A DNA stretch of 64,000 nucleotides from Hyaloraphidium curvatum SAG 235-1 (Eukaryota; Fungi; Monoblepharomycota), in NCBI GenBank assembly GCA_025558095.1, contig JAIVFI010000004.1, positions 186,001-250,000 on the forward strand. The letters run 5' to 3'. Positions 1 through 64,000 of the stretch are shown piece by piece. The translations under genes and the position numbers were made by a program. How positions within the stretch are numbered: position 1 is the stretch's first letter; each line of letters starts with the position of its first letter. Below the pieces are notes generated by a model, which searched no databases, was not told the DNA's origin, and saw only the letters and a list, made by a program, of their open reading frames with translations.

Positions 1-1664
1 ACGGCCGAGGAGCTGGAGATCACCGAGACACCCGCCTCGAAGCTGCTGGAGAAAATGGCATCAGGATCGCTGTCCGCCGTGGACGTGGTTACCGCATTCG
101 GCAAGCGGGCTCTTATCGCCGACCAGGTCCGTTGGCGACGCGCCGATCCCGCTATGAGGATGCTCATTTCCGTGCTCATTTCCGAAAGGTGGTCAACTGC
201 CTCACCGAGGTGTTCATCGACATGGGAATTGAGCAGGCGAAGGAGCTCGACGCGCACCTCAAGGCGACCGGAAAGCCAAAGGGTCCCCTGCACGGCCTGC
301 CCATCAGCCTGAAGGACCAGTTCTCCGTCAAGGGCATCGAAACCACCATGGGCTACTCCGCCTGGGCCGGCAAGCCCGCAGAGGAAGACTGCGACCTTGT
401 CGTCGCCCTGCGAAAGGCGGGGGCGGTGTTCCACGTCCGCACGAACGTCCCGCAATCGCTCATGGTCGGCGAGACGATGAATCCGATATTTGGTCTGACG
501 ACGAACCCGCGGAACCGGACGCTCACATGCGGCGGGTCGAGTGGCGGGGAAGGGGCGCTGATCGCGATGAAGGGAAGCCCGCTGGGCGTCGGGACGGACA
601 TGTCGGTACAAGTGTGGCCCTCGATCGTCGCAACGACTAATCGTGTGCATCGCCATGCGTCGGACAGCGGCGGATCGATCAGAATTCCCTCAGCGTTCAA
701 CTCACTCTACGGCCTCAAGCCCTCGTACAACCGACTGCCCTACGGCCTCGCCGCCAATTCCCTCCTCGGGCAGGAGAGCATCGTCTCTGCCCTCGGCCCG
801 ATATCGGAGGACCTCGCCGCATGCGAAATCTTTGTCCGCGCGGTGCTGGGGCAGGAGCCGTGGCAGCACGACCCGAGCTGCCTCCGAATCCCGTGGAACG
901 AAGCTGCGGCGGGGTCGCTGGAGGGGAGAAAGCCCGTGTTCGGGTACCTGGTCGGTGATGGGAATCTCGACCGGGTGACGCCCCCCGTGGAACGCGCGGT
1001 GACGGACACCGTGGCCAAGCTCAAGGCCGCCGGGTACGAGGTGAAGCCGTTCGAGATGGTGGGGAGGAACGAAGGTGCGCTGCTCGTCCTGAGGATCTGG
1101 GCGGCCGACGGGGGCAAGGACATCACGAGGGACGTGGACGCGGGCGGCGAGCCGTACGTCCCGGCACTCGCTTGGGTCCTCGCTGCGCGTGGCAAGGGCA
1201 TCGACGCTTACGATTTCTGGCAGGTGGGATAGCCAGTACGGCGGATCGAACCCGCTGCTCACAATTCCGCCGATCGCCAGCTCAACAGGCAGAAGGACGT
1301 GATCCGCCGGCGCTGGCTGGAAGCCTGGAACGCCAGCGGCATCGACGCCCTCATCCTCCCCCCTGCGCCGTGGCCCGCGCCCCCACACAACAAAATGACG
1401 TACTATTCCTACACCGGGCACTTCAACCTGCTGGACGCTACCGCGGGCATCGTGCCGCACTCGTTCGTGCAGGCCACGGACGCATACCCGGAGGGATACG
1501 AGCCGAAGAACGCGGACGAACAGATGGTCGCCGAGACGTGGGGTTCCGCCGAGGTGTTCGAGGGCGCCCCGGTCTGCGTGCAGGTGGTGTGCAGGAGGCT
1601 CGAGGAGGAAAAGTGTCTTGCTGCCATGCGGATCGTCGACGGCGTGATCCGGGGCGGCAAGTGA
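1..1664 (+). CDS. Amidase-signature family enzyme (acetamidase/FAAH-like), 5'-truncated by the window
   Basis: Motifs GLPISLKD, GGSSGGEGA and GTDI/GGSIRIP (joined across intron 602-667). Further GT-AG introns at 127-188 and 1224-1280. Stop at 1664. Confidence 0.92.
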
Positions 1665-1771
1665 GTGCTGGGAAGGTGGAATCACGATCGTTGCACAAGT
1701 TTGGATCTAGCGATGGTGTTGCTCTTCTTTGGCTTTCGATTCAAGTTCTTCCATTAGCCTAAAATCCAACC

Positions 1772-2521
1772 TCACCGGTTGAAGATCACAAACACCACCT
1801 GGTACACCGCGAACCCCAGCGTCCCGACCGCGGCCGCCGCTGCCGTCCCCAACCCGTGCGCCGCCCCCGCGGCCTTGGCAAACAGCTCGAGGAACCAGAC
1901 CAGGTACACGGTCATGAGCACGCGGAGCAGGTAGCCGGGCGCGGTCGACGAGCTGAGGGCGTCCTCGTATTCCCGCTGGTTGAGAAACTGTCGACGTGTG
2001 TGACGCGGTGAGGCCATGATCGGGCCAAAAAATCGCCATGGACCCACCCCGATGTAACCCAGGAACGTCGTGACGACGTCGTGCAGCCCCGTTGCCCATG
2101 TGGCCACCCCGATCCCGAAACCGAATGTGGAAAGTAGGGCCTCGAACGCGCCGCTGCCCCCTGCCGCGCGGGCGGCAATCTGCGCGAAGCCCGCCGCGGC
2201 AACCCAGCCCAGGAGGAAGCCTGGCGTGGTCAGGTACAGGTTCCATTGGTAGTAGACCTCCGGATCGATAGCAAGCCAGGGCTTGAACACCGTCGGGCGA
2301 CCCCCGTTTCGAGAGAGAAAGAAGTACACGGCGAGGTAGCACGCGATGGCAACCGACAGGCCCTGGAAGCCCAGGAGAACGCGCCGCGGGTCGTTGACCA
2401 GGGCATCGAACGTCCGGCGGGGCCGGAACACGGTCCCCAAGTAGTACTCCCCGAAGGAGGCCGGGCGCGTCGCGGGCGGGCCAGGCGGCGGCTGTGCGCG
2501 TCCTGTCCGTGCTTTCGACAT
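1772..2521 (-). CDS. Multi-pass membrane protein, YIP1-like (bacterial-type)
   Basis: N-terminal 'GTVFRPRRTFDAL' motif, ~5 hydrophobic segments and 'GGSGAFE', typical of YIP1-family proteins. In-frame 60-nt GT-AG intron at 1988-2047. Confidence 0.6.
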   Translation of the reverse strand: MSKARTGRAQPPPGPPATRPASFGEYYLGTVFRPRRTFDALVNDPRRVLLGFQGLSVAIACYLAVYFFLSRNGGRPTVFKPWLAIDPEVYYQWNLYLTTPGFLLGWVAAAGFAQIAARAAGGSGAFEALLSTFGFGIGVATWATGLHDVVTTFLGYIGVGPWRFFGPIMASPRHTRRQFLNQREYEDALSSSTAPGYLLRVLMTVYLVWFLELFAKAAGAAHGLGTAAAAAVGTLGFAVYQVVFVIFNR

Positions 2522-2661
2522 CTCCTCTGCCTAAGGCACGTGTCCTAACCCTCTGATGGACAGTTTTCCGTTGCCCGTAGGTGGCCGCTGATTGGCGGTT
2601 CGATTGGCGTGACGACGCGGCCTATAGCTCGCGGCGGATCGCGCAACTAAAACGGCCAACG

Positions 2662-3397
2662 ATGCGATTCGCCGTCCTGCTCACGCTGCTGCTCCTCGCG
2701 CCGGCGGCTTTCGCCAAGCCGGTGCTGCTGCGGCTCGCCCGCCGCGGCGATGAGGCGGCGGTGCCCGCAAAGGGCGACCGGCTGGCCCTTCCAGCGGAGC
2801 CGCCGCGCCCGCCCAGGCCGGCGTCCGCGCTCGAGTGGTGCGGCACCGACGAGGACATCTTCACGCTCGGCAGCCTGACCATCAGCCCGGACCCGCCCGA
2901 GAAGGGCACCAACCTGACCGTCAAGGTCGAGGGCTACCTGAAGGAGACCATCGTGCAGGGCGCCTACGCGGACGTCGTCGTCAAGATCGGCGTCGTGAAG
3001 CTGCTCGACACGCGGTTGGACCTGTGCGACCAGGGGAAGGAGCTCGTGGGGGAGGACTGCCCGGTGCAGCCGGGGCAGCGGGCCCTGGAAAAGACAGTCG
3101 CGATCCCGGAGCAGGCTCCCAAGGTGCGTCGCTGTGGACGTCGGCGGGCTGCTTTCTGCCGTCTTCTGCTGCCCATCGATGGGTTGCTTGGAGTTTTAGA
3201 CGCGTTCGATTTCCCTGGTCGCCCGAACTCGGACGCGATCTCGGATCTAGGCCTTCCACCCCGGCACACGAACCCCCTCTGACTTCCATCTCCCTCCTCC
3301 ACGCCTCCAGGGCAAGTACAAGGTCGCCGCCGTCCTCAAGAACGCCGACGACAAGCAGATCGCGTGCGTCAACGCGGCTTGGGACTGGGAGGAGTGA
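2662..3397 (+). CDS. NPC2: ML-domain (NPC2/PG-PI transfer protein-like) secreted lipid-binding protein
   Basis: Signal peptide MRFAVLL..., 'LTISPDPPEKG', 'DLC...CPV.PG'. Intron 3124-3310, then GKYKV...IACV...; stop at 3397. Confidence 0.85.
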
Positions 3398-3601
3398 GGC
3401 GCCCTTGGGGGTCGCGAATGCGTTGCTTCACACGGGAAGGTGGCAGATCAGCACTTAGATTGTACAGACATGGATACATGCTTGCCCAGGGCCTCCCTAG
3501 ATGGCCGCTTCGAACGACTCCGATCACTCGCTCGTGTTTACTCTCCTTGCGCGTCGACCACGTGTCGCACCGTTGCCTGGACGCCTGTCCCGACACCAGC
3601 A

Positions 3602-4165
3602 ATGCGTCCGCTCTTCGCCGGCCCCCTCCTCGCGCTCCTCTCCCTCCCGCGCACGCGGCCCTTCGTCCCACTCCCGGCCCCCATGCTCCCCTCCGACGCG
3701 CTCGGCTTCCGGTACGACGGCACCCTGGCCGAGCTCCCTGTCGCGGGGGCTTACTACCTCGAACCGTGCGGAGAAGGGTGCTGGCGCAACTGGCAGAATG
3801 CGAGCTTCGGCCCGGGCTCGCCCGGAGCGGAACTGTACGGCGTCGCCCTCGCGAACGGGACCTACCTGCAGGCCGCAATCGACATTCCGTCGGGGCGGTG
3901 CGAGCCGTTCGCGGAGCAGGTGGCGTGCACGGACTGGTGGAGGGTGCAACCGAAATGGTGGGCCAACGCGTGCGACGTGGTGAGGGGAGGTGACGGCGGT
4001 ACGGGCGGGGAGATGGTCATCAGGATCAGGGAACGGGACGGGGAGCCCTCGAAAGTGGCGGAGATGCTGGCCAGCGTTACGGTGGGGGAGACCAAGACGG
4101 GCTACGAGTTCAAGGTGCTCGAGGACCTGGAGGGGCGGGTGCCGCGCACGTCGTGCGGGTTCTAG
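3602..4165 (+). CDS. Putative secreted Cys/Trp-rich hypothetical protein
   Basis: Intronless ORF with a hydrophobic N-terminus (MRPLFAGPLLALLSL), 6 Cys and GC3-rich codons. No family recognised. Confidence 0.55.
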   Translation: MRPLFAGPLLALLSLPRTRPFVPLPAPMLPSDALGFRYDGTLAELPVAGAYYLEPCGEGCWRNWQNASFGPGSPGAELYGVALANGTYLQAAIDIPSGRCEPFAEQVACTDWWRVQPKWWANACDVVRGGDGGTGGEMVIRIRERDGEPSKVAEMLASVTVGETKTGYEFKVLEDLEGRVPRTSCGF

Positions 4166-4308
4166 GCGCGGATGGGCTCGGGGCAGCGGCATGGGTCTTG
4201 CATGGAAGAATGCCGGAGCTTCAATTCACGGACTACAACGACCAGGACGCGTCTCCTTCCCAGGATCACCAGTCCCGCGTCCCTCCCAGGTCCACGACCT
4301 CGATAGAT

Positions 4309-4389
4309 CTCCATAAACTATCTCCATAAACCTCCATAAACACCACGTCTCCAAAACGTGCTAGGGTGACCTCCATATGGATCTCCATA
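4309..4389. repeat. Cluster of CTCCATA motifs (5 exact, 1 variant)
   Basis: CTCCATA at 4309, 4322, 4332, 4371 and 4383; CTCCAAA at ~4349. Lies upstream of the AASDH-like gene. Confidence 0.6.
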
Positions 4390-4518
4390 GACCGAAAAAC
4401 TTGAGGTGACAGGGGCCCTGACACGCTGCGGCGGGAGGATCGAGGTCGAATCGCGATCGGAGCTTTGGAGCGAAACACCGCCACAACCAAGCGCGCTGCG
4501 GCTCCATGCGCGGCCCAG

Positions 4519-7500
4519 ATGTCTTCCGACGCGCGCGGAACATCTCTCTTTACCGATGACGCGCGCGTCGCCGGTCCTGGGTCTGCGGAACGCGTCTCGG
4601 GCGTCTTTGAACGCGTCGCCGCCCTCTCGGCCGCGAATCCCGGCGCGGTCGCAGTTCGCTTCCCTGGAACTCGGAATGGGCCTCGGGCGCGAGATTTGAG
4701 CTATTTGGAGCTGGTGGAAGCGGTGAATCGGTTGGTGGAGAGTCTGAAGGAGGGAGGGGTTGGTGTCGCGAGACTCCGGCTGCAATCCTTCGATATCTGA
4801 CGCGGCTTCCGCCGTGCCAGGTCTCTGAAGGTTCGCAGGTGCACGTTTTTCTGTCTCCGGGGATCGATGTGGTGGTCCTTATCTTGGCGTGAGGTCTACT
4901 CCGTGGCGACGACTAGTCGCAATGCTGAAGAACCTCGATCTTCGCAGAATCTGGGAAGCAGGGGCAACTTATGTGCCGCTGCCGATGGATTCCCGTTCCT
5001 ATGCCGTCTCGATCCTGAAGGCAAGCCAGGGATTCGTCATCTCGGACGGTGGCGGCGCCGACGTGAGAATTGTGTTGTCGCTCGCGGTTCGGTTCCGCTC
5101 ACTTTTCTTGCAGTCAGTGCGTGCTGCAGGCCTCACACTCGACTTGAAGACTATGTCGGACACAGGACTTCTCTTGGGAACCCTCTCTGGCGGCCAAGTT
5201 GCTGTGGCGACCGACGAGCGCATCGCTTACGTGATCCGCACCTCCGGCACGACGTCTAGAACGGGCTTTGGAACCGCTGTGCGCGTACCGCATTCCTCCT
5301 TCTTGACGAATCTCTGGTCCATACGCGATCGCCTCTTTTCTCCCGGCGGGGCAGCTATGACCCCGATCATTCCGCTCGTTTCTCCGCTCACGTTCGATCC
5401 TTCGCTCGTGGAGCTCTTTCTTCCCCTCGTTCTCGGTGGCACCGTCGTGATCCTGCCCCGGGAGGACCTCATCGCCCCGGACCGGCTCTTCCCGCACCTG
5501 GCGCGGTGCACCGCTATCTTCTGCACCCCGTCGCTCTTTCGACGGCTTTCTCACGAGCACCGCGCCGAAATCTTGGCGGGAGCTACGGACGTGCGAATGT
5601 TCGTGCTCGGCGGCGAGCCGTTCCCGCAGCAGCTCTTCGGATCGCACGCCGTCGACGTGTACAACATCTACGGAACCACCGAATGCAGCGTCTGGGCGAC
5701 GATTTGGAAGGTGGAACCCAGCGAGGAAGCGCTGTTGGGCGATCCGCTGGGGCCAACGGAGCTGGAGCTGCAGCCCATCGAGGTCGAGGGACGAGACGGA
5801 GAGCAACTGTTTGAACTCTACCTTGGCGGACAAGCACGGATTACCTACGTGGACGGCGATCCTGCGGGACAACCGCCCCTCCTGAGGCCGACAGGAGACG
5901 TCGTGCGCAAGGTCCGCGGAGGGCTGGCGTACGTCGGACGGCGGGACGGTGATGCCCAGGTCAAGATTGAAGGGCGGCGTATCGATCTTAGCCAGGTTTC
6001 ACATGCGATCCGGGAGTTGGGGGTCGACTGCGAGTGAGCCGATCGGACATCTTTCCCACGACTCGGAATCTCACGCATGTTGCATCAGGGTCGTCGATCT
6101 GCACGTGAACGGCAGCTCGGAGCTCGCCGCATTCTTGCTTCCGCCCCGCATGAACGAAGTCGCAGCTCTCCACCGATCTTTGGCCCTCAAGCTCCCCGCG
6201 CATGCCCTCCCTTCTTCGTATTTCCTGCTAGAGGAGCTTCCGGCGACAGCTAACGGCAAGGCAAGAGTGACTGCGCTTACCGACGCGATCGATAATGACG
6301 AGTTTGCTTCTCTAGGTTGACCACACGGAACTCAGGAAGCTTGCCAAATCTCTCGAGCCTGTTCTTCCTCTTCCAGCGTTGCACGTGCAAAGCTGGAGCC
6401 TACCCGACGTGCTTCGAAGCCTCATTTCTCTTTACGGAAGCATGCTACAAAAGCAAGGATATGCGGATCAGCACCCTTTGGGAAACATCTACTTCCTGGC
6501 GGAAGGCGGTGACAGCCTATCTGCCTCCTTTCTCGTCGAGCAAGTCTTGAGGGCCCCGGGCAGCCGTCAAGAGCAGAGGTCGCTCGAGCGCCAAAAGTGA
6601 CATTTTCTTCGTGCGCCTCGACCGCTCACGTACTGACTGCCCCTCAACCAGGCTCTTGGACAAAGTCTTACATGGAACCGCCGCCGACGTTGCACGGCTC
6701 GTCATCGACCTTCGCACAGAGCTTTCCGGAAACGGGGAATCGATTGAAGTGCACGAGCCGTCTGAATCTGCTCCACGTTCGAGTGCCGAAGCGTCTGCCG
6801 CGAACTCCATCATTGGGAAGCGCAAACGGATCGAATATGTGGTTGTGCTCGAGCGAGCCTCGGCACGAGCAGCGGACGCCCAGGCATCGACGTCTCTGTC
6901 GTCTGTTGCGGCTTGGATCGAACTTTGGGACCTTGATTTGAAGGCGTGCGTAGACGCTTCGCCACTGGTTGTACGTCAGGGAAGCAGTGGGACAATCTTT
7001 ATCGGTTCTCACGCGGGGATCTTCTCGGCCGTCGCTCTGGACGGCAGTGTGCGATGGACAGCTCAGCTCGGTGGCAGGATCGAGTCCACAGCCTGTTTGG
7101 TGGGGGATCTAGTCTGCGTCGGTGGGTCTTCGCGCGCGGATTGCGTGTCGCGCAGCTGATGACAACCAGGGTGCTACGATGGCCGTGTCTATTTCCTCTC
7201 TGCCGAATCTGGCACCCTTTTTTGGACGTTCGAAACGGGAGATCTGGTCAAGTGCTCGCCCTGCCCCGTCGGAGACGATGTAGCCATTGGTTCGCACGAT
7301 CACTTCTTTTACCGCCTCTCACCGAACTCGAAGTCAGTGGTGTGGAAGCTGGACCTCGGAGCGGGGATCTTTGCTCGGCCCGGGTGCATTGTGGACGGAG
7401 ATGGACAGAGGATCATTGTTGGCACGCTCGGCGGCTTTGTTTTTGCCATTGATGCCTCCAGTGGAGCAAAGCTGTGGAGCGTTGATATGGGGAAGCCCAT

Positions 7501-7999
7501 TTTCGCAGCCCCGGCGTTCAGGTCGGGCGGCGGCGTTTACGTTGGCACTGTTGGCGGCACTCTTTCGGCCTTGGATGCGGCAGGGTCAATGCTTTGGAAT
7601 TACTCCGCAGGAGCTCCCATTTTCTCGACTCCTGTCGTGCACTCCCCCTCGGGCACAATCGTATTTGGCTCTCATGCCAAGCGGATAACGGCTCTATCTC
7701 CTGGTGGCAGAGAAGTCTGGAGCTTTTCTACCTACTCTCAAGTCTATGCGAGCGTGTCGATCTTGGGGAAGACCGTCTTCGCTGCGGATACGGACGCCCA
7801 CGTGTTTCTTTTGGACATTGAAGACGGCTCAGTCCAAGACTTCTTTGTCGGGTGCTCCGCGGAAGTGTATTCTAGCCCCGTCCCCTTGGATGCGGCAACG
7901 ATCGTACTCGCAGGCCGCGACGACCGGCTACACCTCTTCCACCGCGCCGCTACAAACTCCACGGATCCTCCCAGATTCCAAGCGCCTGGTTCCACTTGA
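4519..7999 (+). CDS. AASDH: AASDH/ACSF4-like NRPS-like enzyme (adenylation + carrier + PQQ-type beta-propeller)
   Basis: A-domain motifs YVIRTSGTT, LTFDPS, NIYGTTE, TGD, GRRD..QVKIEGRRIDL and TANGK/VD (GC-AG intron 6261-6315). Carrier motif GGDSL. C-terminal 'ACVDASP', 'IFIGSH' and repeated W-containing PQQ blades. Several short introns; start and first exons approximate. Confidence 0.85.
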
Positions 8000-9778
8000 G
8001 CCCCAAGCCGCGCTTCGCCATCTCGTAGGCGCCATATCCAACGACGACCGTCGGCACCGCTTTGGCCAGCGTGAAACCTCCGCCTCGGAAGAAGCCAATC
8101 AGCCCATTACGGCGATATATGGAGGCGATGCAGTCAGCTGTGGACCTGTATGAGTACGGATGGAGAGGCGTGTCTTGCGCCATCATGCGCGCTCGCACGA
8201 GAAGCAGAGGGTAGAAGCACAGCTCGGAGACCGTGGCTGCGACTGCCGCGAAGGAAAGGACGAGATGGATCGGCGGTGGCGACTAGTATTAGACGCAATC
8301 AGCTGTCTACTTCGGGCGACGCAACCTGACCGAGCAAAACCTACGTAGCCGCTGGGTCCGGGCGGATTCTTGTCGAACCAGCGTTTCTCGAAACTGTCGT
8401 AAAGCGCCTCCGACATGCTCATGAAAGGAACGGTGGAGAACAGCGTGGCCGTGGTTCCTTTCCAGAAGCCTCGCAGTCCCTGCGTCTGCAGAATTCGCGC
8501 CGCAGATTGCGCCATCGTCAGGGAAGTTCGGCCCGGCAGAGTCGGTGCAGGCGCTCGTGCTTTGCTCCTCCCTTTGTCCGTCAATGCCTTGAGGTCCGTA
8601 TCCGCATCCGCGATCCGTTCCACGCCCGACATCATGCGCGTTCGAATGTTGTCCAGAGGCTGCAAAAGTACGGCAGCGACAGCGGTGCTGGCTGATGCGG
8701 CGGCGAACATTCCGCGGCGAGATATGTCGTGCGGTTCGTCGGGGCGGCCCTCGTACTCAGCGACTTTGAACCGAAAGTAGCCCAGAGTCAACACTCGGCA
8801 GGAAGCTTCGAGCGGGAGCTTCAGAAGGTTGATGGCCGTCCCGCGCCATAAGCCTCGGATGAGTCCACCATCCTTGGCGATCTGCTTGATGGACACAGCC
8901 AGCTTGGAGCCCGAGTGCGGCCTCGCGTAGATCCGAGTTCCCCGTCGCGCCCTATGCGGTGCCATCGGCATCCCCCCAAGTTGGTAGAACAGACGGATGC
9001 GGTCCAAAGGAGCAGTCACAATGCGAGCCACGGCGGCCGAGATTCCGGTGGCCAGGACGATGCCTGATTGCAGTTCCTCCGCCCGTGCCGCCTCCGGCGG
9101 TAGCACAATCAAATCCAGTCCAAAGACAGAGTGCCCGAACCTGTGTGTATCGGCATAGTATTCGTAGAGGCCACCAAGCGACGTATGCTCGTCCGGGTTG
9201 AGGAGAAAAATATCGCGGAACGCCGGGAAAGACAGCTTGCCGTCGATAGAGTGGGCTTCCAGGCCATCGATAAACCTGTCTTGCTCGTGGAGCGACAGCT
9301 CCAGCTCGTCCGCCAGGGCAGCTTTGAGCTCCTCCCGGTCCAACCGCCCGTCGCCGGACGTATCCAGGGTCTGGAATAGCGACCACAGTTCAAGCTCTCT
9401 TTGCAGGACGAAGTCCTGGAACTGCTGGAAGCTTATCTGTCCCTCCTGCGCGTGGCACTCCTGCAGCAGCTCGTGCGACAGTTTGTCAGCGGCCGTCTTG
9501 TCCCGGAGTTGGGCCTTGCGCTCCCGCCGCCGCGTCCGCACATGAGCCTCGCCCGGCGAGTCTGCATCCTCCGGCGGTTCATCAGCAATCCGCTGGAAGT
9601 ACGATTGGAGCTCCTGGGCATCGATGAACCCGCTGCCGTCCTTGTCGAGCGCGTCAAAGAGCGCTTTCACGCGTCGCCTGTTGAATCGAAGCGACCCGGG
9701 AGGCAGGGGCAGCACGTCCCGGTTCTCATCGACGGCGCCAGGAAGCGGCCTCGGAGCCCGCGAATCGAAAACGACCAT
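7950..9778 (-). CDS. EF-hand mitochondrial carrier (Sal1/SCaMC-like, divergent)
   Basis: EF hands DKDGSGFIDAQEL and DTSGDGRLDREEL. Carrier signatures PLDRIRLFYQ, PLDNIRTRM and P..LVRARM; GLWRG/GFWKG/GFFRG. Intron near 8290-8347. Confidence 0.85.
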
Positions 9779-9969
9779 TTCAGGATTCCTCGGCCCGCAG
9801 TTGTCCGCGCCTTCAGGGACGGACGAACTAATGGCGCGGCCTTGGCCGAAGGTGTCAGCAGCCCCCTCGGTCCGCGTCGCCCGACTTCGAACCCCTGGAA
9901 AACCGAGCACTTCTTGCTCAATAACTCCTCTAAATCACAATCCTGCATACAGACATAGAGATCAATCCA

Positions 9970-12900
9970 TCAGTACGCCCACAGCTTCACGCCGCGGAAG
10001 TAGCCCCGCTGCAACCGCGGCGCCGCAAAGTCCTCGGTCCGCCCGCCCTGGAAAGTCTCAAAGCGGATGCCGGCAAACACCGAGGCTTTTTCTGTCCGGA
10101 GCACCAGCTTCCGGAAGTCGATTGCCGGCCGCTCGGGAAACTCGGCACCGTCCGCGGCCGCCCACAGGACGAGCACGCCGTCTCGCACGGGCCGCCCGTC
10201 CACGTCGAACGAGTTGAGCTGCACGTACTGCCGCAGCCGGTTCCAACGCCCGGGCTGCAGCGCGAAGGAGCCTCGGCCGAGGCTGTCTCCGTATGCGTCC
10301 CCGCAAAGGCTCCAAGGCGGCAAGTAGCAGTACTCGGGATCCTGCCACCGGGGGCCGCGCATGTAGACCTCGGCCTGGCCATTTCGTCGCCACTGAGGGC
10401 CGGCAAAATCGATGGTCAGATATCCAGTTGCGAGGTGACACCCGTGATCGACCCACCATGAACCGAGTCGAGAAGCATTCAGGCCCGTCGTGCTTCTTGG
10501 CACACTCCTCTGGCCCACCCAGCAGACCCGGCAGTCTCCCACCGCCGAACCAGTCGAAGTCAGGCGCGAAATAAACCTCGTACTCAAGCATGATGCCCCG
10601 AGCTCCGCGCACGTCAATCGGTCTCGCCAAGAAAGACGTGCCACCTCCCGACACCAGGTCCCACGAGCCCCTCGGGTACCGAACCGCCATGACCAAATCG
10701 GACGTCTGCTTCGTCGGATCTGTAGCAAGCTCGCGGTTGAACGAGTTGACGGAACGCGTGACGTTCCAGCGCTCCAGGTCCAGCCGCTCCCCGAATCCGA
10801 AACGCGCAAGCAGCCTCGGGGTCCATCGTCGGAAGCCCCACGACGCCTTTGGCGCCCCCGAAACGATGGCGCCGCCGGCGGAGTCCTCGCTCGGGACCGT
10901 CGGGTCCTCGCCCGTCGGTGTTGGCCGCTCCGGCTCCCGTTCCGCACTGCTGTCCAGCCGACGCAACGCAGCAACCCGTGCTCCGTCCCGCTTGAAGAAA
11001 CCCGGAGGAGCCATGCGTCGGAGAAGGGTGGCAGTGGTCGTCGGCGGAGGCGCGACCGTGATCTTGGACGCGATTTCCGTCAACGGGTTTCCGGGCTACA
11101 AATCGGCATGAGCAACTTGGAGACCGATCCGAGCTGCCGTGCGACACGTACCGTAGTCGTAGTTGTGGAGAGCGTTGTGGTTTTGGTCGTTGTTTTGGTC
11201 GTTGTGGTAGTCTGATCGAAACACGCGGCGTCAGATGCGGGCACTTCCGATTTCGAACCGAGGAATTCTCACCGTCGTGGTCTTGGTGGTTGTCTGAGAA
11301 GAGGGTAAGGAAGCAAGCATGAGTTTCGGAAACAAGGGGAGAAAGCCATGACGAAGCAAAGGCCTACCGGAGTCGGGGTGGTGGTTTTGGTCTGCAAGCA
11401 AGTCAGCCTCAGGTAAACGGACGAGCGTGCGAGAACCTACCGTAGTCGTTGTTGTCGTTGTTTTCGTCGTGGTCGGCGTCGTCGTTGTAGTAGTCTGTTC
11501 GCGCCGGCATGTTCGAAGAGTCAACGCACGCAACGGCAGCAAGCAACATCCGAAACGCACCGTTGTGGTCGTCTTGACGGTGGTTGTGGTCTTCGTCGTA
11601 GGGCTCGGCGTCGTCTGCGGGAATCACGGATGAGCGTTCGACGCCAAGACGAAAGTGGCAAGAGTACCGTTGTCGTGGGCACCGTCGTCTGCAGGTTAGG
11701 CGTGGTCAGCAAAGCACAAAAGACGTTCAGGAAAACGAAGGACACACCTTTGTGGTAGGAGACAGCGTCGTCGTTGTCTGAAGATCACCGAACGAAGATC
11801 AGATCCCGCAGCGGACTCGTGAGGGGCAAACCCACCGTCGCGGCTTTAGTTGTGGTCTTCACCGACGTCGATGAGGTGTCCAGGGTCGGCGTCAGCGTGT
11901 TCGTGTCGGTCGCCGACGTGGTCTTGCCCGTGGCCGTTCCCGTCGCCGTCCCCGACTTGGTTGTCGTCCCGCTCTTGGTCGTTCCTGTCGTCGTACGCCC
12001 GGTCCTGGTCGTCGTCGTCCGCGAAAACGAAATGGTCGAGGTGCTCCGCGACGTGGCCGTCAGGGTCGTGGTTGTGTTCAGCGGCGCCGTCGGGTAGCCC
12101 TTGTTGAGCTGGGTGCCCGCGATCACACCGCCGATCAGGCCCAGGAGCGCAAGCAGGCCGAGCACGCCGAGCAGGATCATCGCCAGCTGCCGCAGCCACT
12201 TGCGCCGCTCAGCCTCCTCGTCCTTGAGCGGCTCGGTCATGAGGGGAGCTTCCCGGACCCCGAAGTTGGGATCGGGCACCGCCGGCGGGGGCATGCTCCC
12301 CGGTCCCATCGGGGCGATCGGAGGCAGGCCGACCGGGATGGCGTCCACCGTCTCCTCATCGTCGTCCGTGTACTCAGATTCGTCGTCGGTGTACTCCGAC
12401 TCGTCCTCGTCCGTGTACTCGTCCTCCTCCTCGCCTTTGTTGAAGCTGACGATCCTGCGGGCGCGGATCAGATGCGTTCACAGCCACTGGAAGCAAGTGA
12501 CCAACCTCTGGAGATCGTACGTCTGCGTCGCGGCATCGTATCCCGCCAGGATGTCGTCCATCTCCTCCTCCACCTGCGGCATCGGCAGCGGGTCCGGCGC
12601 CGGCGGCAACGGGGCCAGCGGCGGGGGTACGTACGGCGGCTCGCCGCCGCCATCCATGGCCCCGATCCCAGCCACAGCCATCGCCGTCACAGCGTTTCCC
12701 GTCCAGTCTGCCGGCGGCTCCGGCGACCCGGCCTTGCTGCCGGGGAGCGGTGACGACGTGGGCGGGAGCGGCGGCGCGCCGAGGATCGACTCGGGATCGT
12801 AACCGACCCAGCTCGCCTCGGGTCCCCCGGGTCCGGGGAAGTTGAGCTCGCTGCCTTGGGCGTACCCGGCGAGCAGAGACTCGGGCCCCTGCGTCGCCTG

Positions 12901-14915
12901 CGGCCCGGCGCTGGTCGCGGCATACCCGCCAAGCACAGATTCCTCCGCTCCGCCGCCGCCGTAGTCGCCAACGAGCGCGCTGAAGGTCACCCCGGAGCCG
13001 ACAGTATCCCCCCTCTGCAGATCCGCACCAGGTCCACCCTCGGCGCCCGCGGGATCGTAGTCCCCAGGCGAGTTCCAAACCGCGCCCTGCCCGTCCGCAA
13101 GGCCCGAAGCGACAGCCGACGGGGCCAGCGAGGCAGCCGACGCCCGGTTGTTTTCCGACGGCGTGATGCCCAGGGCGCGCAGCTCAATGTCCGTCACGGC
13201 GCGGGAGGGCGAGGTGTTGGCGAGCTCCACGGGACGGAGGTCCTGTGGCGTGGGTGCGCGCCGCGAGGGCACGGGCGACGGCGCCAGCGCCGGCGCGGGA
13301 TCCGCCGGGCCGGCCGAGGTGCTCGCGGCTGCCGCAGCCGCAGCAGCCGCAGTCGCCTCGTCGTCCTCGGCCTTCTTCTTCTCCTTCTCCGTCGACGGCA
13401 TAATCCCCATGGCCACCAGCTTGGCCCGCATCCGCTCGATTTCGGCCTGGGTCTGCTCGCTGCGCTTGCCGGCGCGAGGGTTGGCGGGTTCCTTGCCCTT
13501 GCCCTCGGTCGGAGAGTCCTTTGGCGGCGGGGTGGGTGCGACCGAAGGCGGTGCAGGGGAGGGAGCCGCTGGGGAGAGTCCGCCGGGAGAGGGTTCGGCA
13601 GGCGAGCCGTCGCGGTCATGGGCCGATGCGGAAGCGGCAGATGCGGCGACGGAAGCAGCGGCCGCGGCCGTCAACGCTTCCGGCTGGATGGAAGGGGAGA
13701 CGCCCGAGCCCATCTGCGAAGCCGAGGGCGACTTGGGCGCCGAGGCGGCGGCCGAAGGCACAGGCGACCCCGGAGGGGCGTAGACAGGCGACGGGAAGGC
13801 CGCCGCCTTCTCCTCCACATCCCTCACCGACGCCGGCACCGAAGGCTTGGCGCTGCGCCCCGAACTCGAAGCGACCGACGGGGCCGGTGAGGGAGATTTG
13901 GCCGCCGTAGGGGTGCGCGGTGGCTCCGGGCTCGGCGCCGGCGATGGGGGAACAACTGCGACCTCCGGGCTCTTGGCAATCGGGGGAGGAGGTGCGGCGG
14001 AAAGAGAGGAAGCCGGCGTCGCGGGTTGTGAAACGTGAGAAGGAGAGGGCACCGCGGCCGGCGCCAGGGCGGGGGAAGTCGGGGCAGAGATCGCCGGTTG
14101 GGGCGAAGGCCGTTGAGGGGAGGGCGGTTGAGGCGACAGCGGTTGAGGCGATGGCGGTTGAGGCGAGGGAATGCTCCTTGCCGGAGCTGAGGCAGGCACC
14201 ATTTCCACCACGGGCACCGGTTCCGGCGTCTTTGCCGGCACAGAAGGTACCGGCGATGCCGCCGACGGCGGCGGTACGCCCATGTTGGTCCCCGTCATGG
14301 TGCTTTCCGCGTACCCAGCGCGCGGGTCGACCTCGCTCATCGCCGACAGCCGGTCAAACACGTCCGACTCGTCGCCCTGCGCGGCCGGCGGCGGCACGTA
14401 CACCGTCTTTGGCGCCTCGAGCGACCGCAGCAGCTTCTCCTCCGTGCTCAGCGGCTCTGCTGCCGGCGACGGCGCACCCGAGACGGGGCGGCTCTGCGAC
14501 GGCGACGGTGCGCCCGAGCCAGGGCGGGTCTGCGCCGGCGACAGGCCGCCGGGGTACGACGACCGCGAGTTGCGGTTCATCGTGCCGCCGGTCTCCTTCG
14601 CCAGCTGCTGGTAGTGCGGGCGGCAGAAGAACAGTCCGTTGAGCGTGGCATAGTTGCCCAGCTTCAGCGCCGTCCCGCACTCTGTGCATTTCCAGCAGCT
14701 GCAAAAGCGAGTTCCAAAAGGCAGATAGGAGAACCGTGGCAGGGTGGTCGGTTAGGGAGGAAAGGGCGCGGCGGCGCAACCGGGCGGCGGGCGCGGCGGT
14801 TAGAGCGGGCCATCGGGCGGCGCGGCGCCACGCACAGCTTGTGGAACGTCTTGTCGTTGACGGTGATGCTCTCCGCGGGGTACGCCTTGCGGCCGCACGT
14901 CTCGCAGGTCGCCAT
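9970..14915 (-). CDS. LIM domain - Pro-rich - acidic - TM - Thr-rich stalk - PL14 polysaccharide lyase-like protein (~1405 aa, 12 exons)
   Basis: Exons 14836-14915, 12506-14698, 11836-12454, 11748-11777, 11668-11688, 11561-11614, 11441-11494, 11368-11391, 11273-11293, 11152-11211, 10457-11095 and 9970-10392. All introns are GT-AG and the frame stays open (4218 nt). LIM pattern CxxC..H..CxxCxxC..CxxH. TM ILLGVLGLLALLGLIGGVIAG. PL14-like motifs GGRLPGL.GG, FSTRFMWR..GQAEVY, GDSLGRG.F, ETFQGG. Confidence 0.8.
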
Positions 14916-14993
14916 CGCCTGCTGAGGCCCTCAGGGCGCGGGTCTCTATCCTCCGTCGCCGCCTCGGCCCGGACACCCCGCGCCGTGCGGCGC

Positions 14994-15001
14994 TATAAAT
15001 A
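14994..15001. promoter_or_regulatory. TATA-like element upstream of the LIM-PL14 gene
   Basis: TATAAATA (TATTTATA on minus) embedded in very GC-rich DNA, ~80 nt upstream of the ATG at 14915. Confidence 0.35.
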
Positions 15002-15195
15002 GGCGGCCTAAGCCGCGGGGCACTCCGCCCGGCCCACGGACTGGCGCGGAGGCGTGAGTGGTCCCACTTGTTTACGCCCCGGGCCGGCGAGGGACGACAC
15101 CGCCGCAGCGCTTTCATCACCGCCAGTCATCGCCGCCCATCCACGCATTTACCCGCCGTCCTTGTGGCATACACAGTCCGCTATGAGACAACAGC

Positions 15196-16112
15196 CTACA
15201 TTTCTGGCCTGGCCCGTCGCCGCGGGCTGCGCACCAGCGTGTCCGCCGCGATCTTCCTCGCAAGACCCTCGATCTCGACGTCCTCCTCGGCCGGTTCCGG
15301 GCTGGCCGAAATCCCAAGCCGATTCAAATCCCCACTTTCGTCGCGCAGGATGTGGTCGAACGCCGTCCGTAGACCTGCGACGATCCGCTCGTCGCCGACG
15401 TGGGCAGACAGCATCGCGGCCTTCTGGTCCGCGGCCCGGGCGCCCTCGCCGGCTTCGGGGAGCAAATAGAAGTGCAGGAGCTCACAGAGCTTGTGCCTTG
15501 TGAAAGGTCCGACGGATTCGTTGAAGTTGAGCAGGGGAACAGAGAGAAGCACAGTCAATGCTTGTCGAGAAGGCCGTCCAGCAGGCCCCAACCTCACGTC
15601 TCTCCTCTTGCCTGCCTCCTTCACGTGTCTGGAAACCACTGCCAAACCGCCCAGCTCCTCAAACACCTTGGAGCCCGCCCGCATGGGTCAGCTCCGGTCC
15701 AACTCCATGCACACCTGGGCAACGGCCCAAAACCCACCCTGCACCCATCGGGCCAAACAACGACGCCCTGCAACACGTCCGCCGCCGCCAGCACCTCCTC
15801 CGGCTCCCCCTCCAGCAGCCCCAGCAAGCCCCCGACCCAGCCCCTGCTCTCCCCCAACCGCGCCCGGCACCGGTCCGAAAGCAGCCCGGCGCCCTCGCCG
15901 CACTCCACCGCCGCGATCAGTTCCGTGCCGTGTTCGGGGTCCGGGCCCGAAAGCGCCGATTCCAGGGCCTCGCAGAGGGGTTCGACGGCCGACGGGTCGG
16001 AGGGGAGCGCGGCGCCCGGGGACGCGAGCACAGAGCGCAGGCGCGACCAGCGCCCGGGAGCGGGAGCCAGGAGCTCACGGAGGCGGGAGGGGGCGATTTG
16101 CGCGGCAGACAT
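15196..16112 (-). CDS. Cdc14 SIN component-like (S. pombe cdc14 family) ARM-like protein
   Basis: Motifs DVLQGVV, VFEELGGL and KLCELLHFYLLPE...QKAAMLSAHV resemble the SIN Cdc14 family. At least one short intron near 15670-15737. Confidence 0.5.
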
Positions 16113-16630
16113 CGCGGGATTCGGGAGGTGTTGTTTGGTGGCTCCGGAGCTAGCTCTGCGGCGGGCGAAACCGCGTCACAGTAGGGAGGAGATGGCTGGC
16201 CCCTGGAAGCTTCGCTTTGCCGTCTAGTCTAGCTTGAGCAACGCAGACGAAGCTACACTAGCATGGCGGCCGTGTGTATGGGGCTTCCACGGATAATTCG
16301 TCCATCTTCCATCTTCTTGCCGCCCCAAATCCCTCGTGATTCGGCTCACCACCAGAGTCGTGCGGACTGATCGGCAATCCATACCACTTTTCCGAAGCTT
16401 GTTGGAGACCGAAATTCGCTGCTATGGGCTTATCGTGGATCGGTGCGCTTTGGTCGTCCTGGACCCTGCGGTCCGTTGCACAACACGTCGACGTGGCCCC
16501 GTGGCGCAGAAATTCGGAGCGGCATCGGAAGTTCGGCACCGGAATCGTAGTCTCTCGCACTCAATCGCGCTCTCCATGCATCCAAAGCCCCCGATCCATA
16601 AGTTCGTAATCCATATCGGGAAGGGGACTT

Positions 16631-16668
16631 TTGACTGACTGACTTTCGCTTGACTGACTGACTTTCGC
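16631..16668. repeat. Perfect 19-nt tandem duplication TTGACTGACTGACTTTCGC x2
   Basis: Direct inspection. Lies in the divergent intergenic region 16113-16892. Confidence 0.8.
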
Positions 16669-16892
16669 GTGCCTGACCGACGACCGACACAGTTTCGAAA
16701 GCACTGTGCTGCGCGAGCGGCACCGAAAGGAAAGACCGCTGCGACTGAAAGGCACATTTCGGGGCCTGCGAAGCTTCCCTCTGCGGCGGCGGCCCCCAGC
16801 TGTCAAGTACTGGACGTGCCGAAACGGTTCGTCGCCTGTCACGATGTCGGACCATCAAACTCACCGACGGCTCCCTCCGCAGGCTGCGGACG

Positions 16893-18010
16893 ATGTTCTC
16901 CCACGCGATCGCTCTGCTTCTCGTCCTGACCACGGCACTGACCGCGGGGCCGCGCCCGGCTTCGGCTCAGACCCAATTTGCCATCATCAATCAACCCCCC
17001 GTATGCAAGGACATCCACGGCCTGTTCGCGTGGACCAGCACCCCACCTTCCGGCGACCCCTGGCCCGGACCGGATGCGGGAGGGTTTGCCACGGTCGGAG
17101 CAGGCACGAGCAGGTTCTGGCCGTGCAGGCTCACCAACGCCCCCGGCGGTACTCCCCTTCCCGGATACTCGTCCAGCCTCGAGCCAATCAAGTTCTGCAA
17201 CATCGGTGTGTGCCCTTTGCCATCTGCTGGAGTGATGACGCCAATCGTTCCGGCATCAGGCTACAACGGTATCGAGATGGCCGGCGATCCGCCTTCCTCC
17301 CAATGGTTGACGAAATTGGGGCCCGGCCTCAGCGCAACCCTGAACTGGGTCAGTTTAGGAAACGTGGGCGCGGACCCGCCTGAGCAGTTCAGGTTCCCCC
17401 GCGGCTCCTTCGTGTCCGGCGGCACCGTCCCGGCGTACCCTGGTTCTGATCGAGTAATCTGCGCGGCCAGAGGATCCGAGCACCTCGGGCCTGGTCATTC
17501 TTCAAACTTCTTCATCGGATACTCTCAGCTCCCGTATCCCGGCTACCCCGATGACAACGGGGCCTGCTGGATCGGTGTCGGAGGCTCACAAAAGAAGTTT
17601 GTCACGGATGTGCACTTTTTGATGGTGACGAAGTTGGTTTGCCACCGGGGATGATTGGGTGCCGAGCTGACCATTCCGCACAGCCGCAGGTGCATCAACG
17701 CGGCGTCCATCACCACCACGACCACGACCTCGGTGTCGGTCTCGGTCAAGACAACCGTCACAACCGCAACCTCCACGGCCTTCCAGGTGGTCCCAGTGCC
17801 CACGACCGTCACTGCTGTGCAGACCGTCGTGCAGACCGTCGTGGTGCCCACGACATTCACCGTCAACCGGGTACAGACAGTGAGGCAAACGGTCTTCAGT
17901 GGGTGCATTCTCGAACAGGAAGGGAGCGGTGCAGTGACAGTGCGATGCTCATTGCAGAGACCAAAACCAAGACGACGACGCGGATCAAGACGATCACGAA
18001 GAGGGGATAG
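16893..18010 (+). CDS. Secreted protein with DM9/DUF3421-like repeats and a Thr/Val-rich, basic tail
   Basis: Signal peptide. 'LNWV...FVSGG...VICAAR...CWIGVGG' resembles a DM9 repeat, with a second degenerate copy upstream. Introns 17633-17683 and 17899-17957 keep the frame to TAG at 18010. Confidence 0.6.
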
Positions 18011-18184
18011 GGTGGATGGACGTTCGAGCTGCAGCTTTTTGTCTTTGGCCTTTGGATTTCGAGCTCCGTCTTTGTGTACCTACCTGTCGAAGCCACAGTC
18101 TATTATGATGAAATCCACGCGCAATGCGACCAAACGTCCATGTAAAGCGAACTTCCCAAGTCTAGAGCAGCACTCGCAGTGAGA

Positions 18185-18590
18185 TCACGCCGCCGAGCAG
18201 CACCCTCCGATCTGGCCCGCCGCAGTTCCCCCATACTTGCAAACCCCGTCGCCCGACCCCACGGCCCCGGTCGCGCGGTTGCAGGCCAGCGGCGGCGACC
18301 CGGTGAAGGCCGCCAGTTCGCTCGGCTTGTCGGCACGCGCGCAGACCGCCGGGCCGGCGATCGCGCAAAACCAGGTAACATAGTCCTTGCCCACGCAGCA
18401 CCCGTCGTTGGTGTCGGCGGCGTAGCGGGCGTACAGGGCGTGCCGATCGTGCACCGCGACGACGGCGATTGCCTCGTACGGGGCGTCAGGGTGGCGCGGG
18501 AAGTGCCCGAGGAATCCGAGCGCCGCATCGCGGTCAACCACTCGATCAGCTGTTTGTAGCGTAACTGGCTCACCTATTGATGCATCATCG
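18185..18590 (-). CDS. Small Cys-rich hypothetical ORF or gene fragment
   Basis: Open frame with a Cys-rich C-terminus (GCCVG..WFC..VC..AC..VCK..GCC). No convincing start codon or signal peptide. Confidence 0.3.
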
Positions 18591-18743
18591 ACTAGTTGCT
18601 GACATTCCTGCAGGCAGGTTCGACGAGGCGTGCTCGGCCCTCGCCACACCGAGTGTCCCGAGTCAAATTCCGCTCGCGGCCGACCCTCGCACCCCGGCGT
18701 CCCTCCACTAGCAATCGCGCGTTCTCCCTCGGTTCAAGGCGCG

Positions 18744-19598
18744 ATGCAGCCCGGCGTGCTGTCCGGCATTCGCGTCGTCAGCCTCGCGCTGAACCTGCCC
18801 GGCCCGGCGGCGCTGCAGCGGCTGCGCGCGATGGGCGCGGCGTGCGCAAAGGTCGAGCCGCCGGCGGGCGACCCGATGAAGAGCTACTCGCCGCGCGCGT
18901 ACGCCGAGATGCACGTCGGCGTCGACGTGCTGACCGCGGACATGAAGAAACCAGAGGGCCGCGACGCGGTGCACGCCCAACTCGCGCGCTCGGACGTTCT
19001 GCTCTCGTCGTTCCGCCCCTCGGCGATGATCAAGCTGGGCTTGGGTTGGCCGGATTTACAGAAAAATCATCCCGGACTGTCGCACGTCGCGATCGTGGGC
19101 GGGCCGGGCGCCGCCGCGGAGGACCCGGGACACGACCTCACGTACATGGCGGAAAACGGCCTCGTTGCCGGCAGCGAGCTTCCGCCCACGCTGTACGCCG
19201 ACATGGCCGGCTCGCTCATGGCTTCGGAAGCCGTGCTGCAGGCCGCCCTGCTCGCCCGCTCGGGGAGCAAAGTCGGCCGGTACTTTGAGGTGGCTCTTTC
19301 GGACGCCGCGGGCTACCTCGCGGCCCCGCGGCGGTGGGGCCTGACTACGCCCGAGGGCGCCGTCGGCGGGGCTCACGCGGGCTACCGTGTGTACGCGTGC
19401 AAGGACGGGCGGGTCGCTGTGGCGGCGCTGGAGAAGCACTTTGCCGCGAGGCTGTGCGAGGCCGCGGGGGTGCCGGGGGCGGACATGATGGATGGGCGGA
19501 CGCGCGAGGCGGTGGCCGCGTTCCTGGCGAGCAAGACGAGGGCGGAGCTGGACGCGCTGGCGGCGGACAAGGACATCCCAATGCACACGCTGGAGTGA
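18744..19598 (+). CDS. CoA-transferase family III (CaiB/BaiF), intronless and bacterial-like
   Basis: LSGIRVVSLALNLPGP, KVEPPAGDP, SDVLLSSFRP, GHDLTY, YRVYACKDG.VAVAALE..F. Confidence 0.9.
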   Translation: MQPGVLSGIRVVSLALNLPGPAALQRLRAMGAACAKVEPPAGDPMKSYSPRAYAEMHVGVDVLTADMKKPEGRDAVHAQLARSDVLLSSFRPSAMIKLGLGWPDLQKNHPGLSHVAIVGGPGAAAEDPGHDLTYMAENGLVAGSELPPTLYADMAGSLMASEAVLQAALLARSGSKVGRYFEVALSDAAGYLAAPRRWGLTTPEGAVGGAHAGYRVYACKDGRVAVAALEKHFAARLCEAAGVPGADMMDGRTREAVAAFLASKTRAELDALAADKDIPMHTLE

Positions 19599-19977
19599 TT
19601 CATCACGCGGGCCAAGCCTACCTAGTGCGACGACCTGGGGCGTTATTGCGCTCCTCGACGCCTTATCATCCTCTGCTAAAAGCTGAATCGGTCAATCACG
19701 GATTGATTCTCGTTCTCGGGTGATCGTGGCTGCCGCACGTCCACTGTACCTTGTGAAACATTCAAAAAAAGAGGCAAATGCTTCTGTAGTGCAAGATTAT
19801 CGGCTTGTCCAGCGGCGAGGTTGATTTTGAGGGGCTTCGTATCTGACAAATGGCGCAAGGGTCGATCGTCACTCCCCTGGGAGACACCGCTCGCGCCCCG
19901 CCCTTCCGTCCATCGCGGTCCCGCGCCCTCGAATCTCCACGCTTTTACCTCCTTCCGCACCGCGGAGACACCTCGCG

Positions 19978-20815
19978 ATGCCCTTCGCCACGATCAACGG
20001 CCAGAAGATCCGCTTCGACGATACGGGCGGCTCCAACCCTCCCGTCGTCCTGTCCCACGGGTTCCTGATGGACCGCACGATGTTCGCGCCGCAGGTCGCG
20101 GCGCTCAAGGACAAGTACCGCGTGATTACCTGGGACGAGCGCGGGTTCGGCGAGACCGAGTTTGACGGGAAGCCGTTTACGTACTGGGACTCTGCCCGGG
20201 ATTTGATCGGGCTCCTGGACCACTTGGGCATCGACAAGGCCGTCATCGGAGGCATGAGCCAGGTGGGCATTACGGCGCAGACGAGATTGGATTCAGGCTG
20301 ACCGGCGCCGACAGGGCGGATTCCTCTCGCTCAGGGCGGCGCTGACGGCCCCCGAGCGCATCCTCGGCCTGATCCTGCTCGACACCCAGGCCGGCGTCGA
20401 GGACGAGGAAAAGAAGGTCGCCTACGGGCAGCTCATCGATGGATGGGCGGCGAACGGCCCTGTGGACGAGATCGCCAACACGGTGGCCTTCATTATCATC
20501 AACGACAAAGTCGCGAACGAAAAATGGATCTCCATTTGGCGCTCGAGGCCGAAAGAGGGCATCATCGAGCCGGGCAGGTGCCTGACGGGGCGCGACGACA
20601 TCACCAGCCGGCTGGGCGAGATCAAGGTGCCCGCCCTCGTGGTCCACGGGATTGACGACACGGCCATCACCATGGACAGGGCGGAGATCCTGGCGGAGGG
20701 CCTGTCGGGCTGCGACGGTGTCGTCAAGGTGGCCGGGGCGCACGCCGCCAACCTGACGAACCCGGAGCCGGTCAACGAGGCGATCCTCGGCTTCCTCAAA
20801 AAGGTCTACAAGTAA
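19978..20815 (+). CDS. Alpha/beta hydrolase (3-oxoadipate enol-lactonase-like), bacterial-like
   Basis: SHGFLMD, WDERGFG, nucleophile elbow GMSQ/GG split by intron 20263-20314, HG.DD, AHAAN. Confidence 0.9.
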
Positions 20816-20955
20816 GAAGGGACGCTTTTGATTCCCTCTCAACCCCTGGGGAGGGCGACAAGCTATCTACTGTTTTCGGTGATTCGAGGAGGAGGTCGGC
20901 TGTAAACAGAGCTCCAAGAGGCTGCGGATCGCCGTCCTACGCCTGGCCATTCGCG

Positions 20956-21681
20956 ATGCAGATTCTTCATTTGTCTGCTCTCTTTGCGGTGCTCCTAGCC
21001 GGCGGCGTTGCGCTGCTGATGCCCGGCGAGCCGCCGCCGGTGCCCGGCCTGGACGCGGCGCAGCTGGCGCGGTTCGCGTCCCTCAACGCGTCCAACGCGC
21101 CCGCGGGCCGGGCCGACCCGTACGTGTTCTACGCGGCGCATCCGACGGAGCTGCTGCCGCCGCCGCCGAGCCACGTGTGCGGCCTGCGCTTCGTGGACGA
21201 CGCGAAGACGACGTACGCGCTCGAGGACTTCAAGTCCCCGGCCGCCGCCGAGGCTGCCGGCGCCCGCGTCACGCACTACGGCAGGTGTGGCACGTGCTCC
21301 ACGCTGCAGGATCTCGCCGTCTACTTGGGCAGGCCGGACCTCACCGCCCCCGTGCGGAAATGTGGGCTCCTGTCGCCCGTGCGGCCGCTGGCCATGACCT
21401 GCCTTCGCAAGCTCGGGTTCTCCGAGGCGTGCGCGAGGACCTGGTATGCCAACATGCGGAACACGGCGCGGGTCTGTCTCTCCGTGTGCATGCGTTCGTG
21501 GATCGCCGGGGAGGCATCCAACACGGACGGGCGGAAGCTCAACACGTGCCTGGAATGCGATGAGGTGCGATCGGGGCCGGTTTTCAAGAGGGAAGCGGGC
21601 CGGACGCGGCGGAATTCGGGCATCGTGTCGTCGATAGCGAGGGACGACGCAGAGGTGGCAGCGGTGCAACATGACTATTGA
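20956..21681 (+). CDS. Secreted Cys-rich conserved hypothetical protein
   Basis: Signal peptide. Motifs HYGRCGTCSTLQDL, CLECDE..SGPVF...AGRTRRNSGI.S.I.R. Intronless. Confidence 0.75.
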   Translation: MQILHLSALFAVLLAGGVALLMPGEPPPVPGLDAAQLARFASLNASNAPAGRADPYVFYAAHPTELLPPPPSHVCGLRFVDDAKTTYALEDFKSPAAAEAAGARVTHYGRCGTCSTLQDLAVYLGRPDLTAPVRKCGLLSPVRPLAMTCLRKLGFSEACARTWYANMRNTARVCLSVCMRSWIAGEASNTDGRKLNTCLECDEVRSGPVFKREAGRTRRNSGIVSSIARDDAEVAAVQHDY

Positions 21682-21986
21682 ACTCATCGCGCTACTTCGT
21701 ACCCCGGTGCCCCGCCGTCGCCGCCTATGGACGAAATGACATTTCCTCGGCCATGTGCTTTGCGCGGGACGTTCGGGTGGCCTTGCGAGTGGTGCCTCCG
21801 AGACCCCGCCCCGGGTCAACCCGACGCAAGGGCACAGGGGATGGCGTGCCCGTCGGCCAAATTACGTGCCTGCCTTCGCGCAATACTCCGGCGAGGAAGA
21901 TAAAGCAAACGGCTCGGGTGCGAAAGCGGACGAAGCTCCGGAATTGCATCTCGTCGCCCTGTCGCTCGCCCGCCCCCGGCCAACCA

Positions 21987-24137
21987 ATGTCTGCACCCAT
22001 CAACGAGAAGGAGCCGCCGTTCGCTCCGGCGACCAAGGACGTGGAAAACGCGTATGAGCATCCGCCGTCGGACAAGGAACGCGATTCGCAGTCGCTCGAG
22101 GAGAGCGAGTACGACCTCAAGCTCGTCGGTGCGTGGACCCAAATGCCCGCGCTGCCGAGCAAGTCCGCTAACCGGCCATCGGCGCAGACCCTACGACTCC
22201 GGGATGGGTGCCGGACCTCACTTGGACGCCCGAGGAAGAGGCCGCGATCCGCAAGTACATCGACTGGCACCTCCTGGTGCGCACCGCGGTCTCCCCCAAC
22301 CCCCCCCCACACTCCCTAACCGTCCCGCATGCAGCCCATCATCTTCTTCAAGTTCTTATTTCTGAATCTCGACCGCTTTAACATATCCAACGCGCTCACG
22401 GGAGGCATCATGAAGGACATCGGAGCCACCCTGGACACCATGAACCTCGGCGCGACCCTCCTGCTCGTCGGCTTCTGCGTTTTCGAGATCCCCTCCAACA
22501 TGGTCATTATGCGCGTTGGTGCTCACGTGAGTCGACGGCGCACCTCATCGCATGCATGCCCTGAGCCGCGGCTCCCTTCAGCGATGGCTTCCCTTCCTGA
22601 TGGTGTGCTGGGGCCTGGTGTCGACCTTCCAGGTGCGAACGTGCATTGCCTCCTTGTCTTCCGACTGCTGACGGACCGCGGATGCCGACTAACGACGGTC
22701 CCGGATGTGTGGCAGATGTTCATCACGGACACGACCTCGTTCCTGATCACGCGTTTCCTCATCGGCGCCTTTGAAGCCGGATGGATTCCCGGTGTGGTGA
22801 GCATCTTCGCTCATCGCCCATGCCTTGCCATCGATCCTGACGCGCGGATCCTCGCAGGTCCTGTACTTCTCGTTCCACTACAAGCGCGGTGAGCTGGCGA
22901 CCCGCCTCGCCGTCTTCTGGTCGTGCAACCAGGTCTCGGCCGCCATCTCGGGCGTCCTCGCCTACGGTATCCTGCAGATGAACGGCATCGCCGGGCTCAA
23001 GGGCTGGCAGTGGTGCGTCGTCTTCTGCCTACCTCCGATCCTCGTGACACTCGTGCTGATCTGCCTTGACCGCCCGCGCAGGCTGTTTGCCCTCGAGGGC
23101 GGCGCCACGGTCCTCGTTGGGATCGCTAGCTTCTGGCTCGTGCCCGACAGCCCGTGCTACAACAAGGCCCTCACGGAACGCCAGCGGCAGATCGCGGTCA
23201 CCCGGCTGATCCGAGACGACCCGCACAAGGGCGGCAGCGCCCGTGCCCACGTCAGCCTCGCAGAGGTCTGGGCTGCGGTCGGGGACTGGAACGTATGGCC
23301 TAATGTTAGTACCTGGTTGTCATGGTTGGCGGTGGATCGTACTCTGACCTGGCGGCTCCCAGCTTCTGTTCGCGTTCATCGTGATGCTGATCAATTCTGG
23401 CTACGGATTCTACCTCCCGCTCATCATCCAATCGTTCGGCTTCTCCGCGCTAAACAGCAACCTGCTCACGATTCCCGGCCAGGTGTGCGCAATCCCCCCT
23501 CTTGTTACCACACCTGCTTACTGCCTACCTCGTTACTCGCACAGATCGTCGCACTCATCCTCGGCCTCGGATCGGGCTTCATCTCGGACCGGCTCAGGAT
23601 CAAGTGGCAGGTCATCCTGTTCGGCCTCGGCGGTCTGCTCCTCGGATACATCCTCAACATCTGCATCCCGGCCACGAGATCGCAGGCCGGAGCCTACGTG
23701 GCTTCTATCATCACCGTGGGCTTCTTCCTCCCTTGGCACTCGGTCAACGCCTCGTGGCAGGCGGCCAACGTCGCCCCGGCCGGGAAGCGCGCCATCGTCT
23801 TCAGGTTCGCTCGCCCGTGCTGCTCCCTTCGGACGATAGCTCATCTCTTCCCCAACGCAGCATGTACATCATCTCGGTCAACATCGCCGGCGCTCTCGGC
23901 GTCTGGTTGTACCGCGACGATGACAGGCCGTACTTCCGCCGTGCGCTGTCGGTCTCGATCGTCCTGGTGGCCGTCGCCGCGGGCATCGTCATCCTCAGGC
24001 GGCTCCAGCTGCAGTGGCTCAACAAGCTGCGCCAGGGCAAGTGGGAGAAGCTCAGCGGCGAAGAGAGGGACGAGTACATCAAGACCGACTCGCGGAAGCT
24101 GGGCGACCGGGCGCTGAACTACAGGTACATATGGTAG
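21987..24137 (+). CDS. MFS transporter, anion:cation symporter (Dal5/Tna1-like)
   Basis: LDRFNISNA, FEIPSN, RFLIGAFEAGW.PG, ELATRLAVFW, GL.GWQW.LF.LEG. Many short introns. Confidence 0.9.
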
Positions 24138-24322
24138 GACTTTGTTGTGCTGGACGGGTCTTTTGGGAGCAAGACTGCTTTTCGTGGGATAGACACAGCG
24201 ATAGAGTAGACAAGACCGAAGAAAAACGGAGATGGAATAAACGAGAAAGGTCTTCTATCAGCACAGTGCCGATCGGGCTTGCACTAAGCCCAGCAATCTA
24301 TCGTCTGGTCTAGGCGTGTTCT

Positions 24323-25194
24323 TTACTGGCCCGTCAGCGCCCTCCGCCCGCGGCTGCACCAGTGGTCGCCGCTCTCGTAGCCGGTGCTTCCTCCCCAGAC
24401 CTCGGCGTGCCTTGCGCCGCACCTGGAGACGGGGATGATGGTCAGGCTTGCCCAGATTGGTGCGGTGCGATGCGAACTCACTCAAGGTAGGGTGAGAAGG
24501 TCGTCGCCTGGGCCGCGAGCCTGTCGCACTCCTCGTAGCTCGAGGCGAGGATGCAGTGCACCGAGTCGGCAGACAGGCAGGCGGCCTCGCCCGCGGCGGT
24601 GATCTTGACGGGGGAGAGGATGGGCACGGGGTTGCCGTCCCGCACGCACGAGAAGCCCGAGCCGCCGTAGTCGATCGCGCCCCCGGGGGCACGAGGCTCC
24701 GAGGGGATGTGGCTCTCGACCGGCGGGGCCGGCGGCGGCGGCGGGGGTGCGGGGGCAGAGGAGTCGACGACGCTCCACGAAACCCGGACGCGGGTCGGGT
24801 TCTCGCCCACGGCGCCGCGGAAGGTCGGGAACGTCATGTCGATGTCGCTCGCGGCGCAGTTGTGGCACCGATCCGCGATGATGCAGCGCGAACATCCCGC
24901 GGGCCCGCACACCTCGGCGGTCGCCCCGCAAAGCGAGCTGGGCACGCCGGCGGCGGGCCGCGTCGAGTCGTAAAGCTCGTGGCCGAGCGCGCACCACCCG
25001 GCGGAGGGGTCAAGGTACGTGCCGCAGGCGCCGGTCCAGCCGAGGCCGCCGGTGCCAGGGAAATACACAGTACCATCGCCGCTGTAGGCACGCTTCGCCA
25101 GGGCGATCGTGTTCACGGCGAGGGGGGCGGCGAGAGCCGAGCCGGCGTGAAGCGCGGCGAGGGCGGCGGCCGACGCGGCGGCGATGAAGCGCAT
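24323..25194 (-). CDS. Secreted RlpA-like DPBB (expansin/loosenin-like) protein with Pro linker and C-terminal Cys-rich domain
   Basis: Signal peptide, KR site, SGDGT.Y..G.GACG, CG, DRC..C...DIDM...F. Intron 24423-24481; last exon ends ...GYESGDHWCSRGRRALTGQ* at 24323. Confidence 0.82.
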
Positions 25195-25852
25195 GTCGGC
25201 GGTGTTGCAGGCAGGGAGCGACGGATCGCTGGGCGGGTGCCGTGGTTTGCAGGCAGAGTGCCGCGGTTCGAGGGCAGAAAGTCGAAGTGTCTGCGGGCGC
25301 CGAAGCGAAGATGGGCGGTGACCCCGGCCTCGCCGGGCTTATGTAGACGGGAGGCATCATGTGAATGCTGGTTTGGAGGCGGAGGTTTTGCGGCAGATTT
25401 CCCCGAAGGGTCGCGTGCGGCCGATTCGGCTTGGGGGACCGATCGGCCCGACAAACACGTGCGGCGGAGCTCTGCCACAAAGAAAAAGTTTCACCGAGAT
25501 CGACGCCTGGCCTCGAGGAGAAGGGCCAATCTGGAGGTTGAATTGGATGGCGGTATGGCCTCTCGATGTAGCGGGAGCGATTGCAAGGAGGATTCGGTCC
25601 GACGGCAGCTTTGAGAAGACTCTATGGGCGAGGGTAGTGCGATCGTGCCCCAAAGGCGTACAGCGGCAGTGGAACGCAGATGCCCCATTAAAGTCCTTCA
25701 TTACAACTCGCTTCCGTGAATCCTGTTGTCCGATGAGGTCCAACGGTGTTTGTCCGTGCGATCGCGTCAGTGTCGCCGGTACCGCCGTCCCCTTCCATTA
25801 CCCACGATGCCCCGCCCGCGATGACCCCGCCGGCGCGCCTCAGGACCGTGCA

Positions 25853-26380
25853 ATGTCGGCCACCGGACTCCCGTCGCCGCTCCCGCCGTCGCTGAGGCGG
25901 CGCGGCGTCCCGCCTGGCCCGCCGAGCCCGCAGCCGTCCTCCCCGTTGAACGATCCCGACACGCTCGGGCCGGAAGAGTTGGAGCGGCTTTTTCCCTTCC
26001 TGCGGCCGCTGAGGGAGGACGGCGGGCCGGCATTGGCGACCGCGAGGTCGGTTACGGATTTCGGGGCGGCGGAGGACGCAGACGCGGAGCAGGACTCGAC
26101 TTGGCTCTGGGGCCTCGCGCTGCTCGCCCTCTCGGGGTTCGTGTTTGTCTTTGGCCTCTACGCGGCGGTGATCGCGCCTTTCATGCCGGAAACGGGGGTA
26201 AAGGTTGGTCGTCTCTCCAGCTTGCCTCGCCATCCCCTTCCCTCATGCCGCGACACTCAGCTACTGGACCTGATTCGCGAGGACCGCTACTACTCGTTCC
26301 TGGTGCCACTCACGCTGCCGGTGACGGTGATACTCATGGTCGTGAACTGGGTCGGTTTCAAGGTGTACCGGCATAACTGA
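25853..26380 (+). CDS. PIGY: PIG-Y family (GPI-GlcNAc transferase subunit Y)
   Basis: Two TMs and the C-terminal signature DRYYSFLVPLTLP...VNW.G.K.YRHN. In-frame intron 26204-26260. Confidence 0.8.
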   Translation: MSATGLPSPLPPSLRRRGVPPGPPSPQPSSPLNDPDTLGPEELERLFPFLRPLREDGGPALATARSVTDFGAAEDADAEQDSTWLWGLALLALSGFVFVFGLYAAVIAPFMPETGVKVGRLSSLPRHPLPSCRDTQLLDLIREDRYYSFLVPLTLPVTVILMVVNWVGFKVYRHN

Positions 26381-26487
26381 GGGAAGCGCGGATCCCGGTG
26401 TTTGCGAGCCGAAGAAACGAGCGGGGTCTTGTCGACGTCCGCATGATTAGATTAACTAGTTACATGTTCAAGACAGAGATGTTCAGA

Positions 26488-29428
26488 TCAATCGAGCAGC
26501 CGCTTGAGTATGGCTCTCTGGGTCTTGACGTACCCCGCATCATCCTCCTCGACCGCGACCGAGACTAGGAAACGTCGTTCGGGTGCCTGACCTTTCGTGT
26601 TGACCAGCTCCGCGAGACGCGTCCACAGCGCGGCCTTTGCCTTTGCAAAGGACCCCCCTGTCTGCTTCAGGTCTTGCGGCGGCAACCCCGGAAACAACGA
26701 CGCTGCCGCCTCCGCGCCAGACACTTGCAACGACAGTCGTTGCCGATCATCTAGCGGAATCGCAAACTGCGGGGAGTTCGCGCTTCGAACGCTGCCAAAG
26801 AGCGAGTCCATAAGGGAGGCGTTGGACTGCATGGAGTGAGGGAAGCTCGCCCGGATGCTCGCCCCCGGGGCGGCAAACTGCGATTCCAAGCTCGTGCGCG
26901 GTCGCGGCTTCGGGGCGCGGCCGGAGATTACAAGGTACAGCGGCGCGAAAGACCACTCCACAGCTTGTTCCGAGATTGGATGGTTCGTGCACCTTGCGAT
27001 CCCATCCTTGGCCAACTTGATCCCTCGCTGGCACCTGGTGCACCAGGGAGCGGGAAGGTCCTCAATCCTGCTTTCAAGTTCCTCGAGCGCATTCTCGAAG
27101 CCCTTGGCGCAGATTACTGCGTTGGAGCGCGAGAATTTGACGTCCTCGAGAATCCCGTTGATTACCGCGAGGCCCGAATGTTTGGTTGCGGTAAGCTCCG
27201 AGAAGTCCTCAACCACGCGAGCGTGCTCCGCGGGATCAACCCGGGACCGAAAATCGGCCGCAATTGCGCCGTCAATTGCGTCGATCCGAGAAGCCTCCGA
27301 CACGGCAAAGGTGGGCCCCGGATCGTGACGAGAGGTGCGGCGTCCAGGCAGAGTCCAGGACGGCAAGTCTACGCCGTAAAGATCCACCACGCGGTCGACA
27401 AGTGACCGGGCCTGATTGGCCAGGGTGGACACGGCAGCGGGGCTGAATAGGACAGTGTGAGGCGATCGCGATGATGCGCAAAGACGCTTCTACCGTACCA
27501 GATAATCTTTGCGCGCTTGCCACGGGAGTCAACCACTTCAAGCACAATGTCAGTGCCTTTCTGACCAGGTAGTGAGGGCGAGGGCAAGACTCCTGCGCTT
27601 TCACCGTGCCCCTTCCGGTGGATGCCCAAGACAAAGCATCGCTGGCACCAATCTGTCAACGCCGCAAAAGTCCGATCGCAATCACGTAACTCACAAGTTG
27701 AGTGCTCAGTCCAGCAAGAACGTCCTCTATGGTGTCCCGGCCCAAGGCTTGGCCGACCCTCTGCAGCGGCTTGCTCATCATCTGCTCGCTGTTCTTAACT
27801 GCAGAGCGATGCGCGCTCAAGAAAGTGTCCGACGCAGCCCATGCCACGACCGCGGCGGCTCTCGTCGCCAGATGAGAAGGAAGCGTGGCGGGCACCCGCA
27901 CATACGACCCGCGCTTGGAGGAGTATCGAAACAGGAGCTTGGCCGCCGAAGCCGCCCCCGTCGTTGACGCCGACATGACGTCCTTCCCCTTCTTGCGGAA
28001 CGAGCGGATTTTCATCCCTTCCACGGCAATGACGTCCCCGATCTCAAAGCGGTCCGCCTGGCCCCGATCGGCGACCCAGTTCACCCTGCCTCCCCACAGA
28101 GTCAACCCGAAGAAGCTGACGTCAGGGTCGCCCACGCCGATCGACCGGAAATGGACCTCCGAACCATCCGGTCTATGCCAGGTCTCCAAAGTATTGATTT
28201 GCATGACGACGCAAACGAAGCACCAGAGCTCTCTTTCGTCCGGCCGCAGTGTTCGGAGCGGTTCCGGGCTGGCAAAGGTGTGGCGCCGCGTCCCATGCCG
28301 AGGAAACTCCACAGGGGCAATGATCTCGTCCTCCGAGGGTCCCGAGTCGACGATATCGTCTGCAGACAATCGCGGAGGGAAGTCTGGCGGCGCCTCTGTG
28401 CGCTTTGCGTCGGCCTGCGGCGTGCGCGTCGCCGCCGCTGTTCGGGCGATCGAAGTCACCGGTATCCTTTTTGGAGACGCCGGGGGACTGCTTTCGACGG
28501 TGTTGGTATCGCGGGAAAGCAGCGATTTTCCGAGGGATTGATTGCGAGCCTCTTGCGAGACCGGAGCAAAGGTCAAGGCGAAGGCCGTATCGTCCTCTGC
28601 AGCACCAGGTCCGGGCACGGAGCTCGGGACGTATCCGTTTGCCTCCCAGCCCGGCTTCTCGGCAGCAACCTGCGACATGGCAACCTGCGATGCTTCGAAC
28701 TGCGACAGGGCCAGGAAGATGTTGTCCGCGGCCGCGCGCCGCAGGCCCTCGTCCAGCTCCGCGCTCCTCTCGGCGGCGTCGTCCCCGTCCGAGTCCTCGT
28801 CGATGGGAAGCGCGACGCTGGGCTTCGCCGGCGATCCATCTTGTTGGGAGCTTTGTACGAGGATGAAGGGCCCGGCTCCAGCGGCTTTCGCAGCCGAAGG
28901 AGCCACAGTGGAACCGGCAGCATTGTCTCCCCACGACGACGGGAAAGAAGGAAGCACGTCGTTCCCAACAAAGATCCGGGCTCCGCTCAATTCCGCCGTG
29001 TTTCGTTTGAATGGTTCCTTGGAGAACGGCGGCAAAGGGGCACCCGTGCGCTCCTTGGCCCGGGGTCTGCCGCTCCCCGACGCGTGATGCGAGCTCGCAG
29101 GCTGCGGAACCGAAGACGAGGCAAAGACAATAAGAACCTGTAGCCCAGGCGAAAGCACATAACGCACCGGTTCTTGTTCCGGGAAACGCGGCCGCTTCGC
29201 AGAAACCTCCGCACCCAGCTCCTCCGGCGGCAGGTCCGTCAAAATGGCCCTCAGGTCCTCGCCAATCTCCGCACGGAACCTCTTTCTCTGCGGCCCGCTG
29301 TCGGCAGGCGGCGGATCCCATTTCGAGAGCTGCTCGACCGGGCCTTCCGCAACCGGGACCGGAGAACCCGCCCCACTGCTGTCGCCGTCACCAAGGCTCA
29401 GCGGGGGCAAGACCACGCGATATTGCAT
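26488..29428 (-). CDS. SHLD2/FAM35A-like OB-fold ssDNA-binding protein
   Basis: Disordered N-half. OB1 'FVCVVMQI...IGVGD...LTLWG...W...IGDVI.VEGM.I..F'. OB2 exon(s) ~27480-27650. C-terminal CxxC..C zinc ribbon, 'WSFAPLYLVI..D...L.V....A..LF.GLPP'. Linked by GT-AG introns (e.g. donor at 27694); middle exons approximate. Confidence 0.55.
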
Positions 29429-29639
29429 CCTAGACTCGTGTCATCGCCCCGCAACGTCGCGCCGCGGGTCGGTGCGAGTTGCACGGCCCATGATTGCTCT
29501 CAAGATTCCACTTCGGTTGCGCGACTGACACGACATCGGAACCCCGCCTAGCCCGGCCAAACATGGAATTTCACCCACGAAAAGAACGGTGGCCAATGAT
29601 TCGCAACCGGGTATCAATTCGATCGGCCCCTCAAACCGC

Positions 29640-30374
29640 CTACATCGCCTCCAGCACGTGGATGCCGTCTTTGTCAATCATCTTCACCAGGAACTCCCCC
29701 TGGTTGATCACCAGCCTCGTGCGCAGCTCGTGGATGCACTTCTTCAGCACATCCTTCGCCTCGTCGAGGTTCATGTCCGGCTTCCAGTGGCGGTCGAATA
29801 CCGAGGAGCAGAAGTATGCCGAGTAGCCGTGCGCGCCGAACGGCACCTTCACCATGGCGCCCAGGTAATCCATCCAGAAGAGGGCCGGTTCCGAGGTCTT
29901 CGGGTCCACGCCGCCGAGGAGCAGGTTCACCTGGTACGGGTTCTGGACGCGGGGCGGGTGTGAGCACGCGTGCAACGATGGGGGCGCTCCCGACGCGTCC
30001 CGGGCCACGCGAACCGCAGATCGCCGCACACTGCGAGGCGTGCACGCGTTTCCCGGGCACGGCGGCGCCCGCCGCGGGAGATCACCCACCCTGCTCCGCA
30101 GGCTGTCCGCCAGCTCGCGCCGCACAAAGTGCGCGAGCCCCGACGGCGACAGCGCGATGCCGTTGCGGATCTCGTACAGCGAGATGTTGCGCTGGATGTA
30201 CTCGGCGAAGTTGACGGCGTCGCCGGCCTCGCCGGCGAACGACATGACCGTGTGCCGGTTGAGGTCGCGCGTCTTGTCCTCGCCGCGCTTCATGACGACG
30301 ATGCTCCGCGCCGCGTTCGTGTCCGCCGCGATGAGCGTAAAGTCCTTTCCGCAGAGCCCGAGGAGCGCCTCCAT
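29640..30374 (-). CDS. PRE1: 20S proteasome subunit beta type-2 (beta4)
   Basis: MEALLGLCGKDF..., GEAGDAVNFAEYIQRN, PYQVNLLLGG, AHGY. One in-frame intron ~29944-30089. Confidence 0.95.
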   Translation of the reverse strand: MEALLGLCGKDFTLIAADTNAARSIVVMKRGEDKTRDLNRHTVMSFAGEAGDAVNFAEYIQRNISLYEIRNGIALSPSGLAHFVRRELADSLRSRVGDLPRRAPPCPGNACTPRSVRRSAVRVARDASGAPPSLHACSHPPRVQNPYQVNLLLGGVDPKTSEPALFWMDYLGAMVKVPFGAHGYSAYFCSSVFDRHWKPDMNLDEAKDVLKKCIHELRTRLVINQGEFLVKMIDKDGIHVLEAM

Positions 30375-30627
30375 CTCGGCGGCGTGGGGGCAGCAGGGTG
30401 TGGAACGAACGCGTCCTCGCAACGCAACCGGTCACCACCATGCCGGAGATCGGCCAACTTGCCAACCCACTGCCCGCGATCTGCCCAAGAATCAATCGTT
30501 GAAACAGCAATAGAATCGGTGGTATCAACCCATACACTCCGTGAGCCATTAATCTAGCTACAATACGCATCAGACCGAACGCCGCGGCCGGTCCCGCCGG
30601 ACCGCCGCCCTCGCCGTCCAGGGCCGG

Positions 30628-32249
30628 CTAGTTCTTGAAAATGCCCATCTGCAGATCGGAACTACGTCAGGCGAGCGCACAGGAGCGGGCCCAAGCCACA
30701 GGCTCGCCTTCTTCTTTTTCTGTTCGGGCGTCGAGGCGGTGGTCTGCGTGGCAGGGGCGGCACCGGCACCCATGAGCATGTTCTTCCGGTTCTCGAGCTC
30801 GGCCCGCTGCCTCTCGAGCTGGTCCTTCATCTCCTTGTGCTTGCCGTAGAGCTCGTCCTCGGACTGCTTGAGCTTGGCCTCCTTCTCGGCGACCTTCTGC
30901 GAGAAGACGAGCCGCATCTCCTGCTCCATCTTGGCCATCTTGGCCTCGTGTGCGCGGCGCTCCTCCTCGATCTTGCTGAAGGGGCTGAGGAAATGGTGTC
31001 TGTTAACGCCGTGGCGGGTGACAGAACGCACAGAACGCACGTGGCCGTGACCGAGTCGGAGGAAGAGTGGAGCTTCTGCGTGCGGTAGCTCTCGTACAGC
31101 ACGAGGTTGGTGTGCTCCCGGAGCTCCTCCATGTGCGTGCTGAAAGCAAACAGATGAGACAAGCCCGCACCACGTCGCCGGAAACAACGGACCGGATGAG
31201 CATCTGCCGCAGGCTGGTGAAGTCGCAGTGCTCCTCGCTGTCGACCTCGATGATGCCCCACGGGTACTTGCGGCCGCGCACCTTGCGCCCGTTGTTCTCG
31301 AACTCCTGGGTGGAGCCGACGACGGCGAAGGGGATGCGGTCCTGCAGGCGGGGAGTCAATCGGGCTCACGGGAGGTAACTGATCCGAGCTCACAATGATG
31401 GCCTTGGACTCGGCGAGGGTCTCCGGGTCGTCGCCGTCGTAGATGATGGGCTTGTAGATCTGGATCTTGTGGAACTCGATGTCCTCAAGGATCTGCGGCC
31501 GGACGATGAGTCGGCGCCCCATAATCCGACGACCAGCGTGCCCACCCTCTGCTTGAACAGCTTGATCTCCTCGTCCGTCAGGGTATCCGATTTCGCGATG
31601 ACGGGCACGAGGTTGACGCGGAGGTGCAACCTCTTCATGAACTCGACGTCGAGGGGCTTCAGGCAGTGCCCGGTGGGGGCGATGAAGTAGAGGCACGCGT
31701 GCACGCGGTTGTCCACCATCTTCTTCCGGTTCACGCGCTGCTCCTGCTCGAGGAACGAGTCGTAGCGGGACTCGATCGCCTGCAGGATGGGCTTCCACGA
31801 GTCCTCGTTGTTGACGTAGTCGCCGAAGCCGGGCGTGTCTATGACCGTCAGGCGGAGCATGACGCCGCTCTCCTCGATGTCTGCACGGCGGGCAGGTAAG
31901 CGGCGAATGGGGGCGGCGGCCGACTGCCACGCACCGGCGGAGATGGCCTGGATGTCGACGGTCTTGGGCGTCTCGCCCGACGGGTTGCGCTCCTCCTTCT
32001 CCGGGTACAGCTGCGTGTTGAACAGCGTGTTCATGAGCGTGGACTTGCCGAGGCCCGACTCGCCTGGGGGACGGGGCATGCTCAGCGCGCAACGGGGAAG
32101 GGACCCCGACACCACGCACCGACGACCATGAGGTTGAAGAAGAATCCCCGCTTCAGCGACCTCCGGTGCACCTGGCTCGGCAGGTTCGAGAAGCCGACCG
32201 GGCCCATCAGCTGCTTCTTCACGACCGGGATGACGGGTTGGTTGACCAT
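30628..32249 (-). CDS. CDC3: Septin, Cdc3/Spn1 group
   Basis: [41 protein letters not shown]-terminal coiled coil. Last intron is GC-AG (30649-30707), giving KKKK-MGIFKN*. Confidence 0.9.
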
Positions 32250-32872
32250 CTTGGCTGCGAACTGGGGGTTGTTGGGGGGCAGCGGGGGGCGGGGCCGGCC
32301 GATCGGGGCGCGGCAAGGCGTGCGAGAGCCAAACAGCGCGCGGAGGGGCGGGCGCGAGGTGCGCGGCGGTGCGGGGCGGCCGGGAGTGAGCGGGGCGCTC
32401 CGTGTTTGCGCGCGGCATCGGCGCCGCGGCGGGCGCGCGACGGGCGGCGCCCGCGCGGCGCGGCTCCGAAACGCACCTGCGGAGGCGAGGAGGAATGCGG
32501 GGCGCAGCGGTGGTCCGCCGCTCGAATGCGAAGGGGGAGTGTTGTGGACGGGAGAGGTCAACAGCGCCGCCCGCGCGGGGATCCCGGCCACGCACAACCA
32601 AATGGACCCCCAGGGGCTCGACGCAATAAGCTATCGAAGGGGCCAAACGCGGCCAGGAACCAGATACAGAATAGATAACGACAACAACAGTGGCATGCAG
32701 CACCCAAGATCCTTGCTGCCCCACCGACAGCACTGTGATCCGCCACGCTTTCACCGTCCTTGGTCCACTAGAACGCTCCATGCTTGCTAGCCATCGCCTC
32801 CGCCCTCTACCGTGACACAAGCATCTCCCTAAACTCCACTTTGCCGGCCCCATCGCCGCCCCGGGAGGCTCG

Positions 32873-33435
32873 CTAGGACCTCAACGCAAAGTACAGGACA
32901 ACAAGATTCGCGGTCCCGTTGTTGACGAAGCGGTGGCCCGCCCCCGGGTTGAAGCTGACCACCGTCGCCGGCTTCAACCTGACCCTCTCTGTCCGCGGCC
33001 CCGCCGGCGTGTCTGTCTCCGCGTCGACGAAACCCTCCCCTGCAACGGCCGTGTCAACCCATACTTACGAATCCCGCGCCGAATGCCGAATCCACCTTCC
33101 AGGCAATAGAACGTCTCGCTCATGTCGGCGTGCACGTGCTTTTTGACCTCGGAACCCGGCGGGAACGACGCCCGGGCAAACTGGACCATCCCCCTGAGCC
33201 TGAACGCATCCCGCGCCGCCGCCTCGAAATTCCCAAAGATGACCTTCTTCCTGATCTCGTCCGCGTGGCTCGTAGCCACGTCCGGCAGGGCGTCGACGTC
33301 GGCGTGGGCGAACACGGGGCCCGGAACGCCGGCGGACGGGCGGGAGGTCCAGGTCCACAGGAGCGCGGCGGTCGCCAGGGCAAACACGACGGGGGCATAG
33401 GAGCGTTGGAAAAAGGGCTTCTGTGGTGAGGACAT
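32873..33435 (-). CDS. Cupin-2 domain protein with N-terminal TM/signal anchor
   Basis: H.H.DM.E.FY.LEG/EG...H.F.N cupin motifs. One intron ~33039-33096. Confidence 0.8.
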
Positions 33436-33494
33436 CCTCGGACGGCCGAAATGGTCCGTCGATATTTGGGACGCGAGTCTCCTTCTGCGCCAAG

Positions 33495-34389
33495 TCACAT
33501 CACGACCTGATCGTGGACGACCGTGCTCCGCTCGATCGAGAGTTCCACGCCCTCGGCAGCCATCGTCCGCAGCTCCTCATCCCACTGTCCCACCCGCCGC
33601 ATCATCTCGTCCCCGCCGTCCCCGTCCGCGGCCGGGAAGGTGAAAGAAAACACGTGCCTGGGCTCCCCCTGTGCGATCGACGCCGAGACGCGCACCAGAT
33701 GCAGCGGAACCCTGGCGAGGCACGTGTCGCCCGTCTCGCTCGAGGTCACGTAGGCGATCGGGTAGCCGGCGAGCAGAGCCGTGACCGCCGGCATCAGGGT
33801 CCGGGGCCGGGGTTGAGGCAGCTCCAGCGAGCACGGGGACCACCCGAAGTGGTCCAGGAGCTCCGCGAGCTTCGCAGCGTAGTCGTACAATGTCCGTTCC
33901 AGGGGTGCCGAGTCCCCATCGCGCATGATGGACGGGCTACCGCGCCCGGGCGAGACGTCGACGAGGATCGGAAGCGTCCCCGACCGCAGCCTGCGGAGCA
34001 AACGCGTCCGGTTCGCGAAAAACAGCAAGCCATCGACGTCGGGCATCGTCAGCGCGAGTAGGTCCGAAGCCTGCTCGACGTCCTGCGGGGACGCCGGCCC
34101 CGGTCGGTGCGGAACGGGGTGGGAAGCGCGTTTCGGGGACCCACTGCAAGCCGGGCCACCATCCTTCGGACCTGTGCATCCGAAAGGAATGCAGTGTCTA
34201 TCAAGCACGCTGTCCGGAACGTGCATACGGCCAGGAGGTCTACGGGAACGTCAAGAGATCGCAGACGCGGCGGGATCTCTTCGCACCCCAAGCAATCGCC
34301 GAGGCATCGATGCGTGGGCCGCGGTGCTTCTTTTCCTCATCGTTGAGCGATGCAGAGACGGCCGAGAGCAGAGCTGGATAGAATGCCAT
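33495..34389 (-). CDS. DUF4504 / C1orf74-like protein
   Basis: 'LLAGYPIAY', 'CL..VPL.LV', 'FSFTFP'. Exon structure approximate. Confidence 0.6.
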
Positions 34390-34655
34390 GGAAGGGGGGC
34401 GGAGAACGGCCCGGCGAGATTTGCCGCGGGCCGCCTGCAATCTCGCAAGTCTGGTCGCGTCGCGGAACCTCACCTGACCTGTGCCCCAACTCCCGTCCGC
34501 GGCCCGGCAGCCCAGCCGGACGGCGCAGCGCGTTCGCCACGCGCTCCGTTCCCCCCCGCGAGGCCGCGCCGCGCGGCGCGCTCGTGACGACGCCCTCGGC
34601 CGCGCCCGATCCGGAGTCGGCCGCCGGCCGCCCCGCGCACCCCCCGCCGCACACC

Positions 34656-36461
34656 ATGGCGAAGAACGACTCCAAGCCGGTGACAGACTTCCCTAAGACG
34701 CTGCCCATCATCCCGCTGCGCAACAACCGGTGCGAACACCGCGGGAGACGCACCCTACTCCCACTCACCCGCCCCCTTAAAGCGTGGTGCTGCCCGGCGT
34801 CGTCCTGCGCCTCAACATCGGCCGCTCCAACACCGTGCAGCTCATTGAGTCGCTGTGGTCCGAGAACAAGGACTCGCGGCCGCTCATCGGCTGCTGCCCG
34901 CTCAAGGCCAACGCGCCGTCGCGCACAAAGGAGGACCCCAAGAAGCCCAACACGCCGGCGCAGAACATCGCCGCCGCGAGCCAGGAGGCCGAGAAGCTCA
35001 GCTCGTCGGAGCTGCACTTCATGGGCTGCGTGGCGCGGGTGCTGGCCATCTCGAAGGTCAACAACGGCCCCGCCCCGGCTGCGAACGGCAAGCCCGGCGC
35101 CGCCAGCACCGCACGCCCCGTGTACTCCGTTACCGTGGAGGGTGCGTGGACCTTGCTTCGTCGGGATCTGCGGGATCCGGGCGCTGATCTGTGCCGGAAC
35201 GCCCGGTGATCCAGGTGTCTCCCGCTTCCGCGTCAACAGCATCGTGCGCGAGACGCCCTACATCGAGGCCGAGATTTCCCCCTTCCCTGAGCACACCCTG
35301 AGTGCGTACCGCCCGTTTTTGCGCGGAGATCACGCCCGGGGGCACGTCCTGACCGGTGCCGGTTTGCCACCCGCCCGCAGCCTTCGACAAGGACGAGTCC
35401 GAGAACCAGGCCCTCACCCTCTCCCTCCGCAACACCTCGCACGAGCTTGCCAATATCCTCTCGCAGATGCAGCTCCCCGCGAGCGTGGTCAACCAGCTGC
35501 GCTCGATGATCGACGATACGGCCCCGCCCAAGCTGGCCGACATGGTGGCGAGCATGATCGACCTCACCATCGAGGAGAAGCTGAGCGTGCTGGACACGGT
35601 GGAGCCGAAGGAGCGCATCGAGAAGGTGCTGAAGCTGCTGGCGAGGCAGATTCAGGTGCGTCGATCCGTGTTCCGCATTCGTTGATCTCGACTGATCTCC
35701 CGCGGCAATCAGGTCCTCAAGATCTCCCGCAAGCTGCAAAGCACCGTGGAGGGCAAGCTCGGCGAGAAGCAGCGCGAGTACATCCTGCGCGAGCAGCTCA
35801 ACGCCATCAAGCAGGAGCTCGGCGAGAAGGACGAGGAGCAGGATGAGATCGAGGACCTGAACAAGCGCATCAACGACGCGCAGCTGCCGCCCGAGGCCGG
35901 CAAGGCCGCCACGCGGGAGCTGAAGCGGTTGAAGCGCATGCACCCGTCGATGGCGGAGTACCAGGTCGTGCGGACCTACCTCGAGTGGCTCTCGGAGCTG
36001 CCCTGGTCCAAGGAGTCCTCGGACATGCTGGACATCGAGAAGGCCCGCAAGGTGCTGAACGATGACCACTACGGCCTGGACAAAGTCAAATCGCGCATCC
36101 TGGAGTTCCTGGCGGTGCGGAAGCTGAAGAAGGACCTCAAGGGACCCATCCTTTGCCTGCTCGGACCTCCGGGTGTCGGCAAGACCAGCTTAGGCCGGTC
36201 GATCGCCAGCGCCCTGGACCGCAAGTTCCACCGCATCGCGCTCGGCGGCGTGCGGGACGAGGCCGAGATCCGCGGGCACAGGCGGACTTACATCGGCGCC
36301 CTGCCTGGGCTCGTCGTCCAGGGCCTGCGGCGGTGCGCCGTCAACAACCCCGTCTTCCTGCTCGGTTCGTCTCTCCTGCAGCCGTGCTTGTTTGTGCTGA
36401 CGCGCCGGATCCCAAAGACGAAATCGACAAGCTCGGGCGCGACTTCCGCGGGGACCCGTCG

Positions 36462-36499
<38 letters not shown>

Positions 36500-37779
36500 T
36501 ACCTTCTCGGACCACTACATCAACGTGCCCTTCGACCTCTCCAAGGTCCTTTTCATCGCCACGGCGAACGAGGAGTCCACGATCCCCGGGCCGCTGCTCG
36601 ACCGTATGGAGGTCATCCGGTACGTCCAGGCCCTATTGCGCCGACATGGCATCCAATGCTGACAATTGTGTGCGATCAGCATCCCCGGCTACACCTTCGA
36701 GGAGAAGCTCCACATCGCGCGCCGCTACCTGCTCCCCAAGCAGATCCGCGGCCACGGCCTGACGGACGACGACGTCAAGATCTCGGACGAGGTCCTGACC
36801 AAAGTCGCCACGGGCTACACCCGCGAGGCCGGCGTTCGCAACCTGGAGCGCGAGATCGCGTCGGTGTGCCGCGGGCTGGCTGTGGAGTTCGCCGCGAGCA
36901 AGGAGAACGGGCAGACGTACGACCCCGTCGTCACGATGGAGCGGCTGGAGAAGATCCTTGGGGTGAGAACGACCTGGAGGCTCTACCACGCGCATTTGCT
37001 GATGGGCAACCTGGCAGCCGGACCGCTTCGACGACGAGGTTTCGGAGCGCACCGCGATCCCTGGCGTCGTGACCGGCCTCGCTTGGACGGCCTCGGGCTC
37101 GGGCGGCCTCCTCTTCATCGAGGCCACCCAGATGCCCGGCAAGGGCCAGCTCCAGCTGACGGGCAAGCTCGGGGACGTGATCAAGGAGTCGGCGCAGATC
37201 GCCGTCACCTGGGTCCGTGCTCACGCCAACGAGCTGGGCATCACGGCCAAGGCCACGGACCTGCTGCTGGACAAGAGCGACATCCACATCCACTTCCCGG
37301 CGGGCGCTACGCCCAAGGACGGCCCGAGCGCCGGCGTCACCATCGCCACCGCGCTGGTGTCCCTTTTCACCGGCAAGCCGGTTCGCGAGCACACCGCGAT
37401 GGTTCGTTGGTCTCTTCGCTATGCAGAGCCTCGTTGCTTATCCTTATCTTTACAGACTGGTGAGATCACGCTCCGGGGACAGGTGCTGCCCGTCGGCGGC
37501 ATCAAGGAGAAGGTTCTTGCGGGCCACCGCGGCGGCATCCGGCGAATCATCTTGCCCTTCCGGAACAAGAAGGATCTCACCGAGATTCCCAACGTGAGTT
37601 TGCCCGCCCGGCGCTGGACTGCCGTTGTTCACGCCAGCCGTCTCCAGAACGTCAAGGACGAGATCGAGTTTGTTTTCGCCAAGTCGATTGCGGACGTTGT
37701 GCGGGCGGCATTCGACGACGCGATGGCCGACCGGCTGATTGCCCCGGGAATGGAACCTTTTGTGCAGGCGAAGCTGTAG
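34656..37779 (+). CDS. LONP2: Peroxisomal Lon protease
   Basis: [33 protein letters not shown] (catalytic Ser), PVGGIKEK and C-terminal PTS1 -AKL. Multiple introns. Confidence 0.95.
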
Positions 37780-37853
37780 TTTGGGACGGAATTGTGCAAT
37801 GTGCGTGCATGTCAGAACTGTGGCGTGTAAATATCGCAATCTAGAAAGTGTAG

Positions 37854-39647
37854 TCAACACCTCAGAACCACGACATCTCCCCGCCTTCGCCGATCGTCGT
37901 GGAAATGGCTGTTGAAGAACCGAGCGACCTCCCGATAGCCATGATCGGCTAGCCAGCTGCCGATCTGCGGCAGCATAGCCTCAAAGACGACGAAGGTTTC
38001 ACACGGGCGTGCCGAATCGTTCCTTGGGAACCGATGTTCCAGGAAATCAACGGGGTTGGCGTGGAACAGGGCTGCTTCGTCCAGATAGCTCGCCTTGTCA
38101 GAGATTCTACGCAAAGGCATGTCAGATTGGCATCGCAGCCCAACACGCTCACTCACCCCAACGGCGGCTCGCATGTCAAGAAGTCCATCGAGAAGCCCGG
38201 TCCGACGTGAATGTAGCTTTGGAACGGCGTCGAATGGCACGGCATGAGGAAAAACGCATCCCGCACCGTGCCCGCCTGCGCGCCGGATCGCAGGTGGTCC
38301 ATGACATCCATGACGCCCCGCTGGTGCACGCGCGTCGCGTACCAAGCAAGGCCCGCGTTCAAAGTGACGACGAGGAAGGCAAATGCCCGATGTTGAAGCC
38401 CGATCGCCTTCCACGCGCGAGCGCAAAGAATCAGAGCCAGTGGCAGAACCGGCAGCAGGAAACGGAACTCCTTGTGGCCCAGAAAACTGTATGCGACCGT
38501 GGTCCATGCGATGATGGAGAGAAGAATCAACTCCGATTGTCGATGATCTGTGGGGCGTCTGCGCAATACCGCAGCTGCGATTGGTACAAACGCCAAAGGC
38601 CCCAGGAGAACAGGCCATCCTTGAGACAAGTACCAGTGCCATGGATTCTGGCCGTAGAACAGGGATATTCCTTCGACCAAGTTTAGCCTATAGAAGTTTT
38701 GGGCCGTCAATGTCCACACTCCGTAGAAGGACCGGTCGACAACCATTCCGACGGCTAGAGCCATACTTCTGTCGGGCCCACGACGGTCAGCTCACGCAGC
38801 TGACGATACCGACATCAGAGCTCACCCAATCAGCGCGGCAAGCGCAATCGCCCGAATGCCGGTCGGCCGAGGAGCCGAGACGACGAAGTGCAAACCAACT
38901 GGAACCCAAATCAGCGCGTTCGTTGGCCGCACGAGACATCCGAGAGCAGCGATGGTCAAGGCTAGCGGAAGACTCCGCGCGGAACTCGCTTGCAAGTGAG
39001 GCCAAGGCCACACGGAGAGGCCCAATGTGGTCAGAACAGTCTCGGCCGTGTTCGAGAACGCCCTCGGCATGCAGAAGTAATTGAACCAGGAAACTATTGA
39101 GCAGAGAAGCTGTAAACACGAGTGAGCTTGACCCTAGTCCCTGCTTGGCAGGCGCCTACCGCCCATGTTCCAGTGTTGGCATCGAAGAGCACGGATGCCA
39201 GCCGGCAAGTGAAATAATCTCCCGCCGCAGCAATGATGCCGCCGAGCACCTTGGCAGCCACAATCTGCGAGAACACTGATGTCTGAAACGCTGTGCGGCG
39301 CCACGACACGGGAAGAGACGCACAAGCTCCGTCCCAGACGCGTCCAGTTGAAGCACCTTGAGGACATGGAACAAGGCGGCATAGAGACTGGGGTGCACGA
39401 AGCTACGGATCCTTTCCCTCCATTCCCACGTCAAGTACCCGTATCGGAAGACCTGAACGTGTGCAACCTCCAGCGACTGCCAGTACTCGTCCGGTTGGAA
39501 GAAGGTGGCAATAGACAGCGAATTGCAGACTCGAAACAAGAGAACGAGGAGCCACAAAGACGCGGGAAGGTCCGACGACTTGGCACCAGAGCGAGCTACG
39601 GGAGGTCCGCGCTCCCTGGACCCCGCTCGACGACCGGAACGAGGCAT
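37854..39647 (-). CDS. GPI10: GPI mannosyltransferase 3 (PIG-B/Gpi10)
   Basis: TFFQPDEYWQSLEVAH, GYLTWEW, RPTNA, HKEFRF, HQRG, MPCHSTP, FNSHFH. Confidence 0.93.
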
Positions 39648-39887
39648 GTCCCGATTCGTCGCGCACTCCTCGGAGCTGTCCTTCCAGACACTACGGGACG
39701 TTGAAATAAGGTTCTCCACGTGATCCTTAATTCATTCGGCATGGATGGAAGGAAGGGAGCTCGACGCGTGCAAAATGGGAAGGCCGATCAAACTCCGTCG
39801 GTGGCAAAGTCAGCTCCTAAGTCAGCAAGCTGCGGTCAAGCTTTCGTATCCTCTATCCACCGTGCGCAAGGTCTACAGCATCGTCTT

Positions 39888-42800
39888 TCATGTCTCAAGC
39901 ATCAGGCTGGGTCTCGGCTTCGCGTCTGACAGGAATGTCCGCATCGTGTCCTCGACGATCCATGCAAGGGCGATGTCCAAGGCCATTGCAGCCAACAGCT
40001 GTCGCTGGAACTGAAACAGTCGAAGTAAGTATCGTATGCAAAAGCTGCACAGCGTCGATGCCTCACCGGAACGGGCATGCCAACAAGCTGCATCCAGTCG
40101 TTGATGAACGGCAGCACCTGCAACGCCGACGTGACCGCGATGCTGCCCACGATGCGAATCGATAGCCACAACGGCTTGTTCTCGGTCAGGCTCTCTCGGA
40201 ACGGACGCCCCTGGAAAGGATGAAGAGCGGTAAGATAACATGGGGCGCAAGAGCGTTTCTCGCCAACCTGATAGTTGACCGCGAACGTTGCGATCTGCAT
40301 CGTGAGACTTATCAGATAGACTGCCGTGTTCAGGAGGTTGGGGCTGAACTCGGCATCGAGATTGATGTTCTCGTCGCTGGAAAGGTAGTCAGATGACGCG
40401 AATTTGCCGAACAAGGGTCGCGACTCACAGAACTTCTGAGTACTTGATCGCTTCGCTGCGGATGTAGGCAAGGGCCGCGACGTGCACAGCACTTTGACCA
40501 AGTACGGAGAGGAAGAAGTAGAGGTTGAATATGCTTGGTTGAGGGCGCTGCTTCGACAGCTCCTCCAACGGCTAGTGTGCATGCCGTCAGTTGTTCGGCC
40601 GGAGGCGGGCAAATGGGTGAACTTACAGTAGACCTCGCAATTGCAAAGAAGCAGACGGTTAGAAGGACACCGGCGATGGTTGCTTGCCTGTTCAGCAAGG
40701 TTATCGTTGCAGCCAAGGGATCCTGAGCACCACCCACCAGTCCCCCTGCTTGATGCCGGCGAGGTAAAGGACGCTCATACTGTAAGCGGAGATGATGCAG
40801 TTGAGGGCCAGGATCTTGTACATCTGAAGCATGGCGACGAGCGTAGCTCGGCCCTGACGAACAATGTCCCGAACTGGTCCAAGGCGGTCGATCACATCAC
40901 AAGCCTCAATCGAACGGCACAGGGCATACCAGACATGATGGAAGAGATCTTGGAAGTAAACGGCGAAGCAACTGAGGCGTCCCCGAACTTGACCATCGGC
41001 ACCTCCGCTTCCATCTCGTCCAATAGTCTGTTGACGCTGTCCTGCATTTGTTCCGCAGCCCGCTCGTGCCTCTCCACCCTCGGGTCCTTCGGCTTCCCAT
41101 TGGCAGCCACGGCAGTACCACCATTCTGGTCAGGCATCCGCACCCCAAAGCGCGACGCAAATTGTCGTTGCTTGTCCTGCATCTCGTGAGCCCGCCGTTG
41201 CCGTGCGATCTCGCCCTGTCTCTCTACATCCTCCCGCTTGCCCTCAAGCAGGGCCACGCCAACATGGGCCTGCTTGAGTGCACCGACATCGTTCGTCCCG
41301 TCGCCGCACATGAGTGTCATGTACCCCGCGTGATTGAGGGCGTTGATTATCAGCTCCTTTTGAGTCGGACTGACCCGTGCATAGACCCAGATTCGCGGCA
41401 AAAGCGCAGCGTACATTGCTGTGCCCTCCAAGCTCGCCAAGGCTGCTCCGGTGATGCAAAGGCTGTGATCATCCAGAGCGGGGTCCAAAGTCCGGCTTTT
41501 GGGGTTGCACGGGATTGACACTGTCTCCTCCAAATCCTGCCAGCTCAGATCTTTCCCAAAGAGTCAGCATGCGCAACGGGCCTGCTGAATTGGGACTCAC
41601 CGCCCGCACGATTGTCCAAGATAAGCGCCGGTTTCGGAGCAATGCCGACCTGCTTCGCAACATGGCACGCCGTCAGCGCATTGTCTCCTGTGATCATGAT
41701 GGTCTGGAGGCCAATAACGTCAGCAGAACTATTTCAAAGCACAGACACGAACCTACCCGATGCGACGACTCGTTCAGCTTCCTGATGGCATCCACGGAAT
41801 CCTTCTTCAAAGGACAATGGAAAACAAGGAAGCCAGCAAAGTCCAAGCGCGACTCCACGCTGTCGCGCGACGCGTCACGAATCTGGAGTTTTGTCAGCCC
41901 TGAACCAAGTGGGGGAACATAGCACGCCCACCTCCGGCCCCGTCCTCGCTTTCGGGAGTTTCTTGAATCCCAATGCAAGCACACGGCTGCCCTCCTTAGC
42001 CCAGTGCTTGTACATCGCGTCATAGCCCGGCGGCACATTCTCAATCATGCCCTTCAGGGTTTCCGGAGCGCCCTTCACGGCAACAAACTGGAAGGTATTG
42101 CCCGAAAGATCCGAGTAGGAAGCGATAGCCGACATGCGCTTCAGCGCTGAAGAGAACTGGAATCGCCGAAGGATGCGGATCGACCCTCGTCCCGAGCCGA
42201 TCTTGCCGCCCTCCGAACCCTTCGCCGCCGCCCTCGGCAACACCACATCGTTCTTCCCGACGGCCCAGTTGATGGCCTCAAGAGTCGTCTTCTCCATTGG
42301 GTCTCCGATGACCCCATCGTCCACGAGCACCAGAGCATGCGCAGCAGCCAAAGTGATCGTCGTCTCGAGCGGTGCTTCCCGCGGCGACATCAGCGCCATG
42401 GAATCGCCCTCGATGCCTCCAAGCCCCTCCACCACCAGATTCGTGTCCGTCAGAGTGCCCGTTTTGTCGAACGCCAGAATGTCCAGCTTCCCGGCAAAAG
42501 GAATGCGGAAGGGCTCCGTGCAGAACACAAAAGCCCTCATGAGCGCAATCAGAGCATTGTTGACCGCGAGTGAAAGCTCCATCGGAAGCTCAGGCGGCAC
42601 CACGGACGTGATGATGAGGACTAGGGGGTACGAGCCTTTAGAGCGCAATGCATTCTCACCCGCGCGGACGGCACTTACCGCAGTCCAGCATGATCTTGCT
42701 CCTCTTCCTCAGCTCGTTCTTCGTCCCTTCGACCCAAACGTACGCCGATGCCATGACTGCGAACACGAGGAGGAATAGGATGAAGACGAAGGCTTCGAGA

Positions 42801-44189
42801 TTGTTCGCCGTAACCCGCTCGGTGCTGTAGATGATGGTCCGGACAAGCTTTCCCTGGGTGGTTCCGAAACCCGTCCGCAGCACGTAGCAAAGTGCGCCAC
42901 CGTCGGGCGCGGCCAAGTCCGTCTTCGCAGTCGGCGGAGTCACTTGGAGGACCTTGGTTCCTCCGTAAAGCAGGTGGAGCTTGTCCGTGCCCCTCTCGTC
43001 AAACTCGTCCTTCAGATCCCGCATGGCAATCGACTCCTTTAGCAGAGGCGTCGACTCGCCACTGAGCATCGCCTCGTTCGCGATCGCTGATCCGTCCAGC
43101 AGAAGCATATCGCACGGCACCGGGCAATCCTCCTTCGATCTCCCAACCGACACAAGATCGCCCGGCACGAGCTTGTCCGTGTCCTCGATGACCCAGCGCT
43201 TGCCCCTCCTGGTGTATATCCGGTAAGGCTTTATGGACATGTTCCGCATCTCGCGAAGACTTTGAAGCCGCTAAGGAAGGAATGCGTCAGCGGCGTCGGC
43301 CGGGCAGCCATGACTGCCCAAACTCACCTGCATGACTACCGTGCTCTCGAACACGAAAAGCATGATGAGCGTGAAGACGGAGTAGTACCACATCTCGTCG
43401 AGGAACCACAGGGCCACGCAAAACAGTTGGAAGACGAAGAAAGGGGCGACCATGTGCTGCTGGAAAAGCTCCTGAAACGTCGGGATGGGGATGTCGAAGC
43501 TTTGCGATTGAAGGTATCAATGCTCCGAATGGCAGCCTGCAATCGCAGGACTCACAAGTTTGCGCCGAACTTGGCGAGCGCCAACTTCCATTCCCCCTGC
43601 GTGGCGATTCCGGAGCTCTCATAGAAGTGCTTCAGCGGGTAGCTCTTCGACGACGGGTACTGGAGCTTGACGAACGCCCGCTTTGCGTCGTCGTAGAAGA
43701 ACTTTCGTTTCTGGAACACGAAGTACCGGCGTTCCCGAGGCTGCGACGCGAGAAGGCCCGTGAATGCCCGTGAAACCGATCCATGACACAAAGCCCAACC
43801 TCGCCGGTCTCCTCGTCCGGGATTGTTTGCGTCTCGATTTCGCACAGAGCTCCGGAGCCGTGGTGCCGGTGCGGAATGACACGAATGAGCTTGGCTCGGA
43901 GAGGGTCCACGGTGGTCAAGCACGTCATCCATGCTTTTGCGGTCACGCTCCAGTGGGTGGAAAGGAACACAAGGGCGTGCATGCTGCACAGGATGACCAA
44001 GGCAAGGTTCCGTGCTTCCGGCGACCCGTAGACGTGGTCATGGTGGAGCAGGACGCTGTACGCGTAAGCCGCGTACAGAATCGCAAACGGCCAGTAGTAG
44101 GCTCGGAGCCATCTGGGCAGAGGAACGTGCAGCGAGGCCACACGGACCGCGTCCGAGGCCACCAGCGATCTGCGGGACGGCTGTTCCAT
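39888..44189 (-). CDS. SPF1: P5A-type ATPase (Spf1/ATP13A1)
   Basis: [64 protein letters not shown]. Multiple introns. Confidence 0.96.
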
Positions 44190-44241
44190 ACACGACTCGA
44201 ACGGGGCGCCGGGAAGGTCCTCACTGGGCCATCGCCCCTAG

Positions 44242-45334
<1,093 letters not shown>

Positions 45335-45600
45335 AGATCTGCAAGAGTTGGTGTTTGTGTGCGCATGCCCTGTCGCTCGCTCGTCCGTCTGACTCTGTGG
45401 CATCCAGATGCTGTTAGACATGCCATATGGTTCATACCCGTTCAGAGATTCCATTTCATGTATTGCTTTGTCAATGTGCTGAGGTTGCTCATCTTTCCTT
45501 GCGGATGATCGCAGGCCAGGCCGCACTCGGGGTGATGCGGTCGGCCGCGGCCCCAGCCAAACAATCCAAAACACAGTTCTCGCTTCGCGACGGCCCTGCA

Positions 45601-48224
45601 ATGGCCAAAGACAAGAAGCCAAAGCCCCATCTGGGCCCCTCGGGGATGTCCGTCGTTGAGCGTTCAACACCCCAGCCGGCTTTCAAGAAGCAGCGACGTG
45701 CGTGCCTCTGGTTGCCGGGGAGCATCCGCCCGTTTCGCTCATTGTCTTTCCCAGTCGATGGCGGTGCGGCATCGGCCCCTCGACCGCAGACGAACGGCCA
45801 CGTAGCGAAGCACAAACTGGCCACCCCTTCGGAACCTCGTCCAAAGGCTGCCGCCGCGGTTAAGGCACCGCACACGATGCCGAAAGCTGGTCCGTCAGGT
45901 GCCAAGCCCAACGGCGCAGTCGGCGGCGGAAGCGGCTCCGGTGCGGCCAAACGGAGGGCATCAGACGATGATGATGACTCGGAGGACAATTTGGACGACG
46001 CCTCGGACGAAGAACAGGCCGAAGCCTGTTCGGCGGCTGGGAGCTCGCAAGACTCTGAAAGCGAGGGGGGAGGCTCCTTTGAAACGGCGTCAAGCGACGC
46101 TAGCGATTCGTCCGAGGACGGTGCGGAGGATGATGAAGCGGTTCCGGGACCAGCCAACGGACATGGGGGATCGGAGAGCGGTTCTGAGGACGACGATGCC
46201 GAAGCGGGAGAGGGCAGCGATTCCTCGGACGACTCTGAGGCAGAGGACAACACCAATGCTGCTGAGCCTTCGAAAGTGTCCGAGGAGCCCGCAATGTCGA
46301 TCGTCGACGAGTTGGAAGGTGATTGGTTCTGCGACATTGAATCATGGAAGCGATTTCTGATCCCGCCCACCCCCGCCCACAGGAAAAAAGACGGAGGAGC
46401 TGAACCGATCTTTTGATTCCATTGAAATCACGGAGTCGACCAGGAAGGCCATCGAGGACATGGGGTTCAAGGAGATGACGGAGGTCCAGGCCCGCTCCAT
46501 CGCCCCTGCGCTGACCGGCCGCGACATCCTCGGTGCCGCGAAAACTGGATCCGGAAAGACCCTGGCCTTTCTGATTCCGATCATTGAGCTCCTTGTGCGG
46601 GCAAAGTTCAAGCCGCGGAACGGCACGGGGGCCATCGTGATCTCGCCGACGCGGGAGCTTGCGCTGCAGATTTTTGGGGTGGCCAAGGAGCTCCTGAAGT
46701 ACCACCACCAAACCTTCGGGATCCTCATGGGCGGGGCGAATCGGAAGGCCGAGGCGGAGAAGCTGCAGAAGGGCGTCAACCTTATCGTGGCGACGCCGGG
46801 CAGGCTGCTTGACCACCTGCAGAACACGAGGGGTTTCGTGTTTAAGAACTTGAAATGCCTTGTCATCGACGAGGCGGATCGCATCCTGGAGATTGGTTTC
46901 GAGGAGGAGATGAACCAGATTGTGAAGCTGCTCCCAAAAGGTTGGTGTCGTGGAACGATCGGATCGTCAGCAAGACCGGGAAACGTGCCGCTGGGTCCCA
47001 CCTCGGCTCGTTCACCCATCGGCCCGCTTGACGGGCGTTTTGCGAGAGTAACTTCGGCCACCCTGCGTTTGAGGCGTCGCGGCATCCGACCGTCGCGACG
47101 TTATAGGTTATCAGGGGACACTTTCTGATCCACATTCCGCCTCGCAGATCGCCAAACCATGTTCTTCTCCGCCACTCAGACCACCAAGGTGTCTGATCTC
47201 GCGCGCATCTCCCTGAGGAAGTCGCCACTCTACATCAACGTGGACCAGAACAAGGACAAGGCGACGGTGGACCTTCTGGAGCAGGGCTACGTCGTCTGCC
47301 CCTCCGAGGAGCGTTTCCTGCTCCTCTTCACCTTCCTCAAGAAGAACCTGAAGAAGAAAGTCATTGTCTTTTTCTCGAGCTGCAACTCTGTCAAGTACCA
47401 TTCCGAACTCCTCAACTACATCGACATTCCTGTCTTGGACCTCCATGTGGGTGCGGCGGCCGCTGAGGCGCTGCCGGCTTGCTGACTTTGGATCTGTGAA
47501 CAGGGCAAGCAGAAGCAGCAGAAGCGGACCAACACCTTCTTCGAGTTCTGCAACGCCGAACAGGGCATCCTGTGCTGCACGGATGTCGCCGCCCGTGGGC
47601 TCGATATCCCGCAGGTCGATTGGATCATCCAGTACGACCCGCCGGACGATCCGCGCGAGTACATCCACCGCGTCGGGCGGACGGCCAGGGCCGGCAGCAG
47701 CGGGCGGGCGCTGCTCTTCCTGCTGCCCAGCGAGCTCGGCTTCCTGCGGTACCTGAAGCACGCCAAGGTGCCGCTGAACGAGTACCAGTTTCCCTCGAGC
47801 AAGATCGCCAAGATCCAGGGACAGGTGCGCCTTGCTTTCGTTCGGTCGTGGATGGCGGCTGACCGGATTGCAGCTCGAGAAGCTGGTGGAGACCAATTAC
47901 TACCTGAACAAGTCGGCCAAGGACGGCTACCGCTCCTACATCCAGGCCTACGCTTCCCACTCCCTCAAGAACATCTTCGACGTCGCCTCGCTCGATCTGC
48001 AAAAGGTCGCGAGGGCCTTTGGCTTCCGGGTGCCGCCCAACGTGAACATCACGATCGGTGCCTCGGGGCGCATGGACCGCAAGAACCGCAAGCACGGGTC
48101 CATGCAGGCGGGGTACGGGAGCAAAAAGAGGATCGAGGGGAAGGAGCACTTTCTGAAGCAGCGCGGCGGGATGGCGCACACGTCCGGGAAGCGGGCGCCG
48201 GACGGGCGGCAGTGGAATCGATGA
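45601..48224 (+). CDS. HAS1: DEAD-box RNA helicase Has1/DDX18
   Basis: [50 protein letters not shown]. Acidic N-terminus; introns include 46941-47147. Confidence 0.96.
46968..47123 (+). ncRNA. Intronic box H/ACA snoRNA, putative snR33-equivalent guide for LSU Psi1042
   Basis: Hairpin 1: GCAAGAC/GTTTTGC and GCCG-C-TGGGT/ACCCA-T-CGGC. H box AGAGTA at 47045-47050. Hairpin 2: CCCTG/CAGGG and GGCGTCGCGG/TCGCGACGTT. ACA at 47118-47120, 15 nt from the pocket apex. Pocket strands GTTTGA and ATAGGTT complement LSU rRNA (A)ACCUAU-[UC]-UCAAAC. Confidence 0.8.
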
Positions 48225-48253
48225 TTGTAGACTCGCGTCTCGTTGGCCCAACA

Positions 48254-48283
48254 CGCATCTTCGAACACCGCATCTTCGAACAC
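48254..48283. repeat. Perfect 15-nt tandem duplication CGCATCTTCGAACAC x2
   Basis: Direct inspection. Lies in the convergent 3' region between HAS1 and RPS31. Confidence 0.8.
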
Positions 48284-48447
48284 GAGGACTCTCGGCGGGT
48301 TGCGACGCGGAAAGCCACATAATCTTCCCGCAATTTGAGACCGCCTTCGGAGTGTGCGGAGAGCGTCGAGCGAGATCCATCGATTGCCGTGACCATGTAC
48401 AACCGACAACCCAGCAACGGCCAGAGAAGAAGCAGAAGGAAGTTCTG

Positions 48448-49211
<764 letters not shown>

Positions 49212-49530
49212 CTAAAATTTCCGGACGGAACAGCACGGGCGAGGGAGCGGTGATTGCGGCGGGGGGGGTTGCCCGATGGAGGACCAGGTCGCGGGAGGAG
49301 ATGGAGCCGTCAGACGCCTGCGCCCGGCGGCCGGAGCGTGGAGAGCTCACGTTGGGCGATGCGGCCCGCCGAACTCCTTCTGGTCACCTCACTATGCCCG
49401 CCGAGACGAGCGTAGTGTCCTCAGTGGAAGGATGGCCGGACGCCGAATATTGAAACCTCGAGTGTAACCCCGCGCGGGTGATGAGTACCCCGGCCCTTGC
49501 GAACACGCAAACCTCCGCATTCCGTCCGCC

Positions 49531-50525
49531 ATGGCCTCGCCCGCGCCATCGCGGCCGTCGCCGTCGCCGGCGTCGATTGGCCCGTCAAAGTCGCCGCCGC
49601 GGGGGGCGCTGCCCAACGCGGCGGTGTGGCGCGCCGATACGGGCGACGTCACCGCGAAGCTGGAGGACGCCGCGAACCTGCTGTTCGAGCGCAACAAGCG
49701 CGCGAAGCTCAACCTGTCGACCGAGACGAAGGACGCGGAGATTGCGGAGCTGATGCGGGATGCGCGCGAGGGAATCTCGAAGCTGGAGGGCATGCTGTCG
49801 CTGGCCGAGGAGCGGGGCACGTCGTGGGTCCCCGGCTCCGCGCCGTCCGGCCGGTGCCTGACGCCGCATTCAATTCGAAGGACGCCCCGGGACCTCAAGA
49901 TGTGGGAGGACTCGCTCATCAACCTGACGAAGCAGTTCGAGCGGATCGAGAACGTGGCCCTGTCGTCCAACGCCATCGATTCCAACGCTTCGGCGAGGTG
50001 CGGAGCTCGGAACACCGTTTGGAGAGGCATTGGTTGACGTCCTGGACCCGCAGAGCGGAATTGCTCGCCGCCCCGGCCAAGAAGCGGGAGACCCTGACCG
50101 TCCTACCGGACGACGAGCCCGACGAGGGCCGTCCGTCCGACCCTTACGCGGACAAGAGCGACCCCGAGCTGCTCCAGCTGCAAAAGGACATCATGGAAGG
50201 TCCGTCTGCGGCCGGTTGTGCCCACGCTTTTCGCCGTCTGACGCCCCATCTCGCAGATCAGGACCAGTCGCTCGACGCCCTGGTCTCGGTCATCGAGCGG
50301 CAGAAGCAGATCGGCGTGCAGATCAACCAGGAGCTGGACTACCACATCGAGCTGCTGGAGGACACCGAGGAGCGCGTGGACGCGACGACGGGGCGCCTGG
50401 GCTCGGCGCAGAAGCGGCTGGACGTCGTGCGCAAGACCGTGTCGTCCAACTGGGGCCTGTGCACGACCGTGGGGCTGGTCGGGCTGCTGATGGTGGTCCT
50501 GGTGATCATCAAGATCCTCCGATGA
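49531..50525 (+). CDS. SYN8: Qc-SNARE, syntaxin-8/Syn8-like
   Basis: Helical N-domain, SNARE motif DQDQSLDAL...IERQKQIG.QI.QELD and C-terminal TM. Three short introns. Confidence 0.8.
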
Positions 50526-50701
50526 GGCGTGTGGAGCCGGTGTTCCGCACCGCGGGGCGGGGTTGCGGACGACACGCTGTGACATGGGCAGGACGCGGCC
50601 GCTTGGAAGGGCCGCGAGGAAACGTTCTTTGTCGCCATTAGTTATTCTTAGACAGAGCAAGCAATCCTGGATACATCTCATTCCGGAAGTTCAGTTCGCA
50701 T

Positions 50702-53314
50702 CTACACCGAGAGGTGAATGTCGTTCGCCGCGAGCGGCTTCGTGGGCGAGACAATGTCCGACGACGACATGTCCGATTCTGCAAAGAGATCAACTCCAAA
50801 TAGCTCAATGGGGTTGATGTAGCGAATCCGAGTCTTCATTGTGCCCATCAGCTCGAGGTCCTCCGTGTCCAGCTTGATCAGTTCCAGGTTCTCGGCCATG
50901 TGCTTGGCGTCCGAAGATCGCAGCACGGCGCAGGTGCCGCGCTGCACCGCGCGGGAAACGAGGACCTTTGCCGAGGAGACGCCGTACTTTTCGGCGATGG
51001 AGCGGATGGTGGGGTCCTGCAGGAGATTGGTGATGCCCAGCGGGGCGTAGGCCATGACGGTGATCTCGTTCTTGCGGCAGAAGGAAAGGAGGTCGGGTTG
51101 CGGGAGGTAGGGGTGAGTTTCGTACTGTGGACAGGACAGGGGAAGTGGTTACTGTGGAGGAGCATGGTGACGGACCACGCCCCTGCCCACCTGGTGAACA
51201 GCAGGCTTGATCTTGGCGATGTCCAAAAGCCACTTGACCTTGTTGAGCGGGAAATTGCATATGCCGAGGGCGCGGACCTTTCCTTCGGCGACAAACTTCT
51301 CCATCTCCCGCCACGTGTCCTCGAGGTTGACCTCGACATCGAGCCAGACCTCACCCATCGGGCCCCGGGGAACATCGACGCCAACCACGTCCGGCGGTCC
51401 CAGAAAAGAGATCGGCCAGTGCAGCGAGTACAGGTCCAGGTAATCGTAGCGGAGGTCCTTCAGGGTCTGTTCGAGGGCGGCGCGGAGGTTGGCGGGACGA
51501 TGGTGCGTGTTCCACGCTTTCGAGGAGTGGAAGATCATTTCGCGGGTGATCTTGCCCTTCGCGTAGATCTCGGCTAGTGCATCGCCGATCTCCTTCTCGT
51601 TGTGATCTGCGGAGAAAGGTCAACGACATGGACGCGTCCGGGAGCGCAGGGAACCCACTGATCTGCGCAGTATCGAAATGCCGGTAGCCGAGCTCGATTG
51701 CCGTGCTGATCATGATCGCGATCCTCTCGCGGTCCATGACCTTTGTCCACGCCGTGCCAAGACCGACGCAGGGCACATTTTGCCCCGTGTAGAGCTGGAA
51801 GTGCCGGAAAGGAATGGGAACGGCCGGTGCCGAGTTGGGCTTCGGGATGCTCGGGGCGGTCTCTGCCTGCCGGTCGCGTTCCATCCGGTTGCCGACCACC
51901 TTGAGCGTAGCGTCGTAGGTGGCACCAAGGCCGAGATCACGAGCTCGATCGCCGGGAGTCTTGCCGTCCCTGTCCTTGGCATTCGGATCCGCGCCGGCAA
52001 GAAGGAGTTTCTTGACAATGTCAAAATGGTTCGTCTGTTCGGTTTGAGGAATGAGACGCGGAACGCAACGCAGAAGAGCTCCACTCACGCCAACGGCCCA
52101 GTGGAGAGGAGTGAATTTGAGGGCGTCCGGCAGGTTGATCATGGCCTTGCGTTTGAGCAAGACATCTACCAGCTCGAGCGAAGATCCCAGATAGGAAGCC
52201 CTAAAGGATCACTTTGAGACCGAAATGAACGCTCTCGGATCACGGTGTTGCCCACCATATGAGCGGCGTCCTCCCCAGCGGGTCCTCCGAGTTCACGTCC
52301 ATGCCAGCGTCCGCGAGAAGGTAAGTCACCATTTTGGGGTGGTTCCCGTGGACGGCCAAATGAAGGCAGTTGTAACCCTGGCCGTCAGCAATCTTCGGGT
52401 TGCCTCCGCGATTGACCATGGCCTTCACGGCGTCGACGTGGCCGGCACGGGCGGCCCAGTGAAGAGGCGACGCGGTCGGTGAGCCCGCTTTGCGGTTTGG
52501 ATCGGCGTCTCGTCCTGCAGCGAACGTTAGCTGCAGAACATTGTCGGAGCGCACAGCACCCACGAAGAAGAAGGTTGATGATCTCCGCGTGGTTGTGAAG
52601 AGCCGCCCAGTGCAGCGGCGTCACACCACCGTAGCTCGTATCGGTATCGTTGACCGTGGCCTGTTTTCGATCAAGAAGCTGACGCACCCGGTCCGCGTAG
52701 CCATGACGTGCTGCCATAAAGATGTCCATTTCCTCCGGTCTCACTTGGTCGACCGACGACCGGCTGGATGTGCTCGGTGCGGGGGATTTGGGGGGTTGTA
52801 GTCCAGTTGCGGGAGGCGGTTGAGGAGATGGTTGAGCTGCTGGTTGATTCGAAGGTTGCGGCGAGGTGGAGGAAGTGGCCCCGGGAACGGAACCGGCCCG
52901 AACCGGCGTCGGGGACATGAGAACAGGGGCTGCTGCCGCAGAAGGAGCAGCCGCCGCCGCCGCTGCAGCATCTTTGTAGGGTTTGTTCGGAAAAATGGGT
53001 TCCACGACGTCCTTCTTCGTCCAGGAGGGTTTGGACTCCAGCTTTGGTAACGGAGCTGGCGCCGCCGGCGGCGCCTCGGGTCCGGGAGTGCTGCTGCTTT
53101 GAAGGGCCTGTTCCGTGGCAGCAAGGTTCTGCTCCAAGTCCAGAGTAAGCTCAACGGCGGCAGGCGTCCCAGTGGCCTGGCCGGGAGCAACAGGGGCGAT
53201 CGGCGCCGGAGACGGCGGGGCCGCAGACGCTGGCGAGTTTCGCAGCGATGAAGCCCGTTTCGGCAGCGATTCCGGCAGAATCGGCATCGACGGCGGAAAG
53301 GTAGATCCGCTCAT
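50702..53314 (-). CDS. Pro-rich + ankyrin repeat + aldo-keto reductase (probable pseudoenzyme) fusion
   Basis: About 6 ankyrin repeats (TPLHWAA, SPLHWAA, CLHLAV, TPLIW, TPLHWAV). In the same exon they continue into AKR motifs P.VGLGT, GYRHFDTA, SKAW, DLYSLHWP, RALGICNF, AYAPLG and EN. Confidence 0.85.
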
Positions 53315-53486
53315 CGTTCCAGAGCTGCGATGGCCGATATCTACGTGTCTAACGGGGGAGACGGACCCGCGACAGGGTCCCGCAACGGTAGGGAAGCGGA
53401 GGGCCAAGGGATCACGGCCACCACCACCGCAACTCAACAGCGTGAAGAGTCGGCGTCCTCGGCAGCGGTAGTCGAGAGTTGACCGA

Positions 53487-54687
53487 ATGGAGCAGGCACC
53501 GACTGGCCCGGTACATGTGTACCGCGGGCAAAACCGCGTTTGCCGGGTTTTCGGCGTCCAAGTCGTGACCGGGCGCGACAAGGATGCCTTCACCCTCGTT
53601 GGAGCCTTGGTCCTGATCCTTGCACCGAGCATCGTCTTCTACATCTTTGTGTGAGTCCTTCCGTACCTTGGGATTGCGATGCGTGCCTAAGGAGGTGTTC
53701 CACCGCTGCCGGCCGCCTCCACGTTCGTGCCGCAGCTGTCCGCCGCTGTGGGCACGCGGCTACTATCCCGTTCCCATAATCTACGGCTATCTGGTCCTTC
53801 AGACTCTCGTCGAGCTCTTGCGGACAACCGGAACGGACCCGGGTATTATTCCCCGGGACCTGGACCCGTCGCCCCCGACCATTGGCAATGCACAAGTGGC
53901 ACAACCGAGCGCGTACCGCGGAGCGCACGCGCCCGAGGCTACGATCGTCCAAATCCCGGACGGACATGCAGCTGGAGCCGTTTCGACCAGCTCGGCTCCA
54001 AACGGGCAGTCCAACGGAACTGCCCCGCCGCCCCCGCCCCGCGAACCGCTTGTCGGCGAGGTGACGGTGGTCGAGGACGCGCGACCAACGTCGACGCTTC
54101 CGCCCAACTATCCATTTGTGACGACAACGGGCGGCATGGCAGTCCACAGGGACGTGCTCGTAATGGGCAAGGACCACATGAAGAGGAAATGGTGCGAGAC
54201 CTGCCACACGTACCGGCCTCTGAGGGCGAGCCATTGCTCGCTTTGCGACTCGTGTATTGATGCGCACGATCATCACTGCCCGTGGACGGCCAACTGCATC
54301 GGCAGGAGGAACTATCGCCACTTTTTCTTCTTTGTCGTGGGCTGCTGCGGTCTGGCGGTCTACAACATCACGTTTTCCGCCGTCCACCTCGCTATAGTGA
54401 CGGACGAACAGAATGACTTCCTCAAAGCGCTGGCAGCGGCACCGGCATCTATGGCTTTGATCGTGTTTTGCTTCTTCATTGGGATGTCGCTGTGCGGGCT
54501 CGCCTTCATGCATGTGTCGCAGATCGCCAACGGCTTCACAACCCACGAGTCACTGCGGAGCGCGTTCAACGGGATCAAGAAGTCGCGCTTCGACCGCGGT
54601 CTCAACGAGAACTTCCGATGGATGCTTTTCCGGCCGGTTTGGCCAACAATGATCGACTGGAACACGGCGAAGATAGAGCGGAAGTGA
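53487..54687 (+). CDS. DHHC palmitoyltransferase, Erf2/ZDHHC9-like
   Basis: DPGIIPR, KWC.TC..YRP.RASHC..CD.C....DHHCPW..NCIG.RNYR.F, TT.E. One intron after ...FYIF. Confidence 0.93.
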
Positions 54688-54795
54688 TGTGGGATTTCTC
54701 TGACCATGAACGAGCTATGTACACTCTACGCGCCAACACGGGACTCCGCCGCTACACTGGGAAACAGAACGCCCAGCCATGTCCAAGTTGCAGTT

Positions 54796-57700
54796 TCACG
54801 CCCTCGCCCTCGTGCGGTTCTCCTTACCCGCCGCCGGCTCGACCACTTTGGGGGCCTTTGCCGTGCCCCCAGCGTCCACTTTGCGCGGCGTTGGTTGCCG
54901 CGGGCTCGGAGCGCTGACAACCTTGCCGAGCTCTTTCCGCTTATTCCGCTCGGCGATTCGCTGCAAGAACGCTGGGGTGTCAGCATTCGCCTGCATCTAC
55001 GCCTGGCGGGCACCCACCTCCACCGTGCTTACGCCGTTCACGAACTTCGCCCGGAAAAGAACGTTCGCATTGTTGAACATGCCCTCCTTGAGCGAAACCA
55101 CGATGAACTGGGAGCCACTGAACCGCGTTCGCAACATCTGTCCAATGTTCTGCGTGTGCGACAGATCGAGCGCAGCGTCGACCTCGTCGAGGATATACAT
55201 GGGCGCCGGTTTGTATCGGAGGAGGGCAAGGATGAGCGAAAGTGCGATGAGCGATCTGCAGTTCGGGAATGCATGTCAGCAGAGATTGGTCGCATGCTAG
55301 AGCTAGCCGCACCTTTGACCACCGCTGAGCTCCGTCAGGCTCTGTTTCCAAACTCCTCCGAGGTTGACCTTGACCTCGAGCCCCTCGGTGATGTCCTGGT
55401 TCTCGGGCGGCTCGAGTTTCGCCGTGTTGCCGGGCAAGAGGTCGCCAAAAATGCCGCCAAAGTCGCCGTTGACCTGCTTCCAAGTAGTCTCCAGTGCGGC
55501 GAGCTTGTGCTTGTCGAGCTCCACGATCGTCTCCTGGATCTTGCGCTTGTCCTTTCGCACGGTCGAGAGCATCTGCTTCAGGGACGTCTCTTTCTTCTCG
55601 TACCTGGAACCGCCATGTTTGAGTCAAATAAAGATCCCTATGCGCCGCCGAACCCACCGATCGACGGTCTCCATGACCTTCATGTCGGTCTTCTTCCGCA
55701 AGGAGTCGTGCTTGTCCTCGAGCTGTTTCAGCTTCTTCCTTTCCTCCGCAATGTTCTTGGATTCAAAGTCGTACGGCGTGTTCGGCTTGCCAAAGAGCCT
55801 GTCACGACGGATCAATCGACGAGGCATCACGACGGTTCTCCAGATACCCACTGCTTCTGGCCCTGGATCCACTCAAACTGCTTCTCCAACTCCTTCTGAC
55901 GCTTTCGCGCCGTCTCCTTCTCCTCCTTGAAGTGCTGCAGGTCGTGCGCCAGCTTCTGCGATTCGAGCTCGGCGTCCGAGCGCTGGACTTCGCAGCGCTT
56001 CTTTTCGGCCTCCAGCTGCTGCAGCTCCGTGTCGAACTTTGCAAGTGCCTTGCGCTCCTTGTCCAGCTCCGCCTGCGCGGCGTCCAGGTCCTTCTGTGCT
56101 CCCAGAGTCGTTTAGCGGCGCGGAAAGTTGGACACACTTCCCTACCTTCACGCCGGCCATCTGCTGTGCGAGCTTGTGGACCTCCTTCTTGTACTCCTCG
56201 ATAGACGCCGACGCGCTCGCGAGCTGCTCGTTGGCTTTGCCGAGTTCCGACTCCATTTGCTCTGCGTCTCGTGAGCACTCGACGACGGGCCGCACGCAAG
56301 TGAGAACCCACCGATCTCGGCCTTGAGGAGCTGAATCGCGGCCTGCTTCTCCTTGAAGGACGCTGTTCCCTTGCCGACGTCCTTCTTCAGGCTGGCAATC
56401 TCGGCCTTGATGCTCTTGAGCTTCTCCTCCTTGTGGTCCTCGAACTCGGCCATCTCCTTCTCGATGCTCTTGATTTGCTCCTGGACCTCGGTCCGCTTCG
56501 CCTTGTTGTCCTCGATCGCTTGCGTGTTCTGCTCGATCTGGGTCCGCAGGTCCGCAATGCTCTGCAGGAGCTGCGCATTGGCGCTCTTGCCGATCCGCTC
56601 CTGGACGAGCTTGAGCTCGTGCTGCAGGAGCTCCTTTTGAGCCGTGAGGTCTTTGACGGCCTTGCCCGACTTCTGCACGTCCGCAAGCTCCTCGTTGATC
56701 TTGGCGAGGTCCGCGTTGAGCGCCGCGAGGGCGGCCTGCTGCTCCCGGAGGGCTTGGAAGTTGATGATGACTCCCGCGGAAGAAGGCTTCGAGCCACCGG
56801 AAAGCGTTCCAGTGGGGTTGTACTCGTCGCCATCGATGGTGATGGAACGCAGGCGGACAGCCTGGTTGAAGGTCACCTTCTTGGCCGTTTCGGCGTCTGC
56901 GAAAGTGCGAGCTCAGTCTAGGTCAAGGATCGTTTGCAATCGGACGAACCTTTGCAGACAAGGGTCCCTCCGAAGACGTACTCCATGGCCTTTGTGACCT
57001 CGTCGTCGTATCCGATCAGGTTCAAGGCGAGGTCGACGCCGCCGGGGGCAATCTTCTTGGCAGCGTTGATTTTCTGTCCCAGGGGGTCAGCGGGCAGCAT
57101 TGAACGATGGCCACAAGCAACAGACCTCGGCATTGGCCACGAATGCCTGGATTTTGTTGAGAGGAATGATCGTGACCTTGCGCTTGAGCTTGCCGTTCGA
57201 GAGCAGCTTGCTGCCCACAACCTCGGTGTCCACCACCACGTTGAACAGCCGCCCGCCCGCGGCAATCTCCAAGGCGGTCGAGTACTGGGCATTGTTGGGC
57301 GGCAGCGAGACGAGCTCCGCAACGAGGCCCTTGACCTGCCGCCGGTCAAAGTTGGGCTCGGGATTGCTGTAGGAGAACTCGTAGCGCGCCAGGTCGCCCT
57401 GGATGCGATCGACCTGCGTCCTGAGCTTGGCGACCTCGTCCGCCTTGGCCGACTTGCGCTGCAGAGCCGCGACCTCTTTCTCGGGGTCGAAGCCCGCGGA
57501 AGCGAGCTTGGTCTCGACGTCCTTGAGCTTCTTGGCGAGCGCCTCCTGCTCCTGGAGCGAGCCCGCCGATTCCTTCTCCGCCTTGCGAGCCTTGGGCTCC
57601 AGGTCTTTGAGTTCGCGCTCGCACGCCTTGATCTTGACCTTGAGCTGCTCGATCGTGGATCCGTGCGACGCGGCCGCGGCTTTGGCGGCCTGTAGCTGGT

Positions 57701-59293
57701 CCATAAAGCCGTTCTCCCTGCCCTCCGTCGCGGCCATGCCGGTCGTCAGGGTCTGGAGCAGGTCCTCCTTCTCCCGCAGGGTCTGCGACTTCTTCTCGAA
57801 CTCGGTCTTCTCCCTCTCGAAGCTCGCGGCCATCGATGTGAGCTTGTCGCGGGCCGTGAGAATGCCCTGCTGGATCTACACGAGCGGCCCGTAATGTCAG
57901 CGCGATTCGTCCTCATGAGACGCAAAAGCACACCTCAGCAACGTTGGCCGCCATCTGGTCCCTCGCTGCCTCCTCCTCCGACACGGAAGTCTGCTTCAGG
58001 TCGAACTGCGTCTTGATCTTGACCAGCTGCTTCGAAAACTCCTTGACCGCGTTATCGAGCTCCTCGAATTTGCCTCCGTCCTGGCAGAGATCGGACTGTC
58101 GGCCCTCTTTCGAGTGTTGGCCGGCAATGTGCCCACCTTCCGCTTCTTCTTCTCGATCTCGTCCGCCTTCTTCTCCATGTCGGCCACAGCCCTCTTCATC
58201 TCCTTGGCGAGATTCGCCAGCTCCTCCAGCTTGCTTTCCTTCTCCTTCAGGTCGGCATCCGAGCGGCTCAGCTTCTCCTCGATCTTGGAGTACTCGTAAG
58301 CCACTACGAGACCGCGGGTGTACTCGAGCTGCTTGGTGATGCTCTGGTACTCGAGGAACTTCTTCTTTTCCTCGCGGTAGTGGTCGAGCTTGGGGATGAT
58401 CTCCTCGTCCAGGATCTGCGCGGGGCGTAAGCCGCGGTGCCGGGACCGGCTGCAGGGAGCCACCCACCCTGGTGATCTCCTCCAGCTTCTTGTCCTTCTT
58501 CTCGATCGTCTCCAGAGCCTTGCGCTTCTTCTCCTCGTACATCCTCGTCCCCGCCGCCTCCTCGATCATGGCCAGGATCTCGGGCGGCTTCATATTGAGC
58601 ACCTTGGTAATCCGGCCCTGCATGATGAGGAAGTGCGGGTTGTTGACGTTTAGCTGCACGGACTGGAAGAGGTTCTGGATCGTCTGCTGGGTGGCGGCGT
58701 GGCCGTTGACGAGCCACTTGTTGCGGCCGCCAATGACGATCTGGCGGGAGCCGGCGTCGAGGCAGGCAGACAGGGGCGTGGAAACGCGTGGTACACACCT
58801 GGCGCGTGACGGAAATCGTCTTGCACTGGTGGTACCCAAAAGGGCTCCTGTCCGCATCCTCATTGTTGAACTCGATGGTAACCGATGCCTTGGTCACGCC
58901 GGCCTGGCCGCGCTTGTAGACCAGGTCCTGGAGGTTCTGAGCACGGACCTGAAGGCGGCGAGGGATGTTGATCGCTCGCCCAGAACGGTGAGCCCGAAAG
59001 GACGCACCGCGCTAAGGTTGGTAATGCCGAGGACGAAACAGATGGCATCCAGGATGTTGGATCTAAACAGCCAGGCCGGTTAACAACGGATCACAGCGAT
59101 TTTCGAGGCAAACACCAACTTCCCGGACCCGTTGAGGCCTGCGGGACAATGGCAAGTATTAGGCGACCGACACTGGTTCGGGGCGCGGCAAGGACTCGCC
59201 GGTAATCGCGTTGAACTGGCTATCCCATCCCGTGATAGCCTGACGGTACTGGTAGCTCTTGAAGCCGTCGAGAACAATCTCCTGGATGTACAT
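54796..59293 (-). CDS. SMC2: Condensin subunit SMC2
   Basis: [31 protein letters not shown] (19-nt microexon 59120-59138), [19 protein letters not shown], hinge [42 protein letters not shown]. Confidence 0.97.
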
Positions 59294-59804
59294 CTCGGCA
59301 GGCGCCCCCTCGAAACAGTCCGGGTCGCGGCGGCAGGCTAGGCAGAGATTCGCGCGGCTGCGAGCGCGTTGACTCGGCACAAAGTGCTAAAGGAGTGGCC
59401 CAAGTTTTCCAGTTGTTCAAGACGTGTCCGGCGTGGAGGTCCGCGAGTCCGGGTGGGCCACGGCGACCGTCAGGCGACGAGAGTGTGTCGGCCGGTTCCT
59501 GTCGCGCCCCAACAGCCTCCGCCAAATTCCAAAAGGCTCTAGTTTGACGCGTCCCAGAGCTGGCGGCAAGGTCGGCAGCGCCGTCCGGCGTTTGGTGGGG
59601 ACGCGCGCTTCGGTGGCCGCGCGTCCACGCACTCCGGCGGGCGGCGAGGACCGCGCTCCCCGGCTGCCCCGCTAGCAAAGCGGCGCTCGTCGAGCGAGCG
59701 TGCGGGACGGGGAGGGGCCCCTTTCACGAGGAATTCGGCGGCAGGAGGGAGGAGAGCCGAGTGCTCAGCCACCCGACAACACGACGATTCTCCTGTGCCC
59801 GACA

Positions 59805-61690
59805 ATGGCCGATTCCGCGCCGCTCAACGTGCGGCGGGAGCTCGCCGTGCGGCTGCGCGATGGGCGCCTGTTCTTGGCGCTGCAGCAGCTGGTCTTCTGG
59901 GTCGTCACCCTCAAGGCGCTCCAGCGATTCTACTACAACTGGCGGTACCGGACCCTCGGCGAGATTGTCTCCCTGTCCAAGGCAGCGGTCTTGAGGAACA
60001 TCTTCAAGTTCCTGCGCACCGTCAGCCCGCGCGTGCGCCGCACCGTGGCCGACCAGGTGGCCGCCAGCGTGCGCAACATCGAGAAGGGCCTGATCAAGAT
60101 CGCGCCGGGCGAGCGCGTCTACGATGCGCTGCCCGCCGAGGGCCTTTCGGTCGAGGAGGTCAAGGCCGAGATCCAGAGGTACAAGGGCAAGGATGACACG
60201 GAGTACCTCAAGGGCCGCGTGTCCGGTGCGGTCTACCACGCCTCGGAGGAGATCCTGGAAGTCGCCACGGCGGCCACGACCACCTTTGCGAGCGCAAACG
60301 TGAGTTTTGCGACTACTTTGGGAGTTCTGTCGCTCATGCCGGCGCCGGACAGCCCCTCCACCCCGACATCTTCCAGTCAACGCGTCAGATGGAGGCGGAG
60401 ATCATCGCCATGGTCCTCAAGATGTACAACGCCCCTCCCACCGCCGGCGGCGTCGTCACGTCGGGCGGCACCGAGTCTCTGCTAATGACCTGCAAGGCCC
60501 ACCGCGACTGGGCCTACAAGACCCGCGGCGTGACGGAGCCCGAGATCGTCGTGCCCAACACGATCCACGCGGCCTTTGACAAGGCCGCTTCGTACTTCAA
60601 GATCAAGCTGCGGAAGATTCCCGTGAACCCCGTGACCCTCCAGGCCGACATCGAGCGGATGGACAGGGCCGTGAACGCCAACACGATCATGGTCGCGTGC
60701 TCGGCGCCCAACTACCCGCACGGGATCGTGGACGACGTCGCGGCGCTCGGGAAGGTTGCACTCAAGCACGGCATTGGGTTTCACGTGGATTGCTGCCTCG
60801 GAGGCTTCATCATGCCCTTCATGCACGACGCCGGGTTCCCGATGGCGCCGTTTGATTTCCGGTAAGGCTGTCGCAAATGATCATGGTCTCGGATCACCAA
60901 ACCCAGGCTCCTCTAGTGTTCGTGGGGTGACGAGTATCTCGTGTGACAGCCACAAGTACGGCTTTGCGGTACGGTTTTGACTTGGAAAGTGTATGGACGG
61001 GCGAGTGACGTGTCACACTTCCAGGTCAAGGGCACCTCGATTCTCATGTTCGTCTCGAACGAGTACCGGCACCCCATGTACTCGATTGCCGCTGACTGGC
61101 CCGGCGGGATGTACGCGAGCCACGCCGTCGCGGGGTCGCGGATCGGGTCCGTCATTGCGGGTTGCTGGGCCGCAATGATCAAGATGGGGCACAAAGGCTA
61201 CGTGGGCACAACGAGGGAGATCGTGAGCGCTGCGAGGAAGCTGAAGGACTGGTTCGTCGCCCTTGCTGGTTTTTTTGCTATTACTGAAAGCTCACCCGCC
61301 CATCCTTACAGCATAAACTCCATCCCCGAGCTCGAGCTCATGGGCGACCCTTTCACGTCGGTGATCGCGTGGACCTCGAGCCGCGCCCATCCCTCGATCA
61401 ACATCTACGCCGTCGCGGACTGCCTCGGCAAGCGGGGCTGGCACGTCAACAGCCTGCAGAACCCCCCGGGGCTGCACGTCGCCGTCACGCTGCTCGGCGC
61501 CCAGGCGATCGACGACCTCGTTGCTGACCTGCGGGCGGCGGTGGAGGAGGTCAAGCGGGATCCGGAGGGGACCAAGGGGGCGAGCGTCGCCGTGTACGGG
61601 ACCTCGGCCAGCGTGGCCGGGACCGGGGTGATCGACGAGGTCCTGGAGGGCTATCTGGATGCGGTTGTGAGCCTCAAGAGGCCGGAATAG
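59805..61690 (+). CDS. DPL1: Sphingosine-1-phosphate lyase
   Basis: G.VSGAVYH, NPLHPD.F, TSGGTES, HAAFDKAA, HVD.CLGGF, PLP-Lys D.HKYGF, GSR.G, LQNPP. Confidence 0.95.
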
Positions 61691-61804
61691 ACAATTGCGT
61701 TAATTCTAGCGAACATGATGATCTGCAAGCGGATGGTCCAAAGCGATGCGAATGAATCAGCCGGCGTCTCAAAAAACAGAGGAGCTTCACGATTCACGAT
61801 TTCG

Positions 61805-63955
61805 ATGGACGATCTCCGGGGCCGCTACGGCCAGCGGGACCCCACCAATCTCGCCGATGCGGAGCCGGACGATGCCATCGTCTATACCGTCCACTTTCCC
61901 GGCCTCGAGGGGTCCCCCGAGGACCGGCTCTTGGACCTGCACGCCCGAGCTTCGCAGATGCTCGCCAACGCTGCCGTACTCGCCCGGGGCCACATATGGC
62001 AGAAGGACACCTTCCAGCTTGTCGTGGTCGGCGATGGTCCCGGAGGTGGGTCTTCGGTTTCTTCTTACTGCGTTTGTTGTGTCTCACCGTCCGTGTCGTG
62101 TGTTTCGGAACCAGGTCGAGCCCACTTGGCGGGCCGCACACGGGTTGGCGACTGCGTTGAGGACGAGTGGCTCATAGTCTGGCTTCTTTTTGAACTCTCG
62201 AAGCGTTTCGATGGCACCGTGGCGACGGTGCGGGACTACGACGGGGAGTTTCTGCTGATCGAGGCTGCAGCCGTCCTGCCGGCTTGGGTAGAGCCGGAGG
62301 CAGCAGAGAACAGGGTTTTGATTCATGCCGGCCGGCTGCACTTGATTCGGCCGCCGCGGGCGCCGAAGGAAGTGGGGAGGTACCCCTCTGGGAAGCTGGA
62401 GTTGCCGGCGGCCATCGGCCATGTTCTGGACGGCACCTTGGACACGCTGGCGCCCGCGGAGGTCGAAGCCGCGGTGCAACAGCGAATATCCGGGTATCCG
62501 GCTGCCGTTGCGGAGAACGTGCACCGGGCGAGGTGCTTCGTGCCCCGCAGGATCGCCGAGATTCTTGCCCGGAACCCGCAGCTCGTTGCCCCGGCCGTGG
62601 AGACCTTTTATACCCGGGATCCGATCAGCATGCGAGCTGCGTCTAAGCTGGAACGCTTTGATCCGGCGACCTCGGTTCCGGTGACCGTGCGCTTTTCGCG
62701 GATGACTTACGCGATGCTTGTCAGCCAGCAGTTCTACCCGCCAAAGAAGTTTCTCCCGCACATTCCTCCGCCCTCGAGCGGGGATCACCTGGCGTGGCAG
62801 GCGGGAGTTAAGCTTGCCTGCGGTTTCGAAATGCTTGCTTCTGAACCCCGTTGGCGACGGATCGAGGAGCAGAATCCCGGCTGGACCGTCGCAACACACG
62901 ACTTCGATGGGGATCCGCAGTGGCATTCGTACCGGCGGGCGTTGGAGGCTCGCTCTTTCTTTGCCTCGCCGGGTTCGGACCCGAGCCTCCTTGACGCTTT
63001 GGCGAAGGAGCAGTACGTCCTCCATGCTCTCTCTACACTTCATAGTCGTGCAAAGACGGCGGCGGATCCCGTAGAAGTGCTCCGCAATCCTGCTTCCGAG
63101 ATTGCGCGGCTCCTATCTCTTCCCGATCTCCCCGACGAAGCGCTGAACCGGGAGCCCGAGGATTCCGACGCTTGGATGTCCATCGACGAGGCCGAGCTCG
63201 AGGGACTCGTGGCGGCCAAATCGGTGCCCCTGACGGCCGAGGACATCAGCGCGACACAAGAAGACGACATTGTCGAGGGCGGGAGCAGCTCGGGGTCGGA
63301 TGCGGACGACGAGGACGAGGAAAGCGCGGAGCTCGAGAAACTGAGGAAGCTCGTCACTGGCATGAGCACTTTTCTGGAACGTGAAAGCGGGATCGACGGT
63401 GTCGTGTTCCCGGAACAGACTTCGGACCAGGAGGAGGACGACGGAGAAGGTGGCCTGGAACGCAGGTTTGAGGAACTCATGGACGAGGATTCGGACGACG
63501 ACGAGGAGGAAGCCGCACCGAGCAAGAGCGAAAGGCGGAAGAAAGACGGCCGGGGCGCGCCAAGCCTCGACGCCGATCGCTTTGTCAGCGAAGTCAAGCG
63601 TACCCTGGGCTTCCCCATGACGTCGAACCCGGCACGGCAACCGGACAGCGACGACGAATCGGACTTCGCGCCTGATGACGCCGTCGACGGGTCGGTCGAT
63701 GGCGAGATCGAAGGGTACATGGAAGCCATGGACCGCGAGCTGGCGTCAACCGCGCTGGCAAACGACTTTGAGCGCACCGGACCTGCGGAGGCGGACGCGA
63801 ACGGCGAGCTGCCGCCGGTCAACCTGGACTACAATCTGGTGAAGAACCTGCTGGAGTCGTTCCATGCCCAAGAGGGGCTTCCGGGGCCAGCAACAGGTCT
63901 TTTGGGCGGGCTTGGGGTCGGAAACTTTAAGCTGCCAAAGGAGGATGATTCTTGA
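61805..63955 (+). CDS. ECD: Ecdysoneless (SGT1/Ecd) family protein
   Basis: HIWQKD.F, GD.VEDEW.IVWLL, D.DGEFLLIEAA..LP.W, ENRV.I..G.LH, FY.RDP, G.KLACGFEML, YM.AMD.EL, NL..NLLES..AQ.G.PGPA. Probable in-frame intron ~62047-62112. Confidence 0.92.
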   Translation: MDDLRGRYGQRDPTNLADAEPDDAIVYTVHFPGLEGSPEDRLLDLHARASQMLANAAVLARGHIWQKDTFQLVVVGDGPGGGSSVSSYCVCCVSPSVSCVSEPGRAHLAGRTRVGDCVEDEWLIVWLLFELSKRFDGTVATVRDYDGEFLLIEAAAVLPAWVEPEAAENRVLIHAGRLHLIRPPRAPKEVGRYPSGKLELPAAIGHVLDGTLDTLAPAEVEAAVQQRISGYPAAVAENVHRARCFVPRRIAEILARNPQLVAPAVETFYTRDPISMRAASKLERFDPATSVPVTVRFSRMTYAMLVSQQFYPPKKFLPHIPPPSSGDHLAWQAGVKLACGFEMLASEPRWRRIEEQNPGWTVATHDFDGDPQWHSYRRALEARSFFASPGSDPSLLDALAKEQYVLHALSTLHSRAKTAADPVEVLRNPASEIARLLSLPDLPDEALNREPEDSDAWMSIDEAELEGLVAAKSVPLTAEDISATQEDDIVEGGSSSGSDADDEDEESAELEKLRKLVTGMSTFLERESGIDGVVFPEQTSDQEEDDGEGGLERRFEELMDEDSDDDEEEAAPSKSERRKKDGRGAPSLDADRFVSEVKRTLGFPMTSNPARQPDSDDESDFAPDDAVDGSVDGEIEGYMEAMDRELASTALANDFERTGPAEADANGELPPVNLDYNLVKNLLESFHAQEGLPGPATGLLGGLGVGNFKLPKEDDS

Positions 63956-64000
63956 CAGCAACACGTCTGATTCCAACGATACCAAGAACTAGCTTCGATA

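Follow-up and report, generated by a model that had tools for sequence, protein, structure and literature searches.

A single gene of Hyaloraphidium curvatum SAG 235-1, located within the analysed window (a 64,000-nucleotide stretch of contig JAIVFI010000004.1), is transcribed as one spliced RNA and encodes a 1405-residue protein with an N-terminal LIM domain, one transmembrane (TM) segment and a C-terminal domain of the PL14 lyase family. As judged by profile and ortholog searches, the protein combines known domains in a new architecture. The architecture is conserved in orthologs, and so is a replacement by arginine of the lysine that is catalytic in PL14 enzymes. Our working interpretation, to which we give a little under even chances, is that this one gene provides a type II membrane tether or sensor that would grip polyuronate of the cell wall on the outside and would be tied to partners of the actin cortex on the inside.

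Results

Gene structure and transcript

The model rebuilt from the sequence is on the minus strand, with an ATG at 14915 and a stop codon at 9972-9970. Its 12 exons are separated by 11 introns (each GT..AG, 49–137 nt long), and the spliced coding sequence of 4218 nt yields 1405 aa without internal stops, numbers identical to those of the sequence-only reading, which had joined seemingly separate frames into one. An RNA contig of 4419 nt maps from 15074 to 9928 (minus strand; 9928..15074) and consists of a 159-nt 5′UTR (15074-14916), the 4218-nt CDS (14915-9970) and a 42-nt 3′UTR (9969-9928). All 11 of its joints, seen as CT..AC on the plus strand, match the predicted intron borders exactly, providing junction support across the entire coding interval. 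The depth of this contig was 441 compared to 96 and 89 for the neighbouring contigs, depth being no measure of expression. The neighbours are genes of unrelated function (an EF-hand mitochondrial carrier, a CoA-transferase III and an AMP-binding enzyme).

The critical junction is intron 2 (12455..12505, 51 nt, GT..AG), where the locus could be divided into two adjacent genes, one for the LIM/Pro-rich part and another for the TM/PL14 part, whose apparent fusion would stem from the assembly of the contig or from rare read-through. This intron contains an in-frame TGA, so that without splicing the first protein would stop at 12478; 20 residues ahead of the TM segment there is a Met residue; and the sole public model found for the locus, a 218-aa "hypothetical protein" of H. 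curvatum, covers the PL14 tail only. Moreover, a contig does not prove single molecules and would be compatible with an additional internal start giving rise to a short TM-PL14 isoform. On the other hand, the single contig that spans the junction has intron 2 spliced out, and the frame is open and conserved across it. The ortholog from a related species has neither intron nor stop at this point, reads straight through it (QTYDLNRVVSF), and carries everything from LIM to PL14 in one uninterrupted genomic ORF. Transcripts of the adjacent genes, just 60–90 bp away, stay in contigs of their own, which argues against a merging of genes at this locus. Overall, the spliced RNA contig and the uninterrupted ortholog ORF largely refute the two-gene interpretation, leaving it a very slim chance.

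The LIM domain

Profile searches were run exon by exon, as well as on the public 218-aa model and on the ortholog protein as stand-ins, and the joined 1405-aa product served to check the frame, to compute hydropathy and to align the protein pairwise with the ortholog. The LIM profile (PF00412) is divided between two exons: its positions 1-24 fall on exon 1 (14836..14915, with the start codon and C4, C7, H25) and positions 26-56 on the beginning of exon 2 (14614..14698, with C28, C31, C34, C52, H55). The halves score 15 and 18 bits, each below the cut-off of 22.9, at adjoining profile positions. The intron between them (intron 1, 14699..14835, 137 nt, GT..AG), present in the model and spliced in the RNA, has no counterpart in the ortholog, whose unsplit LIM scores 36.1 bits against the same cut-off and is 73% identical to the LIM described here. 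Together, the adjoining halves and the ortholog score bear out the expected LIM match. The spliced product retains all eight zinc ligands in a spacing (C-x2-C-x17-H-x2-C-x2-C-x2-C-x17-C-x2-H) that falls within the canonical pattern used as a reference (C-x2-C-x16-23-H-x2-C-x2-C-x2-C-x16-21-C-x2-C/H/D).

The PDB sequences closest to the ortholog's LIM are those of LIMD2, CRP1, EPLIN (LIMA1) and MICAL (E-values from 4e-13 to 7e-9), in agreement with the original assignment of this single LIM to the actin-associated kind. Unlike the LIM-PL14 protein, these best-matching proteins are soluble, with no membrane anchor or carbohydrate-active domain. Two points speak against the actin linkage: strain-sensing binding of actin has been described for tandem-LIM proteins, one LIM being insufficient, and the actin sites of EPLIN lie on either side of its LIM domain.

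Cytosolic region, membrane segment and stalk

The remainder of exon 2 (12506..14613) encodes ∼700 aa of presumably cytosolic disorder rich in Pro (18%), Ala (17%) and Ser (13%). It contains islands conserved in the ortholog, such as NPRAGKRSEQTQAEIERMRAKLVAMGI at 13482-13402, MDDILAGYDAATQTYDLQ at 12561-12508 and five GY[AD] motifs. A genome search found no paralogue of these cytosolic islands. An acidic block, EEEDEYTDEDESEYTDDESEYTDDDEE (12337..12438, 58% D+E), follows beyond intron 2; it is kept in the ortholog and is likewise predicted to be cytosolic.

Only residues 848–871 (12115..12186) exceed 1.6 in a Kyte-Doolittle 19-residue window, and this sole TM segment, preceded by EAERRKWLRQ with its basic RRKWLRQ end, is kept in both orthologs. 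Residues 873–1052 form a stalk that is 57% Thr (11152..12111), encoded, according to the model and the RNA, by the end of exon 3 and seven phase-0 mini-exons of 21–60 nt on the minus strand (11777-11748, 11688-11668, 11614-11561, 11494-11441, 11391-11368, 11293-11273 and 11211-11152). Tandem Repeats Finder did not find a duplication of an exon-intron unit in the stalk. The hydropathy and composition of the product thus show the TM segment after basic residues, the acidic block and the Thr-rich stalk as originally described.

Hydropathy gave no signal peptide or N-terminal hydrophobic stretch in the 1405-aa product, and the 15 residues before the TM segment contain five Lys or Arg residues vs one in the 15 residues after it. 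All 10 Cys residues are either LIM zinc ligands or members of two ectodomain pairs (1250/1259 and 1287/1295), with none elsewhere; one of these pairs corresponds to the C115-C124 disulfide described, along with Gly118, in AkAly30 (PMC8618178, review). From these features we infer a single-pass type II plasma-membrane topology, the orientation proposed earlier, with which every sequence feature is consistent.

The PL14 ectodomain

The C-terminal domain (9973..10873) occupies exon 11, from about residue 1127, and exon 12. The PF21294 profile matches exon 11 over positions 2-93 (70.6 bits) and exon 12 over positions 94-214 (79.7 bits; cut-off 27), and the public 218-aa model over positions 9-214 (165 bits). 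The PL14 profile is therefore split by an intron (intron 11, 10456-10393), as is that of LIM, and in both cases the halves rejoin exactly. The AlphaFold2 model (pLDDT 93.2) does not include the first ∼60 residues of the domain since the public 218-aa protein is the only reference sequence; its top Foldseek matches are 5GMT (TM-score 0.86) and 3GNE/3A0N (0.77), followed by Aly36B of family PL36. By profile and modelled β-jelly-roll fold, the ectodomain is a clear PL14 homologue, confirming what the sequence-only reading had termed PL14-like.

The nearest known proteins are the PL14 lyases AkAly30 (Aplysia, 5GMT), vAL-1 (Chlorella virus, 3A0N/3GNE) and the secreted PL14s of chytrids (Homolaphlyctis, Synchytrium). 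The ectodomain shares with them the GGxLPG and CFSxR motifs, the first Tyr and the loop disulfide, and departs from them in having Arg in place of both the essential Lys and the second Tyr. These lyases are secreted enzymes of 250–600 aa, whereas the PL14 domain described here ends a predicted type II membrane protein of 1405 aa whose LIM would be cytosolic.

Binding or cleavage

Within the motif FDWFGGGRLPG of the PL14 domain, Arg1239 (codon AGA, 10535..10537, in GGGRLPG) occupies the catalytic-Lys column of PL14/PL36 lyases, aligning with K197 of vAL-1, K99 of AkAly30 and K143 of Aly36B. Arg is found in this column in all three orthologs (this protein, that of the related species and a metagenome fragment), as opposed to Lys in 19 of the 19 other aligned sequences and in 144 of the 146 nearest family representatives, among which only this protein and the related-species ortholog have Arg. 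Ser1261 and Arg1263 of the CFSxR motif (S219 and R221 in vAL-1) are kept, with the same 22-residue spacing from the Lys column to Ser as in vAL-1. Judging in part by sequence spacing, we take R221 and the pair Y233/Y235 of vAL-1 (Tyr-x-Tyr, 12 residues after the Arg) to have active-site roles; the work of Ogura in 2009 and of Qin in 2017 reportedly addressed those of the Tyr-x-Tyr pair. The first Tyr of the pair is kept (Tyr1275). At the second position this protein has Arg1277, the related-species ortholog Tyr and the metagenome ortholog Asp. The kept Ser, Arg and first Tyr would be equally expected of a working active site. The orthologs have wholly different sequences in the active-site loop that the disulfide Cys residues enclose (KKHDGPE, SEDDLDSEE and SDEHDSQS).

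With Arg standing in for the essential Lys in all three orthologs and the second Tyr being variable, the head most likely grips polyuronate with little or no cleavage, which strengthens the earlier suggestion, made from the GGGRLPG motif, of binding rather than cleavage. The opposing possibility, a membrane-tethered active lyase, would have Arg1239 take over the role of Lys, so that the head cleaves glucuronan of the wall or a similar polyuronate; the LIM and disordered tail would merely target or cluster the enzyme where the wall is remodelled, e.g. during formation or release of autospore walls. Arg serves as a Brønsted base in some other lyase families, and activity may persist on that account, the Lys-to-Arg change being conservative and keeping the charge. 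The PL14 gene is single-copy in this genome, so any wall lyase activity of PL14 type would need to come from the LIM-PL14 protein. Conservation of Ser1261, Arg1263, Tyr1275 and the active-site-loop disulfide, as well as the full PL14 fold of the model (pLDDT 93), would also fit an enzyme, and tethered PL14 relatives, with C-terminal TM or GPI-like anchors, do exist. On the other hand, Lys197 as well as Ser219 is reported to be essential in vAL-1 and Lys143 to be the sole acid/base in Aly36B (PMC13709232, review), and Lys95 mutants of HdAly were reported dead (PMC5082319). The near-invariance of Lys among the nearest representatives, the unconserved second Tyr and the divergent loop likewise speak against catalysis, and we regard an active lyase as the less likely reading, at roughly three chances in ten.

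As to the ligand, glucuronan of the fungal wall has been proposed as the target of fungal PL14s (PMC11325530). This role, together with at least four loci of the UDP-Glc/GDP-Man dehydrogenase family in the genome, makes a polyuronate substrate plausible.

Orthologs and distribution of the architecture

In the related species, LIM, disorder, acidic block, TM segment, Thr stalk and PL14 are all found in one genomic ORF, at a locus in loose synteny with the one described here. Beyond the LIM, identity is 83% in the helix island, 68% over the junction and acidic block, 58% over the pre-TM and TM segments and 50–62% in PL14. The metagenome fragment is a third ortholog, with a conserved TM segment. 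No LIM was found in any of the 79 other long PL14 relatives scanned, and the earlier impression that LIM plus PL14 is undescribed elsewhere held in the architecture search, where the combination was not seen beyond the orthologs.

Protein homologue searches with the whole ortholog, its residues 630–815 and exon 2 returned just the related-species ortholog (low-complexity words probably swamped the lists); metagenome scans with ortholog-specific motifs gave no match and an ESM Atlas look-alike search no usable one. No public protein model of 400–1277 aa was found for the N-terminal part, and with the locus represented by 218 aa only, domain-architecture surveys based on that protein collection would miss the LIM-PL14 combination.

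Discussion

In the tether or sensor that we favor, cytosolic residues 1–847 would present a LIM of the CRP/EPLIN/LIMD2 type, the ∼700-aa Pro/Ala/Ser disorder with its conserved motifs and a juxtamembrane acidic block containing Ser, Thr and Tyr. Extracellular residues 872–1405 would begin with the Thr-rich stalk (∼180 residues, presumably O-glycosylated), pushing the disulfide-bonded PL14 β-jelly-roll head into the wall. The head, which retains the Ser, Arg and first Tyr of the uronate-binding cleft, may grip a β-1,4-glucuronan-like polyuronate of the wall or matrix. The molecule could thereby report or fix the position of the wall to partners at the actin cortex that bind LIM domains or proline motifs; the actin-to-wall link is a reasonable hypothesis.

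The same head could instead be a receptor for foreign polyuronate (from the wall or mucilage of algae or of other fungi), signalling nutrient or host via the cytosolic tail. Its architecture would be identical to that of a self-wall sensor, and relatives of the lineage live among algae. PMC6899921 describes the lifestyle of Hyaloraphidium as unknown. However, on a stalk of ∼180 residues the head would lie inside the wall of the cell itself or barely outside it, and no signalling enzyme domain is present, which makes this explanation improbable, at about one chance in eight.

Walled cells must tie the state of the wall to the cytoskeleton. We know of few solutions: yeasts employ Wsc/Mid2 sensors, and plants employ wall-associated kinases and class I formins; to our knowledge, such links are essentially unknown in early-diverging fungi. 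Wsc1 and Mid2, the wall-integrity sensors, resemble the LIM-PL14 protein in having a single TM, a Ser/Thr-rich stalk, a carbohydrate-facing head and a non-enzymatic partner-recruiting tail. The analogy is functional only, with no sequence relationship: they are type I proteins with a signal peptide, whereas the LIM-PL14 protein would have the opposite, type II orientation; the Wsc head is a WSC domain rather than a PL14 fold; their tail is short and binds Rom2, compared to 847 aa with a LIM here. Neither a signal peptide, nor type I topology, nor a WSC/Mid2 head is found in the LIM-PL14 protein. Plant class I formins (e.g. AtFH1) likewise embody the concept of a wall-membrane-actin bridge, with a wall-anchoring segment, one TM and an actin-directed module with proline-rich stretches. 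They possess FH2 and an extensin-like Pro-rich extracellular segment, whereas the protein described here has no FH2, a folded lyase-like head and a predicted orientation opposite to theirs.

A more specific proposal, which we hold as a tentative one (about a three-in-ten prospect), is that a disabled PL14 acts as a lectin, a glycosylated spring-like stalk and the TM segment coupling wall polyuronate to the LIM/proline-rich tail at the actin cortex. If true, this would be an integrin-like or Wsc-like wall mechanosensor, independently invented in the opposite membrane orientation in the Hyaloraphidium-related clade, and the first transmembrane LIM protein.

The public annotation found for this locus misses the LIM-PL14 architecture. 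For the PL14 family, the protein offers a natural experiment on the catalytic lysine. Hyaloraphidium cells are crescent-shaped and autospore-forming and need precise shaping of their walls, and the LIM-PL14 gene represents a concrete and testable candidate for a wall-cytoskeleton link from the monoblepharid/Hyaloraphidium lineage.

One spliced gene and its transcript

We scanned minus-strand sequence between 15100 and 9900 and placed introns, by local script, according to the context of their donor and acceptor sites; the resulting model has 12 exons, 11 GT..AG introns of 49-137 nt and an open frame of 4218 nt (1405 aa). These are the numbers of the sequence-only reading. As that reading had noted, the pieces of the gene appear as separate ORFs in a plain ORF track; they lie in different frames. 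Exons 1 to 12 of the splice model, all on the minus strand, occupy 14915-14836, 14698-12506, 12454-11836, 11777-11748, 11688-11668, 11614-11561, 11494-11441, 11391-11368, 11293-11273, 11211-11152, 11095-10457 and 10392-9970. Pfam profiles run on each exon separately place LIM (PF00412) positions 1-24 in exon 1 (15 bits) and 26-56 in exon 2 (18 bits), and PL14 (PF21294) positions 2-93 in exon 11 (70.6 bits) and 94-214 in exon 12 (79.7 bits); against the solved structure of the Aplysia lyase AkAly30, the exon 11 match reaches chain residue 142 and that of exon 12 picks up at 143. The profile positions adjoin across the splices, which supports introns 1 and 11 independently.

X1, the one public run containing the DNA of the locus, is listed as 'RNA?'; compared with 9700-15300, it yields a contig of 4419 nt that spans 15074-9928 on the minus strand (5'UTR of 159 nt, CDS of 4218 nt and 3'UTR of 42 nt). 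Its eleven joints fall exactly at the predicted intron borders (CT..AC on the plus strand, hence GT..AG on the gene strand), so that X1 is RNA or at least contains spliced RNA. All 11 of the junctions across 14915-9970 are thus seen in one contig, and among the introns removed is the 51-nt one at 12505-12455, which carries an in-frame TGA and had earlier been named as the weak point of the model. The flanking genes form X1 contigs of their own, one ending at 9839 and the other starting at 15134; since these neighbors are so close and yet separate, the assembly is not merging genes at this locus. The spacers between RNA contigs (9839-9928 and 15074-15134) measure only 89 and 60 bp, and the genome is very compact. 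The upstream neighbor is transcribed divergently; the downstream one (8183-9910, minus) encodes an EF-hand mitochondrial carrier of the calcium-regulated SCaMC/Aralar type, with no relation to the finding described here.

The coding sequence of the stalk includes (11152-11777, minus) seven mini-exons of 21-60 nt, all present in the RNA contig, which specify almost only Thr, Lys and Pro. Every one of them is phase 0-0, so any could be skipped or duplicated with the frame intact; Tandem Repeats Finder (TRF) found no tandem exon-intron unit in the stalk.

Orthologs and conservation of the architecture

The only public model found for the locus, P0001 (NCBI KAI9031146.1, 'hypothetical protein', Hyaloraphidium curvatum, 218 aa, 100% identical to the locus), covers the PL14 tail alone, beginning at Met1188 and being spliced across intron 11; a protein homology search found no public model of 400-1277 aa for the N-terminal part. 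With the first PL14 half as query, an exhaustive HMMER search recovered, besides P0001, an ortholog, P0002 (1169 aa, 50% identical in that half), which has both LIM (36.1 bits) and PL14. Its genomic source is L008, a 33.7-kb contig of SRR23967301, where one uninterrupted ORF (6001-9510) extends from MALCETCGRKAYPAES as far as ECFSTRYM and takes in the disordered region, the acidic block, the TM and the Thr stalk. The ORF call enters an intron at the intron-11 position of the H. curvatum gene, with the second PL14 half beyond it. L008 has no intron at the intron-1 or intron-2 sites, and its QTYDLNRVVSFDDGE is colinear with the spliced H. curvatum QTYDLQR-IVSFNKGE at the intron-2 junction.

These data bear on whether the LIM and PL14 parts belong to two genes. 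An assembled RNA contig neither proves a single molecule nor excludes a minor internal start; the ortholog settles the question, its single ORF carrying LIM into PL14 with no junction intron. Two genes are accordingly very improbable, and the claim of one gene stands.

A third ortholog, on the 1.8-kb JGI metagenome contig L009, comprises the juxtamembrane region, TM, stalk and PL14. At about 1215-1275 it has an extra intron within the PL14 domain, after GGGTS, that is absent in H. curvatum and L008. Introns 1 and 2 are found only in the H. curvatum gene among these orthologs, and the gene shows rapid turnover of its intron positions.

Identity to P0002 is 73% in LIM, 68% in the junction plus acidic block, 58% in the pre-TM plus TM segment (residues 836-885), and 50% and 62% in the PL14 halves; the Pro/Ser/Ala stretches between them do not align. 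As the conserved segments span the protein and the intervening disorder is unalignable, the whole architecture is under selection. A proteasome subunit gene 5 kb upstream in L008 (316-1183) has an 87%-identical counterpart at about 30081-30377 of the window (minus), ~15 kb from the LIM-PL14 gene on the same contig, a loose synteny at moderate divergence.

The predicted cytosolic region and membrane topology

The spliced LIM has 8/8 zinc ligands in canonical spacing (C4, C7, H25, C28, C31, C34, C52, H55). With the unsplit LIM of P0002, LIMD2 (4e-13), CRP1, EPLIN, MICAL, MLP and CRIP rank before the paxillin, PINCH and LMO types; by this match ranking, the domain belongs to the cytoskeleton-associated single-LIM class proposed earlier. 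Some such LIM proteins, e.g. CRPs and plant LIMs, but not all, bind actin directly.

Five short motifs in the disordered region, at about 14316, 12927, 12867, 12804 and 12543 (minus; residues 155, 618, 638, 659 and 746), fit the pattern hydrophobic-x-[AG]-G-Y-[AD]-x-x-[ST]; all five recur in P0002 in the same order, and they match no known motif class. A helix-like island, NPRAGKRSEQTQAEIERMRAKLVAMGI (13402-13482, minus), is 83% identical to P0002 inside the unalignable disorder and has no Pfam match; it is probably a partner-binding site.

A Kyte-Doolittle scan shows one hydrophobic segment (residues 848-871) and none at the N-terminus, with five Lys or Arg in the preceding 15 residues vs one in the following 15. 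Of only ten cysteines in the whole protein, six are LIM zinc ligands; the others make up two PL14-head pairs, 1250/1259, which aligns with the AkAly30 disulfide C115-C124 (PMC8618178), and 1287/1295, nearly invariant across the family. The stalk is 57% Thr. All these features fit an N-in/C-out, type II topology, which we infer.

The PL14 head and its altered center

That the C-terminal domain is a real PL14 homolog is borne out by the Pfam profile, by a profile of 20 relatives matching AkAly30 (E 1e-61), the Chlorella virus lyase vAL-1 (2e-25) and the PL36 enzyme Aly36B, and by the predicted fold (AlphaFold2 model of P0001, pLDDT 93.2; TM 0.86 on 5GMT). AkAly30 chain numbering is 12 off the published one, as checked with C115/C124/G118 (PMC8618178). 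Alignment to vAL-1 keeps the spacing K197-22-S219-2-R221-12-Y233-2-Y235. The columns of S219, R221 and Y233 retain Ser1261, Arg1263 and Tyr1275, with the same residues in L008 and L009; that of Y235 holds Arg1277, Tyr in L008 and Asp in L009, and that of K197 holds Arg1239, with Arg also in both orthologs. Lys197 and Ser219 of vAL-1 are essential, and Lys143 of Aly36B, in the K197 column, is the acid/base, according to a review (PMC13709232); in abalone HdAly, mutation of Lys95 abolishes activity (reviewed in PMC5082319; HdAly numbering, the match to the K197 column being assumed). A GGxLPG-type motif occurs in 146/150 of the nearest 50%-identity representatives, its Lys in 144/146 and Arg only in the H. 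curvatum protein and its ortholog (2/146). The loop between the active-site disulfide cysteines is basic in H. curvatum (KKHDGPE) and acidic in both orthologs.

On this alignment, the Lys-to-Arg change is a clade-specific, conserved one at the predicted catalytic center, and positions near Arg1239 are relaxed, yet the putatively carboxylate-facing Ser, Arg and Tyr are kept. The suggestion that GGGRLPG may bind rather than cleave thus gains from Arg in 3/3 orthologs at the essential-Lys column; inactivity itself is unproven by the pattern. An active tethered lyase, for which the retained residues would speak, is in our estimate doubtful. The pattern is more in keeping with a binding module, or with a strongly altered enzyme, than with an ordinary lyase.

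Rarity and possible function

PL14 is single-copy in the 31.9-Mb H. curvatum genome, in which the cytosolic islands have no paralog. Among the 80 longest of the nearest PL14 representatives, LIM accompanies PL14 in P0002 only; chitin-binding, PAN and LRR partner domains occur once each. Because C-terminal TM or GPI-like anchors occur in some relatives, tethering of PL14 is not new; the long cytosolic N-terminus bearing LIM is. A search of the literature library found no paper uniting a LIM domain, a polysaccharide lyase and a transmembrane segment, and the early impression of an undescribed architecture held in both surveys.

We tentatively favor, at a little under even confidence, a binding or sensing tether. 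The protein would be a type II plasma-membrane protein whose stalk, glycosylated and some 180 residues long (tens of nm when extended), puts the PL14-fold head into the wall, where it would engage polyuronate. The likeliest such polymer is beta-1,4-glucuronan, on which fungal PL14s are presumed to act (PMC11325530). The UDP-glucose/GDP-mannose dehydrogenase family (PF00984) has at least four loci in the genome (contig coordinates C2:205062-205325, C2:600563-600790, C3:731212-731535 and C12:403841-404113), which suggests a considerable capacity to make uronic acid sugar nucleotides. A receptor for foreign polyuronate, which would turn the same head to an outside ligand, we consider improbable; explanations of other kinds make up the remainder. 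In the tether reading, the 847-aa tail (LIM, polyproline runs, five GY[A/D] motifs and a casein-kinase-like acidic block) would recruit cortical partners, in functional analogy, but without homology, to Wsc1/Mid2 sensors and plant class I formins. Hyaloraphidium is a crescent-shaped cell without flagellum that reproduces via autospores (PMC6899921), which makes wall positioning and mother-wall handling plausible contexts.

Overall, the architecture is confirmed as real, conserved and absent from the public protein models found, and the proposed functional account is partly supported. Each of the domains is known; what is new is their combination, in a lineage that has received little study.
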